Origin: the human T2T-CHM13v2.0 reference genome, Homo sapiens
Reading direction: 5' to 3' (one strand)
Assembly: GCF_009914755.1 (NCBI RefSeq)
Contig: NC_060938.1
DNA: 64,000 bases
Shown here: one piece after another, positions 1-64,000 of the stretch
How the letters are laid out: each line of letters begins with the position of its first letter
Numbering within the stretch: the stretch's first letter is position 1
Position numbers and translations under genes: made by a program
Notes under the pieces: model-generated
The model's database searches: none
Told to the model about the DNA's origin: nothing
Seen by the model: only the letters and a program-made list of their open reading frames with translations

Positions 1-70
1 GCTCAGGTGATCCGCCTGCCTCGGCCTCCCAAAGTGCTGGGATTACAGGCATGAGCCACCGAGCCCAGCT
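1..70 (-). mobile_element. Alu, 5' end (cut by window edge)
   Basis: gtgatccgcctgcctcggcctcccaaagtgctgggattacaggcatgagccacc is the reverse complement of the Alu left-arm start. Confidence 0.95.
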
Positions 71-342
71 GCCTGGTGTACTTTTAATTATTCTTGAAGA
101 TCCAAATAATTGCTTCTCTTGGAAGCTACCTTTCACAGGCAGACTTCATAGCTTCCATATTTGTTCTTGAATGAACTCCATAGGTTACAAGGATTTCCTC
201 ACAAGTCTGTTTCTCCTGCTAGAGTCACTGAGATTGTGATACTAAACAGTGACTTACTCATCTTTGTATTGCTACTCTCTAGTAGAGTGAGTTTACTGGT
301 TAAAGCATTTTCATTAAATGTTTGTTAAGTGAATAAATGTTG

Positions 343-400
343 ATATATATATATATACACACACACACACATACATATATACATATATATCTTTATATAT
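343..400. repeat. (TA)n(CA)n compound microsatellite
   Basis: Visible dinucleotide runs. Confidence 0.9.
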
Positions 401-1344
401 TCTCACCTTCCCCCATCCATTATTTCTTTGGCTAAGGCCACCTGGATTTTCTCTGTTTTCATCTCCATATCTATAGACTGCATAGACCTCTCACACAAAT
501 TTGCATTGCTAGTTGAGGTGTTCTTTGAGCTTCTCAGTGGTTATGACAAAAAGGACTTTAGCAGTTTGTGACTGTGCCCTGGAATCCTTCAGCAGACTGA
601 AATACCTTCAGCTGAAGGAGATGGTGTTTATGCAGAAGCCCAGCACCTAGCCCATCAAGCAGTCTGAGGTTTCAGTTGGTGCCAGAGATAACTCCAGTGA
701 GAGAACTCGGTCTAGGTTTTTAGAAGTTCTTCCCCAGCTAAAGATGACATCTTAATATATAAAGGTTTAATAATCATGGATGGTCCTTTGTAGACATCTA
801 TTGCTGTGGAAACTCTAGTTCTCTTTACCTTGAGTAGCTTCTTAAAAAGAAAAATAAAGAGAAGAACTAGCAGTGGGAAGGGAGAAGGGGTATCAGGTTG
901 TATAAGCAAAGTGATTTCTCTGGCTTATGCTTCTATAAATTTGTTTATAACCACAAACCTCTGGTAACAGGGCATTTGCAGAAGGAAAATATTTATAGAA
1001 GTCTACCTTGCCAATTACATTGCAAAAAATAAATTGCCTTTAGAGTCCTTAAAAAAATTCAAATATGTTTTCCCTCTCCACTGCCACCCCCACATCAATA
1101 ATTTGCAGCTCGAGGTCTATGTCTAAAGGATAAGAGTTTCCACAAGTTGATTGTGGATATCTGAAATCAAATTTAATTACATGTGATGGATCAACTTCTT
1201 GAACTCCCATATTTCTTTCATTGTCTTCTTCGGATTCCATGCCTCACCTTTGTGGAAACTGAACTATAGAGAAATGATAACATGACTCAGAGCCAGCCCT
1301 GCAATCAAGGGGGAGTCATCTAACCCAAATTGGTGAGTTCAGGT

Positions 1345-1490
1345 CAGCAGCATATAGTGTCTTGGAAAGAGCATGGGCTTTGCGGTCAGATAGACCTCCT
1401 TGAATTTGAAACCCAGACTGTTATTAATTATATTGGGCAGAATTCTTAAACTCTCACTCTCCTCATCTTTTAAAATGAGGTTTGAAATTC
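1345..1490 (+). mobile_element. MIR SINE fragment
   Basis: gaaagagcatgggctttg..tcagatagacct..gggcag..cctcatcttttaaaatgagg resembles the MIR core. Confidence 0.7.
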
Positions 1491-1596
1491 ATCATGGAGC
1501 TAGCATGATGATTTACTAGGGAACATTTCTCTGGGTATCAAGGTCCTCAACACTCAGATTGCACTTGCTCTCCAACAGAATTTCCCAGTAATTCCC

Positions 1597-2127
1597 TATG
1601 CTAGTTTTCTTTTGCTGCATAACAAATTACTAGGGACTTAGCTACTTAAAACAACACACATTGATTACCTCACCATTTCTGTAGGTCCTAGGTCCAGGCA
1701 TGAATTAGTTGGGTTCTTTGCTTTAAAACTGCACAAAGATGCAATCAAGCACAGGGTTGTGATCTCATCTGAGGCTTGGGATCTTGTTCCAAGCTCACAC
1801 GGTTAGCAGGATTTAATTCCCTGAAGTTGTAAGACTGAGGCCCTCAGCTTGTAGAAGCTGCTCAGTTCCCTGACATGTGGCCTTTCCATAGGTGTTTCAT
1901 AATATAGCAGCTTCTTCAAAGTTAGTGGTAAAGGCAGTAAAGAAATACATTTACATTTATATTTACTAATGTAATCACAGGAATAACATCCTATCACCTT
2001 TGCCCCATTGTATTGGTTAAAAGCAAGTCACAGGATTCCCACCCATCCTCAAGGGAGGGGAATCACATGAAAGTGTGAATATCAAGAGGTGAAGAGGACC
2101 GTGTCACCCTAGGGTCTATCTACCACA
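1597..2127 (-). mobile_element. MLT1-family (ERVL-MaLR) solo LTR
   Basis: ttgctgcataacaaattac..acttaaaacaacacac..aagcaagtcacagg..ctaccaca, typical of reverse-strand MLT1. Confidence 0.75.
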
Positions 2128-3469
2128 CTGTCAACGTGCAATACCCCTGGCATGTGTCGCAGAGCGCCCTCTTGTCTGTGTGGGTTACTAATTGTTACAG
2201 TGAAATTAGATTCCTCTTTCCAAAGAAGTCAGAGTTGTGAAATGCTTGGGAAACTATGAGCTGTTTCCCCATCCCTTACTGGTGTAGACAAAAATAACTG
2301 ATACAGGGCTTTTATTTCCTGTGGGTTCACACTTAGTCTCGGAATGCTTTAAAAGACAACACACTAGACAGAAGCTAACATTTGGTCAGTGTCAGAAAGT
2401 GTTATAACACCTATTCACCATTCTTGAACTATATTATATCCCAGTGGGCTAGAAGTATGGGTTTGTCTAGCACCATTTTAAGCTTAGTAGAGAGAACTCA
2501 TCTCAGCCTTGTCCCTGGGTCCCTTGAAGTACAAGTGTCCTTAGTAAGGACAATGACAATTCATGTGGAATTAATTAGTAGAAATTCCCACATATAAAAT
2601 TTGTCCTTCACTCTATTTCTTAACAGGAAAAATCAAATCAAATACATTAACACCAATTAGATGACAACATAATCGAAAACAAATGTGTTTACCAAAAAAA
2701 AAAAAAAAAAAGTACAGATAGGTAACTAGGGAAATTGTTAACCCAACAAAGAGAGACTACATGAGTCTGAGTCCCTTGGGAAGGATAAACATGTTTGTAA
2801 ATAAATTTATTTCTCTGTCAATATTTACTTTTCTTTGTGTTCCTCTCCATGTGCTGAGAATTTCCTTCTCAGGCCTTCATGATTCTATGAGTGAATTACT
2901 AGAAATGCTGTTAGTCTCATTATTTTTGTAAAAGAACACCTTGTGCCTGTTCTTGGGCTCAATTTAAGTTAGAGAAAAACAAAATTCATGCACATGAGAG
3001 AGTTCTTATAAGATGGAAGAGACATACTATTGATCTAAGACTTATTTGTTTTAATAGGGGTCCTTAGTCATGAATTATCAGTAAAAAGCATTTTATAGTA
3101 AGTGCAATTTTGGCAAGACCTTGTTTCTCTAGTTGCATAAGGAATCACTACATGATAAGAAACAAGAAAAGTTTACTGGCAGAAATAGAGAAAAGATATG
3201 TACATCTATTTTATCTACCTAAACATAAGTAGATAAAAATATGTGTAAATAGTTCCTTATGTCAGGAAACTGTGTCTGAATATCTTTCTATCCTTAAAGG
3301 CCCGGCACAGTGCTAAGTACATAGTACACAGTAAGCATATAGTAAATGTTTCCATATTTCAGGGACAGAGTTTGGACGCTAAAATGCCAATATTTGTTTG
3401 GCTATAGTGATTTAATCCAGGAAAATAGAAATTAGTTTCCATGCTGTCTCTGGAACTTCCACACCATTC

Positions 3470-3890
3470 TCCCAGCATTTTCATCTATTCACCAAACTAG
3501 AAGCTCTCCAAACCCCATGTTTTAAGGTTTTTAAGGAGGATCCATTACAAAGGCATGATTAATTAAATCATTGTCCACTGGTAATTGACTCAATCTCCTC
3601 CATCTTCATCTCCATCTCTGGAAGTCTGGGGGTAGGGTTTAAAGTTCCAACCCTCTAATCACATGGTTGGTTTCTTTGGCAGTCAGTCCCCATCCTGAAG
3701 CTATCTAGGGTCCATTAAGAGTTACCTTATTAGGATAAACTCAGATTATGGTTCAAAAGGGCTACTTATGAATAACAAAAGACACTCTCCTCCCTGTCAC
3801 TCAGGAAATTTCAAAGGATTTTGAAGCTCTTGTGATAGAAACCAGGGACAAAGACCAAATATGTATTTCTTATTATATCACAATATCACA
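3470..3890. mobile_element. MER21-like LTR fragment
   Basis: gaagctctccaaacccc..ggcatgattaattaaatcattg..aaagttccaaccctctaatcacatggttggtt..caaagaccaaatat..atcaca. Confidence 0.65.
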
Positions 3891-3899
3891 GGCTGTCGC

Positions 3900-4081
3900 T
3901 GTATCCAAATTTCCCCCTTCCTGTAAGGAAATTAAAATAAGGCCAACCCTCATCCAGTATGACCTTGTCGTAACTTGATTATACCTGCAAACATCCTATT
4001 TCCAAGTAAGGTCACATTTATAGGTACTGGGGGCTAGGACTTACACATGTCTTTTTGAAAGACACAATTCAACCCACAACA
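3900..4081 (-). mobile_element. MLT1 LTR fragment
   Basis: cctatttccaagtaaggtcacattt..gtactggggg..gacacaattcaacccacaaca. Confidence 0.7.
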
Positions 4082-6478
4082 GTAACTAATTGACTTCCTT
4101 TCTCCTGAGCTACCCTGTGATTGAGGCAGAGCAATTTTCTCTAAGGACATAGCACTGCAAAGATAGAGCCTATAATCAAACATCCTAGTTGCTCTTTAGG
4201 AGCTCAACCTAGGTCTAGCCTGCTCAATTTAGTATAGTTCACTTCTACGAATAATACTGAACCCAAAGCAAGACTCTGACGAGGATCGAGAAAGCAGTGA
4301 CACACCTAACCATGCTGTAAGGCAGAATAGAAGAGATATAACAGAGATCAAGTGTGTAATCTAGAAAAGGGACATATTGATTATGCTGAGGAGGTAGGCA
4401 TGGGAGGCAGTAGCCATTTGAGAGGCAGAAGCAGCAGGAGCAAATGCATAGAGACAAGAAACTTCCATCTATTGAGTGACTGGTTCCACTTGGCTGAAGT
4501 ATAAGGTAAGTTTGGAGGGACAGGGATGCCAGGGTGTGGAAACACAGGTTTTTGCTTATGAGTCTTCAATGTCTGAGAAAAAAAAAAAAGGCCGCATGGG
4601 ATGTTCTTGTCTATTTTTGCTGTTAGGTGATAAATAGGCAGATATATCTAGGTATGTGTGTGCGTGTTGCCAAGGGATCTGTATTTATACAGATTTAGTG
4701 ACAACATTTATTAACACAACGGGGTGATAGGCTTTGGCATCAGGATGTTGTAATAGTTGTAATTTGGCTTGTATCAACATCCCTATTTTTGCAGATGAGT
4801 AAACTGTGGCTTTGAACAATAAGGACCTCACCCAGGGTCGCCCAGCGCTGGTAAATGTTGGGTTTAGGAACTGAACCCAGGTCTAGCTGGTTCCAGAGCA
4901 CACATTGGTGCTTTCCGTGGCGTGGCCTGTAGGTGACTTCTGAGGGAATTCAGCTCCTTGGTGCTGAGGGCTTAGCCATGATTCCTTTCAGAGTGAGTTC
5001 TCCATGTCTTCTTTGGCCAGGTTCCTGTGCTCAGGGGGATTTTCAAAGATAATGGTGTCCACTGGAGGGAAATATATCTTGGAGCAAAGATGTGCAAGGA
5101 TGGTTCCAGATTCTCCATTCCTATTTATGAAAACTGGCAGATTTGCTGACTGTGAACATAGTGGCCAAAGGGCTGAATAGATATGAGCATTTGAGAGTAA
5201 AATGTGTTTTGGGAAGCTTTAAATTCTTATTTTTGAAATAAGATAATAAATGTCCAAATCAAATGGGAAATTAGTGACCAGGTTAAAAAATAAACTGAGG
5301 TTTTCCAACTCCAAGTTCAGTGTATTTTCTATTTTGTTAAAAAAGTAAAAGTAAATTGCAAAGAAGATACTTGGAGAGGAGGAACAAAGTAAGTAAGGCA
5401 AGGACATGATGGATACAGGGGGATTAACTGGGGAGGGAATGTCTGTAAAGTGTATAAATTTTGGGGTTGGGGGGGGTACAGCTAAAAGGAGCTGTCCTAA
5501 ATCCTGGCAAAGGCCCTCCACTTTAATAAGCGTTGTAACTTTCTCTTTCATTGTTGGAGGTAACACGTATGAAAGGAAAGCAGCAATCAGAACAATGCAG
5601 TTTCCCAGAGGGCTCTTTAGCAGAAGTCTCCTGTGGTTCCATGCTGTTGTTAATGCTCCCCTTATTTTAGTCTCCTGGACTCCCTAAATGCTTTGGACCA
5701 CTTGAGCAAGGCCACGTTGCTAATTGTGCAGAACCCCTTCAGAGGTGGCACCGCTGAGCAAGACCAGGCAACTCAGGCTCTAATGGGCCTTGATTGTGGT
5801 CTCTGGAGCAAAAACCACCTCTTGAAAGCTGCTGTGAGACAGCTATTGGGAGGTTTGGTAGGAAGATTTAGTGCTGCTCTTTGAAGGATCGATGTCTAAG
5901 CTCTTCAAAACCTCCTGACACCTCAGATGGATTCTAGGTGGTTCCCCAGTGGGCACAATCTCATTATCATCCACATACATTTATTTATCTCCTAATAGGG
6001 GCCCATCACTGTATTATGAGGGCCGCAAAGCCTAGCTATGGGGCTAAAACAAGCACACATGAAGCAATGAATGAGTATTAACTGCTGAGATGTATATTTC
6101 TGATGGCCTCTTCAAGGTGCAGAGAAAGAAGATCTCCTCCAAGAGAATTAAATGGTCAGAATTGGGGAGGTAAAAATTAGAATCTGAAGAAACTAAACAT
6201 GCTTTAGAGAGACAGGTGGTTGGCATCAGAATGAATTCCTGGCAATAGGGAGCAACCTGCAGACAGGGAATAAGAATGTACACAGAATGGCCTGAGTAGA
6301 ATAGAAAATGTGTGTCTCTTTTGATTATAACAAGGAAGAAGTCAAGTTTGTTTTTAGTTTGTCTGTAACACCCACTCATTCTTACCAATTTGCCTTATTT
6401 GCAAAGAGACAGCTGTGCCCAGGCCTTTAGAAAGGAACAGTATCTACCGTAATTTATTGGTATTTTATTTTCATTCTA

Positions 6479-6805
6479 CAGATTGAGTATTCCTTATCTA
6501 AAATGCCTGGGACCAGAAGTGTTTCAGATTTTGGATTTTTTTGGGTCTGGGGATATTTACATGTACATAATAAAATATCTTGGAGATGGGACCCAAGTCT
6601 AAACATGAAATTCATTATGTGTCATATATACCTTATATACATAGCTGGAAGGTAATTTTATACAATATTTTAATTAATTCTGAATACCTGTCACATGAGG
6701 TCAGGTATGAAATTTTCCACTTGTGGCATCATGTCAGTGCTCAAAAAGTTTTGAATTTTGTAGCACTTTGGACTTCAGAGTTTCAAATTAAGGATGCTCA
6801 ACCTG
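6479..6805. mobile_element. Tigger4/MER46-type (TcMar-Tigger) MITE
   Basis: Terminal inverted repeats CAGATTGAGTATTCCTTAT / ATTAAGGATGCTCAACCTG, with TA target duplications at 6477 and 6806. Confidence 0.85.
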
Positions 6806-7225
6806 TATTTATTTTTACGGTTAACTTCTATAGGCAAGTGACACTGGTTTCAATGAAAATGTATGTAAATGAAAAGAAGTGAAGCAATTTAAGGAAAAAG
6901 ACGAAATAATAATTCAGGTAGTATATAGATGGGGCAAAAATATGTGATATTGACGCACCATTGACCAAAGTTTGGGAAAAAGAGGAGTCATAGTAAAATG
7001 TTGATCCTTGTGTTGAAGTTTCTGATCCTCCTTGCACTACTCACCATAGATACTCCAGAAAAGTGGAAGAATGAGTCAATAAATAAATCATTCATGACTT
7101 TTCCAAAGGAAATAATCCAACTATCTGCTAATAAGTGTCAAAACTAGGGTAATGACAATGATAAAAAGGAATCAATCCAGGTGACACTTGAGAGTAAGAA
7201 ATAACAAATAACAGATCAGAGTTAG

Positions 7226-7392
7226 GTCAATGTTTCTTAAACTTTAATATGCACACAAATCATCTGGGGATTTTATTAAAATGCAGATTCTGATTCACTA
7301 GGTCTGGGGTGGGGCCTGGGATTCTGCATTTCTAGCAAGCTCCCAGGGAATTCCAGTGCTGCTAGTCAGTGAACCACATGTTGAGTTGTAAA
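7226..7392. mobile_element. MER5A-type hAT-Charlie MITE
   Basis: aaaatgcagattctgattcactaggtctggggtggggcctgggattctgcatttctagcaagctccc. Confidence 0.85.
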
Positions 7393-8316
7393 AGTTCTGG
7401 GTGGTATCAGAGAGGGGCAGAATCACAGTGAACTGTAAAGTTTTGTGCTACTTTAAAATTTTGTTGAAAATGCAATTTTAAATAAGAAATTAAAAACAAA
7501 CTTCTACCCCTAAACATTCTAACTCGGAGGAAGTTCTTTTCCCTGTAAACTTTAGTAATGTCCTTCAATTCTATAATCTCTTGTTTTATTTCTGTAATTC
7601 ATTTTTAGTTACGTTTTGTTCTTGATTCTCATAAGCATAAAGTCCCGATTGGCTCATAATAAACTCTGAGTAGACGAGGCCTGTGAAATACTCTAAAATC
7701 ATGATTTCATTAACACGGGTTGTTTGCACTTGAGGATGAAGTTGCCCAATGTTACACTGTAATGGGCAAAACTGCTTTGCAAACTCAAGTTCTCTAATTC
7801 TGGATGCTTTTGTGTGATGACTTATTGCTATTCCCATGTCTCTATACCAATGACAAAACCTTTCAACCCTCTGAGTTTTTCCCCTAGCTCCTGGGACTAT
7901 GGGTGGGAGAGTCTGAGGGTCATCTATTGATATTGAATGTGGCAGGAGTGAGATTCCTACTCCTCCCCTTCCCTTGCCCTTCTTTTCCAAGGGCATAAGA
8001 AGGAAAGCATGGAGTGTCAGCCAGGCTGCATGGAGCTGCCTACCAGCCAGAACCTGCTAATTCTTATTTTATGGAAGTACCTGTCATGTTTGGCCAAATC
8101 TCCTACAGAAGGATAAAGGAACCAACACAGAATTCAGCTCCCACACTCCCCTGCAGTTATAAAACTTACTTAGCTTTATTTAATTTTTAATTTTTTTTTT
8201 AAGTTTAGAAGCTTCAGTTGAGAACTGCAAATTAAGTTGCGTTCAATAGTCTTTTCCAGCTCATATGCTGCTGCTAGGTTGCAATTATTGCTCGACACCC
8301 TTCCTCAGTGTTTTGA

Positions 8317-8717
<401 letters not shown>

Positions 8718-9253
8718 ACTTATTTTCTTATTTGCATGCTTTATACCTGCTATTACTTAGTTCCTGTGATGTTTCCCAGAAATATGGAATTAGCTGTGCC
8801 AGACACTATGGCCAGAAGACTCAACAGTCACATAGCGTTATGATGGTTAAATGCTAGGATTGAATGTTAAATAAATTTTAAAGTAAATTTTAAGTGGCTG
8901 CATAATAATTTATTGTGTATTCACTAATAATAAATCCTAAGAATCTAATATCCCAAGATAAATGAGCCCAAGAATTTATTCAGACTATATTCTGTAATAT
9001 TCTGTGTGAACAAAGGGAATAATTGGATAGTTTGAGGGGTACCATGATTTCTTACATGTTGTACAACTTAAATATTCTAAGTGTATCTTAGATCACATGC
9101 TACAAATTTCTATTATCACTATTAATAGCTATCAGATATTGAACTCTATTAAGCATCATGTACTTTAGTCAATATTTGAAACCACTCATTGAGGTGGATA
9201 CTATTATCTCCACTTTTTAGGTGAGGAACCTAAGAGTCAAAAACAGAGGTTAA

Positions 9254-9560
9254 GAGCAGGTGTGGTGCCTTGCCCCTATAATCCCAGCACTTTTAGAGGC
9301 TGAGGCAGGCAGATCGCTTGAGGCCAGGAGTTCAAGACCAGCTTGGGCAACATAGTGAGACCCTTGTCTCTACAAAAAATAAAAATACAAAATTAGCTGA
9401 GTGTGGTAGTGCACACCTGTAGTCCCACCTACTTGGGAGGCTGAGACAGAAGGATTGCTTGAGCCAAGGGTTTGAGGCTACAGGGAGCTATGATCATGCC
9501 ACTACACGCTAGCCTGGGTGACAGAGTGAAACCCTGTCTCTAAAAAAAAAGAATAAAAAA
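9254..9560 (+). mobile_element. AluJ inserted into an antisense MIR (~9120-9640)
   Basis: AluJ features (ggattgcttgagcc, gagctatgatc); flanking duplication AGAGGTTAA on both sides. Confidence 0.93.
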
Positions 9561-9979
9561 TAGAGGTTAAATAACTCATGGGTAATGAGTGGCCAAGCTT
9601 AGATTTTAACTTTTTAATTCTACCATCCATGTTCTCAACCATTACACTACACCCATTTAATATTATCAGTAGATTTATCTGTATCTATCCTGAAGGTATT
9701 TATTTTCAACCTATATACTTCCTGCATAATGTGATTTATAATCAATATTTTTATTCCACCCCTAATGGGTATAATGCACTATGCTCAGTTCTGTTGAGAA
9801 ATGCACAGAAGTAAAAGCCATGGTGCTTGTTTAAGAGCTTTTTACAATCTTGTTAGGGGTGTGGTGTGTACATATATACAAAGTTTAGTTTAGTAGAAGG
9901 CCTCAGCATCTATACAAGTTAGTAGGATAAAAGCTATCCCATACTCAGAAAAAAATTTCAAATTAGTATCATGGTTAAG

Positions 9980-10198
9980 AGCAACTTGTCTAACCTGTGG
10001 CCCATAGGGCACATGTGGCCCAGGATGGCTTTGAATGTGGCCCAACACAAATTCATAAACTCCTTAAAACATCGAGGTTTTTGTATTGTTTTGTTTTTTG
10101 CCCATCAACTATCATTACTGTTAGTATATTTTATGTGTGGCCTAAGATAATTCTTCTTCCGATGTGACCCAGGGAAGCCAAAAGATTGGACACCCCTG
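9980..10198. mobile_element. MER30 hAT MITE
   Basis: ggcccaggatggctttgaatgtggcccaacacaaattc..cagggaagccaaaagattggacacccctg. Confidence 0.85.
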
Positions 10199-10404
10199 GA
10201 ATTTTACAGGAATGAGGTGCCATTGTGAGATAGGGTGGCCTGACATATTCTGCTAGGTCAATAAGTATCTCTGATGTGGAAAATAACTAATTGTGGGTTA
10301 TATCATAAACTATTCTCTTTTTAATTTGAAGACATGTTCCTTTCTTTAGGTATTTCTCAATTTGTTAAACAAGGCCATGTTTGATATCTGTATTTTAAAA
10401 TACT

Positions 10405-10605
10405 CTACTCCCCTTTTATCCAAGATTTCACTTTCCTCAGTTTCAGTTATCTGAGGTAATTCCTGTATGAAACTATTAAATGGAACATTCCAGAAATAAA
10501 CAACTTATAAGTTTTAAATTGCATCTCCTTCTGAGTAGCAGGATGAAATCTTGTGCCATCCTACTCTGTCCTACCCAGGGTATGAATTACTTTTTGTCCA
10601 GCTGG
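10405..10605. mobile_element. MER44/Tigger7-type fragment
   Basis: attaaatggaacattccagaaataaacaacttataagttttaaattgca..ttctgagtagcaggatgaaatct. Confidence 0.7.
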
Positions 10606-11423
10606 CCAGTTATTAGATTGTGTTAACCTTTGGGGATTCACCAAGAACCAATGTTATATATGATCCAAGAGTCCACTTCAGTCACACACTCACACCCAGA
10701 ATGCCAGAACTTGCAAGCCACTGTGTAAAATATAGTCTGGAAATTATTTTATGGAACATAGTTATATGGCATTATATGAACAGTTCTTCAAGCATGTATA
10801 CATATAATGATAGCTATATTATTAAACTGTGCCAATTGCCTGCCCTACCCTTTCCACATTTTAACTCTGATTCCTAAACTGTTAGTAAATTCAGAATTCT
10901 GAGTAGTGTTGTGCAATTTCAAAGGACCTGCCCTTTCATCATACTGTTCTGTCTCTGATTAAATACCTTCTTTGTGTAGATCCTTATATAACATAGAGAC
11001 AGATATAATCCTTCTAAATGGTCTCGTAATTTTGTATAAACCCGAGCAGATAATAGTATTGGGGGATATAGGATTTAGAGAAATTTATTCTGATAACTAT
11101 GAGAAGAAATTTATAGGTCAGTGTGGCATTATATTAATCCTTTTTCATCTTATCACACATTTGGCTCAGAATATAAAATGTGTACAGACATGAGATCTGT
11201 ACATTAGGTAGTTATTTATTTTTCTTTGAATAATTCCTTTCTAAAACAAAATGTTGGTCAGCAGAGGTGGTAAAAATGCTAGATTGTTGGTCTTGTTTGC
11301 TAGGATTCATGACCTGTTTCATAAAGGACTTTGCTAGGATTTGTGACATGCTCCATGAAGGACTTAACTTGATCAGACACATTAAACTTCGGAACTGAAA
11401 GAAATATCTGAGCTTGTTCAACC

Positions 11424-11612
11424 CAGAGGTTCTCAAACTTCAGTGTACATCAGAGACCAACTGGAGAGTGTATTATAATATAGTTTGCTGGGTCCCATCC
11501 TAAGAGTTTCTGATTCAGTAGGTTGGGGTAGGGAATAAGAATGCATTTTTAGCATGTTGTCAGATGATGCTGATGTTGCTGGTCTCAGAGCCCTACTTTG
11601 AAAACCACTGGT
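11424..11612. mobile_element. MER5A hAT MITE
   Basis: cagaggttctcaaactt...tttctgattcagtagg...ctttgaaaaccactg, with inverted termini. Confidence 0.8.
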
Positions 11613-12374
11613 CTATTGTAAGGCTTTCTTTTTACCTATGAGAAAACTGAGGACATGAGGGAGGCCATTCATGTACATATATTATTCAAATCCTGTTCCT
11701 TTCCATCCAAAAGCCCTCATGTGGTATCCTGTTGAAGTTTGAATAAAATCCCAAATCCTTATTATCTAGAAGATCTTGCATGCCTGTTCTCTGCCCATCC
11801 TTCCATATCAGAGTCTCCATAGAGCCTTACTTACTTTCACTGCAGTTATTCAATGGACACATTCTTATTTCAGCATGAAAAACAACTAATATGGGCACAT
11901 GGCACAGAACAAAAGTGAAGGTTTGACTTACAGAGAATTTCAATTCCATTTTTCAATTCCTGCCATTTTCTTGGGGGCTCCAAATACAGCTAATATAAGT
12001 CGCATGCTGAGTGACTTGTCAGTCTATATTCCCATGTGGTGGGTCCATCTTGATTCCTCTGTTTTATCTATCAGAGAGTTTGATCCTCATTATAATAATA
12101 GCTATTCATAACATGTATTCATCAGCCATGTACTAGCTACTGTGTCAAACAGTACTGAGATTTAGATGCTGACTTCTGAGGCTAGACTCTTTATTCTTAG
12201 AAAATAAACAACACTGCCCCTCTATTATATACTGAAATAATAGTGATGTTTGTCTAAACAACCCTAGCTGGTCAAACAATGGCAACCCCTTCCCCTGGCT
12301 GCTGTTTTACTCACCATTTGACAAAAAATTAGGTGGTGCCTTTGGAGGAAGAGAAGGGAGATTTAGGCGGAAGG

Positions 12375-12680
12375 ATTTTTTTTTAAAAATTTATTTTTGA
12401 GACAGAGTCTCGTTCTGTCACCCAGGCTGGAGTGCAGTGGCACCATCTCAGCTCACTGCAACCTTTGCTTCCTGGGTTCAAGTGATCCTCTCACCTTAGC
12501 ATCCCAAGTAACTGGAACTATAGGTGCATGCCACCACTCCGGACTAATTTTTGTAGTTTTAGTAGAGACAGGGTTTTGCCATGTTGTACAGGCTGATCTC
12601 AAACCCCTAGCCTCAAGTGATCCGCCCACCTCAGCCTCCCAAAGTGCTGGGATTACAGGCATGAGCCACCACACCCAGCT
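12375..12680 (-). mobile_element. AluJ, antisense to gene
   Basis: tttttgagacagagtctcgttctgtcacccaggctggagtgcagtgg...gagccaccacacccagct. Confidence 0.93.
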
Positions 12681-13260
12681 GAGGTTGAAGGGATTCTTAC
12701 AAAGACATGTGAAGAGAATAAATTGAAAATAAATATGATTACATTAAAACTAAGCTCAGTACTTTAAGATGTCATGTTCTCTGACTTGATAACTGAAGAA
12801 TTTGTGTGAGTCATGAGAAGAAGGTAATTTGTTGTACTTTATATTTTCAGCTATCCTTGAGAATGGTTTCTGCTTCTTACATTCTCAATGATAGACAAGT
12901 CTGACACATGGAGTTTACTTTAAACGGTTAGGCAATCCCATGGGTTGTGGCCCATAGGGTGATAACAATAGAATTTCCTTTTGTCTGACCTTAAAAAAGG
13001 ATATCAGATAAATACTGCTTCCTTGGTGCAGTTAATTTTAGGCCAAAATACAATTATTGGTCAGATGCACAAATTATCTCTTTATTTCTTAAGGATTAGA
13101 AAAAATTTTGAGGAATCCTACTTTCTTCCTAAAGCAGATCTGAAATAGAAATAATTTTATACAAGCTAATTTTTCCAGGGTTTTTGTTTGTTTCTTCTTA
13201 AAAAACTATTTTACCAGAAAATATGAATACGTTCTGAAACTTTACCATAAAAAATTCTCA

Positions 13261-13298
13261 TTTCTTCCCTTCTTTTCCTTTTCTTTTCTCTTTTCTTT

Positions 13299-13349
<51 letters not shown>

Positions 13350-13376
13350 CTCTCTCTTTCTTTCTTTCCTTCTTTC

Positions 13377-13436
<60 letters not shown>

Positions 13437-13455
13437 TTCCTTCTTTCTTTTTTCT
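13261..13455. repeat. ~190-bp (TTTC)n/(CT)n pure-pyrimidine microsatellite
   Basis: Two long (TTTC)n blocks separated by CT/CCTT variants. Confidence 0.97.
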
Positions 13456-13719
13456 ACCTCTTCTTATTTTCTCTCATTCAAGCATTAATGACCTATCAAT
13501 TCTACAGATAGTTAATTCACACTTACAATGTGCCTGTCATATTTATTTTAAATATTGAAACTCACTAGAACCAAAGTCCAAATATGGATGCTCTGTCGTG
13601 GTGAGTCCACTTGTTACAAGGACCCTGGAAAATGAAATCAACTTGGATAGAAACCAACATAGACCCAATTTTATATCATTAAACCATCTTCTATTCTAAA
13701 GAACAACTGTATGTGTATT

Positions 13720-16090
13720 ACATATAGGCTTCTAATAGAATTTCTGATGGACATATCAGCAAATTTAATTCGGTATTTTAAAAAATACATCCTAAACAAA
13801 AACAGATTTTTCTCAGGAGTGTGAGAATGATACAGCATCAGATAATAAATTTAATATAAATAATGATATTAAAGATAAAGGAACAGAAGCAAAATCATTT
13901 CAAAAATGTAGAAACATTTAATATAGTCAGCATATTTATTAAAAGTAATCTGAACAAGCTTAGATTGGAGTAGGACATTTTTACCTCAAAAACAAGAAGC
14001 TACCAAGAAACTACAGCAAACATATATTTACATTAGTAACAAAGCAAGAATGAATACTATCATTGTTTCTATTGATTATTGAAGTGAAAAAACTAGCCAA
14101 TGGAGTAAGACAAAACAAAAAACAAAAAAACAGAAGCAAAAAGATTGGAGAGGAATCTACAGTACTTTTATTTGCAGAAAGTCCATAAGGGTTTATTGGC
14201 AGACTATTAGAATTAAAAATAATTTCCACAAGTTTGTTGGGTACAAGGTAAACATATAAATCTAATTATCCTCTCCCTACAATTATAATTACCAATTAAA
14301 ATGTAGAACTGAAAAAAAATTCATATACAATAGTGACAAAAATGTAAGGAAGCTAAGAATAATCGAATAAAAGATTCAAGACCATTAGGGGAAAAATGAC
14401 AAAATATTATTGAAGATTATAAAGTCCTGAATAAGTCATCAACATTGACCATATTTATGTATGGGTAGACTCAATAACATGAAGATGCCAATTTTTTCTA
14501 AATTCTTCTATAAATCCACACATTTCCACTCAAAACTCCAACAGAACTGTTCATGGAATTTGACAAGCTAACTCTAAAACTCATGTATGATCACGGGGCC
14601 AAAAATAGCCAAGACAACTCTTGGGGGTGGGGAAAAACCCAAGAGAAAAGACTTGCCCAACTAGACATCAAGGCATGTTTTATCCCCAAATTAATTAAGA
14701 CAGTGGGACATCGACACAAAATAGGCACACCAGCCTGTGGGACACAATAGAGCTCAGTAACTGTTCCTTACAGTATGGAAAATTGATCCTTGACCAGGTA
14801 GACATTGAAAATCATTAGTTAATAAACAAACTAGTCAACCTATGATGCTGGAATAATTTCTTATCTATATGGGAAAAAATGAAATTAGACTTCATTTTAT
14901 ATCACCCATGAAAATAAATTAAGGATATATAAAAATTTAAATGTAAAATGCGAAACTTTAAAATTTTTATAAGAAAATAATGGTGATTAGCTTTACGACC
15001 TATGTATGGGAAAGATTTCTTAAAAGAAGGGAAAAAAGCATAGATCATTAAAAAAATATTGATATATTTGATTACAATTATTTTTAAAACTTATGTTCCA
15101 GAAAGATATGATAAATTAAAAGACGAGCTACAGACTTGGAGAAAACATTGGCAATGCACCCAGCACACAAAGGATTGGTATTCTAAATTGTATAATGACC
15201 CCCTACATGTGATCAAGAGAAAGAAAAATAACCCAATGAAAAATGAGCAAAGGATATGAATAAGCAAATGACAGATGCCAAAACCAAAATGGATAGTTAA
15301 CATATAACACATAAAAGCATGTATAGCCACACTAGAACCTTGAGAATACAAATTCAAAAAGCATTGAGATATTACTTCAAACCACCAGAGTAGCAAAAAT
15401 GTACCATTCTGACAGTATTAAGTGTTGGCAGGGAGGAGAACTAAGAGCTCTCATATCTTAAAGAGTGGGAATGTGAATTGAGGCAGCCACTTTGAAATAC
15501 AATTTAGCATTGAAGCTACACATGACATTTGGCCTCACAATTGCATATTTATGTAAACACTTAAGGGAAACTCTCAGGCAATTTACATTGAGCTAGTTAT
15601 TAGAATGTACACTGCTTGTTATGTGAAAAAAAATCTAAATCAGAAGAGTGCATCAATAAATTGTGGTATCTCTATATAATATAATAACATCCAATACTGG
15701 AGCAGAACAAATGAGAGCTACATGCAACATTAGTGAACCTCACAGTCATACTCTTGAGTGAAAAAAGCAAATTACTGAATATGCAAACTGATACTATTTA
15801 GATAAAGCTTGTAAACATTTAAAATAATCCAAAATATTTCATGTGTAGTTTCATATATATTAATAATATAAAAACATGCATGGACATGACGAATGTCCCT
15901 TTTAGAAAGAAGAAAGTGGGACTGTTACAAGAATATTGACCTATGCCTGTAATATTTTATTTCTTCAAAAAGAATCTGAAACAAATATACCAGAATGTTA
16001 GGAATTAATAAAAACCAGGTTACAGGTATGTAGATATTTATTATATTATTATTTCTACTTGTTCGAATGTTTGAAGTACTTCAAAATTAA
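13720..16090 (+). mobile_element. Ancient L1 (L1M-type) ORF2 remnant and 3' UTR
   Basis: A-rich. Degenerate ORF2 segments (ttatttgcaga, ggtacaaggtaaacatataaa, ggtagactcaata, MEFDKLTLKLM resembling L1 ELEKTTLKF) followed by an L1M-like 3' end. Confidence 0.8.
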
Positions 16091-17569
16091 ATAAAGAACC
16101 AGCCTCACTGAGATGTGTGTGCTGAGTGCTCTACTAGGTTTATTCACAAAGTTCTTACACTCCCTGCTCTCAATGGGACTGATGAAAATGTATGACTCAA
16201 CCAAATTATATATGACCGCATAGCATGACATTCAGCCTCATTGAGAAAATGTCAAAATTGTGAATGTTAAATTCTAAAATATCAAGGCTCAACTGTAGAC
16301 ATACAAAACCAACTAGGGACATAAAGAATAAAAATGAAAACAAAATAAAAGCTGTTTAATAATAGAATTCAGAACAATATATAATCTCTTCTTCCCTGCT
16401 AAAATCAGGCCAGAGATTGGCATTTGCCTTCCTGAAGGCAATAGTTAGCAGGAAAAACCACACAGGTTCATATAATACAAACCAAAACAAAACAACCTTC
16501 TCACACGAAGAGAAAAGAATACTTTGCAAAATGGCTGCTGCATCTTCCCAAATACATATTTCACCTCCCCAAACAGATTTTCCATCCTTGACCTTCTCGT
16601 TGGAAACCTCTCCTTAAGCAGTTACACACAGCTCTGCAAATGTTAGAGTGACATTTGGACTGGGCTTGCGTACTCAGCTTGCCCGCTCTTCTGGGCTTCC
16701 CCGGGGGTCTGCCAAGCTCCAGCACATTGGTATTAGCCTTGCAGGCCTCACCTCCCAGAGCTAGCAATAACATTTACCAGCTACAGTTTTCTCCATTTTC
16801 AAATATTTCCTCTGGCCCACATGCCAGTGATCCAGCTCCTCCATAGAGTAGAACCTGAAAGGAGTGGTTTAAAGAAAGGAGAGCCCTCCTGTAAGAACTT
16901 TTAACATTTACCTTTCATTAAAGATTTTACTTGTGGTTTAATCGAGCTCTCCCACTAGAATTCTGGTATGTTTGGGAAAAATTAATTACTAAAATCTTAC
17001 ATCTCTGGGAGGCGGGGTACATCTTTGATCATTCTTTTGTCAGTGAAAACTCTGAAAAACAACGCCTCTGGTTGGAAAGGAATCAAATCTGAGCTTTTGC
17101 CGAAAGCTTTTTGCAATCCCAAGAAATCTGGATTGACCAGGAAATTCTAAATCATAACTGTAGAAACAGTTTCACAGCCTTGCTATGCCTAATATGTGAC
17201 AGGGACTGGGTCTAAGGACCTTCATAAAGTCAGGTGCGTTGTCTCTCTCATTTGTTGTATCCCCAGTGCCTGAATGAATGGATGAGGAATGAGTTGAATA
17301 GTCTCCCAAAAGCTAATGAGTCATGAGCTAATATTATCCTTATTTCACCAATGAGAAACCTGAGACTCAACTGAGAGATCAAGTGACTTGTCCAGTCACA
17401 GAGCTAATAAGTGGCAGGCCTCATATAGAGGCTGAGAACTTCATTGTGCTGGTGTAATCTGTACTAGTAGAGATACATATGTGTTCAAATGTCATGATAA
17501 GCACTGGCAAGGAGAGGTAAACATGAATAAGAACACAGTTGAGTTTCAACTCATAAATGTAGGAGGAAA

Positions 17570-18305
17570 CAGGAAAAGAGAGGATCACCAGTAGACAAAC
17601 ACCACATTAATAAATATTGCAAGCAAGATCACTGATGGATGCTAAAATTAGTGGATAAAAGTTTGAGGAGAATAATATTTGCATAGGCTCAAAGTATTTT
17701 CTCTAATACATGTATCAACTACAAAGGAAAATACAATCATTTAGAAGTAGAGAGACCTGGAACTTGGAAGATCCTGACTTTATCAAATAAGCAGGAAATT
17801 ATCACCAGGAACAAGGCATGGGAATATCATGAACCCCTTGATAGAATGCACTGAAAAGGACACAATATCATTTTTATGGTGTTCTTGCCAAAAACATGTA
17901 ACTTCTCTCCAATCCTGAAAAAACACTGGACAAAACCAAAATGAGGATCTTTGATACAATATCTGACTAGTTCTCTTTAAAAAGACATGAAAGACAACAA
18001 AAGACTGAGGAACTATTGTAGACTGGAAGGGAGCATGGCAAAATAATAGCTATTGTGATGTAGGATCCTAGAACAGAAAGGAAGAGAAAAACATATTAAT
18101 GGGAAAATAGTAAAATTTGAATAAGGCCTGAAGTTTAAAATATTGAATCAATGTATATTTGCTATGATTGATAATCATACCATGGTAATGTAAGAGGTTA
18201 TTAGCATTAGGGGGAGTAAGGTGAGGGGTATAAGAAACTCAGTATAATTTTTATAACTTTTCTATAAGTATGTAAGTTTGAAATAAAAAAGTTTAAAACA
18301 ATTAA
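17570..18305 (+). mobile_element. L1MC-type 3' region
   Basis: gatggatgctaaaattagtgg..aaagactgaggaact..ggatcctagaacagaaa..ataatcataccatggtaatgtaaga..aaataaaaaagttt. Confidence 0.7.
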
Positions 18306-18534
18306 AAAATGAGCAGAAAATACATTTGTCCTTCCAGTTTGCTTACAGAATTGAGAGAGTCAAATATGTAAACTAAACTAAAGTACACACAAAAAACAGT
18401 CCTGTAGGCACCGCCGATAATAAATGTATGTACCAGATAGAAGGCCATGGAAAAGGGTGGTCATCTTACCTGGGAAGAGAGCACAGGTAGCACTCAGGAT
18501 AGGCTTCATAGAGAAGACGATGCTCAAAGATTTC

Positions 18535-19420
18535 TTATTTATCCACCATCTGTTTTATAGAGCATCTACTATGGACCAGGCACTCTTCTAGAACATAGCT
18601 ACATCATGGTAAACAAAAAAGAAAAGGTATCTGCATTCTTGGAGCTTACAGCCTAGAAGAAGTCAGATAACACATGAGAAAAAAAAAAAAAAAAACAACA
18701 CCAAACAAAATTAATTAGATATTTTCGGTGTTGTCATGAAAAATAAATGAGCTGATGTGATAGAATATGCTCAGGGAGATAGGGGAATTGGGGAATACCT
18801 TTCTGAGAAGATGATAGTTAAGCTATTTGGGCTAGGGCCTGAATGGGAAAGAGCCAGCCGTGCAAAATGAACAAGGAGCAGGTAATTCCATACCAAGGAA
18901 ACAGGGTGGCTGAATGCCCAAATGCAAGAACAAATTAGTATGTTTGTGTTTAAGGAAACAAAAGTAAGCCAGCATGCTGGGCTGTAATGGACAAGGAGGC
19001 AATAGTAGATGATGAGCTGTAAAGTAAGGTCACCAGGTGGCTCTAAGTCCAAACTGGCACACTTTTGAGTAAAAGGTGGTGCTATTAATAATTACACCAG
19101 GACAACAGAAGTGAAATGAGACTGTCTGGCCAAACCTGGACATAAGATCATCCTTTAGCAAGGAAAGAAATCACGTAGGACTTGGTGAGCCAGCCAAGGA
19201 GTATGAAGTTATTCCCAGTGCATTAGGAAGCATGGGAAGTTATAACAAGGGTAGGAGGTGATTGTTCTGGCTGCCATGTGGAGAACCCACTATTGAGAGC
19301 AAAGAATGAATGTAGGGGGGATCATTAGGAGATGATTTCGGAAGTCTAGTTAGTAGACAGAGGATGGGGGCTTTGACTACAGGAGTAGACTTGGGAGAGG
19401 AGAGAACTGGATGACAGTAG
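18535..19420 (-). mobile_element. L2 LINE fragment, interrupted by MER94
   Basis: gagcatctactatggaccaggcact..ggagcttacagcctag..ctggctgccatgtggagaa. Confidence 0.65.
19027..19155. mobile_element. MER94 (hAT-Blackjack) MITE
   Basis: gtccaaactggcacacttttgag..gctattaataattacaccaggacaacag..caaacctggacataagatcatcct. Confidence 0.75.
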
Positions 19421-22400
19421 AGTCAATGAGCCTTGCGTGTTCTCAGAAGATAGACTGAGAACATTTTAGACAAAAGGAGCAGCCTGAGCAAAGTCACAGG
19501 GGCAGGGCACGTTCCAGGAGCCAAGAGTGTATTCTATGGCCAAAGTGAAAGGAACAGCAGGGGCAGGCCATTGGCCTGGAGATAAGACCAGGGGCTCAGA
19601 TCATATGCGATTTAGAATTCAAGGCTAAGTAGTAAGAACTATGGTGCCATTGAAAGTGATATGATTAGATTGGTTTTAGAAATATGAGTCTAGTCCAACT
19701 ATAAGAGAAAAAGATAAAATGAACAGAAAAATACAGTGAAAACAGAGATAGCTTTTGCTAGTTAGAGAAATAAACAAGAAGACATTTTGAGGATGGTACA
19801 ATAATGTGGGAGATATTTTTATTTTTACTGGAAATTGTCCACCCATTCATCAGACACACACTTGATCATCTAGTGTTTTGCAATATAATTAGTTGTTGAC
19901 TCAAGGACTGCTGAACAGTGTCACTGAGTCATAAAGACGGCTCCAAGAGGAAAACTTTGGGCACAAATTAATGCTATGTACCCTCTACTTTCTATCTTCT
20001 GCTGCAGCGCTATTCTTGGCCCACTCATTTCTAAGTTTTAGCAATATTTCTCAGGCTGGTGTGCCTCACATGCAATTCTGGCAAGCTAAACATGGTGACG
20101 GAGCCAGATAACTTGTTCCCTGTAGACTCATAAACTCATCAGCTGTGGGCTGGTAATATAATTTACAATATACTTTGCCAGCCCTATAAAACAGCTTTTT
20201 TCTTGCAGAGAAATGGAGCCCTGACAAGAAGTGTTTATGACTTAATTTTAGCTGTGTTCTTCGTTGTTGCTGCAGTAGTAGCCTGCGTATGATGCATCCT
20301 AGTCATCCGCCAGGCAGTTACAACTTTGTTGTTGTTGTTTTTGGCAAGCTAAGGACAACATTAGACTTTGCTTAATACCTACCCCACAATCCTATTTCAA
20401 TGGTGGCCATAGCATGTACCTCCATGTTTATGAATAAATGAATCGAGACACAGTTGTTGGATACCTCACAGCCGTGGCTTATACCTTGATGAAACTATAT
20501 GATACCATATCCTTCTAGATAAAGTTCCTGTAAAATGATATTGTTAGAAGGCTTGAGTGGAAAAATCTGAAATATGCTGTTTACAGTCAAAATGATTATC
20601 CTCCTGCTGACTAGTTGTTCTTTATTCTTCTCCACAGTGTACTACAATAACTATTTACCATTCATATTTCAGGCTAATAAGGTTACTTCTATTCAGCCAT
20701 TACATAATGTGACTGTAGCTAAAATTAAAGCTCCACAAGGTAGGAAATTTGTTTTATTCATTGCTAGATCCTCAAGGTCTGGAACAATGCCTGGAACAAT
20801 AGTATGTACTCAGAAACTACATGTTGAATAAATAAGCTCAACTATTGACATATTAAATCTACCCTAATGATTTGGGAACTAATACTACAAATAGTGTAGT
20901 CATCTTCCAAGAAGAGCATATTCTCCTGAGGTTGGCCAGAGGGTTGATGAATTGATGTATCAGCCCTGATACATTATATAGCATCCAACAGTCATTCCAA
21001 TAACATGCTAAGATCTGCAAAACTGTAACTGCATATTTGAATTCAAATCCAGGGACAGTTTTTTAACCTAGGTAACTCTAGATTCTACTGTACACAAAGT
21101 TAGAGTTGTGAGATTTCTCTTTATTAATTCTCTTTTTTCTCTTAGCCACATCCACTAAAAAAGGTACTTTTATTTCATGTCCTGTATGAGTTGTATGTAA
21201 CGTCTGGCTCTGTCACCATTCCTTTGTGTTCTCATTCCATAGCTAACTTTCCTTAAGAAGTGTTGTAATAGCATATATTTCAGTGTTCACAAAAAAACAC
21301 AAAAGCAATGTTCTGACTAGGTGACTCAATAGATTTTATGTGTTTTATATATACTTATGTATATGTACACATATGTATTTAATCATCTGTTTCACAACAT
21401 TGTTGATTTTGTTTTTCCTGATTTTGGAAGCAGGATTCCAAATAAGGACAGTAAAAAGCAAACTTTTTCATATCTCTATAAGAAGGGAAATCAAGGCTTT
21501 AAAATATTACCTCAGTTTCCTCAGGTATGAAATAAAAGGTATGAATGCAGGTAAATTTCAACTTTCTTTCTAACTCTAAATTTCTATGCAATTCAGAGAC
21601 AGTAATATGACAACTTCTATGGTTCTTTTTCGATAAAGTGACAAGAAACTGATTTTACTTTAATCAGTTTATCAGACTTCTTAAATTTTCTTTGTTGGCT
21701 TGACTTTTCTAGGAAATTCATCCTATATCTTAGACAACATAATTTTGGTTCACGTTGTATTTGTGACCCAGTTTGTCCTTGTAAGTTGTATGTATAGAAT
21801 TGAGGTTTGTTGAACTGGCACATTGTGAAACAACTGCCAGGAAGAAAGTATATTTTCTTCTGCCACCCTAAAGGATTTATCTCTCTGATCTGGCCTCAGA
21901 TAATATGGAAGCACCCACATTCTAGTGAGTACAACTGTGTGTGGAGCAGTTCAGTTATCTAGCCCTTCAACATAGTCATTTGGAAATCAAAAGCGTTAAC
22001 CACTAGATTAGATAAGACAACAAAATCAAGAGTTCAGTTGACCATTAATCATTTTTCCAAAATCAGCTCAATGACGTTGTGTAATAATATTTAGAATAAA
22101 GCAAAGGTAATAGGTATAAAAATCCATTCATTTACAGATCTATACCCACAGTCAAACATCCTTCTTGATGGTTCAGAGCTAAAGCCTTTATTCAAATTTT
22201 ACTAACCAGTTATTGTCAATGATAATGAGAGAGTAAATGTATTCTCTGGAATACTGAGAAAAAGAATATGGCAGAGTGAGGCAGCAAGCTTTGAGCAAAA
22301 CAAGCAAGAATATCTACAGAACAGTGCTGTTCAAGATGAAAAGCATAACTGGACCATGATATCAGGCTCAATCACTAAACATAGCCTGCCCATGACTGTT

Positions 22401-22949
22401 ATGAGCCATTCTTACCCTCAAAGAAATATAAAAGATTTAACTTTGGATTTTTGAATGCAATCTCTACCATGATTGTGAAAGTAGATCCATTGTGTAGGGA
22501 GTTTGAGAACAGAAGAAAGCAGAACGTCGCCCTTATTTCTCTATTTAATCAAAGTAGACTTCATAATGATAAGGAAGACTAACAAAGAATTGTAATTAAC
22601 CCTTTACAATTATGTTCCACTTTACAGTTTGAATTGCAGAGCCCTTTCAAACATATTTTCTTATGCAGTTTTTAAATATGGTTCAAGATTTACGTAAGGG
22701 AAAAGTAAGGTCCCACGGTTGCATGCCCGTGAGTAGTGGAGCTGGGACCTCCTAACACCAAGGCTCTTTCTACTGACCAGTGCTACCTGCAACATGGAAG
22801 TATCCTCTCATGGAAGCAATGGGCCACCTCTAGACCTCAAGGAAATTCAAACACATATGTACATGCATATATATACAACATGTACTGAGCATGGGTTATT
22901 ATCAGGCATGGCTTGGATATTTTCACATTCATACTTCAGGGTTTTCCTT

Positions 22950-23426
22950 TGTGCTGGATACATTTTCCTTGCAACTCTGGATCCATTTCCAATCTTTCTC
23001 CACCCTTCTTCATTCAGTTTTGCACCTTGGAATGTGATTCTATGTGGATTGCCCTGACAGCTCCCTTGTCTTCTGTATTTCAGTTGAGTTTGTCCTGTGA
23101 AAAATACTCATGGAAGATGAAAGGAAAGGATGAGAATGAGATCTGGGTATTTAATTTCCTGGCTCTTGGAAAGGCTTGTCTGTTGACCTCAAGGTCTCCA
23201 CTCACTTTATCTCTTTCCCTTCCTCTGCACTCTAGCAATTGGCCCTCCCCTAGACCCATTAGGGAAAGTAAAAGGGTCTGCTCTTAATAGACCTGAATAC
23301 TGCATTACCCCTAGAGGGCCCACTATCTCTTACCTATACCTTTTAAATCTTACCTTTATTAAACTTTCATCAAATGGCACAATTCAAATGGGCCATCTGT
23401 TTTTTAATGGTTTCCTGACTGATTCG
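22950..23426. mobile_element. LTR33-like (ERVL) LTR
   Basis: gctcccttgtcttctgtatttcagttgagtttg..gggccatctgtttt..cctgactgat terminus. Confidence 0.55.
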
Positions 23427-23939
23427 GTATTATTATTACACTTGGGAAACTGAGTCCCAACAAGGTTTTACCATGAAATAACTTGCAGACCTGGAATTCC
23501 ACCCAGATCTTCTAACTCCAAGCTTATATGCTTACAGAGACAGCACACCAAGCAATGATTCTGAATGGGAGGCTGACCCATATGTGTAATCACAGCTCTG
23601 CACAATAGAGCTTTCTTGAATTGACTCAGAGCAATTCTCAGAAACATACCACTGTCATTTATAATGGTTTATTTTGAAATTTTATAACATGTTTGCACAA
23701 TAAAGCAATGGCAAAAGTATCTGGAAGAAAATTGAATAAGATTACATCTAGTCTTTCACTACACCACTTGGTCTTCCCTGAATCACCGGAGTTAGTCTAA
23801 AAAGCAAGTCTGATCATGTCACTTTCTATCTAAAAATGCTTTCTATTGACTAATATCTAAACTTCCTAACTGTGCTTTTTAGAGTCATCTATGTGTTCCC
23901 CCATCTCAAATTTTACCATTTCTTTCCATATGCTCTAGT

Positions 23940-24153
23940 TAAGGGGTTCTCAACTGGGGGTGACTTTTCCCCCTAAAGGGCATTTGGAAATGTCTGGAGA
24001 TGCTTTCGGTTGTCACGACCAAAGGGAGTGCCACAGATATCTAGTGGGTGGAGGCCAGGGATACCGCTAGATATCCCACAATACACAGGATAGCCTTTGC
24101 AACCAAGAGTTATCTGGTCAGAATATCAGCAGTGTCGCTCTTGACAAACTCTA
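23940..24153. mobile_element. MER20 hAT MITE nested in an L2 (~23760-24660)
   Basis: ggttctcaactggggg..catttggaaatgtctggaga..atctagtgggtggaggccagggat. Confidence 0.88.
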
Positions 24154-24206
24154 ATATACTCCAGCCACACCAAATTCCTCCTGAACCTTGAATTTTCTGC
24201 ATGGTA

Positions 24207-24286
24207 TTAGATTGGTGCAAAAGTAATTGTGGTTTTTGCAATTAAAAGCAATGGCAAAAACTGCAATTACCTTTGCACCCGCCTAA
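24207..24286. mobile_element. MADE1 (Hsmar1-derived 80-bp MITE)
   Basis: ttagattggtgcaaaagtaattgtggtttttgc..gcaaaaactgcaattacctttgcacccgcctaa; 80 bp, near-palindromic, TA duplications at 24205 and 24287. Confidence 0.93.
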
Positions 24287-26599
24287 TAACTATCATTCAC
24301 CAGATTCTGTGCTTAATAAATGATTTCATTTCATGCACTTGTGAAAGCTGTGCTTCTACATATGCTGTTTCCTCAGCCAGAGTGCCTTCCCACTCTTCTC
24401 TTTGCTCTTTACTCTTATATTCTTGAAACATGGTTTACAGGTCTCCTTCTTCTTAATTCTCATCTATACCTTTGTATAGATGCCTAAGCTGAATTCTCAC
24501 ATTTTCTTTATTATTCAAGTATAACAGTTTACCTGTTTGAGTCTACAACACCCACTTGCTATATTCTGTACTAATGACAGAGAACATGCTATTTGTGCTT
24601 TCCCCCAATTTCAGCACAGTGTCTGTCACATATTAGATATTAGTCATTGAATGAGAGAACAAATATTATTGCAAGCAGTTGATAGAGTTCTGAAGAATTG
24701 TGTTATGTTTAATTTGTATAAATTAAGTCATATTTTAAAATTCAGTGGTAAAAATTGCTATTTAAGAAAAGTCTCTATAAACTTTTTGGTAAATTGAAAT
24801 TCTATTAGAAGGTATACATTTATAAACCAGAGTTTCTCTATTCCATTTTTTTCTCTTTTGAATATTAAAAATATGAAAGAGTACATGCCTGCTTTTCTTA
24901 AAGTGATAAATATCAATCCAAATTGTTGTCATCCCTTTAGAGTGCTCTAGATTTTGGGGAATGAGAAGCCAATATGACCATATGTAATGGCAGGACTCCG
25001 TTGAGAATGTGAAGTTAGTTTTCAACCTTGTCCACAAGAGGGAGGACATCACCCCACATCCATTTTGTTGATTCCCTGGAACCGTTGGGTCTGTTTGGAG
25101 CTGGAGATTTATGTTGCTCCTGCTGTTGCAAAATACAGATTTAGAACCTGGCAGGCATTCTTGCATAGATTTGCATGCAGTTTAAGATCAGCCCAGTTTG
25201 GGTGGAGGGAAAGCAATCTGGGCATTTTAGAAGCTTTGTCAGAATAAAACACACTTAAGCAGTGTGTGATGCCAGTTGCTGCATGAATGAGCAGGAGAGT
25301 GTCTTGAAGGTACAGAAAGAGAAAAGGGTGAGGGATGTGATAATTTGGTGGTAATTTGCTTACAAGGTTGACCAGGAGAGTGTCTTCTTTTCACAGGAGA
25401 TGGCTTAAGGGCTGGTGGGAGTATAGTGCTAGGAATGAACGTCAGCTTGATATGCTAAGAGCAAAATGAGAGCAGCAAAGTCCACTTTGTGAAGTTATGG
25501 AGCTAATTGCTCATAATACTGTATCAGTGCCAGTGGGCCTCCAGCATTCACTAGCAATATCACATGAATTGCATACTCTAGTACTTTTGTTTACTTCTTT
25601 CCTTTTACTACCTGCCAGTCTGGCTTTGTCTTTCTAGACTCTAGAAGATGTAAATGGTATCACTTCCTTGCAGGTGTAGCCAAGAAGATCCTGGTTATCA
25701 TTCTCTTCCTACAGTCCATTTTCCTTATAGTTTTTACTTTTCTTTTTGATTAGGACCTTATCACACCTAAAACAACATATGCACTGGTAAGATTGAAGAC
25801 TTTGAGCTCTAAGTTTTAGTTATTTTCTATCTCTTTGGATGTTCAGATATACTAATTTGATTAAAGAAAGGAAAGTGGGAAAATGGTAGAAAGGAAGAAC
25901 AGCTGCCTGCTAGGGGTTTTCTCTTTCAAGTTAAACAAAAATGAACATGCAAACCAAATAATCATTATCCCAAAGTAAGAAAAGGGGTACAACCCAATGT
26001 CATAAGTCTCAAAAATTAGGAGCAAGACAGAATTCTGAAGCCAACCCAGGAGGAATGGTCAAGCATGATGAGCCTGCTAGCCCCACCTATGTTCCTAAAG
26101 TACAGTACTATCCACTTGGTAAAAATGCTGAGAATTATTACTAATATCCTTATATATGAAAAGAAACTTAGTACATATTCTTACCTGTTCCCACTGAAAA
26201 CTGAAGAGTAGTGGAAATGGCTATAGGAGAAAAAAATATATGTAATAGAAACAGACAACGGGACTGAGAATCAAAAGAAAAGTCACCAGGAGCACATGGA
26301 TTCCCCTCCATTGCCTTGGGATGTTCTCTTTAACCAGGCAGGGTGACTTCTGGAATAGGACACTTAACAAAGCTTCAGGAATAAGACACAGTCCAGATAG
26401 CTAAATGAAGCTTACCCATAGCCTTGACACAGCTCTTGATGTCTTCCCTCCATTTCCTGAACATATTCTGCCATCTCTGAAGCTACAGAAAAAAAGTGTA
26501 TAGAACTCAAAATATTACACAATTAAACCGTAGCTAATTCTAGGTGGCAAGAAGTCAACGAAACTGTGTCTGAACAATTAGGAACTCTGGACAGAGATG

Positions 26600-27480
26600 C
26601 CTGAGTGTAAGCAAGGTAAAAGGGAATGACATGGCAATACAAATGCAAAGCAACAGAACAATAAAGTTAAAAAAAGGAAAAAAAGCTTAGAAAAGTCAAA
26701 TAATTCGATCTAGAGAAAAAGCAAAAGAACAGAAAATTTCCCGTGAGCTACATTCTATGGCTCAATTTGCATTATTGAATGACTCAAGAAAAATTGAATT
26801 CATGTCACAAGAACTCAAAGAAAAAAAAAAACAAATTATCTGAAAGGAAAAGGGAGATTGTAGACTAAAGGCAAAAAAAAAAAAAAAAAAAAAAGGAAAG
26901 CCAAAACAATGTGATCACATAACTAATTTGAAATAATTAGTAACAACAGGGGGTGGAAAAGATATGGCTAAAAATTGAAATATTGCCAGAGGGAAAGTGC
27001 TGAAGATATCGCAGTTAATGCTGATGAAAAAAACCAGAGATTAAATTAATCACAGAGAAACTGAGATATAAAGAGGGCAGATGGTATAATTAGATCCCTG
27101 AAAGAGAAAACCTAAGTACTTCAACAAAGAAATTACTCAAAGGTATCAAACTGGAAAGTTTTCTTAATATAAAGAACTGACTCTGAAGTTTGAAAGAGCA
27201 TGTTAAGTTGTAAGAAAACTACACAGTATGTTCAATGCTAAGATGTGCATTGATCAAGTCATTGGACTTCAAGGATTAAAATAATATCCTTAAGGCATAT
27301 AAGCAAAATTTACAGCACTTATCACCTATGAGGTAGATTGCTGGCATTATACAATCTCATTACACAAAACAATGTCTATAAAATTGAGCATAAAATCAAG
27401 TGGGACAAGAATTATCTGCAACCATAATGTAACTCAAATGTAAACAGCACCAGCAGACATTCACAAATACGAACAAACTT
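26600..27480 (+). mobile_element. Highly degraded L1 ORF1-like region
   Basis: A-rich, with ORF1-like pieces (ccctgaaagagaaaacc, tttgaaagagca, ggacttcaaggattaaa). Confidence 0.45.
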
Positions 27481-27574
27481 TGGTAATATAACACTAAAGA
27501 GTTCTTTTTTAAAAAGTTGTTACCATATAATAACAATATAACACAGATGAGCTCTTTTTAAAAATGTTGTTACC

Positions 27575-27792
27575 ATACAATAACTTAACAGTACATTTTA
27601 AAATAATTTAAAGAGTGTAATTGGATTGTTTGTAATTCAAAGGATAAATGCTTGAGGGGATGGATACCCCATTCTCCATGATGTGCTTATTTCACATTGC
27701 ATGCCTGTATCAAAATATCTCATGTACTCCATAAATATATACACCTATATTATTTACATAATCATTAATTATGTACTCACAAAAATAAAAAA
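27575..27792 (+). mobile_element. L1MA 3' end
   Basis: aaggataaatgcttgaggggatggataccccatt..cacattgcatgcctgtatcaaaatatctcatgtac..aaataaaaa. Confidence 0.88.
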
Positions 27793-27988
27793 CAACCTGG
27801 GTAAACTAACTTATTTTTAACTTGAATCTATACTCCCCCCAAAAAATAAAAGACATTACAATAAAATTCAAGCATTTAAAAGAAAATAAAGTTACTCAGA
27901 AATGGAAACACTTGGTGAGAACAGTGACGGCATTTAAATATGCAAGAAATACATGGTACACATTATAAATATAGAACAAAGTATACAT

Positions 27989-28578
27989 GTGTCAGAGGTC
28001 CCCCAAACCACCCTCAATCTGCATCACTCTCTAGAAGGACTCATAGGACCCAGAAATGAGAATGTTTATGAGTATGGTTTATTACAGCAAAAGTTACAGA
28101 GTAAAATCAGCAATGGAAAAAGGCGCATGGGGGCAAAGTCTGGAGGAAACCAGGCACAGGTTTCCAAGAGTCCTCTCCCAGTTAAATCACAAAGGATGTT
28201 CCTAATTTCTCCAGCAGTGATGTGTGGCAACACACATGAAGTGTTGTCAACCAGGGAAGCAACCCTGGAGTCCAGGGTTTTTACCGGAGGTCAGTCACAT
28301 AGGCATACGATGCTTACATGACTGACTTAGTTACCGAGGCTCCAGACCCCAGAGGGAAAGCAAGTGTTCATCATAAATTATATTCTTAGCATGAACTATC
28401 TAGACCAACTGGTACAGTCTGACTCAAGGCCCTAGGCTTGCAAAAACACTCTTACCACTCAGAAATTCCATGAGCTCAATACACAGGAGCTGGTGAAGGG
28501 CCAGTCGTGCAAATAGGCCTTTCTTGGGAGTGCACAGTTTGAACAACTCAGATCTTTTGAGTTAACCCTTTCTTACAC
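27989..28578 (-). mobile_element. MER77/MER21C-group ERVL LTR
   Basis: ggtcccccaaaccaccctca..gaaggactcatagga..ggaggaaaccaggcaca..gagttaacccttt..caca. Confidence 0.7.
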
Positions 28579-28709
28579 AATATGTGATAAAAATAGCAAA
28601 AAATCATAGATGAAGGAGAAAATGTCAAAGAATAATGTTCTCATTTTTCATAGGAATAAGGCAGTTTTACTGGGTAAATTTGCAGGAGGGAGTTCAAATA
28701 ATAACACCA

Positions 28710-29020
28710 GACTGGGCATGGTGGCTCAAACCCGTAATCACAACACTTTGGGAGGCCGAGGCGGGTAGATCACCCGAGAGGTCAGGAGTTTGAGACCAGC
28801 CTGACCAACATGGGAAACCCCGTCTCTACTAAAAATACAAAAATTAGCCGGGTGTGGTGGCATGTGCCTGTAGTTCCAGCTACTCAGGAGGCTGAGGCTC
28901 AAGAATTGCTTGAACCTGGGAGACGAAGGTTGCAGTGAGCCAAGATTGCGCCACTGTACTCCCACCTGGGTGACAGAGCGACAGAGCAAGACTCTGTTTC
29001 AAAAAACAAAAAACAGAAAC
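28710..29020 (+). mobile_element. AluS with 14-bp TSD
   Basis: Full Alu; TSD AAATAATAACACCA at 28696-28709 and 29021-29034. Confidence 0.96.
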
Positions 29021-29215
29021 AAATAATAACACCAGTTGTCTTATGTGTTTAATAATATCTTTTGTAAATTTTAGTGAGTTATCTTGGAAGGTAGTACCTC
29101 ATAAAAAGTAGTTGAAATTCGGAGTTTTTTCTTTTGCTAACTTTGTGTAATATTAAAGTTTAGTTTAATTAAAGTAGTACATATAGATTTTCTTCTAAAG
29201 AGTTTGTCTATTCTA

Positions 29216-29217
<2 letters not shown>

Positions 29218-29251
<34 letters not shown>

Positions 29252-29262
29252 ATATATATATG
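29218..29262. repeat. (TG)n(TA)n microsatellite
   Basis: Visible run. Confidence 0.95.
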
Positions 29263-29403
29263 CTTAGAAAAGTACCTAGAAATATGCCTCTCTACTGTTA
29301 ATGATGGCATGATTTGAAAAGCTTAATTTTTTTCTTTATGTATGTCTACATCTCTTATATTTTAAAATGATGAACATGTACTATTTAACAAAATTAAATC
29401 TCT

Positions 29404-29720
29404 GGCTAGATGCAGTGGCTCACATCTGTAATCCCAGCACTTTGGGAGGCCAAGGCAGGAGAATCACTTGAGTCCAGGTGTTAGAGACCAGCCTTGGCAA
29501 CATGGCAAAACCCTGTCTTTACAAAAACAAACAAACAAACAAACAAACAAAAAAAAAAAGTAGCCAGGTGTGGTGGTGCTCCTGTAGTCCTAGCTACTTG
29601 GGAGGCTGAGGTGAGAGAATTATTTGAGCCCAGGAATTCAAGGTTAAGTGAGCTATGATTGTGCCACTGCACTCCAGCCTGTGTAACAGAGCAAGACTCT
29701 GTCTCAAAAAAAGAAAAAAG
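29404..29720 (+). mobile_element. AluJ with (CAAA)n-expanded middle linker
   Basis: Alu left and right arms; linker acaaaaacaaacaaacaaac... Confidence 0.93.
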
Positions 29721-30319
29721 TTCTTAATTTGATATTTGATTTTTCTTTGAAAAGGGAGGAGGATAATGAAAGACCGAGGAAATCATAACTCTCTGAGACA
29801 AGTTTAACACAGACTGGGAAGGGTGGCTTTTATTTTTAAGGGAATTTAAGCATCGTACAGATAAAAGAAACATACATAAAAAAGTAAATACTATGATTTT
29901 CTTTCTCCCTGGATTGCTCCTTTAACACAATAATTTTACAGAAACCTTTTTCCATTCTAAGTATTATTATATTGCTCAATTTTCCAGTGCCAATCCCTTC
30001 CTTTATTTGGAGGAGCCTCTGAATGCCAGTGGGGAGATAGTTTTCCTCTTACTGGTCAGAGGATGGAAATTTAGAGAGAAGTCATTGATTATTGAGATTG
30101 AAAAGCAATCAGACAATAAGTAAACAATCAGACAGTAAAAGCAAAAATTGGTACTAAAATGTGTTTTAAAATGACACAATGATTAAATAAAATTAATTAC
30201 TTATATCCTCTAGAAATAGAAATGGGCTTACTATGACAAATACAGATATATACCATTTGGGACTAAGAAAAATTTTATGAAGAAAGGTATGTGAAATATT
30301 TTTAATAGCCAAAAATAGA

Positions 30320-32287
30320 GGAACTCTGGAATGGGTGGGAAAGGAGTGAGCTTAGCAGACCTTCTCTGTGAAACAATCGTTTAGCTGGTGAAAATTATTA
30401 AAACATACACACACAAAAGAAGCTAAGACACACACATTTAAAAAATTGTCATAAGGACACACAGCAAATGGAAAAACATTTATTCAAGACATCTATTAAA
30501 TACCAGTTAGAAAAATGAGAGGTGTGACATTTAAACTGTAACCAGCTGCCATCCGCTAGCTCACCCCTGCTCCTTGTTTTGGAAGCCAAAAGGACAAGAG
30601 CTTTCTTACCTGCCAGTTATCAGTCTAGGGCTACAGTTCAACCCCAGAAGAGGCAGGCTACTGGTGCCTCTCATTTTCCCCAGATTCATGTTGCAGAAGC
30701 GGTATTATGGGTAGGCATAGCCAAGAACATTGGGCTCACTTCTTTTATCCAGCCCCCGTTTATAGGGTATAAGCTCTATACCAATTGTGGCAGACCAATA
30801 ATAATGTGTGTCCAATTGTCTCTTCCTCAGCTTGCTTATAAGGCAGAGGTTCCATGCTGGGAAGGGCAAGCTGAAAAGGCCAGAGTCCACCATCTTTCCC
30901 AAATTCCCACTTATACAATGGTAGTGTCACTCGGGTGGAAGTGGGCCACTATTTGTGCAACCAACTGGGCTGTAATGGCACAGAAATTCTGCCCAGGGAT
31001 AGATGCAGAGTGTCACAATAAGAGTTTCCACTCTGCCTGGAGTCACTGACTATCTGGAACAGAAGTTAGAGATGTTCATGGCTAAGGGTTTTCTTAAACA
31101 ATGGAGATCTTGATGGCAAGCAGCTTATAGGGAGCAGGCAGCTCTATGATACCAGCAGCAATGAGCAAACTGGTAAAGCAGCCAGAAGTCGAGTAGAGAG
31201 AATCAGGGAATGAGAAAGCCCTGAAGAGCCCTCTGGGGATCACACTTATCCCTGAGGGTATGGAAAGTTGTACATATTTGCAAGGCTACACAACTCAGAG
31301 GTAATTAGAGTAAGACACAGGGCAGATTTGAAAGCATTCTCAAGCCATACACAGATGCCTCATCCAGGAGGAAGAGTCTTATTGGTTCAGAAGGCTTAAA
31401 CGTGATCTCTCAACCAACACTGGCTGAACAATAAGGTACTCTTACTCAGGTGCTATTCCTAGGAAAACAAACTTAAAAACAAAATCGTTCATTCTTGGTG
31501 GTCTGGAAGACTGTATTTATTCTGAAGGCTGAAACTTCTCAAGGGTGACAGGAGGATAATTTCTAAGCTAACAGTCCTTTGCTGAACATGAGGCAAGATC
31601 ATAAACTTCCTCAAAGCAGTCTCCAAGTCACACATATACAACAGACAAAGGGCAAAAATCTAACTGACCAAGGGGGCTTAAGTACAGTATTTGATCAATA
31701 AGTTACTTATATTGATACACTCACAGGAAGGCAAGCCAAAAGATAAAAACAGGGGAACCTTTCTGAGGGGGGAGACGAGAGCCGTCTGCCGAAAATATAC
31801 AAGTCTCAGAATTATCTCTATCAAATCACTAAATAAATGAACATATGAACAAACAATTAGAAATAAACCTAGAGGAACAGGGTTAGTGTCCAGACTTGTT
31901 ACAATGTATTATCTAAAGTCCAGCTTTCAATAAAAAATTAGGAGAATGCAAATAAACAGGAAATGTGACCCATACACAGAAATAAATGCAGGCAATAGAA
32001 ACTGGCTTTGAGTGGGCTCATATGTTGGACTTAATAGACAAAGAATACAAGTAACTATTATAAATATGTTCAAATAACTAAAGGAAATTATGCTTAAAAA
32101 TTAAAGGAGAATGAGAACAATGATTCATCAAGTAGATAATAAAATAATGAAATTTTAATACATATTGTATATGTCTATTCATCTATCTTCCAATAGAAAT
32201 TTTAGAGTTGAAAAGTCCAAAAACCTAAATGAAAAATTCACTAGACGAGCTCAATGGTAGATTAGAGTTGGCAGAAGAAAAAATAAT
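30320..32287 (+). mobile_element. Old L1 5' region/ORF1 start, continuing at 34604-34660 after the THE1 insertion
   Basis: aaacaggaaatgtgacccatac..attataaatatgttcaaa..gaaaaattcactag..gcagaagaaa | caaacttgaaaatagaacaatagagattatgcaatctgaa reads continuously across the THE1. Confidence 0.7.
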
Positions 32288-34598
32288 TGTATTAGTCTGT
32301 TCTCATACTACTGATAAAGACATACCCGAGACTGGGTGATTGGTATGAAAAAAGAGGTTTAATGGACTCACAATTCCATGTGACTGGGATGCCTCACAAT
32401 CATATTGGAAGGTAAAAGGCACCTCTTACATGGTGGCAGACAAGAGAGAAAATGAGAGCCAGGCAAAAGGGGTTTCCTCCTATAAAACCATCAGATTTTG
32501 TGAGACTTATTCACTATGATGAGTAGAGTATGGGGGAAACTGCCCCCAGGATTCAATTATCTCCCACCAGGTCCCTCCCACAGATGCGGGAATTATGAGA
32601 GCTACAACTCAAGATGAGATTTGGGTAGAAACACAGCTAACCCATATCATTCCATCCCTGACCCCTCCCAAATCTTATGTCCTCACATTTCAAAACCAGT
32701 CATGCTTTCCCAACAGTCCCCCAAAGTCTTAACTCATTTCAGCATTAACTCAAAAGTCCACAGTCCAAAGTCTCATCTGAGACAAGGCAAGTCTCTTCTG
32801 CCTATGAGCCTGTAAAATCAAAAGCAAGTTAGTTACTTCCTAAATATATTCAGGGTACAGGCATTGCATAAATATAGCCATTCCAAAGGGGAGAAATTGG
32901 CCAAAACAAAGGGGCTACAGGCTCCATTCAAGTCCCAAATCCAGTAAGTCGGTCATTAAACCTTAAAGTTCCAAAATGATCTCCTTTGACTCCATATCTC
33001 ACATCTGGGTAATGCTGATGCAAGAGGTGGGTTCCCATGGCTTTGGGCAGCTCCACCCCTGTGGGTTTGCAGAGTACAATTCCTCTCCTGGCAGCTTTCA
33101 TGGGCTGGTTTTGAGTTTGTATGGCTTTTCTAGGTGCGCAGTGCAAGCTGTCAGTGGATTTACCATTCTGGGGTTTGGAGGACAGTGGCCTTCTTCTCAC
33201 GGCTCCACTAGGCAGTGCCCCAGTGGGGACTCTGTGTGGGGGCTCACACCCCACATTTCCCTTCGGCACTGCCCTAGCAGAGGCTCTCCATGAGGGCTCT
33301 GCCCCTGGAGCCCATCTCTGCCTAGACATCCAGGCATTTCCATACATCCTCTGAAATCTAGGTGGAGGCTCCCAAACCTCAGTTCTTGACTTCCGTGTAC
33401 CCACATGCTCAATATCACATGGAAGCTGCCAAGGCTTGGGGCTTGAACCATCTGAAGCCACGGCCTGAGCTCTACCTTGGCCCCTTTTAGCCATAGCGTG
33501 AGTGGTTGGGACACAGGGCACCAAGTCCCTAGGCTGCACACAGCGAGGGGTTTGGGGGTGTGGCTCAGCCACAAACAAAACCATTGTTTCCTCCTAGCCT
33601 CTGGGGTGCCTGCAGTTGGAGAGGCTGCCATAAAGGTCTCTGACATACCCTGGAAATATTTGCCTCATTGTCTTGGCCATTAACATTTGGCCCCTTATTA
33701 CTTATGTAAATTTATGCAGCTGGCTTGAATTTCTCCTCAGAAAGTGGGTTTTTCTTTTCTATCACATTGTCAGGCTGCAACTTTTTTGGACCTTTGTGTT
33801 CTATTTTCCTTTTAAAACTGAATGCTTTTAATGACACCCAAGTTACCTCTTGAATCCTTTGCTGCTTAGAAATTTCTTCCACCAGTTACCCTAAATCATC
33901 TCCCTCAAGTTCAAAGTTCAACAAATCTCTAGGGCATGGAACAAAATGCTGCCAGTCTGTTTGCTAAAACATAGCTAGAGTCATCTTTACTCCAGTTCCC
34001 AAAAAGTTCTTCATTCCATCTGAGACCATCTCAGCCCGAATTTCATTGTCAGCATTTTGGTGAAAGCCATTCAACAGGTCTCTAGGAAGTTCCAAACTTT
34101 CCCATGTTTTTCTGTCTTTTCCTGAGCCCTCCAAACTGTTCCAACTTCTGCCTGTTACCCAGTTCCAAAGTTGCTTCCACATTTTCAGGTATCTTTACAG
34201 CAGTGCCTCACTCCCAGTACTAATTTACTGTATTAGTCCATTTTCATGCTGCTGATAAAGATGTACCAGAGACTGGATAATTTATAAAGAAAAATATGTT
34301 TCATGGATTCACAGTTCCATGTGGCTGGGGACACCTCACAATCACAATCATGGCGGAAGTCAAAAGGCCTGTCTTATATCATGGTAGACAAGAGAGAAAA
34401 TGAGAGCTAAGCGAAAGGGGTTTTTCGTTATAAAACCATCAGATCTTATGAGACTTATTCACTATCATGAGAGCAGTATGGGGGAAACTGCCCCCATGAT
34501 TCAATTATTTCCCACAGGGTCCCTCCCCCAATATGTGGGAATTATTGGAACTACAATTCAAGATGAGGTTGGGGCGGGGACACAGCCAAATCATATCA
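32288..34598 (-). mobile_element. Complete THE1 (ERVL-MaLR) element: LTR 32288-32649, internal 32650-34228, LTR 34229-34598
   Basis: Two ~365-bp direct repeats with TG..CA ends (tgtattagtc..catatca), a ~1.58-kb THE1-int, and a perfect 5-bp TSD ATAAT (32283-32287, 34599-34603). Confidence 0.95.
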
Positions 34599-35516
34599 AT
34601 AATCAAACTTGAAAATAGAACAATAGAGATTATGCAATCTGAATAGAAGAAATAAAAATTTTGTATATTTATAATATATAACTTTAATGAATGGCGTGTT
34701 TGTATATGCATGCACATACAAACACAAGAACTTCCATCATGAAGCATTATGGATGTGCTTTGGTGCTTGGAAGCATGGGTGTGCTCCAGGCATAGCTCTA
34801 TGACAATTTGGCAGGACTGTTAAGTATACAGCTGGGAGAATCAGACCGCCTGCATGCAACTCCCAGTTCTGCCATTTATTAGCCATGTTACTTGATATCT
34901 AGAAAATGAGATAATAAAGTCTTCATGGTGTTCTTGAAGATTAAATGACTTCTTAATGCATATAAAGTCCTAGAAAGCACCAGGCGAATAGTAAATGCTC
35001 AATTTTAGGTATCATTATTGATCTTCTTTAGATTCTGCCCTTCCAGGAGATAAAAGATTTGTTTTGTTTTGCTTCACATCTGGATCATGTGTTAAATTTA
35101 GATTGTTTCCAATCTAAGAAGAGATCTTCATAATATGTCTTATTGTAACGGTGTTTGCAACTGTCACACTTTTATCTGTAATCGCTTTATAGTTTGCAAA
35201 TTGTAATGTGCAGCTGTTAGCATGTCATGAGTTTTACCTGGGAGATGGCTGATTTTCAGGACTATCATAAGTGCATTTATATTACTTTTCATCTTTTGTG
35301 TGGTATCTGAACAGAGTAGGGATATGATAACAACACAGACTATTTTGGGACCCTTCAATGTGGTCTGCCTGACTCTTGTTTCTCCCTGTTTCACTTCTTT
35401 CTAGATATGAGGGTACGGGTGTTTTTCTCTTTTGTTCACTGTTACGTCTATCACCTAGAATAGTGCCTGGCAATCAGTAAGCACAGAAGAATATATCATG
35501 GTATCTCATAATCTAA

Positions 35517-36284
<768 letters not shown>

Positions 36285-36906
36285 GATGTTTCTGTTAAAT
36301 TGAATAGTTTGTTATAATCTGAGCATCCTCCTTCTTTCTTTCCTTTATGTCTATAGAGATACTACCTGATCTACCTGTTCAATATGATGCCATTGCTTCT
36401 TTCATTACAAACCCTACCCATCTACCAAGACCAACACAGACTCTATCCCATCTGCCTTAATTGCCTTCATCCTTCAGCTTCCCTCCTCTGAATGTTACTT
36501 GCTTTGTATTTATTTCCTGTGTCATTTAACCACTTGTATGTTCCAGTACAGTTACTTGTGCATTCTGTGTCTCCTTTTAGAACAGGGACCTTGTCTGTTT
36601 CACCTTTGTATTCTCCATAGTGCATGTAGGTAGCAAATATTTGACAACAGCCAATATTTAATAAAGACCTACTCAGTGACAGATACTGAACCCAATGACT
36701 GGTTTGATTCCTAGGAATGTGAGTGATATTCTCTTCCTGTGTTTTCTAAAATTATTTGCCTAGTGAATATTTAAACAAATTCACATGTTGAACATCATAG
36801 TATTTCAAAACAGCCCCTGGACTTGGTATCAGATATATTGAGTCAAATCCAGAGATGCTGTGTGACTTTGGGATGATAACATACCCCTTTAAGAGTCTTG
36901 GTTTTC

Positions 36907-37161
36907 CCAAACACCACATGTTCTCACTCATAGGTGGGAACTGAACAATGAGAACACATGGACACAGGAAGGGGAACATCACACACTGGGGCCTGTTGTG
37001 GGGTGGCGGGAGGTGGGAGGGATAGCATTAGGAGATATACCTAATGTTAAATGACGAGTCAATGGGTGCAGCACACCAACATGGCACATGTATACATATG
37101 TAACTAACCTGCACGTTGTGCACATGTACCCTGAAACTTAAAGTATAATAATAATAAAAAA
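36907..37161 (+). mobile_element. 5'-truncated L1PA (primate L1) 3' end inserted in a MIR
   Basis: catgttctcactcataggtgggaa..gggatagcattaggagatatacctaatgttaaatgacgag..aacttaaagtataataa; TSD AGTCTTGGTTTTC at 36894-36906 and 37162-37174. Confidence 0.95.
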
Positions 37162-37215
37162 AGTCTTGGTTTTCTTGTCTGCAAGTAGGAATAATAGAAT
37201 CACACTATAGTGTTA

Positions 37216-37580
<365 letters not shown>

Positions 37581-37924
37581 AAGTCAGTTTTCCTCTTTCC
37601 CTATTTGAATAAAAGCAAAATGAGTTTTTCAAGGGTGTCATTAGCTTTATGTTATTGTTCTAACTCTGCCTCTATCAGATATTCTTTGAATGGGCCAAAC
37701 TCTCACAATGGCTGGACACTGGGGATGTTATGATGCCAGACCATGCTGCTACTTTTTCCTTCCTTTAAAAGCTCTCTGGTAAATATCGATTTGTCTGCTC
37801 TGGTGGTTATAAACTGCTGCTCTCCTCCTATTCTTCATGAAATACAGGGATTCTAAGTTTTGTTTTATGTACTTGTGTTTTATCTATCGCATACAGAATT
37901 GCAAACAATACTATTTGTGAGGGG

Positions 37925-38150
37925 CGTTTTGACTTTTTCAAAATATCTTCATATCCATTATTTAATTTGGTACCCTTCACAAGTCTATGAGCCTGGTAGG
38001 GCAGGTACCTGTGTCATCATAATCCCCTTACAAATGAGGAAATAGAGCCTCAGAGGTTAAGTGGTCTGCCCAGCGTCACACAGATTAAAAGGTGGTAACA
38101 ACAAGGGTTCATCAAACACAAGTCACTAGGCTACAAATCTGGCACCCTCT
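37925..38150 (-). mobile_element. MIR
   Basis: ttacaaatgaggaaatagagcctcagaggttaagtggtctgcccagcgtcacacag. Confidence 0.8.
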
Positions 38151-38235
38151 CTACTCGCTTAGCCTGAAAGCAAAGGGGTATTTGGCAACTGTGACATCCG
38201 TCATCCTAACGATCTTCTCCATTCTTCTTTGGCAG

Positions 38236-38439
38236 AGGCATCCATCCTGAGCTATGATGGTAGCATGTACATGAAGATCATCATGCCCATGGTCATGCAT
38301 ACTGAGGCAGAGGATGTGTCCTTCCGCTTCATGTCCCAGCGAGCTTATGGGCTGCTGGTGGCTACGACCTCCAGGGACTCTGCCGACACCCTGCGTCTGG
38401 AGCTGGATGGGGGGCGTGTCAAGCTCATGGTTAACTTAG
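38236..38439 (+). CDS. NRXN3: Neurexin-3 alpha coding exon (N-terminal part of LNS4/laminin-G domain), 204 nt, phase 1-1
   Basis: Translates to (E)[67 protein letters not shown], the NRXN3 version of the sequence after EGF2 (NRXN1 has EATVLSYDGSMFMKIQLPVV). Acceptor ttcttctttggcag| ends at 38235; donor TAG|gtatcg starts at 38440. Confidence 0.97.
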
Positions 38440-41400
38440 GTATCGTATGAAGTACCCTCTGCCACTTCGTTTGGGCTTGTCTTCCCTTTCTTTTCTGATT
38501 TTCATTGGTTTGATTGAATTCTTTGTTTGTTTCTTGAAAGTTAGCTGCTCACCTCTTGTTTAACAGACCCAGGATAAAACCCAACAGCAGCGATCACCTT
38601 CTCCTTGTTTCTGCATGAGGTTTTGATGTCAATTTCTGGTTTCTGACAGTGGTGATTTCTTTACTAGATTATTTGTTTTCTAAGTTTCCTTTCTTGGTTT
38701 TTTGGAATCGTTTAGCTTTGTGTAAAACACGCTACTTTGGTCCATCTTTTGATCAATCATATTCCCATAAGTCCAACTCCTCAGTCACCACTCAAAACAG
38801 TCACAGCTGAGGTCAGGGACAGGGCAGGAAGTGGAGGCAAAATGTTGACGGTGGGGTTGTAGGAAATTAAACTTTGTGGGTAGGGTGAGAAGTACATTGT
38901 TTCTAGCTCCACAGCTACTATTCAAATGGAGAATTCTGGTGGCCTTGATGACACTGATATCTCCTTTGACTTTCTCCTAGAGGGAGGACAAGTAGATTGT
39001 TGTTCCCTTGGAAAATAATTCCCTAAGTTGAGTCTGTGACACGTGGAAGGAAAATGTGTCTCCTGATACGTATACCCATTTTTCTTCTTGACATTCTTAA
39101 CCATCACTCAGCATCCCCTTGTGCAAAGATTGTTACCTTGTACTATCACTCACTAATAACTCTCTTCTTCTTATATAATACATATCTATTTTACCTCAGA
39201 GTTGAAAAATTATGACTTCAAATTTGTGGCTTTATTGGAATAGGATTTTCTCTTTCATTGTAATTACCTATAACAGAATCTTTAGAAATTTTCCTTTATA
39301 TGGCCTCATATTCTCTTCTGCTATTGACCTTTACTGAATTCTAATTGATATTCTATAGAGATTGGGATCCTCTTGGTTTTTGGCAAGGAAAAAACAAACA
39401 AACACTCCATTTCTGCTGTTTCTAATCAGCAGAAAGTCAATACCCAGCATTGATAAGATTAGTGAGACAGCTGGGTCCAAACTTTCTAAGCTAGTGAATG
39501 TATTTGGGTACGTAGAATATGTTTGGATACAGTGATACCTTATAAAGATTTCAGTGAAATGGTTTGTCAGAGCCATGGAGAAAAAATGATGAACAAATGT
39601 ACCAGATGCAAGATCATATGTAGGCCCACATGTCCTGGTGGGAAGGTGGGGTTTTTGAATCCATACCAATCTTATCTGCTGTCAGGTCAACTGGACACAC
39701 TTGGAAAATGCCTACATCATAAACCTAAAGACTCTGGGACACAAAGGACTGTTTTGAGCAGTGACTTCTTTAGTTATGTCTTTTTTTTTTCTTCTAGTTT
39801 TCAGTGTTTACAGTACCGTGCTCTTTTTCTTGTCCAACTTCATTTGATTTCTGTTGTCAGTGTGTCTCTTGGTTTTTCTTTTGTTTGTGTATTGTGTGTT
39901 TGGTCATTTTAGGTTATATTTTTTTCTTTTGCTGGATCTTTTTGTGTGCGTGTGTTCCTGAGTTTCCAATCCTCCCCGCCATCAACCATGGTAAATCAAA
40001 AGATGGTATTCAACCCTTCAAAGGCCCAAAGCCTGCGGCCCGCATAGCAAACAGCCTTGAGAACACAGCGTATTGAGCAGCCTACAGAGACTGGCATACC
40101 CCTGACCCTACTACCTTCCATCCCTGCACCATCCTACCCACCTTAAATCAATATAAGAGTGTGTTACCTAAAACCAACAGCCAGCAGCTGATTATCTCCT
40201 CAGAAAAAAACAACAGAAAAAAAAAAAAAACAGAACCAAATACAACCCCATAACTAGCTCACTGAAAAAGATGATGAAGACAATTTTTATCTCTGGATCT
40301 ATTTCAAAGTCAGAGAGAGACAAACATATGAGAATGATTCAGCCCCACGGGATCCTGAGGGAGTGTACACAGTGTCATTAAACAGACATTTTTTTCCCCA
40401 TTAGGTGTTGTTTAGTAAAGATTAGAGTGTCAACTTTGACAGGTCTCACATCTTAGAAGGAAAAACTGGGGTCAGTGGGGGTACAAATAAAAGCGTATAA
40501 GAAATAAGGAAATAAGTGTACAGATTCTCATTCTCTCTCTCACACACACACACATACACCTTGAGTTGGTCATACATCCCACATGCATTTCTAGAAGCAT
40601 TATTTTTGTATTTTAAACTCTAGTCAAAGTCTGAGAGATGTGCTTTTCCAATAGACTTTGCTTTTTTTTTTTTTTTTTCCCCCTTTGGCTTCTTTTGTTG
40701 CAATTTCAATCTAGCTCCTGCTGCGTTGAACCATCTCAGGCAAAGGAGAGGTAGCCTCTCTGTAGAGAGCACTGTGCTTGTCCAGAAGCCATAGTTAATT
40801 TTTTTTACACCAAAGGATAGGTTCATCATAATTACTGGTTTGAATTTATTTAACTTTCTTTCCAACCTGACATGGAAAACTGAACTTAAACTCTCATGCT
40901 TGTGTAAATGCAGCTCTTCATATCCACGCCTTGTTTAAAGGTTTTCCTTCCGTTCCCTCCCCAAAATATACCCCTTTGCAAATATTTTCTTTCTCTTTGC
41001 CGTGAATTTGTGTTTCATTTTTCTCAATTACAGAAGAAAATGTATCCAAGTAGAATTTGTCTTCACATGCATTCCACCAAAATTAATTTCAAATGATCAC
41101 TTTGCTCCCTCACTCTATTCAAGTTGTGTCTTTTTTCTAGCCCATGCACTAACAATATTTTAGTTTATTTCAAATTGATCACACATATGCATTCATGATA
41201 TAAAAGCCTAGTATATATTTCTCTGATGTAACATATCTTCCAAATGTCAAGGAGACTAGGGTTTTCCAATGGCTTTATCTTCTGCAGGCAGCCATATGTG
41301 GTGCTAACAGGTATGAGAAATATCCTATAACTCAGCACAACTTTTAAAAAGTTGAGAGGTTGACTATTGATCAACCATATTTTGATTCTTTAGAATTATA

Positions 41401-42065
41401 AGCTATAACATTTTATTATTACAGCATATTTAAAGATTTAAAAGACCTTATCTTATTTTAATCTCATGATCTCATGGATCTCATGCGATTAATGATAATC
41501 TCATGATAATTTTGTGAGATAAATCAAGCAAGTGTTTTTATGCTTACTTTTACAGATGTGTAGCACAGAGAGAAATATATTACTTTTCAAAGCTTACATA
41601 AAAAGTTGGAGACAGAGCTGGAACTAGAACCCATGTCTCTAAACTGCTAGATCAGCCTGCGTTATTTGTTTCCTTCACAGATCAGCACTATGGGTCAATG
41701 ATGTGTTAGTCTTAATGGCTTCCAATTGTTTTTATGATGGTCACCTTTGAAACACACACAGAGAGAATCTCCATTTTCCTCAGTGCCCAGTTTGAATTGA
41801 GCTGCACTAGGGAAAAGACAGTTGATATGGACAAAACCTTTAAAAGATCCTTAGCAGAGTGCCAGGAGCCCTTCTTCAATGGCAGACTCTGAGGGAGTGG
41901 CATGTAGTTTGGTAAATTGCATTTGAATTCTCCAGATGTTCTCTCTCTGGAAATGTGGACTTGCTATTACTGTTTACCAAACACATTATTGAAGACACAC
42001 AGCTCTTAGAAACATTTACCTCTTCCATGCTCGACCCAAAGCTCAACAACGAGAAAAACTTTCTT

Positions 42066-42413
<348 letters not shown>

Positions 42414-44667
42414 CTATCATTTACCATAATTTAAAACAAAACAAAATTAAAACAGGCAACACACAGATATGAACACATACACATCAAAAGATATGCCAAG
42501 ACTTAGGCAGACTTTTTTCAAGCAAAAAGTCTGGCTGCTACCAAACGTAGATTTAAAGGAAATTGCCTTCCCAACTCAGTTCTTTGACTCATATTTTTTA
42601 TTTAAAAAACCACATATATAAATGTGTATGTGTGCGTGTGTCTATATACACACGCACACACACACATATTTATACATATATACATACACATTCAGTAACA
42701 AGAACACCCCCTCAGAGCCTATCAAGAAGGCTCTGGGATAGATTTTCCTTCTCAAACCACTTGTTCTTCAGGTAAAATAACAAAGTAATTCTTCACATAT
42801 TGAGGTAAAGTAAACAAACTGTCTGCCATCTTGAAAGCGCCAAGCTCTTACATTGGTTTAAAGACCGCATCCACTTTACATGAAATCATTTGAGTGATCC
42901 AGAAAGATGAGCCCAAGCCACCACCTCTCACTAGGCCAGCTTCTTGTCTAATAATAAAATCCTCAGCTATGCAGAAGCCGAAGACAAAACCCACTTGTTG
43001 TTTGCAGTCCTTGGGTTTGTTGCTTTAGGCTCACTCTTCCTCTCATAAGCGTGCCCATACACCAGTTTCCTCTCTCTCTTTAATATGTCAGGAAGGGACA
43101 TTTCTCCAGCTTTGGGTGATGGTAGGTGCAGTCAGTAGCTGAAGCCATCACCTCTTCCTCCCTCCCTGCCCTCCCTCCTTCCAGTCCTCACCAGGGGCAT
43201 GGCCTCCTCTGTCTGGTAATCATACCGGTTGCTCCAGGGCTGTTTGCTCCCACTTTTCTGTTGCGGTTGACGACACATGACAAACCTAACCGCACGAAAC
43301 CAAACCCAGATTTTTCTCAAGAGATGTTCTTCTCGGGAACAAATAAGCATTCTGCCTCCTTACTCAGAATAACTGGGTGCTATAAATCGCTCCTCTCCAG
43401 ATTTCACGTAGCTTCATTCTCCCCTTTATTCTTGCTCCTTTAAAATGATTCACTTTGGGGAATTCAAATGGTGGCATCATCCTTGACAAGTCCTCTAAAA
43501 ACTACTGGGTCAACCTTAAGCAGAAGAAGAGTACTTTGTGACTATATTTTCCCCTCTATCTTTCTTCCTTTAAAAAAAAAATCATTTCGCTTCTACCTTT
43601 TAGTATCTAACGGTAAACAAATCCTTATTGGAATTTCCACCATGATAAACCAACCTTAGGCTGAACCGGGCAGCTTGGTAACAACTAACCTGAGACCTTT
43701 CTCTGACCTTTTCTGCCCAGTCCCCTACTATGCCCACTGATTCTACTCAAGGACTTCTATGTTGTGTGTCCATGACTCCCAAGCAGAGATTAATACAATG
43801 ATAGATATGCTGATCTCTGGCACAGAATACCTTGTCTGATTACTAGCTCTGCCCAGTTGGTCACTCTTTTCTTCCCTCCCTTTCCCATTTAAAAAAGTGA
43901 AACAAAAACCAAAAAATTTTCTCTCCTCAAGATGTGGAATCACAGAGTGAAATACTCAAGATGTCAAAGGTGCCGAGACCTCCTCCACACGTGCCTGGCT
44001 TGCCTTCTCCCTGAATGCTGTGGGCACTTGATTCAGTCTGCGTATTCAGGCAGGAAGACAGAGATGGGCTGCGCGAGGGGGTTGATCTGGGAGCCTTTGA
44101 ATCACTAGCAATCAGAGAACCCAATTCATTGTGATAACATCATACAACTCCTTTGACCCTACACCCGACCCCACCTCTCTAAAATCTGGGATGGGTGTTT
44201 GTGCGGTTAGCTGTTTGCAAGTGGCCATTTTATGACAGGAAATGACCAGGTGGTGTTAACCCTTTCCTTACCACTAAGGAAGATGGCAAGTCTGCCTATG
44301 CAAATTTCTATAGCATTTGGGGCCCAACCTAAGGAGAGGGTGGAGGGAGTTTGATTTTAGAAAAAGAGAAAGGGTTAAGTACTTCACTGAGCAACTTCAT
44401 GGGCAGATTTTTTAAATGATACAATCAGTCAGACTGGTGATATGTCTTTGGAATACTAATACAAAAATTGTGTTAATGCTACTTTAAAAACGAATTTTAA
44501 GAAAATAAATTATAGAGGAAAATAGAATATAACCTGCATTTGGTGGGGGGAATTATTGCCTATTTTTCCAAGTTTGACAAAATTAATATTTCAAAGTCCA
44601 GGTTTGAAATACTTTATATAAAAGAATAGCTTTTTTTGAAAAAAAAAAATGTTTGGTGTCTACTGTG

Positions 44668-44722
44668 GATATATATGTATACCAGTATATATCTCTATAC
44701 ATATGTGTATATATATGTGTGT
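44668..44722. repeat. (TA)/(TG) low-complexity tract upstream of the microexon
   Basis: Visible dinucleotide runs. Confidence 0.85.
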
Positions 44723-44931
44723 GTGTGTATATATATATGTATCCAACTTTACTAAATAATATACTGTACATATACACCCACCCTTAAACTTGTACATACT
44801 TTATATATATAAAATGGCCACATTTCTTACGTGTGTCTGTCCCCGGAAGGGTGGACTGATTGTTTTTGGATGTCTGCAGCTGTTACCTTGAAGGATGCAA
44901 TTTCATCTTTCATTTATTTTTCCCCATCTAG

Positions 44932-44958
44932 ACTGTATCAGGATAAACTGTAACTCCA
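44932..44958 (+). CDS. NRXN3: NRXN3 alternatively spliced SS3/AS3 microexon, 27 nt, encoding (D)CIRINCNS(S)
   Basis: ttttccccatctag|ACTGTATCAGGATAAACTGTAACTCCA|gtaagt. Read in phase 1 after the upstream exon it gives DCIRINCNS, the known alpha-neurexin SS3 insert in LNS4. Canonical AG and GTAAGT sites. Confidence 0.96.
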
Positions 44959-45764
44959 GTAAGTTTTCCCTCAAGTTTCATTTTGTTCTTTAAAAAAAAA
45001 AAAAAAAACTGACTTTATTTTGTTTACTGTTTTATGAGCTGTTTTTTATTTGAATTATTTTTTCTTTTAACAATGGAGTGGGGGGGACCTGGGGCTAAGA
45101 AGATGGGGGGCTGGGTGAGGGTGAAGGGCTGAGTGTGGTTTTGGGTGTGGTTTCTGAAGTGAGGGCAGGTCCTCTCTTCTTTCCTTGCATTTGCTCTATA
45201 TGAAGAAAAGAAGGCAAGGGCACATGAATAATGAAATAATGAAAAATCAAGTTGAAATGATGATTTATTGTTTTTGGGAGGTAACTCTGAGAGTGAACAA
45301 AAAGCTTTAGGGCAACCAGCATGCACTTCTCCACTACCAAACAGTTTAGAAAATAAAAGCACTGTTCTTGACCCACAGGTGGCTGCCAACTCTGACATTT
45401 CTTTCCCAGTATTTATCTCTGTTGGGAACTTCTAGCAGGTGGGCAGATCACTGCTATTGGTGATAAGGCAACACTTTAACCAAAGACTTGAGACACACTC
45501 TGTCTCTGCAAAAGGAAGAACTGCAGTATTATTTTCACCTTATCCCATTCAGATACCCTAGTTCTTGAAGAAGGGTCCTAACAAGGCACAGGATGAAAAC
45601 TACTCATGTATTTCTTCCTCTTCCTTAGAAGTAAACATTAGCTTGAGTCAACATGTAGAAGGGGAATATGAAGATAAATAGGAAGAATAGGCACAAGAGA
45701 AAGAATAGGCCTAGATGATGAAAGGAACAAAGGAAGAAATATGCTTTGAGTACTATAGCATATT

Positions 45765-46172
45765 ATATTAGGCTTATTAATACTAACTACTGTAACAAGC
45801 AATCCCAACATTATAATGGCTCAACAAAAGAAGGTTTTATTTCTTGTTCAGTCAAAGTCCAATGCTAATTGGTCAGTTTTCCCAGACAGCTCTCTTCAAA
45901 GAGGTAATTCAGGGATCTAGGATCCTTCCATGAGGTGGGTCCACCACCTCGGAGTTCTTTACTTCTGGCTGTATCCGTAGGGAAGAGAGAGAGAGAGAGA
46001 GCTTGGGTGGTTGTGCAGTAGGTTTTATTGCCTTGCCTGGAAGTAACAAACATCGCTTCTATCCATATTTGGTTTGCTAGACATGACTCCATCCTACATG
46101 CAAAGGAAGCTGGGAAATGTAGTCGGCTAGTGCACCCAGGAGAAGAAAAACTGGATTAGTTGATATCTAGCA
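45765..46172 (-). mobile_element. Old MLT1 (K/L-like) LTR
   Basis: actgtaacaagcaatccc..aatggctcaac..attcagggatctagg..tgcaaaggaagctgggaaatgtagtc. Confidence 0.7.
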
Positions 46173-46623
46173 CATGTAATTCTCCATAGTATCTCATCAT
46201 CTTTAAAATTCTTTCCTCACTAGGAAAAATCCAACTTTTACATTTGGTTTACTTGTTGATTCCATCCTAGTAAGTCTTTTATAGGTGCTAGTTTAAACTT
46301 CTTTCTTGGTAGAAGATATATTATAGGCATGACAAACTAATAAAGCCCAATTCTACTTTTTGGGGGGCAAATGTTCCATCTAAGTTAACACAAAAAGAAG
46401 AAATTTAAAATATCGATATAAGCAACTGCTTACTAAATAGAGTGCTTTATCCTTGTCTTGGCATCACTTACAGTTATTTTAAGCAATGGCCTATTTTCTG
46501 TGTTTAAATATTTCTAATTAGCCAGAAATTTGTCATGATATTTAGATCATTAAAAGCCTAATTGAAACATCCTTTCTCTCCAAAGCCTGGAGTTTTCTGT
46601 TCCTGTTTTTTTGGTTTGTTTGT

Positions 46624-46925
46624 TTTTTTAAGCAGCTTTATTGAGATACAATTTTCATACCACTACATTTACCCATCATAAACCTACAGTTTAAGGATGA
46701 TAATTAAACTTATAAAGTTGTCCAAATATCACCACAATCACATTTTAGAACATTTCCATCATCCCCAAGATTTCTTTTCTGGTCATTTGTAGCTAATCCC
46801 TGCTCCTACCCATCGTCCTAGGTAACTATTGGTGTGCTTTGTTCCAATAAATATGCCTTTTTTGGACATTTTATGTACATGGAATTAGACAAATTGTTAT
46901 ATAGTCATTGTATCTTGCTTCTTCA
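46624..46925 (-). mobile_element. L1MB-type 3' end
   Basis: cagctttattgagatacaatt..ttttagaacatttccatcatcccc..ggacattttatgtacatggaat. Confidence 0.8.
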
Positions 46926-48947
46926 AAAAATTTTAATGGCATTTCTATGGAAATATTTTCTCTTTCCTTTTGCATTGGTTTTCAGAAGGAAATAAGGTGG
47001 AAACCCAGCATGAAGGTGGAAAGCCTCGTATCCGAAGCTACATCTAGCATCTTGTAGCTTCAGAGACTTATTTGGAGAACAGGGAACTGAGGCAGTTATT
47101 TAATCAGGATATCAGAATTTGCTTTTGCTGTTCTATCCACACTTTCTCATGAAGTCAATCCCATATATTCCACATGATCAGCCACGGAAAGTCATCATAA
47201 GACAACTCCCAGGATTACCTCTGTTGGGAAGATGGTGACACAGATGACAGCAGGTTTTCTTAATCTGATAAAATATTTTCTATTTACACCCCACCAAAAA
47301 CAGCATTGAGAGGAAAATATGTCAGCAAAGTTATATTCCCAGCTTTGATCACAAAGTATAGAAAGAATATAACTGATTTCAATTCAATACTTACATAAAG
47401 AATCAAGATTAGATTTTGGAAATTGTTTTTGAGATTTTCACAATAAACCTTTAATGTACTAAGAACATTTATTTTGTTGGAAATTTAATATCAGAGAAAT
47501 AATACAGTGCTCAATGGTTGACCAGTGTTTGACTGGAAAAAACAAATATACATGGGTCTTTTAAACTAATCTAACACCTTTAGAGCTAAACAATGTAACC
47601 ACGTATCTAGGGTTATGTAGAGTCACAAAGTAAATATAATACATTTTTTTCTGAAGCTAATTTTAATTGTTAATATGGAGTAAAAGTTTAAATTGAAACC
47701 AAATTGATATATTATGCAGAAGAATGCAAATAAGCATAAATCTTTAAGAAAAAAACATAAGAATTCAAAGACATTTCATTTTTATTGTGAATCTTCTCTA
47801 TTTCATCCCTGGTATTATTGGCATTTGAGTGGAAAAGTTTGAGAAGACTATGCAATTAAATTTGGAGAGAAAAAGGGCCTACATGATCCGAACTTCTAAG
47901 CCCCTCTTCTTATTGACTCCATGTCAGATTTCATAGCTTGACCTGTTACAGGATCTCACATTGTCTCTGTAATAGGTGTGCCGGTCCTTACTCTTACCTG
48001 ATTTTCAACTGTGAGAGTATTTGCACCCTGGGTTTGAGGGAGAGGAGGTTTTCCCTGAGCCTTACCTCTTGCTGCTATTTCAATAGAAGTCATAGGGTAC
48101 CTTGCTTAATTTTCAAAACAGAGCTTCTTTTTTTTTTCCCCCTTGAAGGGAAATACTGAATTAAATTTGAATCAAGGTGGATTATAAGTTTGTGAACTTT
48201 TTCAGTCATTCTTTTTTAGAATGCCTGTCCTCTGAAAAGTCACTTGGGTAAAATACTGAATGACATCAGCTATTTTTTTTTCCTGTTCATCTGCTATAAA
48301 GTGTTGTTTGTTCTGGGAAATGGCTATTTCCAAGGCATTCTGTGACACTCTTTAATGGAGACAAGAGCATGAAAAAGAAGGATGATCTTCCAGCATCGAG
48401 AGAAATCAATGGGCCATGAGAGAGAAGGGTGATCTTGAGGGGAAAAAAAGCAGTTTTCTTCTAGCCTTCTTCCTTTTGGCTTCACTTCCTGGCCCTTTTG
48501 TCAGAGACTATGGCCCAGTTCCATGCCAAGTATTTCCTCCCAAGAAGAAAAGCAATTTTCTAATCAGCTCTTCTTTCTGCCTTTCTTAACTTCTCTTTTT
48601 TAATACTTTGTCTTTCCTCATGGTATCTATGATATATTCATTATTATTCATTACAAATCCTACTACTCCTGCTTTCCAAATCCTCCAAGAATACCACACC
48701 ATAAATTGCTCTCTAGTTACTATCAATAAACATATATTACAGAGTGTGTAAATCAAGGTCTTTGGTTGAATCAAGTTTGTTGCTGAATTTGATTCATCTG
48801 GCGGGAATGTATTTCTTAATACACTTAATACATATAGTTCTAGCTTAGAATTTATTTTTAAATTGCAAAAGAACAACAGAGTTGGCAGCCATCATGGCGA
48901 ATTGAACTACAGGGTGACCTGGAACACTACTAAAGGAAAACAGAACT

Positions 48948-49382
<435 letters not shown>

Positions 49383-50799
49383 TCATGAGTGCGCAAGTGA
49401 AAGTATGGAAAATGACTTTTTGTCTTTGACCTTGTCTGATTGTGCCTTTCCCTGTGATTTCCTAGCCACTAATTTATTCTATCCCTTTCAAGCCATGTGC
49501 AGTATGAATGAATATAGAGAACTAATAATAATTAAATATATGGATAGCTTGAATGAATACAGTAAACACATATTAATGAATTTCAACTTTTTCTTTCTTT
49601 TTCTATTTCTCTTTCCTCTCAAACGCTAATTCTTCTGTGTTGTGGCCATCTTCATTATCTTTCTAAAATGGAGTGTATATGTGGCATGGAAATTGTGAGT
49701 TTGTGTATAAGCCTGATTATTTAGGTATATGTAACAGTGTCTCTCTCACTAATTACTTTGAACCTGAAGACCCACTAATTTCTCTGTGACAAGGTTTATT
49801 TTTTCTTCTTAGACACAGAGGAGAAAGGAAGTAGTGTGCTGTACAAAAATATATTGACCTTAAGACACTTAAGTGCCACAATAGAGTTATTTGTGTCAGA
49901 GAATTGCTTTGATGATCTTGTGTATTCCCTATATAAGCTGATACCTTTGATTCATCATAGAGGTGCACAGTAATCTCAGAGATGTATGAAAATAACATCA
50001 CAAGGATATGATATCTGCAAATTTTATCTCCCAAGACTACTAGTGTTTGAGTCTTTCTCCTCTTGGACTTGCTTGGATAATTTGTTTCTTTCTTTTTTTT
50101 TTTTTTTTTTTTTTTTTGCCTTTTCCCTTAGCTTCTCTGCCTTAAGTTTCTAAGCAGACTCCATTTCCAGTGCTTTGGAAAAATTAACAGCATGTGGGTG
50201 GTTATTGCTTAATTTAGGCATAGTTTAGTGAGCTGCAGTTTATTATACTGGACTTATGGTTTTCTTCTCTTTCTTTTACTCTGTCTTTCCTCTCCATGGT
50301 ACAAGAATATGTTATTTCATCTTTACGAATCGTTTATCTGAGAATCTCAGAGCCAAATTGTTTAGCTCTTTCCTTTAACTCAGAAACTCTTGCCTCAGAC
50401 CAATAAGGAGGGCTGACTTCTTCATCACTAAAAGTCATTCTCAAAGGAAATTGTAGAACCCTCTTTGGTATCCATTTTAAAAGTCAAGTAATCATTACTG
50501 TCAGCCATTTACCTGGTGATGCCACTTATTAGAATCTTAGCAGAGATGGAAAAGCAAGAGCCTATGTATCATAATGTATTCTCTGTCAAACTATAAGCAA
50601 GCTATAAGCATTGCACTTCAGAGTTTCTATCTTCATAACGCATATTTTTGCTTCTTTTGGTATGTTTTATATTTCTTGTAACATATAGAACACTTCAAGT
50701 GTAACAATATTTATCGTATCAATAACAGCCAGATTTTAGTATGATAGTGGGATGCTTCCTAAACATATAATATTAAACACTTCTTAATAAATATTAATT

Positions 50800-51450
50800 C
50801 AGATTGGTTTATTTTAAAATAGTTAATAAGATTATACATGGAACAAAAGGCAAAATAGTAAAAATTCTTCCCACTCATCGTATTCCTCAAACTCCTTTTC
50901 CCAAAGGCAACCAAATTTATTAGGGATTTTTGTATCTTCTTTCAGGGGTAGCCTATGAGTATACAACATATAATTATATCCACGTTCTTCTCCTTTTCTT
51001 CTTTCTGCTCCTCCTTCTTTTTGACACAAATACCAACAAGCTTTTCCACATCTTATTTTTCCACTAAAAATGTCTTAGAGACTATTCCATGTAAGAATAT
51101 ATAGGTTTATTTTATTCCGTCTAATAGCCACATAACATTTCATTTTAGGGGGGTGCTATATTTTATTAAATCAGCACCGTACATTTAAATTTTTCTCAGC
51201 TTTTTACTACTAAAAATGTAAGAAGTATATACTTTTGTTCATTAGTTAATGCATACATGTATAAGAAGATCTATTGGATAAATTCCTAAAAGTAGAATTG
51301 CTGAGTCAAAAGATAAGTGCATTATAAATATTGATATATATTACCAAATTGCACTCCAAAGAGGTTTTACAAAGTTATATTTCTACCAGCAATATATGTG
51401 TTTGCTTCTCCTCACTCTTGTAACACACATCATATTATCAAACTGTATTT
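50800..51450 (-). mobile_element. L1ME-type fragment
   Basis: ggataaattcctaaaagtagaattgctgagtcaaaagataagtgcatt..ccaaattgcactccaaagaggtt. Confidence 0.7.
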
Positions 51451-52083
51451 TCATTCTCTTAAGATAGCTTTTCAAAATGTTGCTGTCACATATTTATTTC
51501 CCATAGATCTTTTCCTCCCATCCTTTAACATCTTCAAATATACATAGGGATCATTGTCATTCATGACTTTGGTGACAACTTATATCAGAAATCTTTTAAT
51601 AGCAATCTGCTGTAGCAACATTTCATATGTTAATCTTGTTTTGATAAACAGGGATATTGTAGAAAAGTAGCAATATGTTATAGTAATTTTGTGTAATTTA
51701 TCTCCTACATTATTATTGATCTGTGTTGGGATCTCAGCACAGACAGGCATTTAGTGCAATTACAAAGAGCAAGGAGGACACTGGAGCCAAATAGCCTGGG
51801 TTCAACACTTGTCTATGCCACAAATGAGCTACATGTCTTTGACAAGTTGCTTCAACTCTTAGTTTCCTCAATTGTAAGTTTCATATGAAATTTAGAAAGA
51901 ATAAAGGGAATGGGATCTAGCACCAAATTAAAAAGTAAACGTGATGTGAACTTGAGGCATTAAATTACAAATAAGTGGTTTCCAAAAGAGAGTATGCTTT
52001 GTCTCATCAAAGGAAGAAGCAGAGGAAACAGCAAAAGAGGAGGAGAAAAAGAACTTGTTCAAAGCACAAGCCTTCATAAGTTA

Positions 52084-52528
52084 TGTCTTAGTCCATTTGG
52101 TGTTGCTATAATAGAATACTTGGGGCTAGGTAATTTATAAAGATAAGAGGATTATTTGGCTCTTGATTCTGGTGGCTGAAAGTTTCAAGAGCGGGCAGTT
52201 GCATTTGGCGAGGGCTTCATGCTGCTTCCACTCATGGAGGAAGACAGAAGGGGAGGTAGTATGTGCAAAAAGATCACTTGGTGAGAGAGGAAGCAAGAGA
52301 GAGAAACCAAAGAATATAGACTCTTTTTAACAACCCACTCTAAAGGGTACTGATCTATTCCCATGTACAAAGAGAAGTCACTAACCCCTGCCTGAGGGCA
52401 TTAATCTATTTATGAGGGATTCACCCCGTGACTCAAACGCCTCCCACTGAGCACTGCCACCACAAAAAAAAAGGAAGCAAATTTCAACATGAGTTTTGGG
52501 GGGAACATACCATATCCAAACCATAGCA
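52084..52528 (-). mobile_element. MSTB-type solo LTR
   Basis: tgtcttagtccatttggtgttgctataa..aaatttcaacatgagttttgg..caaaccatagca; near TSD AGTTA/AGATA. Confidence 0.88.
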
Positions 52529-53888
52529 AGATATATGGATATAAACAAAGTTAATAGAGCTGCTGAATTCTAGGAAGGATTGCTAGACAAAGGAATAAAT
52601 TTTTAATATCTGAACATCTTAAAATAGGCAAATACCCAGCCAATGTAGAAATTTTATATTGTTAAATATCAGCTTAATAGAGGCAGTATATAGACTCATA
52701 TAACTGTTTATCAATCACAATTTGAACTGCTGTATTATGTTAAATTAGTGTACATGGTTTAGATATATAAAGTTAGTGTACCTAGTTTGGAGGTATGTAT
52801 ACACACACCTGCACACACAAAGAGTGAGAGAGAGAAATATCTAATGCCAGTACAGCCTAAAATTTTTACATTGATATCTGCCACTGTATGATTTTTATGA
52901 CTTGAAGCTACCTTGGATATAGTATATGCTTGGTAAATAATTGCTAAGTAAGTGAATGGGGTAATGAATTGTATCCATTGCGCTACCTTAATTTATTATT
53001 TATACAAAATTGTTAAGAATCAACATGCAAGGTACAAGCCTAAAAATTGTAAAGTACAGTGTTTTGTCTTGTTGTCACTCAGAAAGGAAGAAAATTAACC
53101 AAGGAGTGAATTTGTCGTCTTAACCTAATAATCTAAAGGAATATATATTACTTTCTCTGTAAAATAAGAGATTTCTGACAAATAAATATTTTCATGAAGT
53201 CTGATTGGGCCATATTTTGGTTGAAAGTAAGGAAAATTTCATGAAGGAAGATGAACGTGTATCTGTAAATATTGCATGTTGTCATTCTTCCTTGTTCTTC
53301 CTCATTCACTTATTCCATGGACATTTACTGAGAGTAAGCAGAGTTCCAAGAGCTGAGTGTCATTTTAGGAATTTATACTGCAAATTTCCAAGGAAAATGT
53401 AGGAGGAATTCTCATAGACTGAGTAATTTCTTTATCCCACCCTACTCTTCCCTTTCACATTGCCCACCTCCATTTCTTGTTTTTCTTGAAGAAATTGGAC
53501 CTCAGATGTATGTATCTCTAAAATCCAGATGAGTCTCTTATGGATTTTGTTCAGGGCTAATTCAACATTCAATTCAACATAATGATGTCTTTTTTCACAA
53601 TGTGTGTGCATTTCTCATGATGGGGCCCTAAATGCTGGTTTACTTAGGGATTTTCCTGATTTCCTTTTTTGTTTTGATTTGCCCTCCTTCATCTGACCAC
53701 TTGCTTGGAGCCTCGCAAGCTGTGTTTCTGCTCCCCTTTAAAAGGCTGATGTTTCAGGGACTGTAATTTTAGTAAAAATACTATTTCTGTTTTCCTTCTA
53801 CCTTTCCAAGATTTCTTTATGTACTCCAATCCATTTTATGTGTCTAATTGCTATAGTCAGATATACAAGGTGACAAATTCTGTAAGTA

Positions 53889-54209
53889 CAGTTGGTCCTC
53901 CATAACTGCTGGTTCTGCATCTGCAGATTCAACTAACAAAAAAATTGAAAATAATTTTAAAAAACAATAAAAAACCAATATAACAATAGAAAATAATACA
54001 AATAAAAATACATATAACAGCTATTTGCATAGCATGTACATTGTGTTAAATATTATAAGTAATTTAGAGATTAGAGTATAGGAGGATGTACATAGTTTAT
54101 ATGCACATAATATAAGACACCATTTTATATAAGGAACTTAAGCATCTACAAATTTTGGTATTCACAAGGGTCCTGGAACTAATTTCTCATGGACACCAAA
54201 TTAGGACCG
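53889..54209. mobile_element. Tigger3a/MER7-type MITE
   Basis: TA-cagttggtcctccata..gattcaac..ccattttatataaggaactt..ggtcctggaac..ggacacc..-TA. Confidence 0.8.
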
Positions 54210-54255
54210 TATTAGTTTCAGGCACAGTTTATATTTTGAAAATTAGGAGGTATTA

Positions 54256-54690
54256 TGGTAAATTTAAATGGAAACTGGGCCTGAGAAATCCCTGAGCAGA
54301 ACAAAGCCAGTTAGGCCGCATAAATGACCTTAACCTTGCTGGATTTGCAAATAAGAGCAAAAGTTAATTTGAGCTACAGCTCATAAATACCTATATTCAG
54401 AGAAAACAGAATGTAAGCTCAACCAATCAGAAGCAGCCAACAAATTTATAATTATATAACTAGGGACTTTCCAATAGGATAGGCCAAATAAGGCAACAGT
54501 GTAACTGTAATCCATCAAATATTTTCTTTGCTTTACTCGCCTATTTATCCTATAAAAGCCTGCTATTTGCATTCCCTCAGTGGAGCTCCTGAGCCACTTT
54601 TGATTCAGAGCTTCCCTGTCCAATTCATGAATCACTGTTTGTTAATAAAGTCCTTAAAATTTTTATTGTGCCTCAGTTTATCTTTTAACC
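54256..54690 (+). mobile_element. ERV1 solo LTR (LTR54/MER57-like)
   Basis: ctgagcagaacaaagccagttaggcc..aaccaatcagaag..tataaaagc..attcatgaatc..aataaa..gcctcagtttatcttttaac. Confidence 0.75.
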
Positions 54691-56982
54691 GTTTGACCTC
54701 TATGCGGTGTAGGATGTACAGTGACCATTTGGTAAGCTAATATTATTAACCTAAATTCTTTATTCTTGTTTGGTAACAAGATAAATGTATTAATGGATGT
54801 ATTTCCCTTTCATTATGCCTAATATATATAAATTATATGTATAAAGTACATATATACATATATATATATATAAATTGCAGTTGTTTTTATGCATATCATA
54901 AAAGATAATATAATTTGAATTCTGGAGTTTCCAGAATAATTAGCCACAAAATGAAAGTCTGTTTACTGATTCAAAGCATCTCAGGAAACACAGTTTCCAA
55001 TTTTGGGAAGAAAACTTTACAGACCAGGAGATGTTATTTCTAAAAAAAAAAAAAAAAAAAAAAATGGAGTAATTTTCTGGCTGTTCTGTTGACTTACTAG
55101 AATCACATAGCTTTTTAACTCTGAGTTTATTTGAAGTTAGGGAAATAAAACTAAGAAGACTTTATACATTTCCTTCTCAAAATTAAGCTGTTTCAGAGGA
55201 AATCTGACTATATAATATCTGTTCAGAAAATCATTGTCATCCCCAAGCCTGTGCCAGCCCTCTGTCAGCAGCACTGTCCTCAAAGATTCCTCAAGGGACC
55301 CTGTGGAAAAATGAAAACAAGAGAGGCTATCAAGGGGTGCAAGTAAGAGGTGCAGTGTTGAGTTATAATAATCTAAATGTCCTTCCTAAATGGCTGAAAG
55401 TATATTGCAGTAGAAAAGTATTAAAATGTGTATGTGTCCCAAAAAAGAGGCAAAATGTAATGGAGATCATGTCCTCTAAAGCAAAATATTTGGATGGTTA
55501 TGAACTCAGGATCCTCCAATAGGCCTGCTGGGGCACATTTCTTTTTTAATATCAACATATTACAAATGGGGAAACCAAGGCTCATGGACACTGAGTGCTT
55601 GACATAAAATCTCAAGGTGATGAATGGTAGGCATGAACCTTTATAAATTTAGTTTTATAATTCTTCATCATATGAGTACTCTTTTGTCCCCTAAATCAAG
55701 CTGTCTCTTAATGATGACACAGGACTTTGTTTTTAAAGGATTAATGGGGAAAAAAGAGGGGGATCACTGCAAAGGTAACGAATTAGAATATTTTTACCTA
55801 AACCGATGAATAGGAGTGGAATGAAATTTATTTCTGAAATCCAGGAGATGACAGAGAAATGAAATTGGTGTTATCCACAAGTGCGGGCAGGATAAAATCT
55901 AAAGCAATAAACAGAGGGCTGCTCCTCTGTTCCAGTATAATAAAAAGTAATATTTGAAACACAAAAGCGAGAGAGAGGAAGACCTGCTTATTTCCTGTGA
56001 GGGGTTTTCCTGTGATAGGAGGCACTTTTCTTCCTTTCCTCCCCAGAATCCGAGGAGAAGGAACTGCCCCACTGACCAGAGTGACAATGCCCATAGGACT
56101 GAAGGGGTAAGAGCAACAGAAACGGAATGCTTGAAAGGAGCAGAAACAGTGTATGGCAGCAGCAAATATGTGTCAGATAGAAAGACAAAGGGAAAGGGAC
56201 ACAAAGAAGTATTCACAATGGAGCAACACACATGTAGTGTGTTTTATAATGCTGGAAAAATTCTGTACCTTTCCCATCTCACAGAGAAAAGAGAACACAA
56301 AGGAAGATGGATAAAAAAAAAAAATGATGCAGCCACTGGGCCGGTTATCTCTGGCTAGAGAAGGATTACCATTTCCTTACAAAAAGAAATTGATAATTGA
56401 AATTAAACTCAGATTGCCCAGGTATACCTGCCGGCAGTTGGAATGTTTAACTTAACTGCTCGGTTTACTTATTGACAAGCAAACTCCCTTTTACTAATAG
56501 AACCAATTTACAAAACTTTCCGGTCATCATAAATAGAAAAGCCAGATATGGTAACACCGCGATGACTAGTTAAGTACTCAGGTACTTATCCATGACTTTG
56601 ATTATCCATCCTCCTACATATCTGATAGAAAACACAAGGAGTAGGAATCTCATGGTTAACATTTCAAAGGCATGAAAATTGAATACTAAGTGAAGATACA
56701 ACTTCATTCTTTCCCCTCTTCATATCTTCCTGGACCCTTTTTCTCCTTTGTCACAGCAAAATAATATAGGCTACTAAGTCTATGCACAAGGATATTTGCA
56801 ATAAACATTTGACAGTCTTTGCTATTGCTATATGAAGTGCATGCACTTGACAGGTGGCTACTAATTATTATAGTAAAAACAATAGCATTGAGTGATTTCT
56901 GCCATTATGGGATAAGAAGTTTGCTGGCATTATCTTATTTAATCTTCACCACAATCTTATAAGGTAGGTGTCATTACCCTCA

Positions 56983-57350
<368 letters not shown>

Positions 57351-58189
57351 AGAAATGAGACTTAGTCATATGGAATGTTTTGCCTAGCTTCAGATTCAGT
57401 CTACTCCATTCCAAAGCCTCTGCTCCTCACCATTGTACATATTGCCTCTGCCACTTGTATGCTGAAGTGTTAATGCCTAAATGAATGAAATCTATCACTC
57501 TAGAACAAGTGCTGATGGTCCCATGAAAGAGGCCACTTCTAATCACTAATACCTCCTATCTCTGTAGGTAGTCTTTCTGAAGTCTTGACCTTCCAGAGTC
57601 AAGCTCCCTCAGCTCAGCTCTATAGGCATATTAGTGCCCCATGCTTGCCATAACCAGTCTCGAAGGCATTGTCTATTTCAGTGACTGAAAGGTACTTGGC
57701 ATTTAGAGATGCATAGAAGATGAATTAGGAATTATTATTCAGGAACAGAGACAACTAAGAAGAGGATAACATTAGAATGCCATAATTCAACTTATGTTTA
57801 TTACTGATGAATCACTCTCCACATGACTGATGCTTTGTTGACCTTCTCTTGGTAATGCTGGTACTCTCTGTCTCTTATTTCCTTCCATTGTACTCTAGTC
57901 CTCTAGTCTTAGCCAACAGGTTGTGGCTGCTGCAATCCCCGAGGCTCTTCTACGCTACCTCTGTGTCCATGCTTTGCTGTGTGCCCTATAGACTGTTCCT
58001 CTGTATCTGCCTTTGCAACAGCTGTCTGCTCATCCTTCATAACAGCTCAAGGGGTTACCACCTAGATGAAACCTTCCTTCTACTCCAGGCAGGTCTAGCT
58101 TTTTCCACCTTTAAGTTCTCCTGGCACTTCGCACATCTTTCAGAACTCTTATCACAGTTATATGCTGTAAACAAAGAATCATGGGTTTT

Positions 58190-58955
58190 ATAAAATTGGA
58201 AAGGAGAACTTTATTTCTCATAAAGGGTTGCAGCCTGCAGGCTGGCCATCCCAGAGGCTGGGAAGCATAGCCTCTGGCAAAAGCTGAGAGCAAGCACATT
58301 GAGGTGATCAGGGGTAAAGGGAACAGGAATTTATGCTGAGCAGGGTAGCTGAATATACATATTTAATACACTATAGAAAGAGTCATGAATATTTACGGAG
58401 GAGAACCATGCAAATGTGCAATTGAGCTTCATGCCTCTTCATGGGTTACACGTTAAAAAAAAAATAGCTGTGTTAGCATGATCTGAGGGTGGAGTTTTTG
58501 GCCCTCTGACATCAAAAAGTAAACCAGAGGATATGAAAATTGCCAGTGTATATCCCCCACAGGTCAGCCAAAACTGGTCCAGAGATGGTGGTTGGTTTTT
58601 AGGAAGGGATGCCTTGTGAAACTGATTAACTGTCACATCAATACTGTAAAGAGGGAGAGAGAGTCTGGTTGTGGCCTCAGGTGATTGGCTAAAGACAATA
58701 AAGAAATGGGTCACCGGCTTCTTTTTTTTTTTTTTTTTTTTTTTCCAGAGCTGGTTTCTGTTGCTCCTTAGGAAAGAATCCTGGTTAAAGGTGAATAAAG
58801 AAGGGGTATACTGAGGCATGAATATACTAAGGCATATCTACCCTCCCTGCCCATCATGGCTGGAAACTTAGTTTTTAAGGTTTCTCTGGGTACTCCTTGG
58901 CCAATAGGGGATTCTGTTCATTCAGTCAAGGGACTTGAGATTTTATTTTTAGTTA
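58190..58955 (-). mobile_element. MER4-group (ERV1) LTR
   Basis: ctttatttctcataaagggttgcagcctgcaggctggccatc..gagtcatgaatattt..tttttaaggtttctctggg..ttttatttttagtt. Confidence 0.75.
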
Positions 58956-59369
58956 TCTATTCTTTATTTGTTTCCATGAGTATCTTCAGAACCAACCTCT
59001 GGACTCCTCATGATTTGGGGAAATGCACTATTCATCATTGTATCTTCACCATCTAGCACGGTGCTAATCATATAGAAGGCATTAGTGAACACTTATTGAA
59101 TTAACAATTGTAAGTTTAATGACTTGAAACTTTGAGCCACAGGAGAAATCTGTAGATAAACACAGATTTCTTAGTAAGAGGAAAATTATTCCATCCTTAC
59201 AAAGACAGAAATCTCAGCAGATCAGATGAAAATACCATAGATTATCATAATGAGGGCACTTGCCCAACTCTTGAAGGGAAATATGTTTTTAGAAACCCTT
59301 ATTAAATACTACAATATCAGAAGGCTAAATTTAAATTAAAAAAATGTGATTCCAAAACAATCTGAGCAC

Positions 59370-59590
59370 AACGGGGTGACCACAGTCAACAATATTTCAT
59401 TGTACATTTAGAAATAACTAAAAAAAATACTAGGATTGTTTGTAACACAAAGAAATGGTAAATGCTTGAGGTGAAGGATACTCCATTTACCCTGATGTGA
59501 TTATTACACATCATATGCCTGTATCAAAATATTTCATATACTCAATAAATATATACACCTACTATGTACCCATAAAAATTAAAAATATAA
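59370..59590 (+). mobile_element. L1MA 3' end
   Basis: ggggtgaccacagtcaacaat..aatgcttgaggtgaaggatactccatt..gtacccataaaaattaaaaa. Confidence 0.88.
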
Positions 59591-59740
59591 CAGTAAAAAT
59601 CGGATCCATCTTTTCCCTAACTAGTGGTTGTTCAAAGAGACATTTAAGGCACAAGTGTTGTTTGTGCAGTATTGTTTTGCACATATCAAATTCTAGGTTT
59701 TATGTCTTACCCACCCTGGATAGAAATTTATATCCATTCC

Positions 59741-59850
59741 AGGAGGCGGAGGTTGCAGTGAGCCGAGATTGCAACACTGCACTCCAGCCTGCATGACAGA
59801 GCGAGACTCTGCCTCAAAAAAAAAAAAAAAAAAAAGAAAAAGAAAAAGAA
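59741..59850 (+). mobile_element. Severely 5'-truncated Alu (right-arm end plus tail)
   Basis: aggaggcggaggttgcagtgagccgag..ctcaaaa; degenerate TSD aaatttatatccattcc / aaatttgcacccattcc. Confidence 0.9.
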
Positions 59851-62800
59851 AAATTTGCACCCATTCCTGTATTCTTTTTATAGGCTTCTGTAAGCTTCAA
59901 AAATGATCCTTAAAGAGATTGAAGATGATGACTCAGAGCAGAAAAATAAAACAAAAACAACATGGGTGGCAGAGTTGCGTGATAGAAAGAATGGAACCTT
60001 GAGGTCCAGTTAAACCTGCTCTGCTATTAATTAGTTTTTGGTTTTGAGGTGATTTTTCCAAGCCGTCATTATTAGTAATAAGAGCTACAATATCATTGGA
60101 TGAAGAAGAAAAATTTCTGAACAGAAGCATAGCTCCCAACCATATGTTTTCCATACCAGCATCTATACAGGCACCAAAAATCATGGATGTTCTTATAGCC
60201 TTGTGCCTCACGGCGTGAATTGCTCATTGATCATTTGAACTCGTAACAATGGAAACATCAGTTTTACCAGGCCTCCTGGGCACTTGTCTGACCTTTCTGA
60301 TTTGTCAAATGGAATTGCTTCGTTTGTAAAATGTTTCATAGGAGACAGGACAACAATCTCTGTTTGATGAAGGTGAATGTACCCAAGATAATTTCTAGGG
60401 TTTTAATGGAAGAGTTTTGTGACAGCTGGTTTAGCATCTCATGTAAAATAAATTCAAGGCCTTTTGTCTCACTGAAAGTAAGGTCACATTATTAAGAGAG
60501 AAGATCCTCCTCTACCAAAGTCACAGGGATTGACTATTCAGTTGAACCCCAGAGGGGCTAATCTGTCCCTGATAAAGTTGAGTTGGATGAGTATCATGCA
60601 TTGCATGTGTTTGCCCATGATGAGATATATGCAGAAGAAACAAGAACAATAATATAGGCCAATATTTAATGAGGACTTACCTTGTACCAGATAATGTTTT
60701 CAATTGTCACATGTATTAGATCCTTTAATTCTCACAAGGATGATATGGAGGATACAGGACCATTTACATTATTTGTGTGATCTAGTGCCAAATAAAAATG
60801 TAAGCTCCTTGTTCTAAAGGCAGAATGAAAGCTTTTTCCTTTCTTTCTCAATTTTTTAGTTAACCTGTCAAACATAGGGATACTCAGGGAGCAACTGTAG
60901 ACCCCCACAGGCACTCACGACCCCACCCCACGATTCTTTGTGTGGAGGCAGAAGGTTGCAGCAGTTGCTAGAGGGAGGCAGAAAAGTGAATGAGGAAGAA
61001 TCTGCCTGGGTAGGCAAGAACATTCAAGCCAAGGCTCCAAGTCCCTGGCTCATGTTCCATTGTGCCATTGAACTTGAAAAAACATGCACACGCATAAATT
61101 CACAGATAAAATTCTTAAGCATTTCAGGACAGTGACTAGAAAGCATTAAGCCCCAAACTCATTGGGTTCTAAGTGACTGCACTGGTTGCATACCTTTGAA
61201 TATGGTTCTAAAAGTAGGTAATAATATTATCTGAATTTTACAGATAAAGAAACTACAATTACCAGAAACAAAGTTTTTGTGTTTGTTTGTTTTGGTGATG
61301 TGTTTGTCTACCATATAATCACGAAAACATACTATGCCTATTATACAAAATTTAGCTTGTTCTATATTTTGGTATACTTTTAATACTACTGTTTTAAAAT
61401 TCTTAATTTCTCCTGCATGTCTTCCCTCATGGCTAAAGATAAATTTGGTATCCTATGAACTATGTTTTCCGTCAAGGTTTGCACAACGGCATAAAACAAT
61501 CCATCACATTTTTCTGGCCAATAGATACATGCTTTATTTCTGAATGTCAACGTTTAAGAGACTGAAGTCTGTGACTACTGTTAATTTTGCTAGTAAAAAT
61601 AAGTTCTCCCTGATTTTGGTTATTATCCATTGAAGATGTTATCTTCAATAGTTATCCATGCCTATGTCATGATATCTTCACTTCTTCCCAAATATTATCT
61701 TCCTCAGATATTCAATTGTGAATGAAAAGTCAAGCTCCTTGTCCATTTTTACTGTACCTCAGCCTTCAAAGGCCTAAATTACCATTTCATTTCTGTTGCT
61801 GATCATCAGCAACTAGAAGACAGAATTTGGATATTCTCACACCAATGTACTATTGCTGCAGAAATCCTTTGGGCTAACTGAGAGGACCGAAAAAAAAAAA
61901 AAATACAAAAGAACATTCCAGAAATAATTACCTATTCACCATCTTTAGTACAATGCTGTACAAATAATTAATTTTTGGTTCGTTATTCTCTATTCACTTT
62001 TTCCTAACATATGGACGCATATATATGGGTCCAGTGAATCCCATTCAAAGAGAATAGATGGTGGGAAAACTATTGGATGCCATCAGAATATTTTAAAGAA
62101 AAAACTGTCCTTTGAAACAAATTCTGCAGAATATTTTGAACGGAATAAGAGAAAATTGGTTTCAAGTTAATCAGTGAAAGTGAAACACTTGCTGAGGCCA
62201 TAATAACTGCCATTCCTAAGGGCTGACAGGTCATGCCATTTTCCAATGTCTTGCTGAAAAAAATAATTTGTGTAGGCTACCACTGAGTAGCCATACTGGC
62301 TTGCCTTGTTCCTGCCTTCCTTCTGATTTGGGGCACTGCAGTGGGAGCTGACATGCTGAGCTACTCAGCTGTCTCAGCCTCATGGCCAGGCCTCACTCAA
62401 AACAGTGTCCGAGGAAAATGACAACATCCCTTTGGGGAACTGAGCTAGACCTCATATAGTATTTGCATTCATGGAACAGCGTTTTCTTGTACTTACAGAA
62501 CACTTTGTTCTATTTAACAGCATACATAGTTGTATCTGATTTTATTGCCATTGCCTTTGAAGGCACACATTCATTGTGCTATGGTTTGGTAATGTTCTTC
62601 TATTCAAATTGATTTGTAACAAAGAATGGGTTTACTTGGACTCTCTGCATCTAGTGTTGGTTCATGTCGCAATTACCTGCAGGCAGCAACTGTTTATTGA
62701 TGAGGATTTTACCATAGTTTTATGTGATTACATGTTAGTTTAGCTTTCCCTTCTAAATCACCACTTAGTTTATAGTTCAATATTATCGATCCAAGTGCTA

Positions 62801-63020
62801 CCAGAGAGCAATTCTATTGATGGCATGTTACGTGTTTGGAAGGCAGTCTAACTTTCAACCCACACTCTCTTTTGGAGAGAATGTTGCTTCAACTAACAAT
62901 ATTGAGGCTCTTGCTTAAATATTCATCTCACACATTAGAGTAATTGGCATTAAATAAACTTCATATCTGAATATTTTCATTAAGAACTGGAGAGTTGGTG
63001 GTCCACTCTAAAGTGTCCAT

Positions 63021-63241
63021 ATAGAAGTTGGCTAACTTTTTCTGTAGATGGCCAGATAGTAAATATTTAGATTTAAAAGCCATATAGCCCTGTCACAACT
63101 ACTCCATTGTGCTCTTGTAGCACAAAACAGCCATAGACAATGTCTAAACTTATTGGTAAGGCTGAGTTCCAATACAACTTTATTTACTAAAACAAGTGGT
63201 AGGACAGATTTTGCCCAATGGCCATAGTTTGCTAATCCCTG
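63021..63241. mobile_element. MER58A hAT MITE
   Basis: tttttctgtagatggccagatagtaaatattt..cagccatagacaat..ggccatagtttgctaatccctg. Confidence 0.88.
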
Positions 63242-63349
63242 TTCTAGGACCCTAAGAGAGGTACATTTGTAGAAATTATGTTTGGAAAGCAGACTAGCTA
63301 CCCAGAATTCCAAACAATAGGCACATGGAAGTTTGGAAAACTCTTCATT

Positions 63350-63745
63350 TAAAGCATTTTTTAGTTCTAGATGCTGGTAATGCAATGCTGAACAAGACCA
63401 ACATGGTTTCTCTCCTTATAAGATTTGCATTAACATTTGTGAATGCATAAAGACGTAAGTGAGTTCAAGTAATGCCAAATGCAATAAATAAAATTAAACA
63501 GAGTAAAGTAAATGCCTGGATGTGGGAGGAAGTATAACTTTAGATAAAACTGCCCTGGAAGCTTTTCTGAGAAAATGATATTTGAATTTTGGACATTTGA
63601 TACTTGAATGATGAGAAGGATCTAGTCTTGGAAGGGTTTGGGAAAGAGCATTCTGTGCAGAGACATTGACAAAGGTGAAGGGCTTATGGAAGATACATAC
63701 TTGGTGTGTTTGAGGAATAGGAAGACACCAGTACGGTTGAGAAGG
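63350..63745 (-). mobile_element. L2 fragment
   Basis: gttctagatgctgg..gaacaagac..gggaaagagcattctgtgcaga..ggtgtgtttgaggaatag. Confidence 0.65.
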
Positions 63746-64000
63746 GAAAGGGACTGTTATCTCTATCTTGAACTGTCCCCATTAAACTGATCTATAATCA
63801 GAATTTTAAGTGAGTTAAATTCTCTTTCTGATTTACAATCATCCTTTCTTTTGTTCTTAGTCACTTGTGGAGGCAAATTCGCAGGTTATCTGCAGCCTTT
63901 CATGTCAAAATGTAAATGTTTATAAATTCCAACTCACCATTATTAAACTGGAAGCAAGCCAGTGTTTCAGTTGAGGGACAGTTAAATCACACTGTTTGAA

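What the first reader, a model, noticed from the sequence alone, without database searches (positions are those of the whole stretch)
43094..44449. ~1.35-kb nested imperfect RNA fold-back in unique sequence just upstream of the NRXN3 SS3 microexon
Seen by manual pairing. The core is two exact 10-bp helices in one register: 43286-43295 CTAACCGCAC with 44201-44210 GTGCGGTTAG, and 43305-43314 CCCAGATTTT with 44181-44190 AAAATCTGGG. It is extended by 43254-43262/44234-44242 in the same register. Further collinear nested helices are 43094-43109/44434-44449, 43162-43180/44331-44349, 43396-43403/44084-44091, 43407-43414/44066-44073, 43429-43436/44049-44056, 43472-43488/43962-43975, 43533-43541/43940-43948 and 43664-43673/43849-43858. 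All centre near 43750. The sequence is not a recognisable transposon, and many deviations from Watson-Crick are G-U pairs that work only on the transcribed + strand. Inference: a selected pre-mRNA structure that shortens the intron or positions regulators ~480 nt before the microexon acceptor. It may also be an ADAR substrate, e.g. A43855 lies opposite C43667. Long-range intronic pairing is an established splicing mechanism (Dscam docking sites, RBFOX RNA bridges, GRIA2 editing duplex), but I know of no such description for NRXN3 SS3.
Basis: partly seen in the sequence, partly recalled or inferred. Interest (0 to 1): 0.85.

Follow-up and report, generated by a model that had tools for sequence, protein, structure and literature searches.

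The report
Conserved RNA duplex upstream of SS3
Inside the intron before a tiny alternatively spliced neurexin-3 exon, two stretches about 870 bases apart can pair as RNA, and the sister gene neurexin-1 keeps the same pairing with different letters, which suggests a selected RNA structure that may help control this exon.

Summary
The core is an imperfect 41/43-nt inverted repeat, 43274-43314 x 44181-44223 (36 of 44 columns match; 0 of 1000 shuffles reach its score). Stems of the other helices' kind are as frequent in control sequence (30 seen, 28±12.6 expected). The 1-kb fold is unremarkable (z -1.7 sense, -0.7 antisense).

The left arm lies in an element conserved in the same intron of NRXN1 and NRXN2. 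NRXN1 has its own right arm at the homologous place. Of 25 left-arm columns paired in both genes, 14 are unchanged, 8 changed on both sides and 3 changed on one side.

I also found a second, outer helix. The 5' half of the left element (43250-43279) pairs with a conserved block 75-100 nt before the SS3 acceptor (44830-44854). This holds in NRXN3 and NRXN1, and with two A-U to G-C swaps in NRXN2.

Best reading: an ancestral long-range pre-mRNA structure at SS3. Its function is untested. No description was found in the searchable literature.

The parts
43230..43314 (+). Element B: intronic block conserved among the neurexin paralogues. It carries both left-hand strands (B1 and B2).
   Evidence: 89% identity over 56 nt to the NRXN1 intron in the whole-genome search. 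77.6% over 85 nt by blastn, collinear with the flanking exons. The NRXN2 counterpart L002rc 5765-5827 is 76.6% identical to NRXN1. On its own it folds no better than shuffles (z +1.13).
43274..43314 (+). B2: left arm of the core duplex.
   Evidence: RNAduplex with C gives -47.2 kcal/mol, z -6.6, 0 of 200 shuffles. Pair probability 0.97-0.99 in an 1816-nt fold.
44181..44232 (+). C: right arm of the core duplex (44181-44223) plus a conserved 3' flank reaching 44232.
   Evidence: Its best match in the NRXN1 interval between B and D is the NRXN1 right arm itself (N3 44208-44231 to L001rc 5060-5084, score 15.0, 3 of 1000 shuffles).
43250..43279 (+). B1: 5' half of element B and left strand of the outer helix. 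Sub-helix H2 is 43250-43260 and H1 is 43269-43279.
   Evidence: RNAduplex with D gives -30.0 kcal/mol (2 of 500 shuffles). D is the best of 103 downstream tiles for B1. It contains four U.G pairs that would be A.C on the antisense strand. Sense -30.0 against antisense -21.7. Not in the NRXN3 MFE (pair probability 0.00).
44830..44854 (+). D: right strand of the outer helix, 78-102 nt upstream of the SS3 acceptor, inside the conserved block 44807-44931.
   Evidence: The block is 86% identical to NRXN1 over 159 nt including the exon. It aligns in all three paralogues. It can instead form a local hairpin, 44835-44844 x 44850-44860.
44932..44958 (+). SS3 cassette microexon, 27 nt.
   Evidence: RefSeq annotation supplied with the finding. 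It is exon 10-12 (7 in one shorter transcript, NM_004796.6) in 38 of the 56 NRXN3 RefSeq models and absent from 18, 5 of which are short models that lack the upstream exon too. It translates in frame to CIRINCNS.
40011..40066 (+). Block A: a further NRXN1/NRXN3-conserved intronic block. Its 10-nt stretch GCAAACAGCC, in both genes, is the exact complement of GGCTGTTTGC at 43238-43247 in B. Candidate third helix.
   Evidence: 85.7% identity over 56 nt. A-B1 duplex z -2.4 in NRXN3 (6 of 200) and -1.8 in NRXN1 (10 of 200). No counterpart found in NRXN2. Weak evidence.

Best explanation
The real feature is a bipartite long-range structure in the sense pre-mRNA of the intron upstream of the SS3 microexon.

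An element B (43230-43314), conserved among the paralogues, supplies two adjacent left strands. Its 3' half (B2) pairs with C (44181-44223) and closes an 866-nt loop. Its 5' half (B1) can pair with D (44830-44854), which lies 78-102 nt before the SS3 acceptor. The two helices are nested. NRXN1 has the same architecture, with a 688-nt loop and only about 105 nt between C and D. NRXN2 keeps B1 and D.

Shown: complementarity far beyond shuffles, homology of all strands between paralogues, pair-preserving double substitutions, and greater stability on the sense strand.

Inferred: the structure predates the split of the vertebrate neurexin genes. B2-C forms first during transcription and acts as a clamp that holds B next to the acceptor region. 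B1-D then competes with a local hairpin in D and changes how accessible the sequence upstream of the branch point and polypyrimidine tract is. This would tune inclusion of the 27-nt exon. The direction of the effect is unknown.
For: Core duplex. 0 of 1000 shuffles reach its alignment score in NRXN3 and 5 of 1000 in NRXN1. RNAduplex z is -6.6 in NRXN3 and -6.3 in NRXN1, 0 of 200 shuffles each. C is the best downstream tile for B2 in both genes: -51.8 against a median of -15 in NRXN3, and -32.9 against a median of -16 in NRXN1.

Covariation. Of 25 homologous left-arm columns paired in both genes, 14 are the same, 8 changed on both sides and 3 changed on one side. The right arms are homologous (3 of 1000 shuffles).

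B1-D. z is -4.0 in NRXN3 (1 of 200) and -4.6 in NRXN1 (0 of 200). With restricted arms the energies are -30.0 (2 of 500), -30.3 (0 of 500) and, for NRXN2, -29.7 (29 of 500). D is the top tile for B1 in NRXN3 and NRXN1. The NRXN2 helix 5806-5813 x 7157-7164 is homologous to NRXN3 43273-79 x 44830-36, with two A-U to G-C double changes.

Whole-span fold of NRXN1. All five sub-helices are in the MFE (7 of 9 pairs for one, all pairs for the rest), with mean pair probabilities of 0.78-1.00.

Strand. The sense strand is more stable than the antisense for all 5 duplexes tested, by 2.5-8.3 kcal/mol.

Local structure. B and D alone fold no better than shuffles (z +1.13 to -0.48 for 6 sequences), so local structure does not explain their conservation.

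Not a repeat and not a known RNA family.
Against: Only three human paralogues could be compared. No orthologues were available, so there is no formal covariation statistic.

B1-D is absent from the thermodynamic ensemble of NRXN3 and NRXN2 (pair probability 0.00). In the NRXN3 MFE, B1 instead pairs with non-conserved sequence at 44250-44326, and D forms a local hairpin.

The NRXN2 B1-D duplex is not significant against its GC-rich background (29 of 500). The NRXN2 alignment in D is ambiguous by 2 nt (differ). NRXN2 is GC-biased, and the swapped segment is a palindrome-like ACGCGT.

No B2-C partner was found in NRXN2 (212 of 1000 shuffles, and at a non-homologous site). Many equally strong duplexes exist there.

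In the B2-C comparison, 9 NRXN3 pairs have no paired NRXN1 counterpart and 3 NRXN1 pairs have none in NRXN3.

The whole-region folding energy is unremarkable.

There is no experimental evidence for pairing in vivo or for any effect on SS3.
Confidence: 0.6

Rival explanations
1. B, C and D are independently conserved protein-binding splicing or transcription elements. Their complementarity is incidental and no duplex forms in vivo.
For: B1 and D are nearly invariant between NRXN1 and NRXN3, so the pairing there cannot be told apart from plain sequence conservation. B1-D is not in the NRXN3 or NRXN2 ensembles. D has its own local hairpin.
Against: B2 and C have diverged between NRXN1 and NRXN3 yet remain complementary within each gene, with 8 double changes. 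Independent binding sites would not co-vary. Duplex z is about -6.5 in both genes. Two double changes occur in NRXN2 H1.
Confidence: 0.12
2. The duplex is real and selected, but its role is not control of SS3. It could be an ADAR substrate, or act in intron processing or turnover, or be a platform for double-stranded-RNA-binding proteins.
For: In NRXN1 the interrupted duplex involves about 60 nt of the left strand. A preprint reports hyper-editing in NRXN3 introns 4, 10 and 13 (passages seen), and the SS3-upstream intron is intron 9, 10 or 11 in the full-length RefSeq models (intron 6 in one shorter one).
Against: The outer helix ends 78 nt from the SS3 acceptor, inside the block that is conserved with the exon. 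The longest uninterrupted helix in NRXN3 is 13 bp including one G.U, which from general knowledge is short for efficient ADAR editing. Hyper-editing is usually Alu-driven, and the intron numbering in that preprint is unresolved.
Confidence: 0.15
3. The whole 1.35-kb region is one selected nested fold-back of 11 helices.
For: All the helices exist. When the fold is cut exactly at 43094-44449, the two outer helices appear in the MFE with 13 of 16 and 15 of 19 pairs.
Against: The stem count equals the genomic background. The outermost helix disappears when flanks are added (0 of 16), and 7 inner helices have 0 pairs. None of these segments is conserved in NRXN1. z is -1.74.
Confidence: 0.05
4. 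A DNA-level feature: remnant terminal inverted repeats of an ancient transposon, or a cruciform or enhancer palindrome.
For: The inverted-repeat geometry. The antisense duplexes are also fairly stable (-43.0 and -27.0 for B2-C).
Against: No other genomic copies were found and the region is not masked. Retention in paralogues that, from general knowledge, split in early vertebrates requires selection. The G.U pairs favour the sense RNA in all 5 duplexes. No functional element is annotated there.
Confidence: 0.05

Closest known systems
Pairs of conserved complementary regions (PCCRs), i.e. long-range intronic RNA structures in human genes (Kalmykova et al. 2021, PMC8052449; only the start of the abstract and a term search were seen)
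   Same: Two conserved intronic stretches less than 10 kb apart in one pre-mRNA. They are complementary, show compensatory changes and lie next to an alternative exon.
   Different: The main text of that paper does not mention NRXN or neurexin (0 occurrences). Its catalogue is in supplements I could not open, so this pair may or may not be listed. Here the support comes from paralogues rather than orthologues.
Ancestral intronic splicing elements shared by SCN-alpha paralogues (bioRxiv 10.1101/2025.08.16.670673) and BRD2/BRD3 (PMC10789245); search listing and start of abstracts only
   Same: Intronic RNA-structure elements compared across paralogous genes in order to infer their age and function.
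   Different: Different genes and exon types (mutually exclusive or poison exons). The BRD2/BRD3 title says their structures evolved independently, whereas here all strands are homologous between paralogues.
ATE1 competing long-range structures R1-R5 (PMC7797038; start of abstract only)
   Same: Several conserved intronic elements with nested or competing pairings, including very long-range ones, around alternative exons.
   Different: ATE1 controls mutually exclusive exons and has mutational proof. Here there is a single cassette microexon and no experiment. Competition (B1 with D against the D hairpin; A or B2 with C) is only suggested.
Dscam1 docking/selector system (Graveley 2005, seen only as a reference; PMC8791459 and PMC12962786 from the listing)
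   Same: Long-range intronic base pairing in a neuronal adhesion-molecule gene that governs exon choice.
   Different: There is no exon cluster and no one-docking-site-to-many-selectors arrangement.
RBFOX 'RNA bridges' (Lovci et al. 2013; recalled, not read here)
   Same: A duplex that brings a distal conserved intronic element close to a regulated exon.
   Different: No GCAUG occurs in B or C of NRXN3 (read). A TGCATG occurs only in the NRXN1 D block.

Membership tests
Long-range conserved intronic RNA duplex (PCCR-type splicing structure) | Two complementary segments in the same pre-mRNA, more stable than chance | tested here: met
   B2-C z is -6.6 in NRXN3 and -6.3 in NRXN1. 0 of 1000 and 5 of 1000 shuffles reach the alignment scores.
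Long-range conserved intronic RNA duplex (PCCR-type splicing structure) | Both segments evolutionarily conserved | tested here: met
   Met for paralogues only. B is shared by all three genes. C is shared by NRXN3 and NRXN1. D is shared by all three. Orthologues could not be tested with these tools.
Long-range conserved intronic RNA duplex (PCCR-type splicing structure) | Compensatory substitutions that keep the pairs | tested here: met
   B2-C: 8 double and 3 single changes among 25 co-paired columns. B1-D: 2 double changes in NRXN2, dependent on the alignment. With only 2-3 sequences no formal test is possible.
Long-range conserved intronic RNA duplex (PCCR-type splicing structure) | Pairing occurs in vivo and disrupting or restoring it changes splicing | not testable with these tools
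   No cross-linking, structure-probing or minigene data were available.
Dscam-type docking/selector competition | One docking site and multiple selector sequences, each preceding a mutually exclusive exon | tested here: not met
   SS3 is a single 27-nt cassette exon (annotation). Only one B2-C pair was found per gene.
RBFOX RNA bridge | A distal GCAUG site brought to the exon by the duplex | tested here: not met
   No GCATG occurs in 43230-43314 or 44181-44232 (sequence). The motif is recalled. RBFOX binding itself could not be tested.
ADAR editing duplex (GRIA2-type exon/ECS pair) | Duplex between an exon carrying the edited adenosine and an intronic complementary sequence | tested here: not met
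   All the arms are intronic (annotation). Editing itself could not be tested.
Inverted transposon copies / TIR element | The arms belong to a repeat family with other genomic copies or are masked as repeats | tested here: not met
   No masked repeat of 100 nt or more in 43094-44449. The whole-genome search finds only the NRXN1 paralogous block. The tool skips very common words, and shorter masked stretches are not listed.
Any Rfam family | Covariance-model match | tested here: not met
   A search of 39800-45200 at E<=1 gave 25 matches. All lie on an Alu (42204-42353) or on TA/TG microsatellites, and none lies in 43094-44449 or on D.

The most novel reading that the evidence does not exclude
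All vertebrate neurexin genes inherited, from before their duplication, a multi-part RNA switch in the intron before SS3. A distal clamp helix (B2-C) holds a strongly conserved element against the acceptor region. There an effector helix (B1-D) competes with local hairpins, and possibly with a third partner (block A), to set inclusion of the microexon in a cell-type- or activity-dependent way. If so, SS3 would be an RNA-structure-gated splice site, in a gene family whose splice code helps shape synapse properties (my general knowledge).
Probability: 0.3. Interest if true: 0.75.

Novelty: new member of a known kind. Interest (0 to 1): 0.6.

Why it matters
From my own knowledge, neurexin alternative splicing helps set synapse properties, and trans-acting regulators are known for SS4. 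None of my searches turned up a cis-acting mechanism for SS3 beyond the exonic elements studied in NRXN2 (passages of PMC3622022). A pair of short, precisely mapped intronic helices gives a directly testable handle on SS3 through ASOs, compensatory mutants and deletion of C. Their conservation between paralogues that, from general knowledge, date to the early vertebrate genome duplications supports the choice of target. It also gives a place to look when interpreting non-coding variants in NRXN1 and NRXN3. Finally, it shows that comparing paralogues inside one genome can provide covariation evidence when orthologues are not at hand.

Tried and rejected
- MFE shuffles of the full 1356-nt region timed out twice. 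I replaced them with strand folding on the 1000-nt span 43240-44239, both strands with 20 shuffles each, and with single MFE or partition-function folds.
- RNAduplex on whole 100-nt arms against entire introns gave long, loop-ridden duplexes that were not informative. I replaced it with tiled and block-restricted duplexes scored against shuffles.
- Automatic global alignment of the NRXN3 and NRXN1 right arms was unreliable and made pairs look broken. For the tally I used left-arm homology plus each gene's own pairing.
- NRXN2 B2-C. No significant partner was found (212 of 1000 shuffles). In its GC-rich intron many duplexes of -54 to -59 kcal/mol exist. This is inconclusive, not negative.
- Other pairs of conserved blocks are not significant: A-B2, A-C, A-D, B1-C, B2-D and C-D all have z between +1.4 and -1.5. 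This includes the exact 11-nt complement 44222-32 / 44811-21. A-B1 is borderline.
- No block A counterpart, and no complement of the NRXN2 version of GGCTGTTTGC, was found in the NRXN2 intron.
MAFFT also did not align the C arms of NRXN3 and NRXN1 in A1.
- Literature. Searches, and term look-ups, found no description of an RNA structure at neurexin SS3. One review sentence about RNA-structure-dependent splicing of Dscam and neurexins rests on a merged reference to Graveley 2005 and Treutlein et al.. Supplementary catalogues (PCCR lists, SynapseDB duplicated elements) were closed and may contain this pair.
Full report
**What was claimed and what is in the sequence.** All 11 are literally present. 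The two core 10-mers, 43286-95/44201-10 and 43305-14/44181-90, are perfect Watson-Crick. They are offset by one nucleotide rather than strictly in one register. The remaining helices are 8-19 nt long, with 1-4 G.U pairs and 0-4 mismatches. One has arms of unequal length.

**Is it more than chance?** Local alignment of the left half against the reverse complement of the right half picks out a single feature. It is 43274-43314 against 44181-44223, with 36 matches in 44 columns and a score of 23.5.
- No dinucleotide shuffle reached that score: 0 of 500 and 0 of 1000. The same arms in direct orientation score 11.5-16.
- Across 251 equally shaped centres in the 64-kb window it ranks fifth. Three higher centres lie near 8700-9200 and I did not examine them. 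The fourth, and all 6 lower-scoring centres examined, are poly-T, CT-rich or other low-complexity matches, or long, diffuse low-identity alignments.
- The minor helices are ordinary. In 144 control placements in the same window the mean is 28.0 +/- 12.6, and 40% of controls reach 30.
With flanks added (42800-45100) the outermost vanishes (0 of 16). Only the low-complexity CT/GA helix 43162-80/44331-49 remains (15 of 19). All seven other non-core helices have 0 pairs. Both core helices keep 10 of 10.
- The 1000-nt span 43240-44239 folds with z = -1.74 on the sense strand (1 of 20 shuffles as good) and z = -0.66 on the antisense strand (5 of 20).

It is not confirmed for a kilobase-scale stack.

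**Not a repeat and not a known RNA.** No masked repeat of 100 nt or more, and no annotated functional element, lies in the interval. A whole-genome search with 43094-44449 returns only itself and one 56-nt match. Rfam at E<=1 matches only a neighbouring Alu and TA/TG microsatellites.

**The paralogue evidence.** That one genome match is in NRXN1, in the same transcriptional orientation (chr2:50525677-50525732; 89% identity to window 43230-43285). I fetched the NRXN1 and NRXN2 loci.

blastn shows collinear conserved blocks between NRXN3 and NRXN1:
- the upstream exon;
- block A (40011-40066);
- block B (43230-43313, 77.6% over 85 nt);
- block D plus the SS3 exon (44807-44964, 86%).

NRXN2 also has B (L002rc 5765-5827). 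Its SS3 exon lies about 1.47 kb downstream of B.

The key result is that NRXN1's version of the left arm (L001rc 4320-4351) has its own inverted partner at 5041-5071. That partner lies between B and the exon (score 16.5; 5 of 1000 shuffles).
- RNAduplex gives -47.2 kcal/mol for NRXN3 (z -6.6) and -32.8 for NRXN1 (z -6.3), with 0 of 200 shuffles as good in each.
- In both genes the partner is the best tile in the whole downstream intron.
- The right arms are themselves homologous. The best match of the NRXN3 arm in the NRXN1 interval is the NRXN1 arm (3 of 1000 shuffles).
- I took left-arm homology from MAFFT and each gene's own predicted pairing. On that basis 25 columns are paired in both genes: 14 are identical, 8 differ on both sides while staying paired, and 3 differ on one side through G.U.
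- Nine columns are paired only in NRXN3, three only in NRXN1, and two have no homologous column.

Two arms that diverge between paralogues but stay complementary within each gene are hard to explain without pairing.

I tested every pair of conserved blocks. Besides B2-C, only B1-D stands out.
- B1-D has z = -4.0 in NRXN3 (1 of 200) and z = -4.6 in NRXN1 (0 of 200).
- With restricted arms, NRXN3 43250-43279 pairs with 44830-44854 at -30.0 kcal/mol (2 of 500 shuffles). NRXN1 gives -30.3 (0 of 500) and NRXN2 gives -29.7 (29 of 500).
- D is the best of 103 tiles for B1 in NRXN3 and the best of 58 in NRXN1. It is not the best in GC-rich NRXN2.
- D aligns in all three paralogues.
- Between NRXN3 and NRXN1 both strands are almost invariant, so they carry no covariation. 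In NRXN2 the sub-helix homologous to 43273-79/44830-36 is kept as 5806-13/7157-64, with two A-U pairs replaced by G-C and one U.G replaced by U-A.
- The NRXN3 helix contains four U.G pairs that would be A.C on the other strand.
- All five duplexes tested are more stable on the sense strand, by 2.5-8.3 kcal/mol.
- B and D on their own fold no better than shuffles (z +1.13 to -0.48 for six sequences). Local structure therefore does not explain their conservation.

**Evidence against B1-D.**
- In whole-span partition-function folds, NRXN1 forms all five sub-helices (mean pair probabilities 0.78-1.00). NRXN3 forms only B2-C (0.97-0.99), and B1-D has probability 0.00 in both NRXN3 and NRXN2.
- In the NRXN3 MFE, B1 pairs with non-conserved sequence at 44250-44326, and D makes a local hairpin, 44835-44 x 44850-60.
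- The NRXN2 alignment in D shifts by 2 nt between two MAFFT runs.
- NRXN2 is GC-biased, and the swapped motif is palindrome-like.
- No B2-C equivalent was found in NRXN2.

I therefore hold B2-C as well supported and B1-D as probable only.

**Mechanism.**
- Shown: two nested, sense-strand-favoured complementarities, inherited by paralogues and carrying pair-preserving changes. The outer one ends 78 nt from the acceptor of a 27-nt cassette exon. That exon is present in 38 of the 56 NRXN3 RefSeq models and absent from 18, of which 5 are short models that lack the upstream exon as well.
- Inferred: the structure predates the split of the neurexin genes. Their origin in the early vertebrate genome duplications is general knowledge and was not tested here.
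- Inferred: B2-C, which is transcribed first, clamps B near the acceptor region. B1-D then competes with local hairpins and alters access to the region upstream of the branch point and polypyrimidine tract, which changes SS3 inclusion. The direction of the effect is unknown.
The Rival explanations section weighs each.

**Comparison with what is known.** This works like the long-range intronic duplexes catalogued as PCCRs, and like those dissected in ATE1, BRD2/3, SCN-alpha and Dscam1. For those papers I saw only the search listing and the start of the abstracts.
- It meets the computational membership criteria: complementarity, conservation and compensation. The experimental criteria could not be tested.
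- It is not a docking/selector system.
- It has no GCAUG in B or C.
- It is not an exon/ECS editing duplex.

Six full-text searches and term look-ups in nine papers found no description of an RNA structure at neurexin SS3.
- The PCCR paper, the RIC-seq paper, IRBIS and the PeerJ catalogue have 0 occurrences of NRXN or neurexin in their main text.
- The 2006 presynaptic-gene conservation paper discusses duplicated conserved elements and RNA structure only in general terms, in the passages I saw.
- The NRXN2 SS3 study deals with exonic elements.
- Closed supplements could still list this pair.

**Verdict.** This is a real and probably functional long-range RNA duplex, and a new member of a known kind. 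The extent, most of the helices and the ADAR example were not. Interest is 0.6.

Noticed in passing
window 44889-44897 x 44904-44912; NRXN1 and NRXN2 counterparts in L001 and L002: The motif UGAAGGAUG is conserved in all three paralogues. It forms a 9-bp local hairpin with CAUCUUUCA in the polypyrimidine tract, 20-43 nt before the SS3 acceptor. An equivalent hairpin appears in the MFE of the NRXN1 and NRXN2 acceptor regions, with different loop and stem letters. It could mask the polypyrimidine tract.
   Followed up: partly
window 40011-40066 and 43238-43247: Block A is conserved with NRXN1 (85.7% over 56 nt). It carries GCAAACAGCC, the exact complement of GGCTGTTTGC at the 5' end of element B, in both NRXN3 and NRXN1. 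Duplex z is -2.4 and -1.8. Block A also resembles the reverse complement of arm C, so it might compete with B2. No NRXN2 counterpart was found.
   Followed up: partly
window 43263-43269 x 43287-43293: An NRXN3-specific local hairpin: UGCGGUU in B1 pairs with AACCGCA in B2. It is present in the MFE and centroid of B folded alone. It would compete with the B2-C helix. The NRXN1 B2 sequence lacks this complementarity.
   Followed up: partly
window 42643-42691 and 44689-44737: TA/CA-rich and TA/TG-rich microsatellites on either side of B and C are 73-79% complementary over 44-49 nt (I1-I4). They are low complexity. One is masked (42586-42695). They give sub-threshold mir-297/466-like Rfam hits. 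They could add a further, probably lineage-specific, long-range pairing.
   Followed up: no
window 44222-44232 and 44811-44821: GTGGCCATTTT in the conserved 3' flank of arm C is the exact reverse complement of AAAATGGCCAC at the 5' end of block D. The block-level C-D duplex is not significant (z -1.0 in NRXN3, -0.6 in NRXN1). TGGCCA is itself a palindrome.
   Followed up: partly
window 42093-42457; L001 and L002: An Alu-like repeat is masked here and gives an SRP-like Rfam hit at 42206-42353 below threshold. It has similar copies in the NRXN1 and NRXN2 loci in both orientations. Such copies could form inverted-Alu pairs, which are relevant to the reported hyper-editing.
   Followed up: no
NRXN3 intron containing window 38440-44931: A preprint (10.1101/2021.06.10.447947, passages seen) reports hyper-editing accumulating in the 4th, 10th and 13th introns of NRXN3. 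The SS3-upstream intron is number 9, 10 or 11 in the full-length RefSeq models (6 in one shorter transcript), so it may or may not be the one meant.
   Followed up: partly
window about 8700-9200: This is the strongest inverted repeat in the window by the same alignment test (scores 54-132.5). I did not examine it. It may be an inverted repeat-element pair.
   Followed up: no
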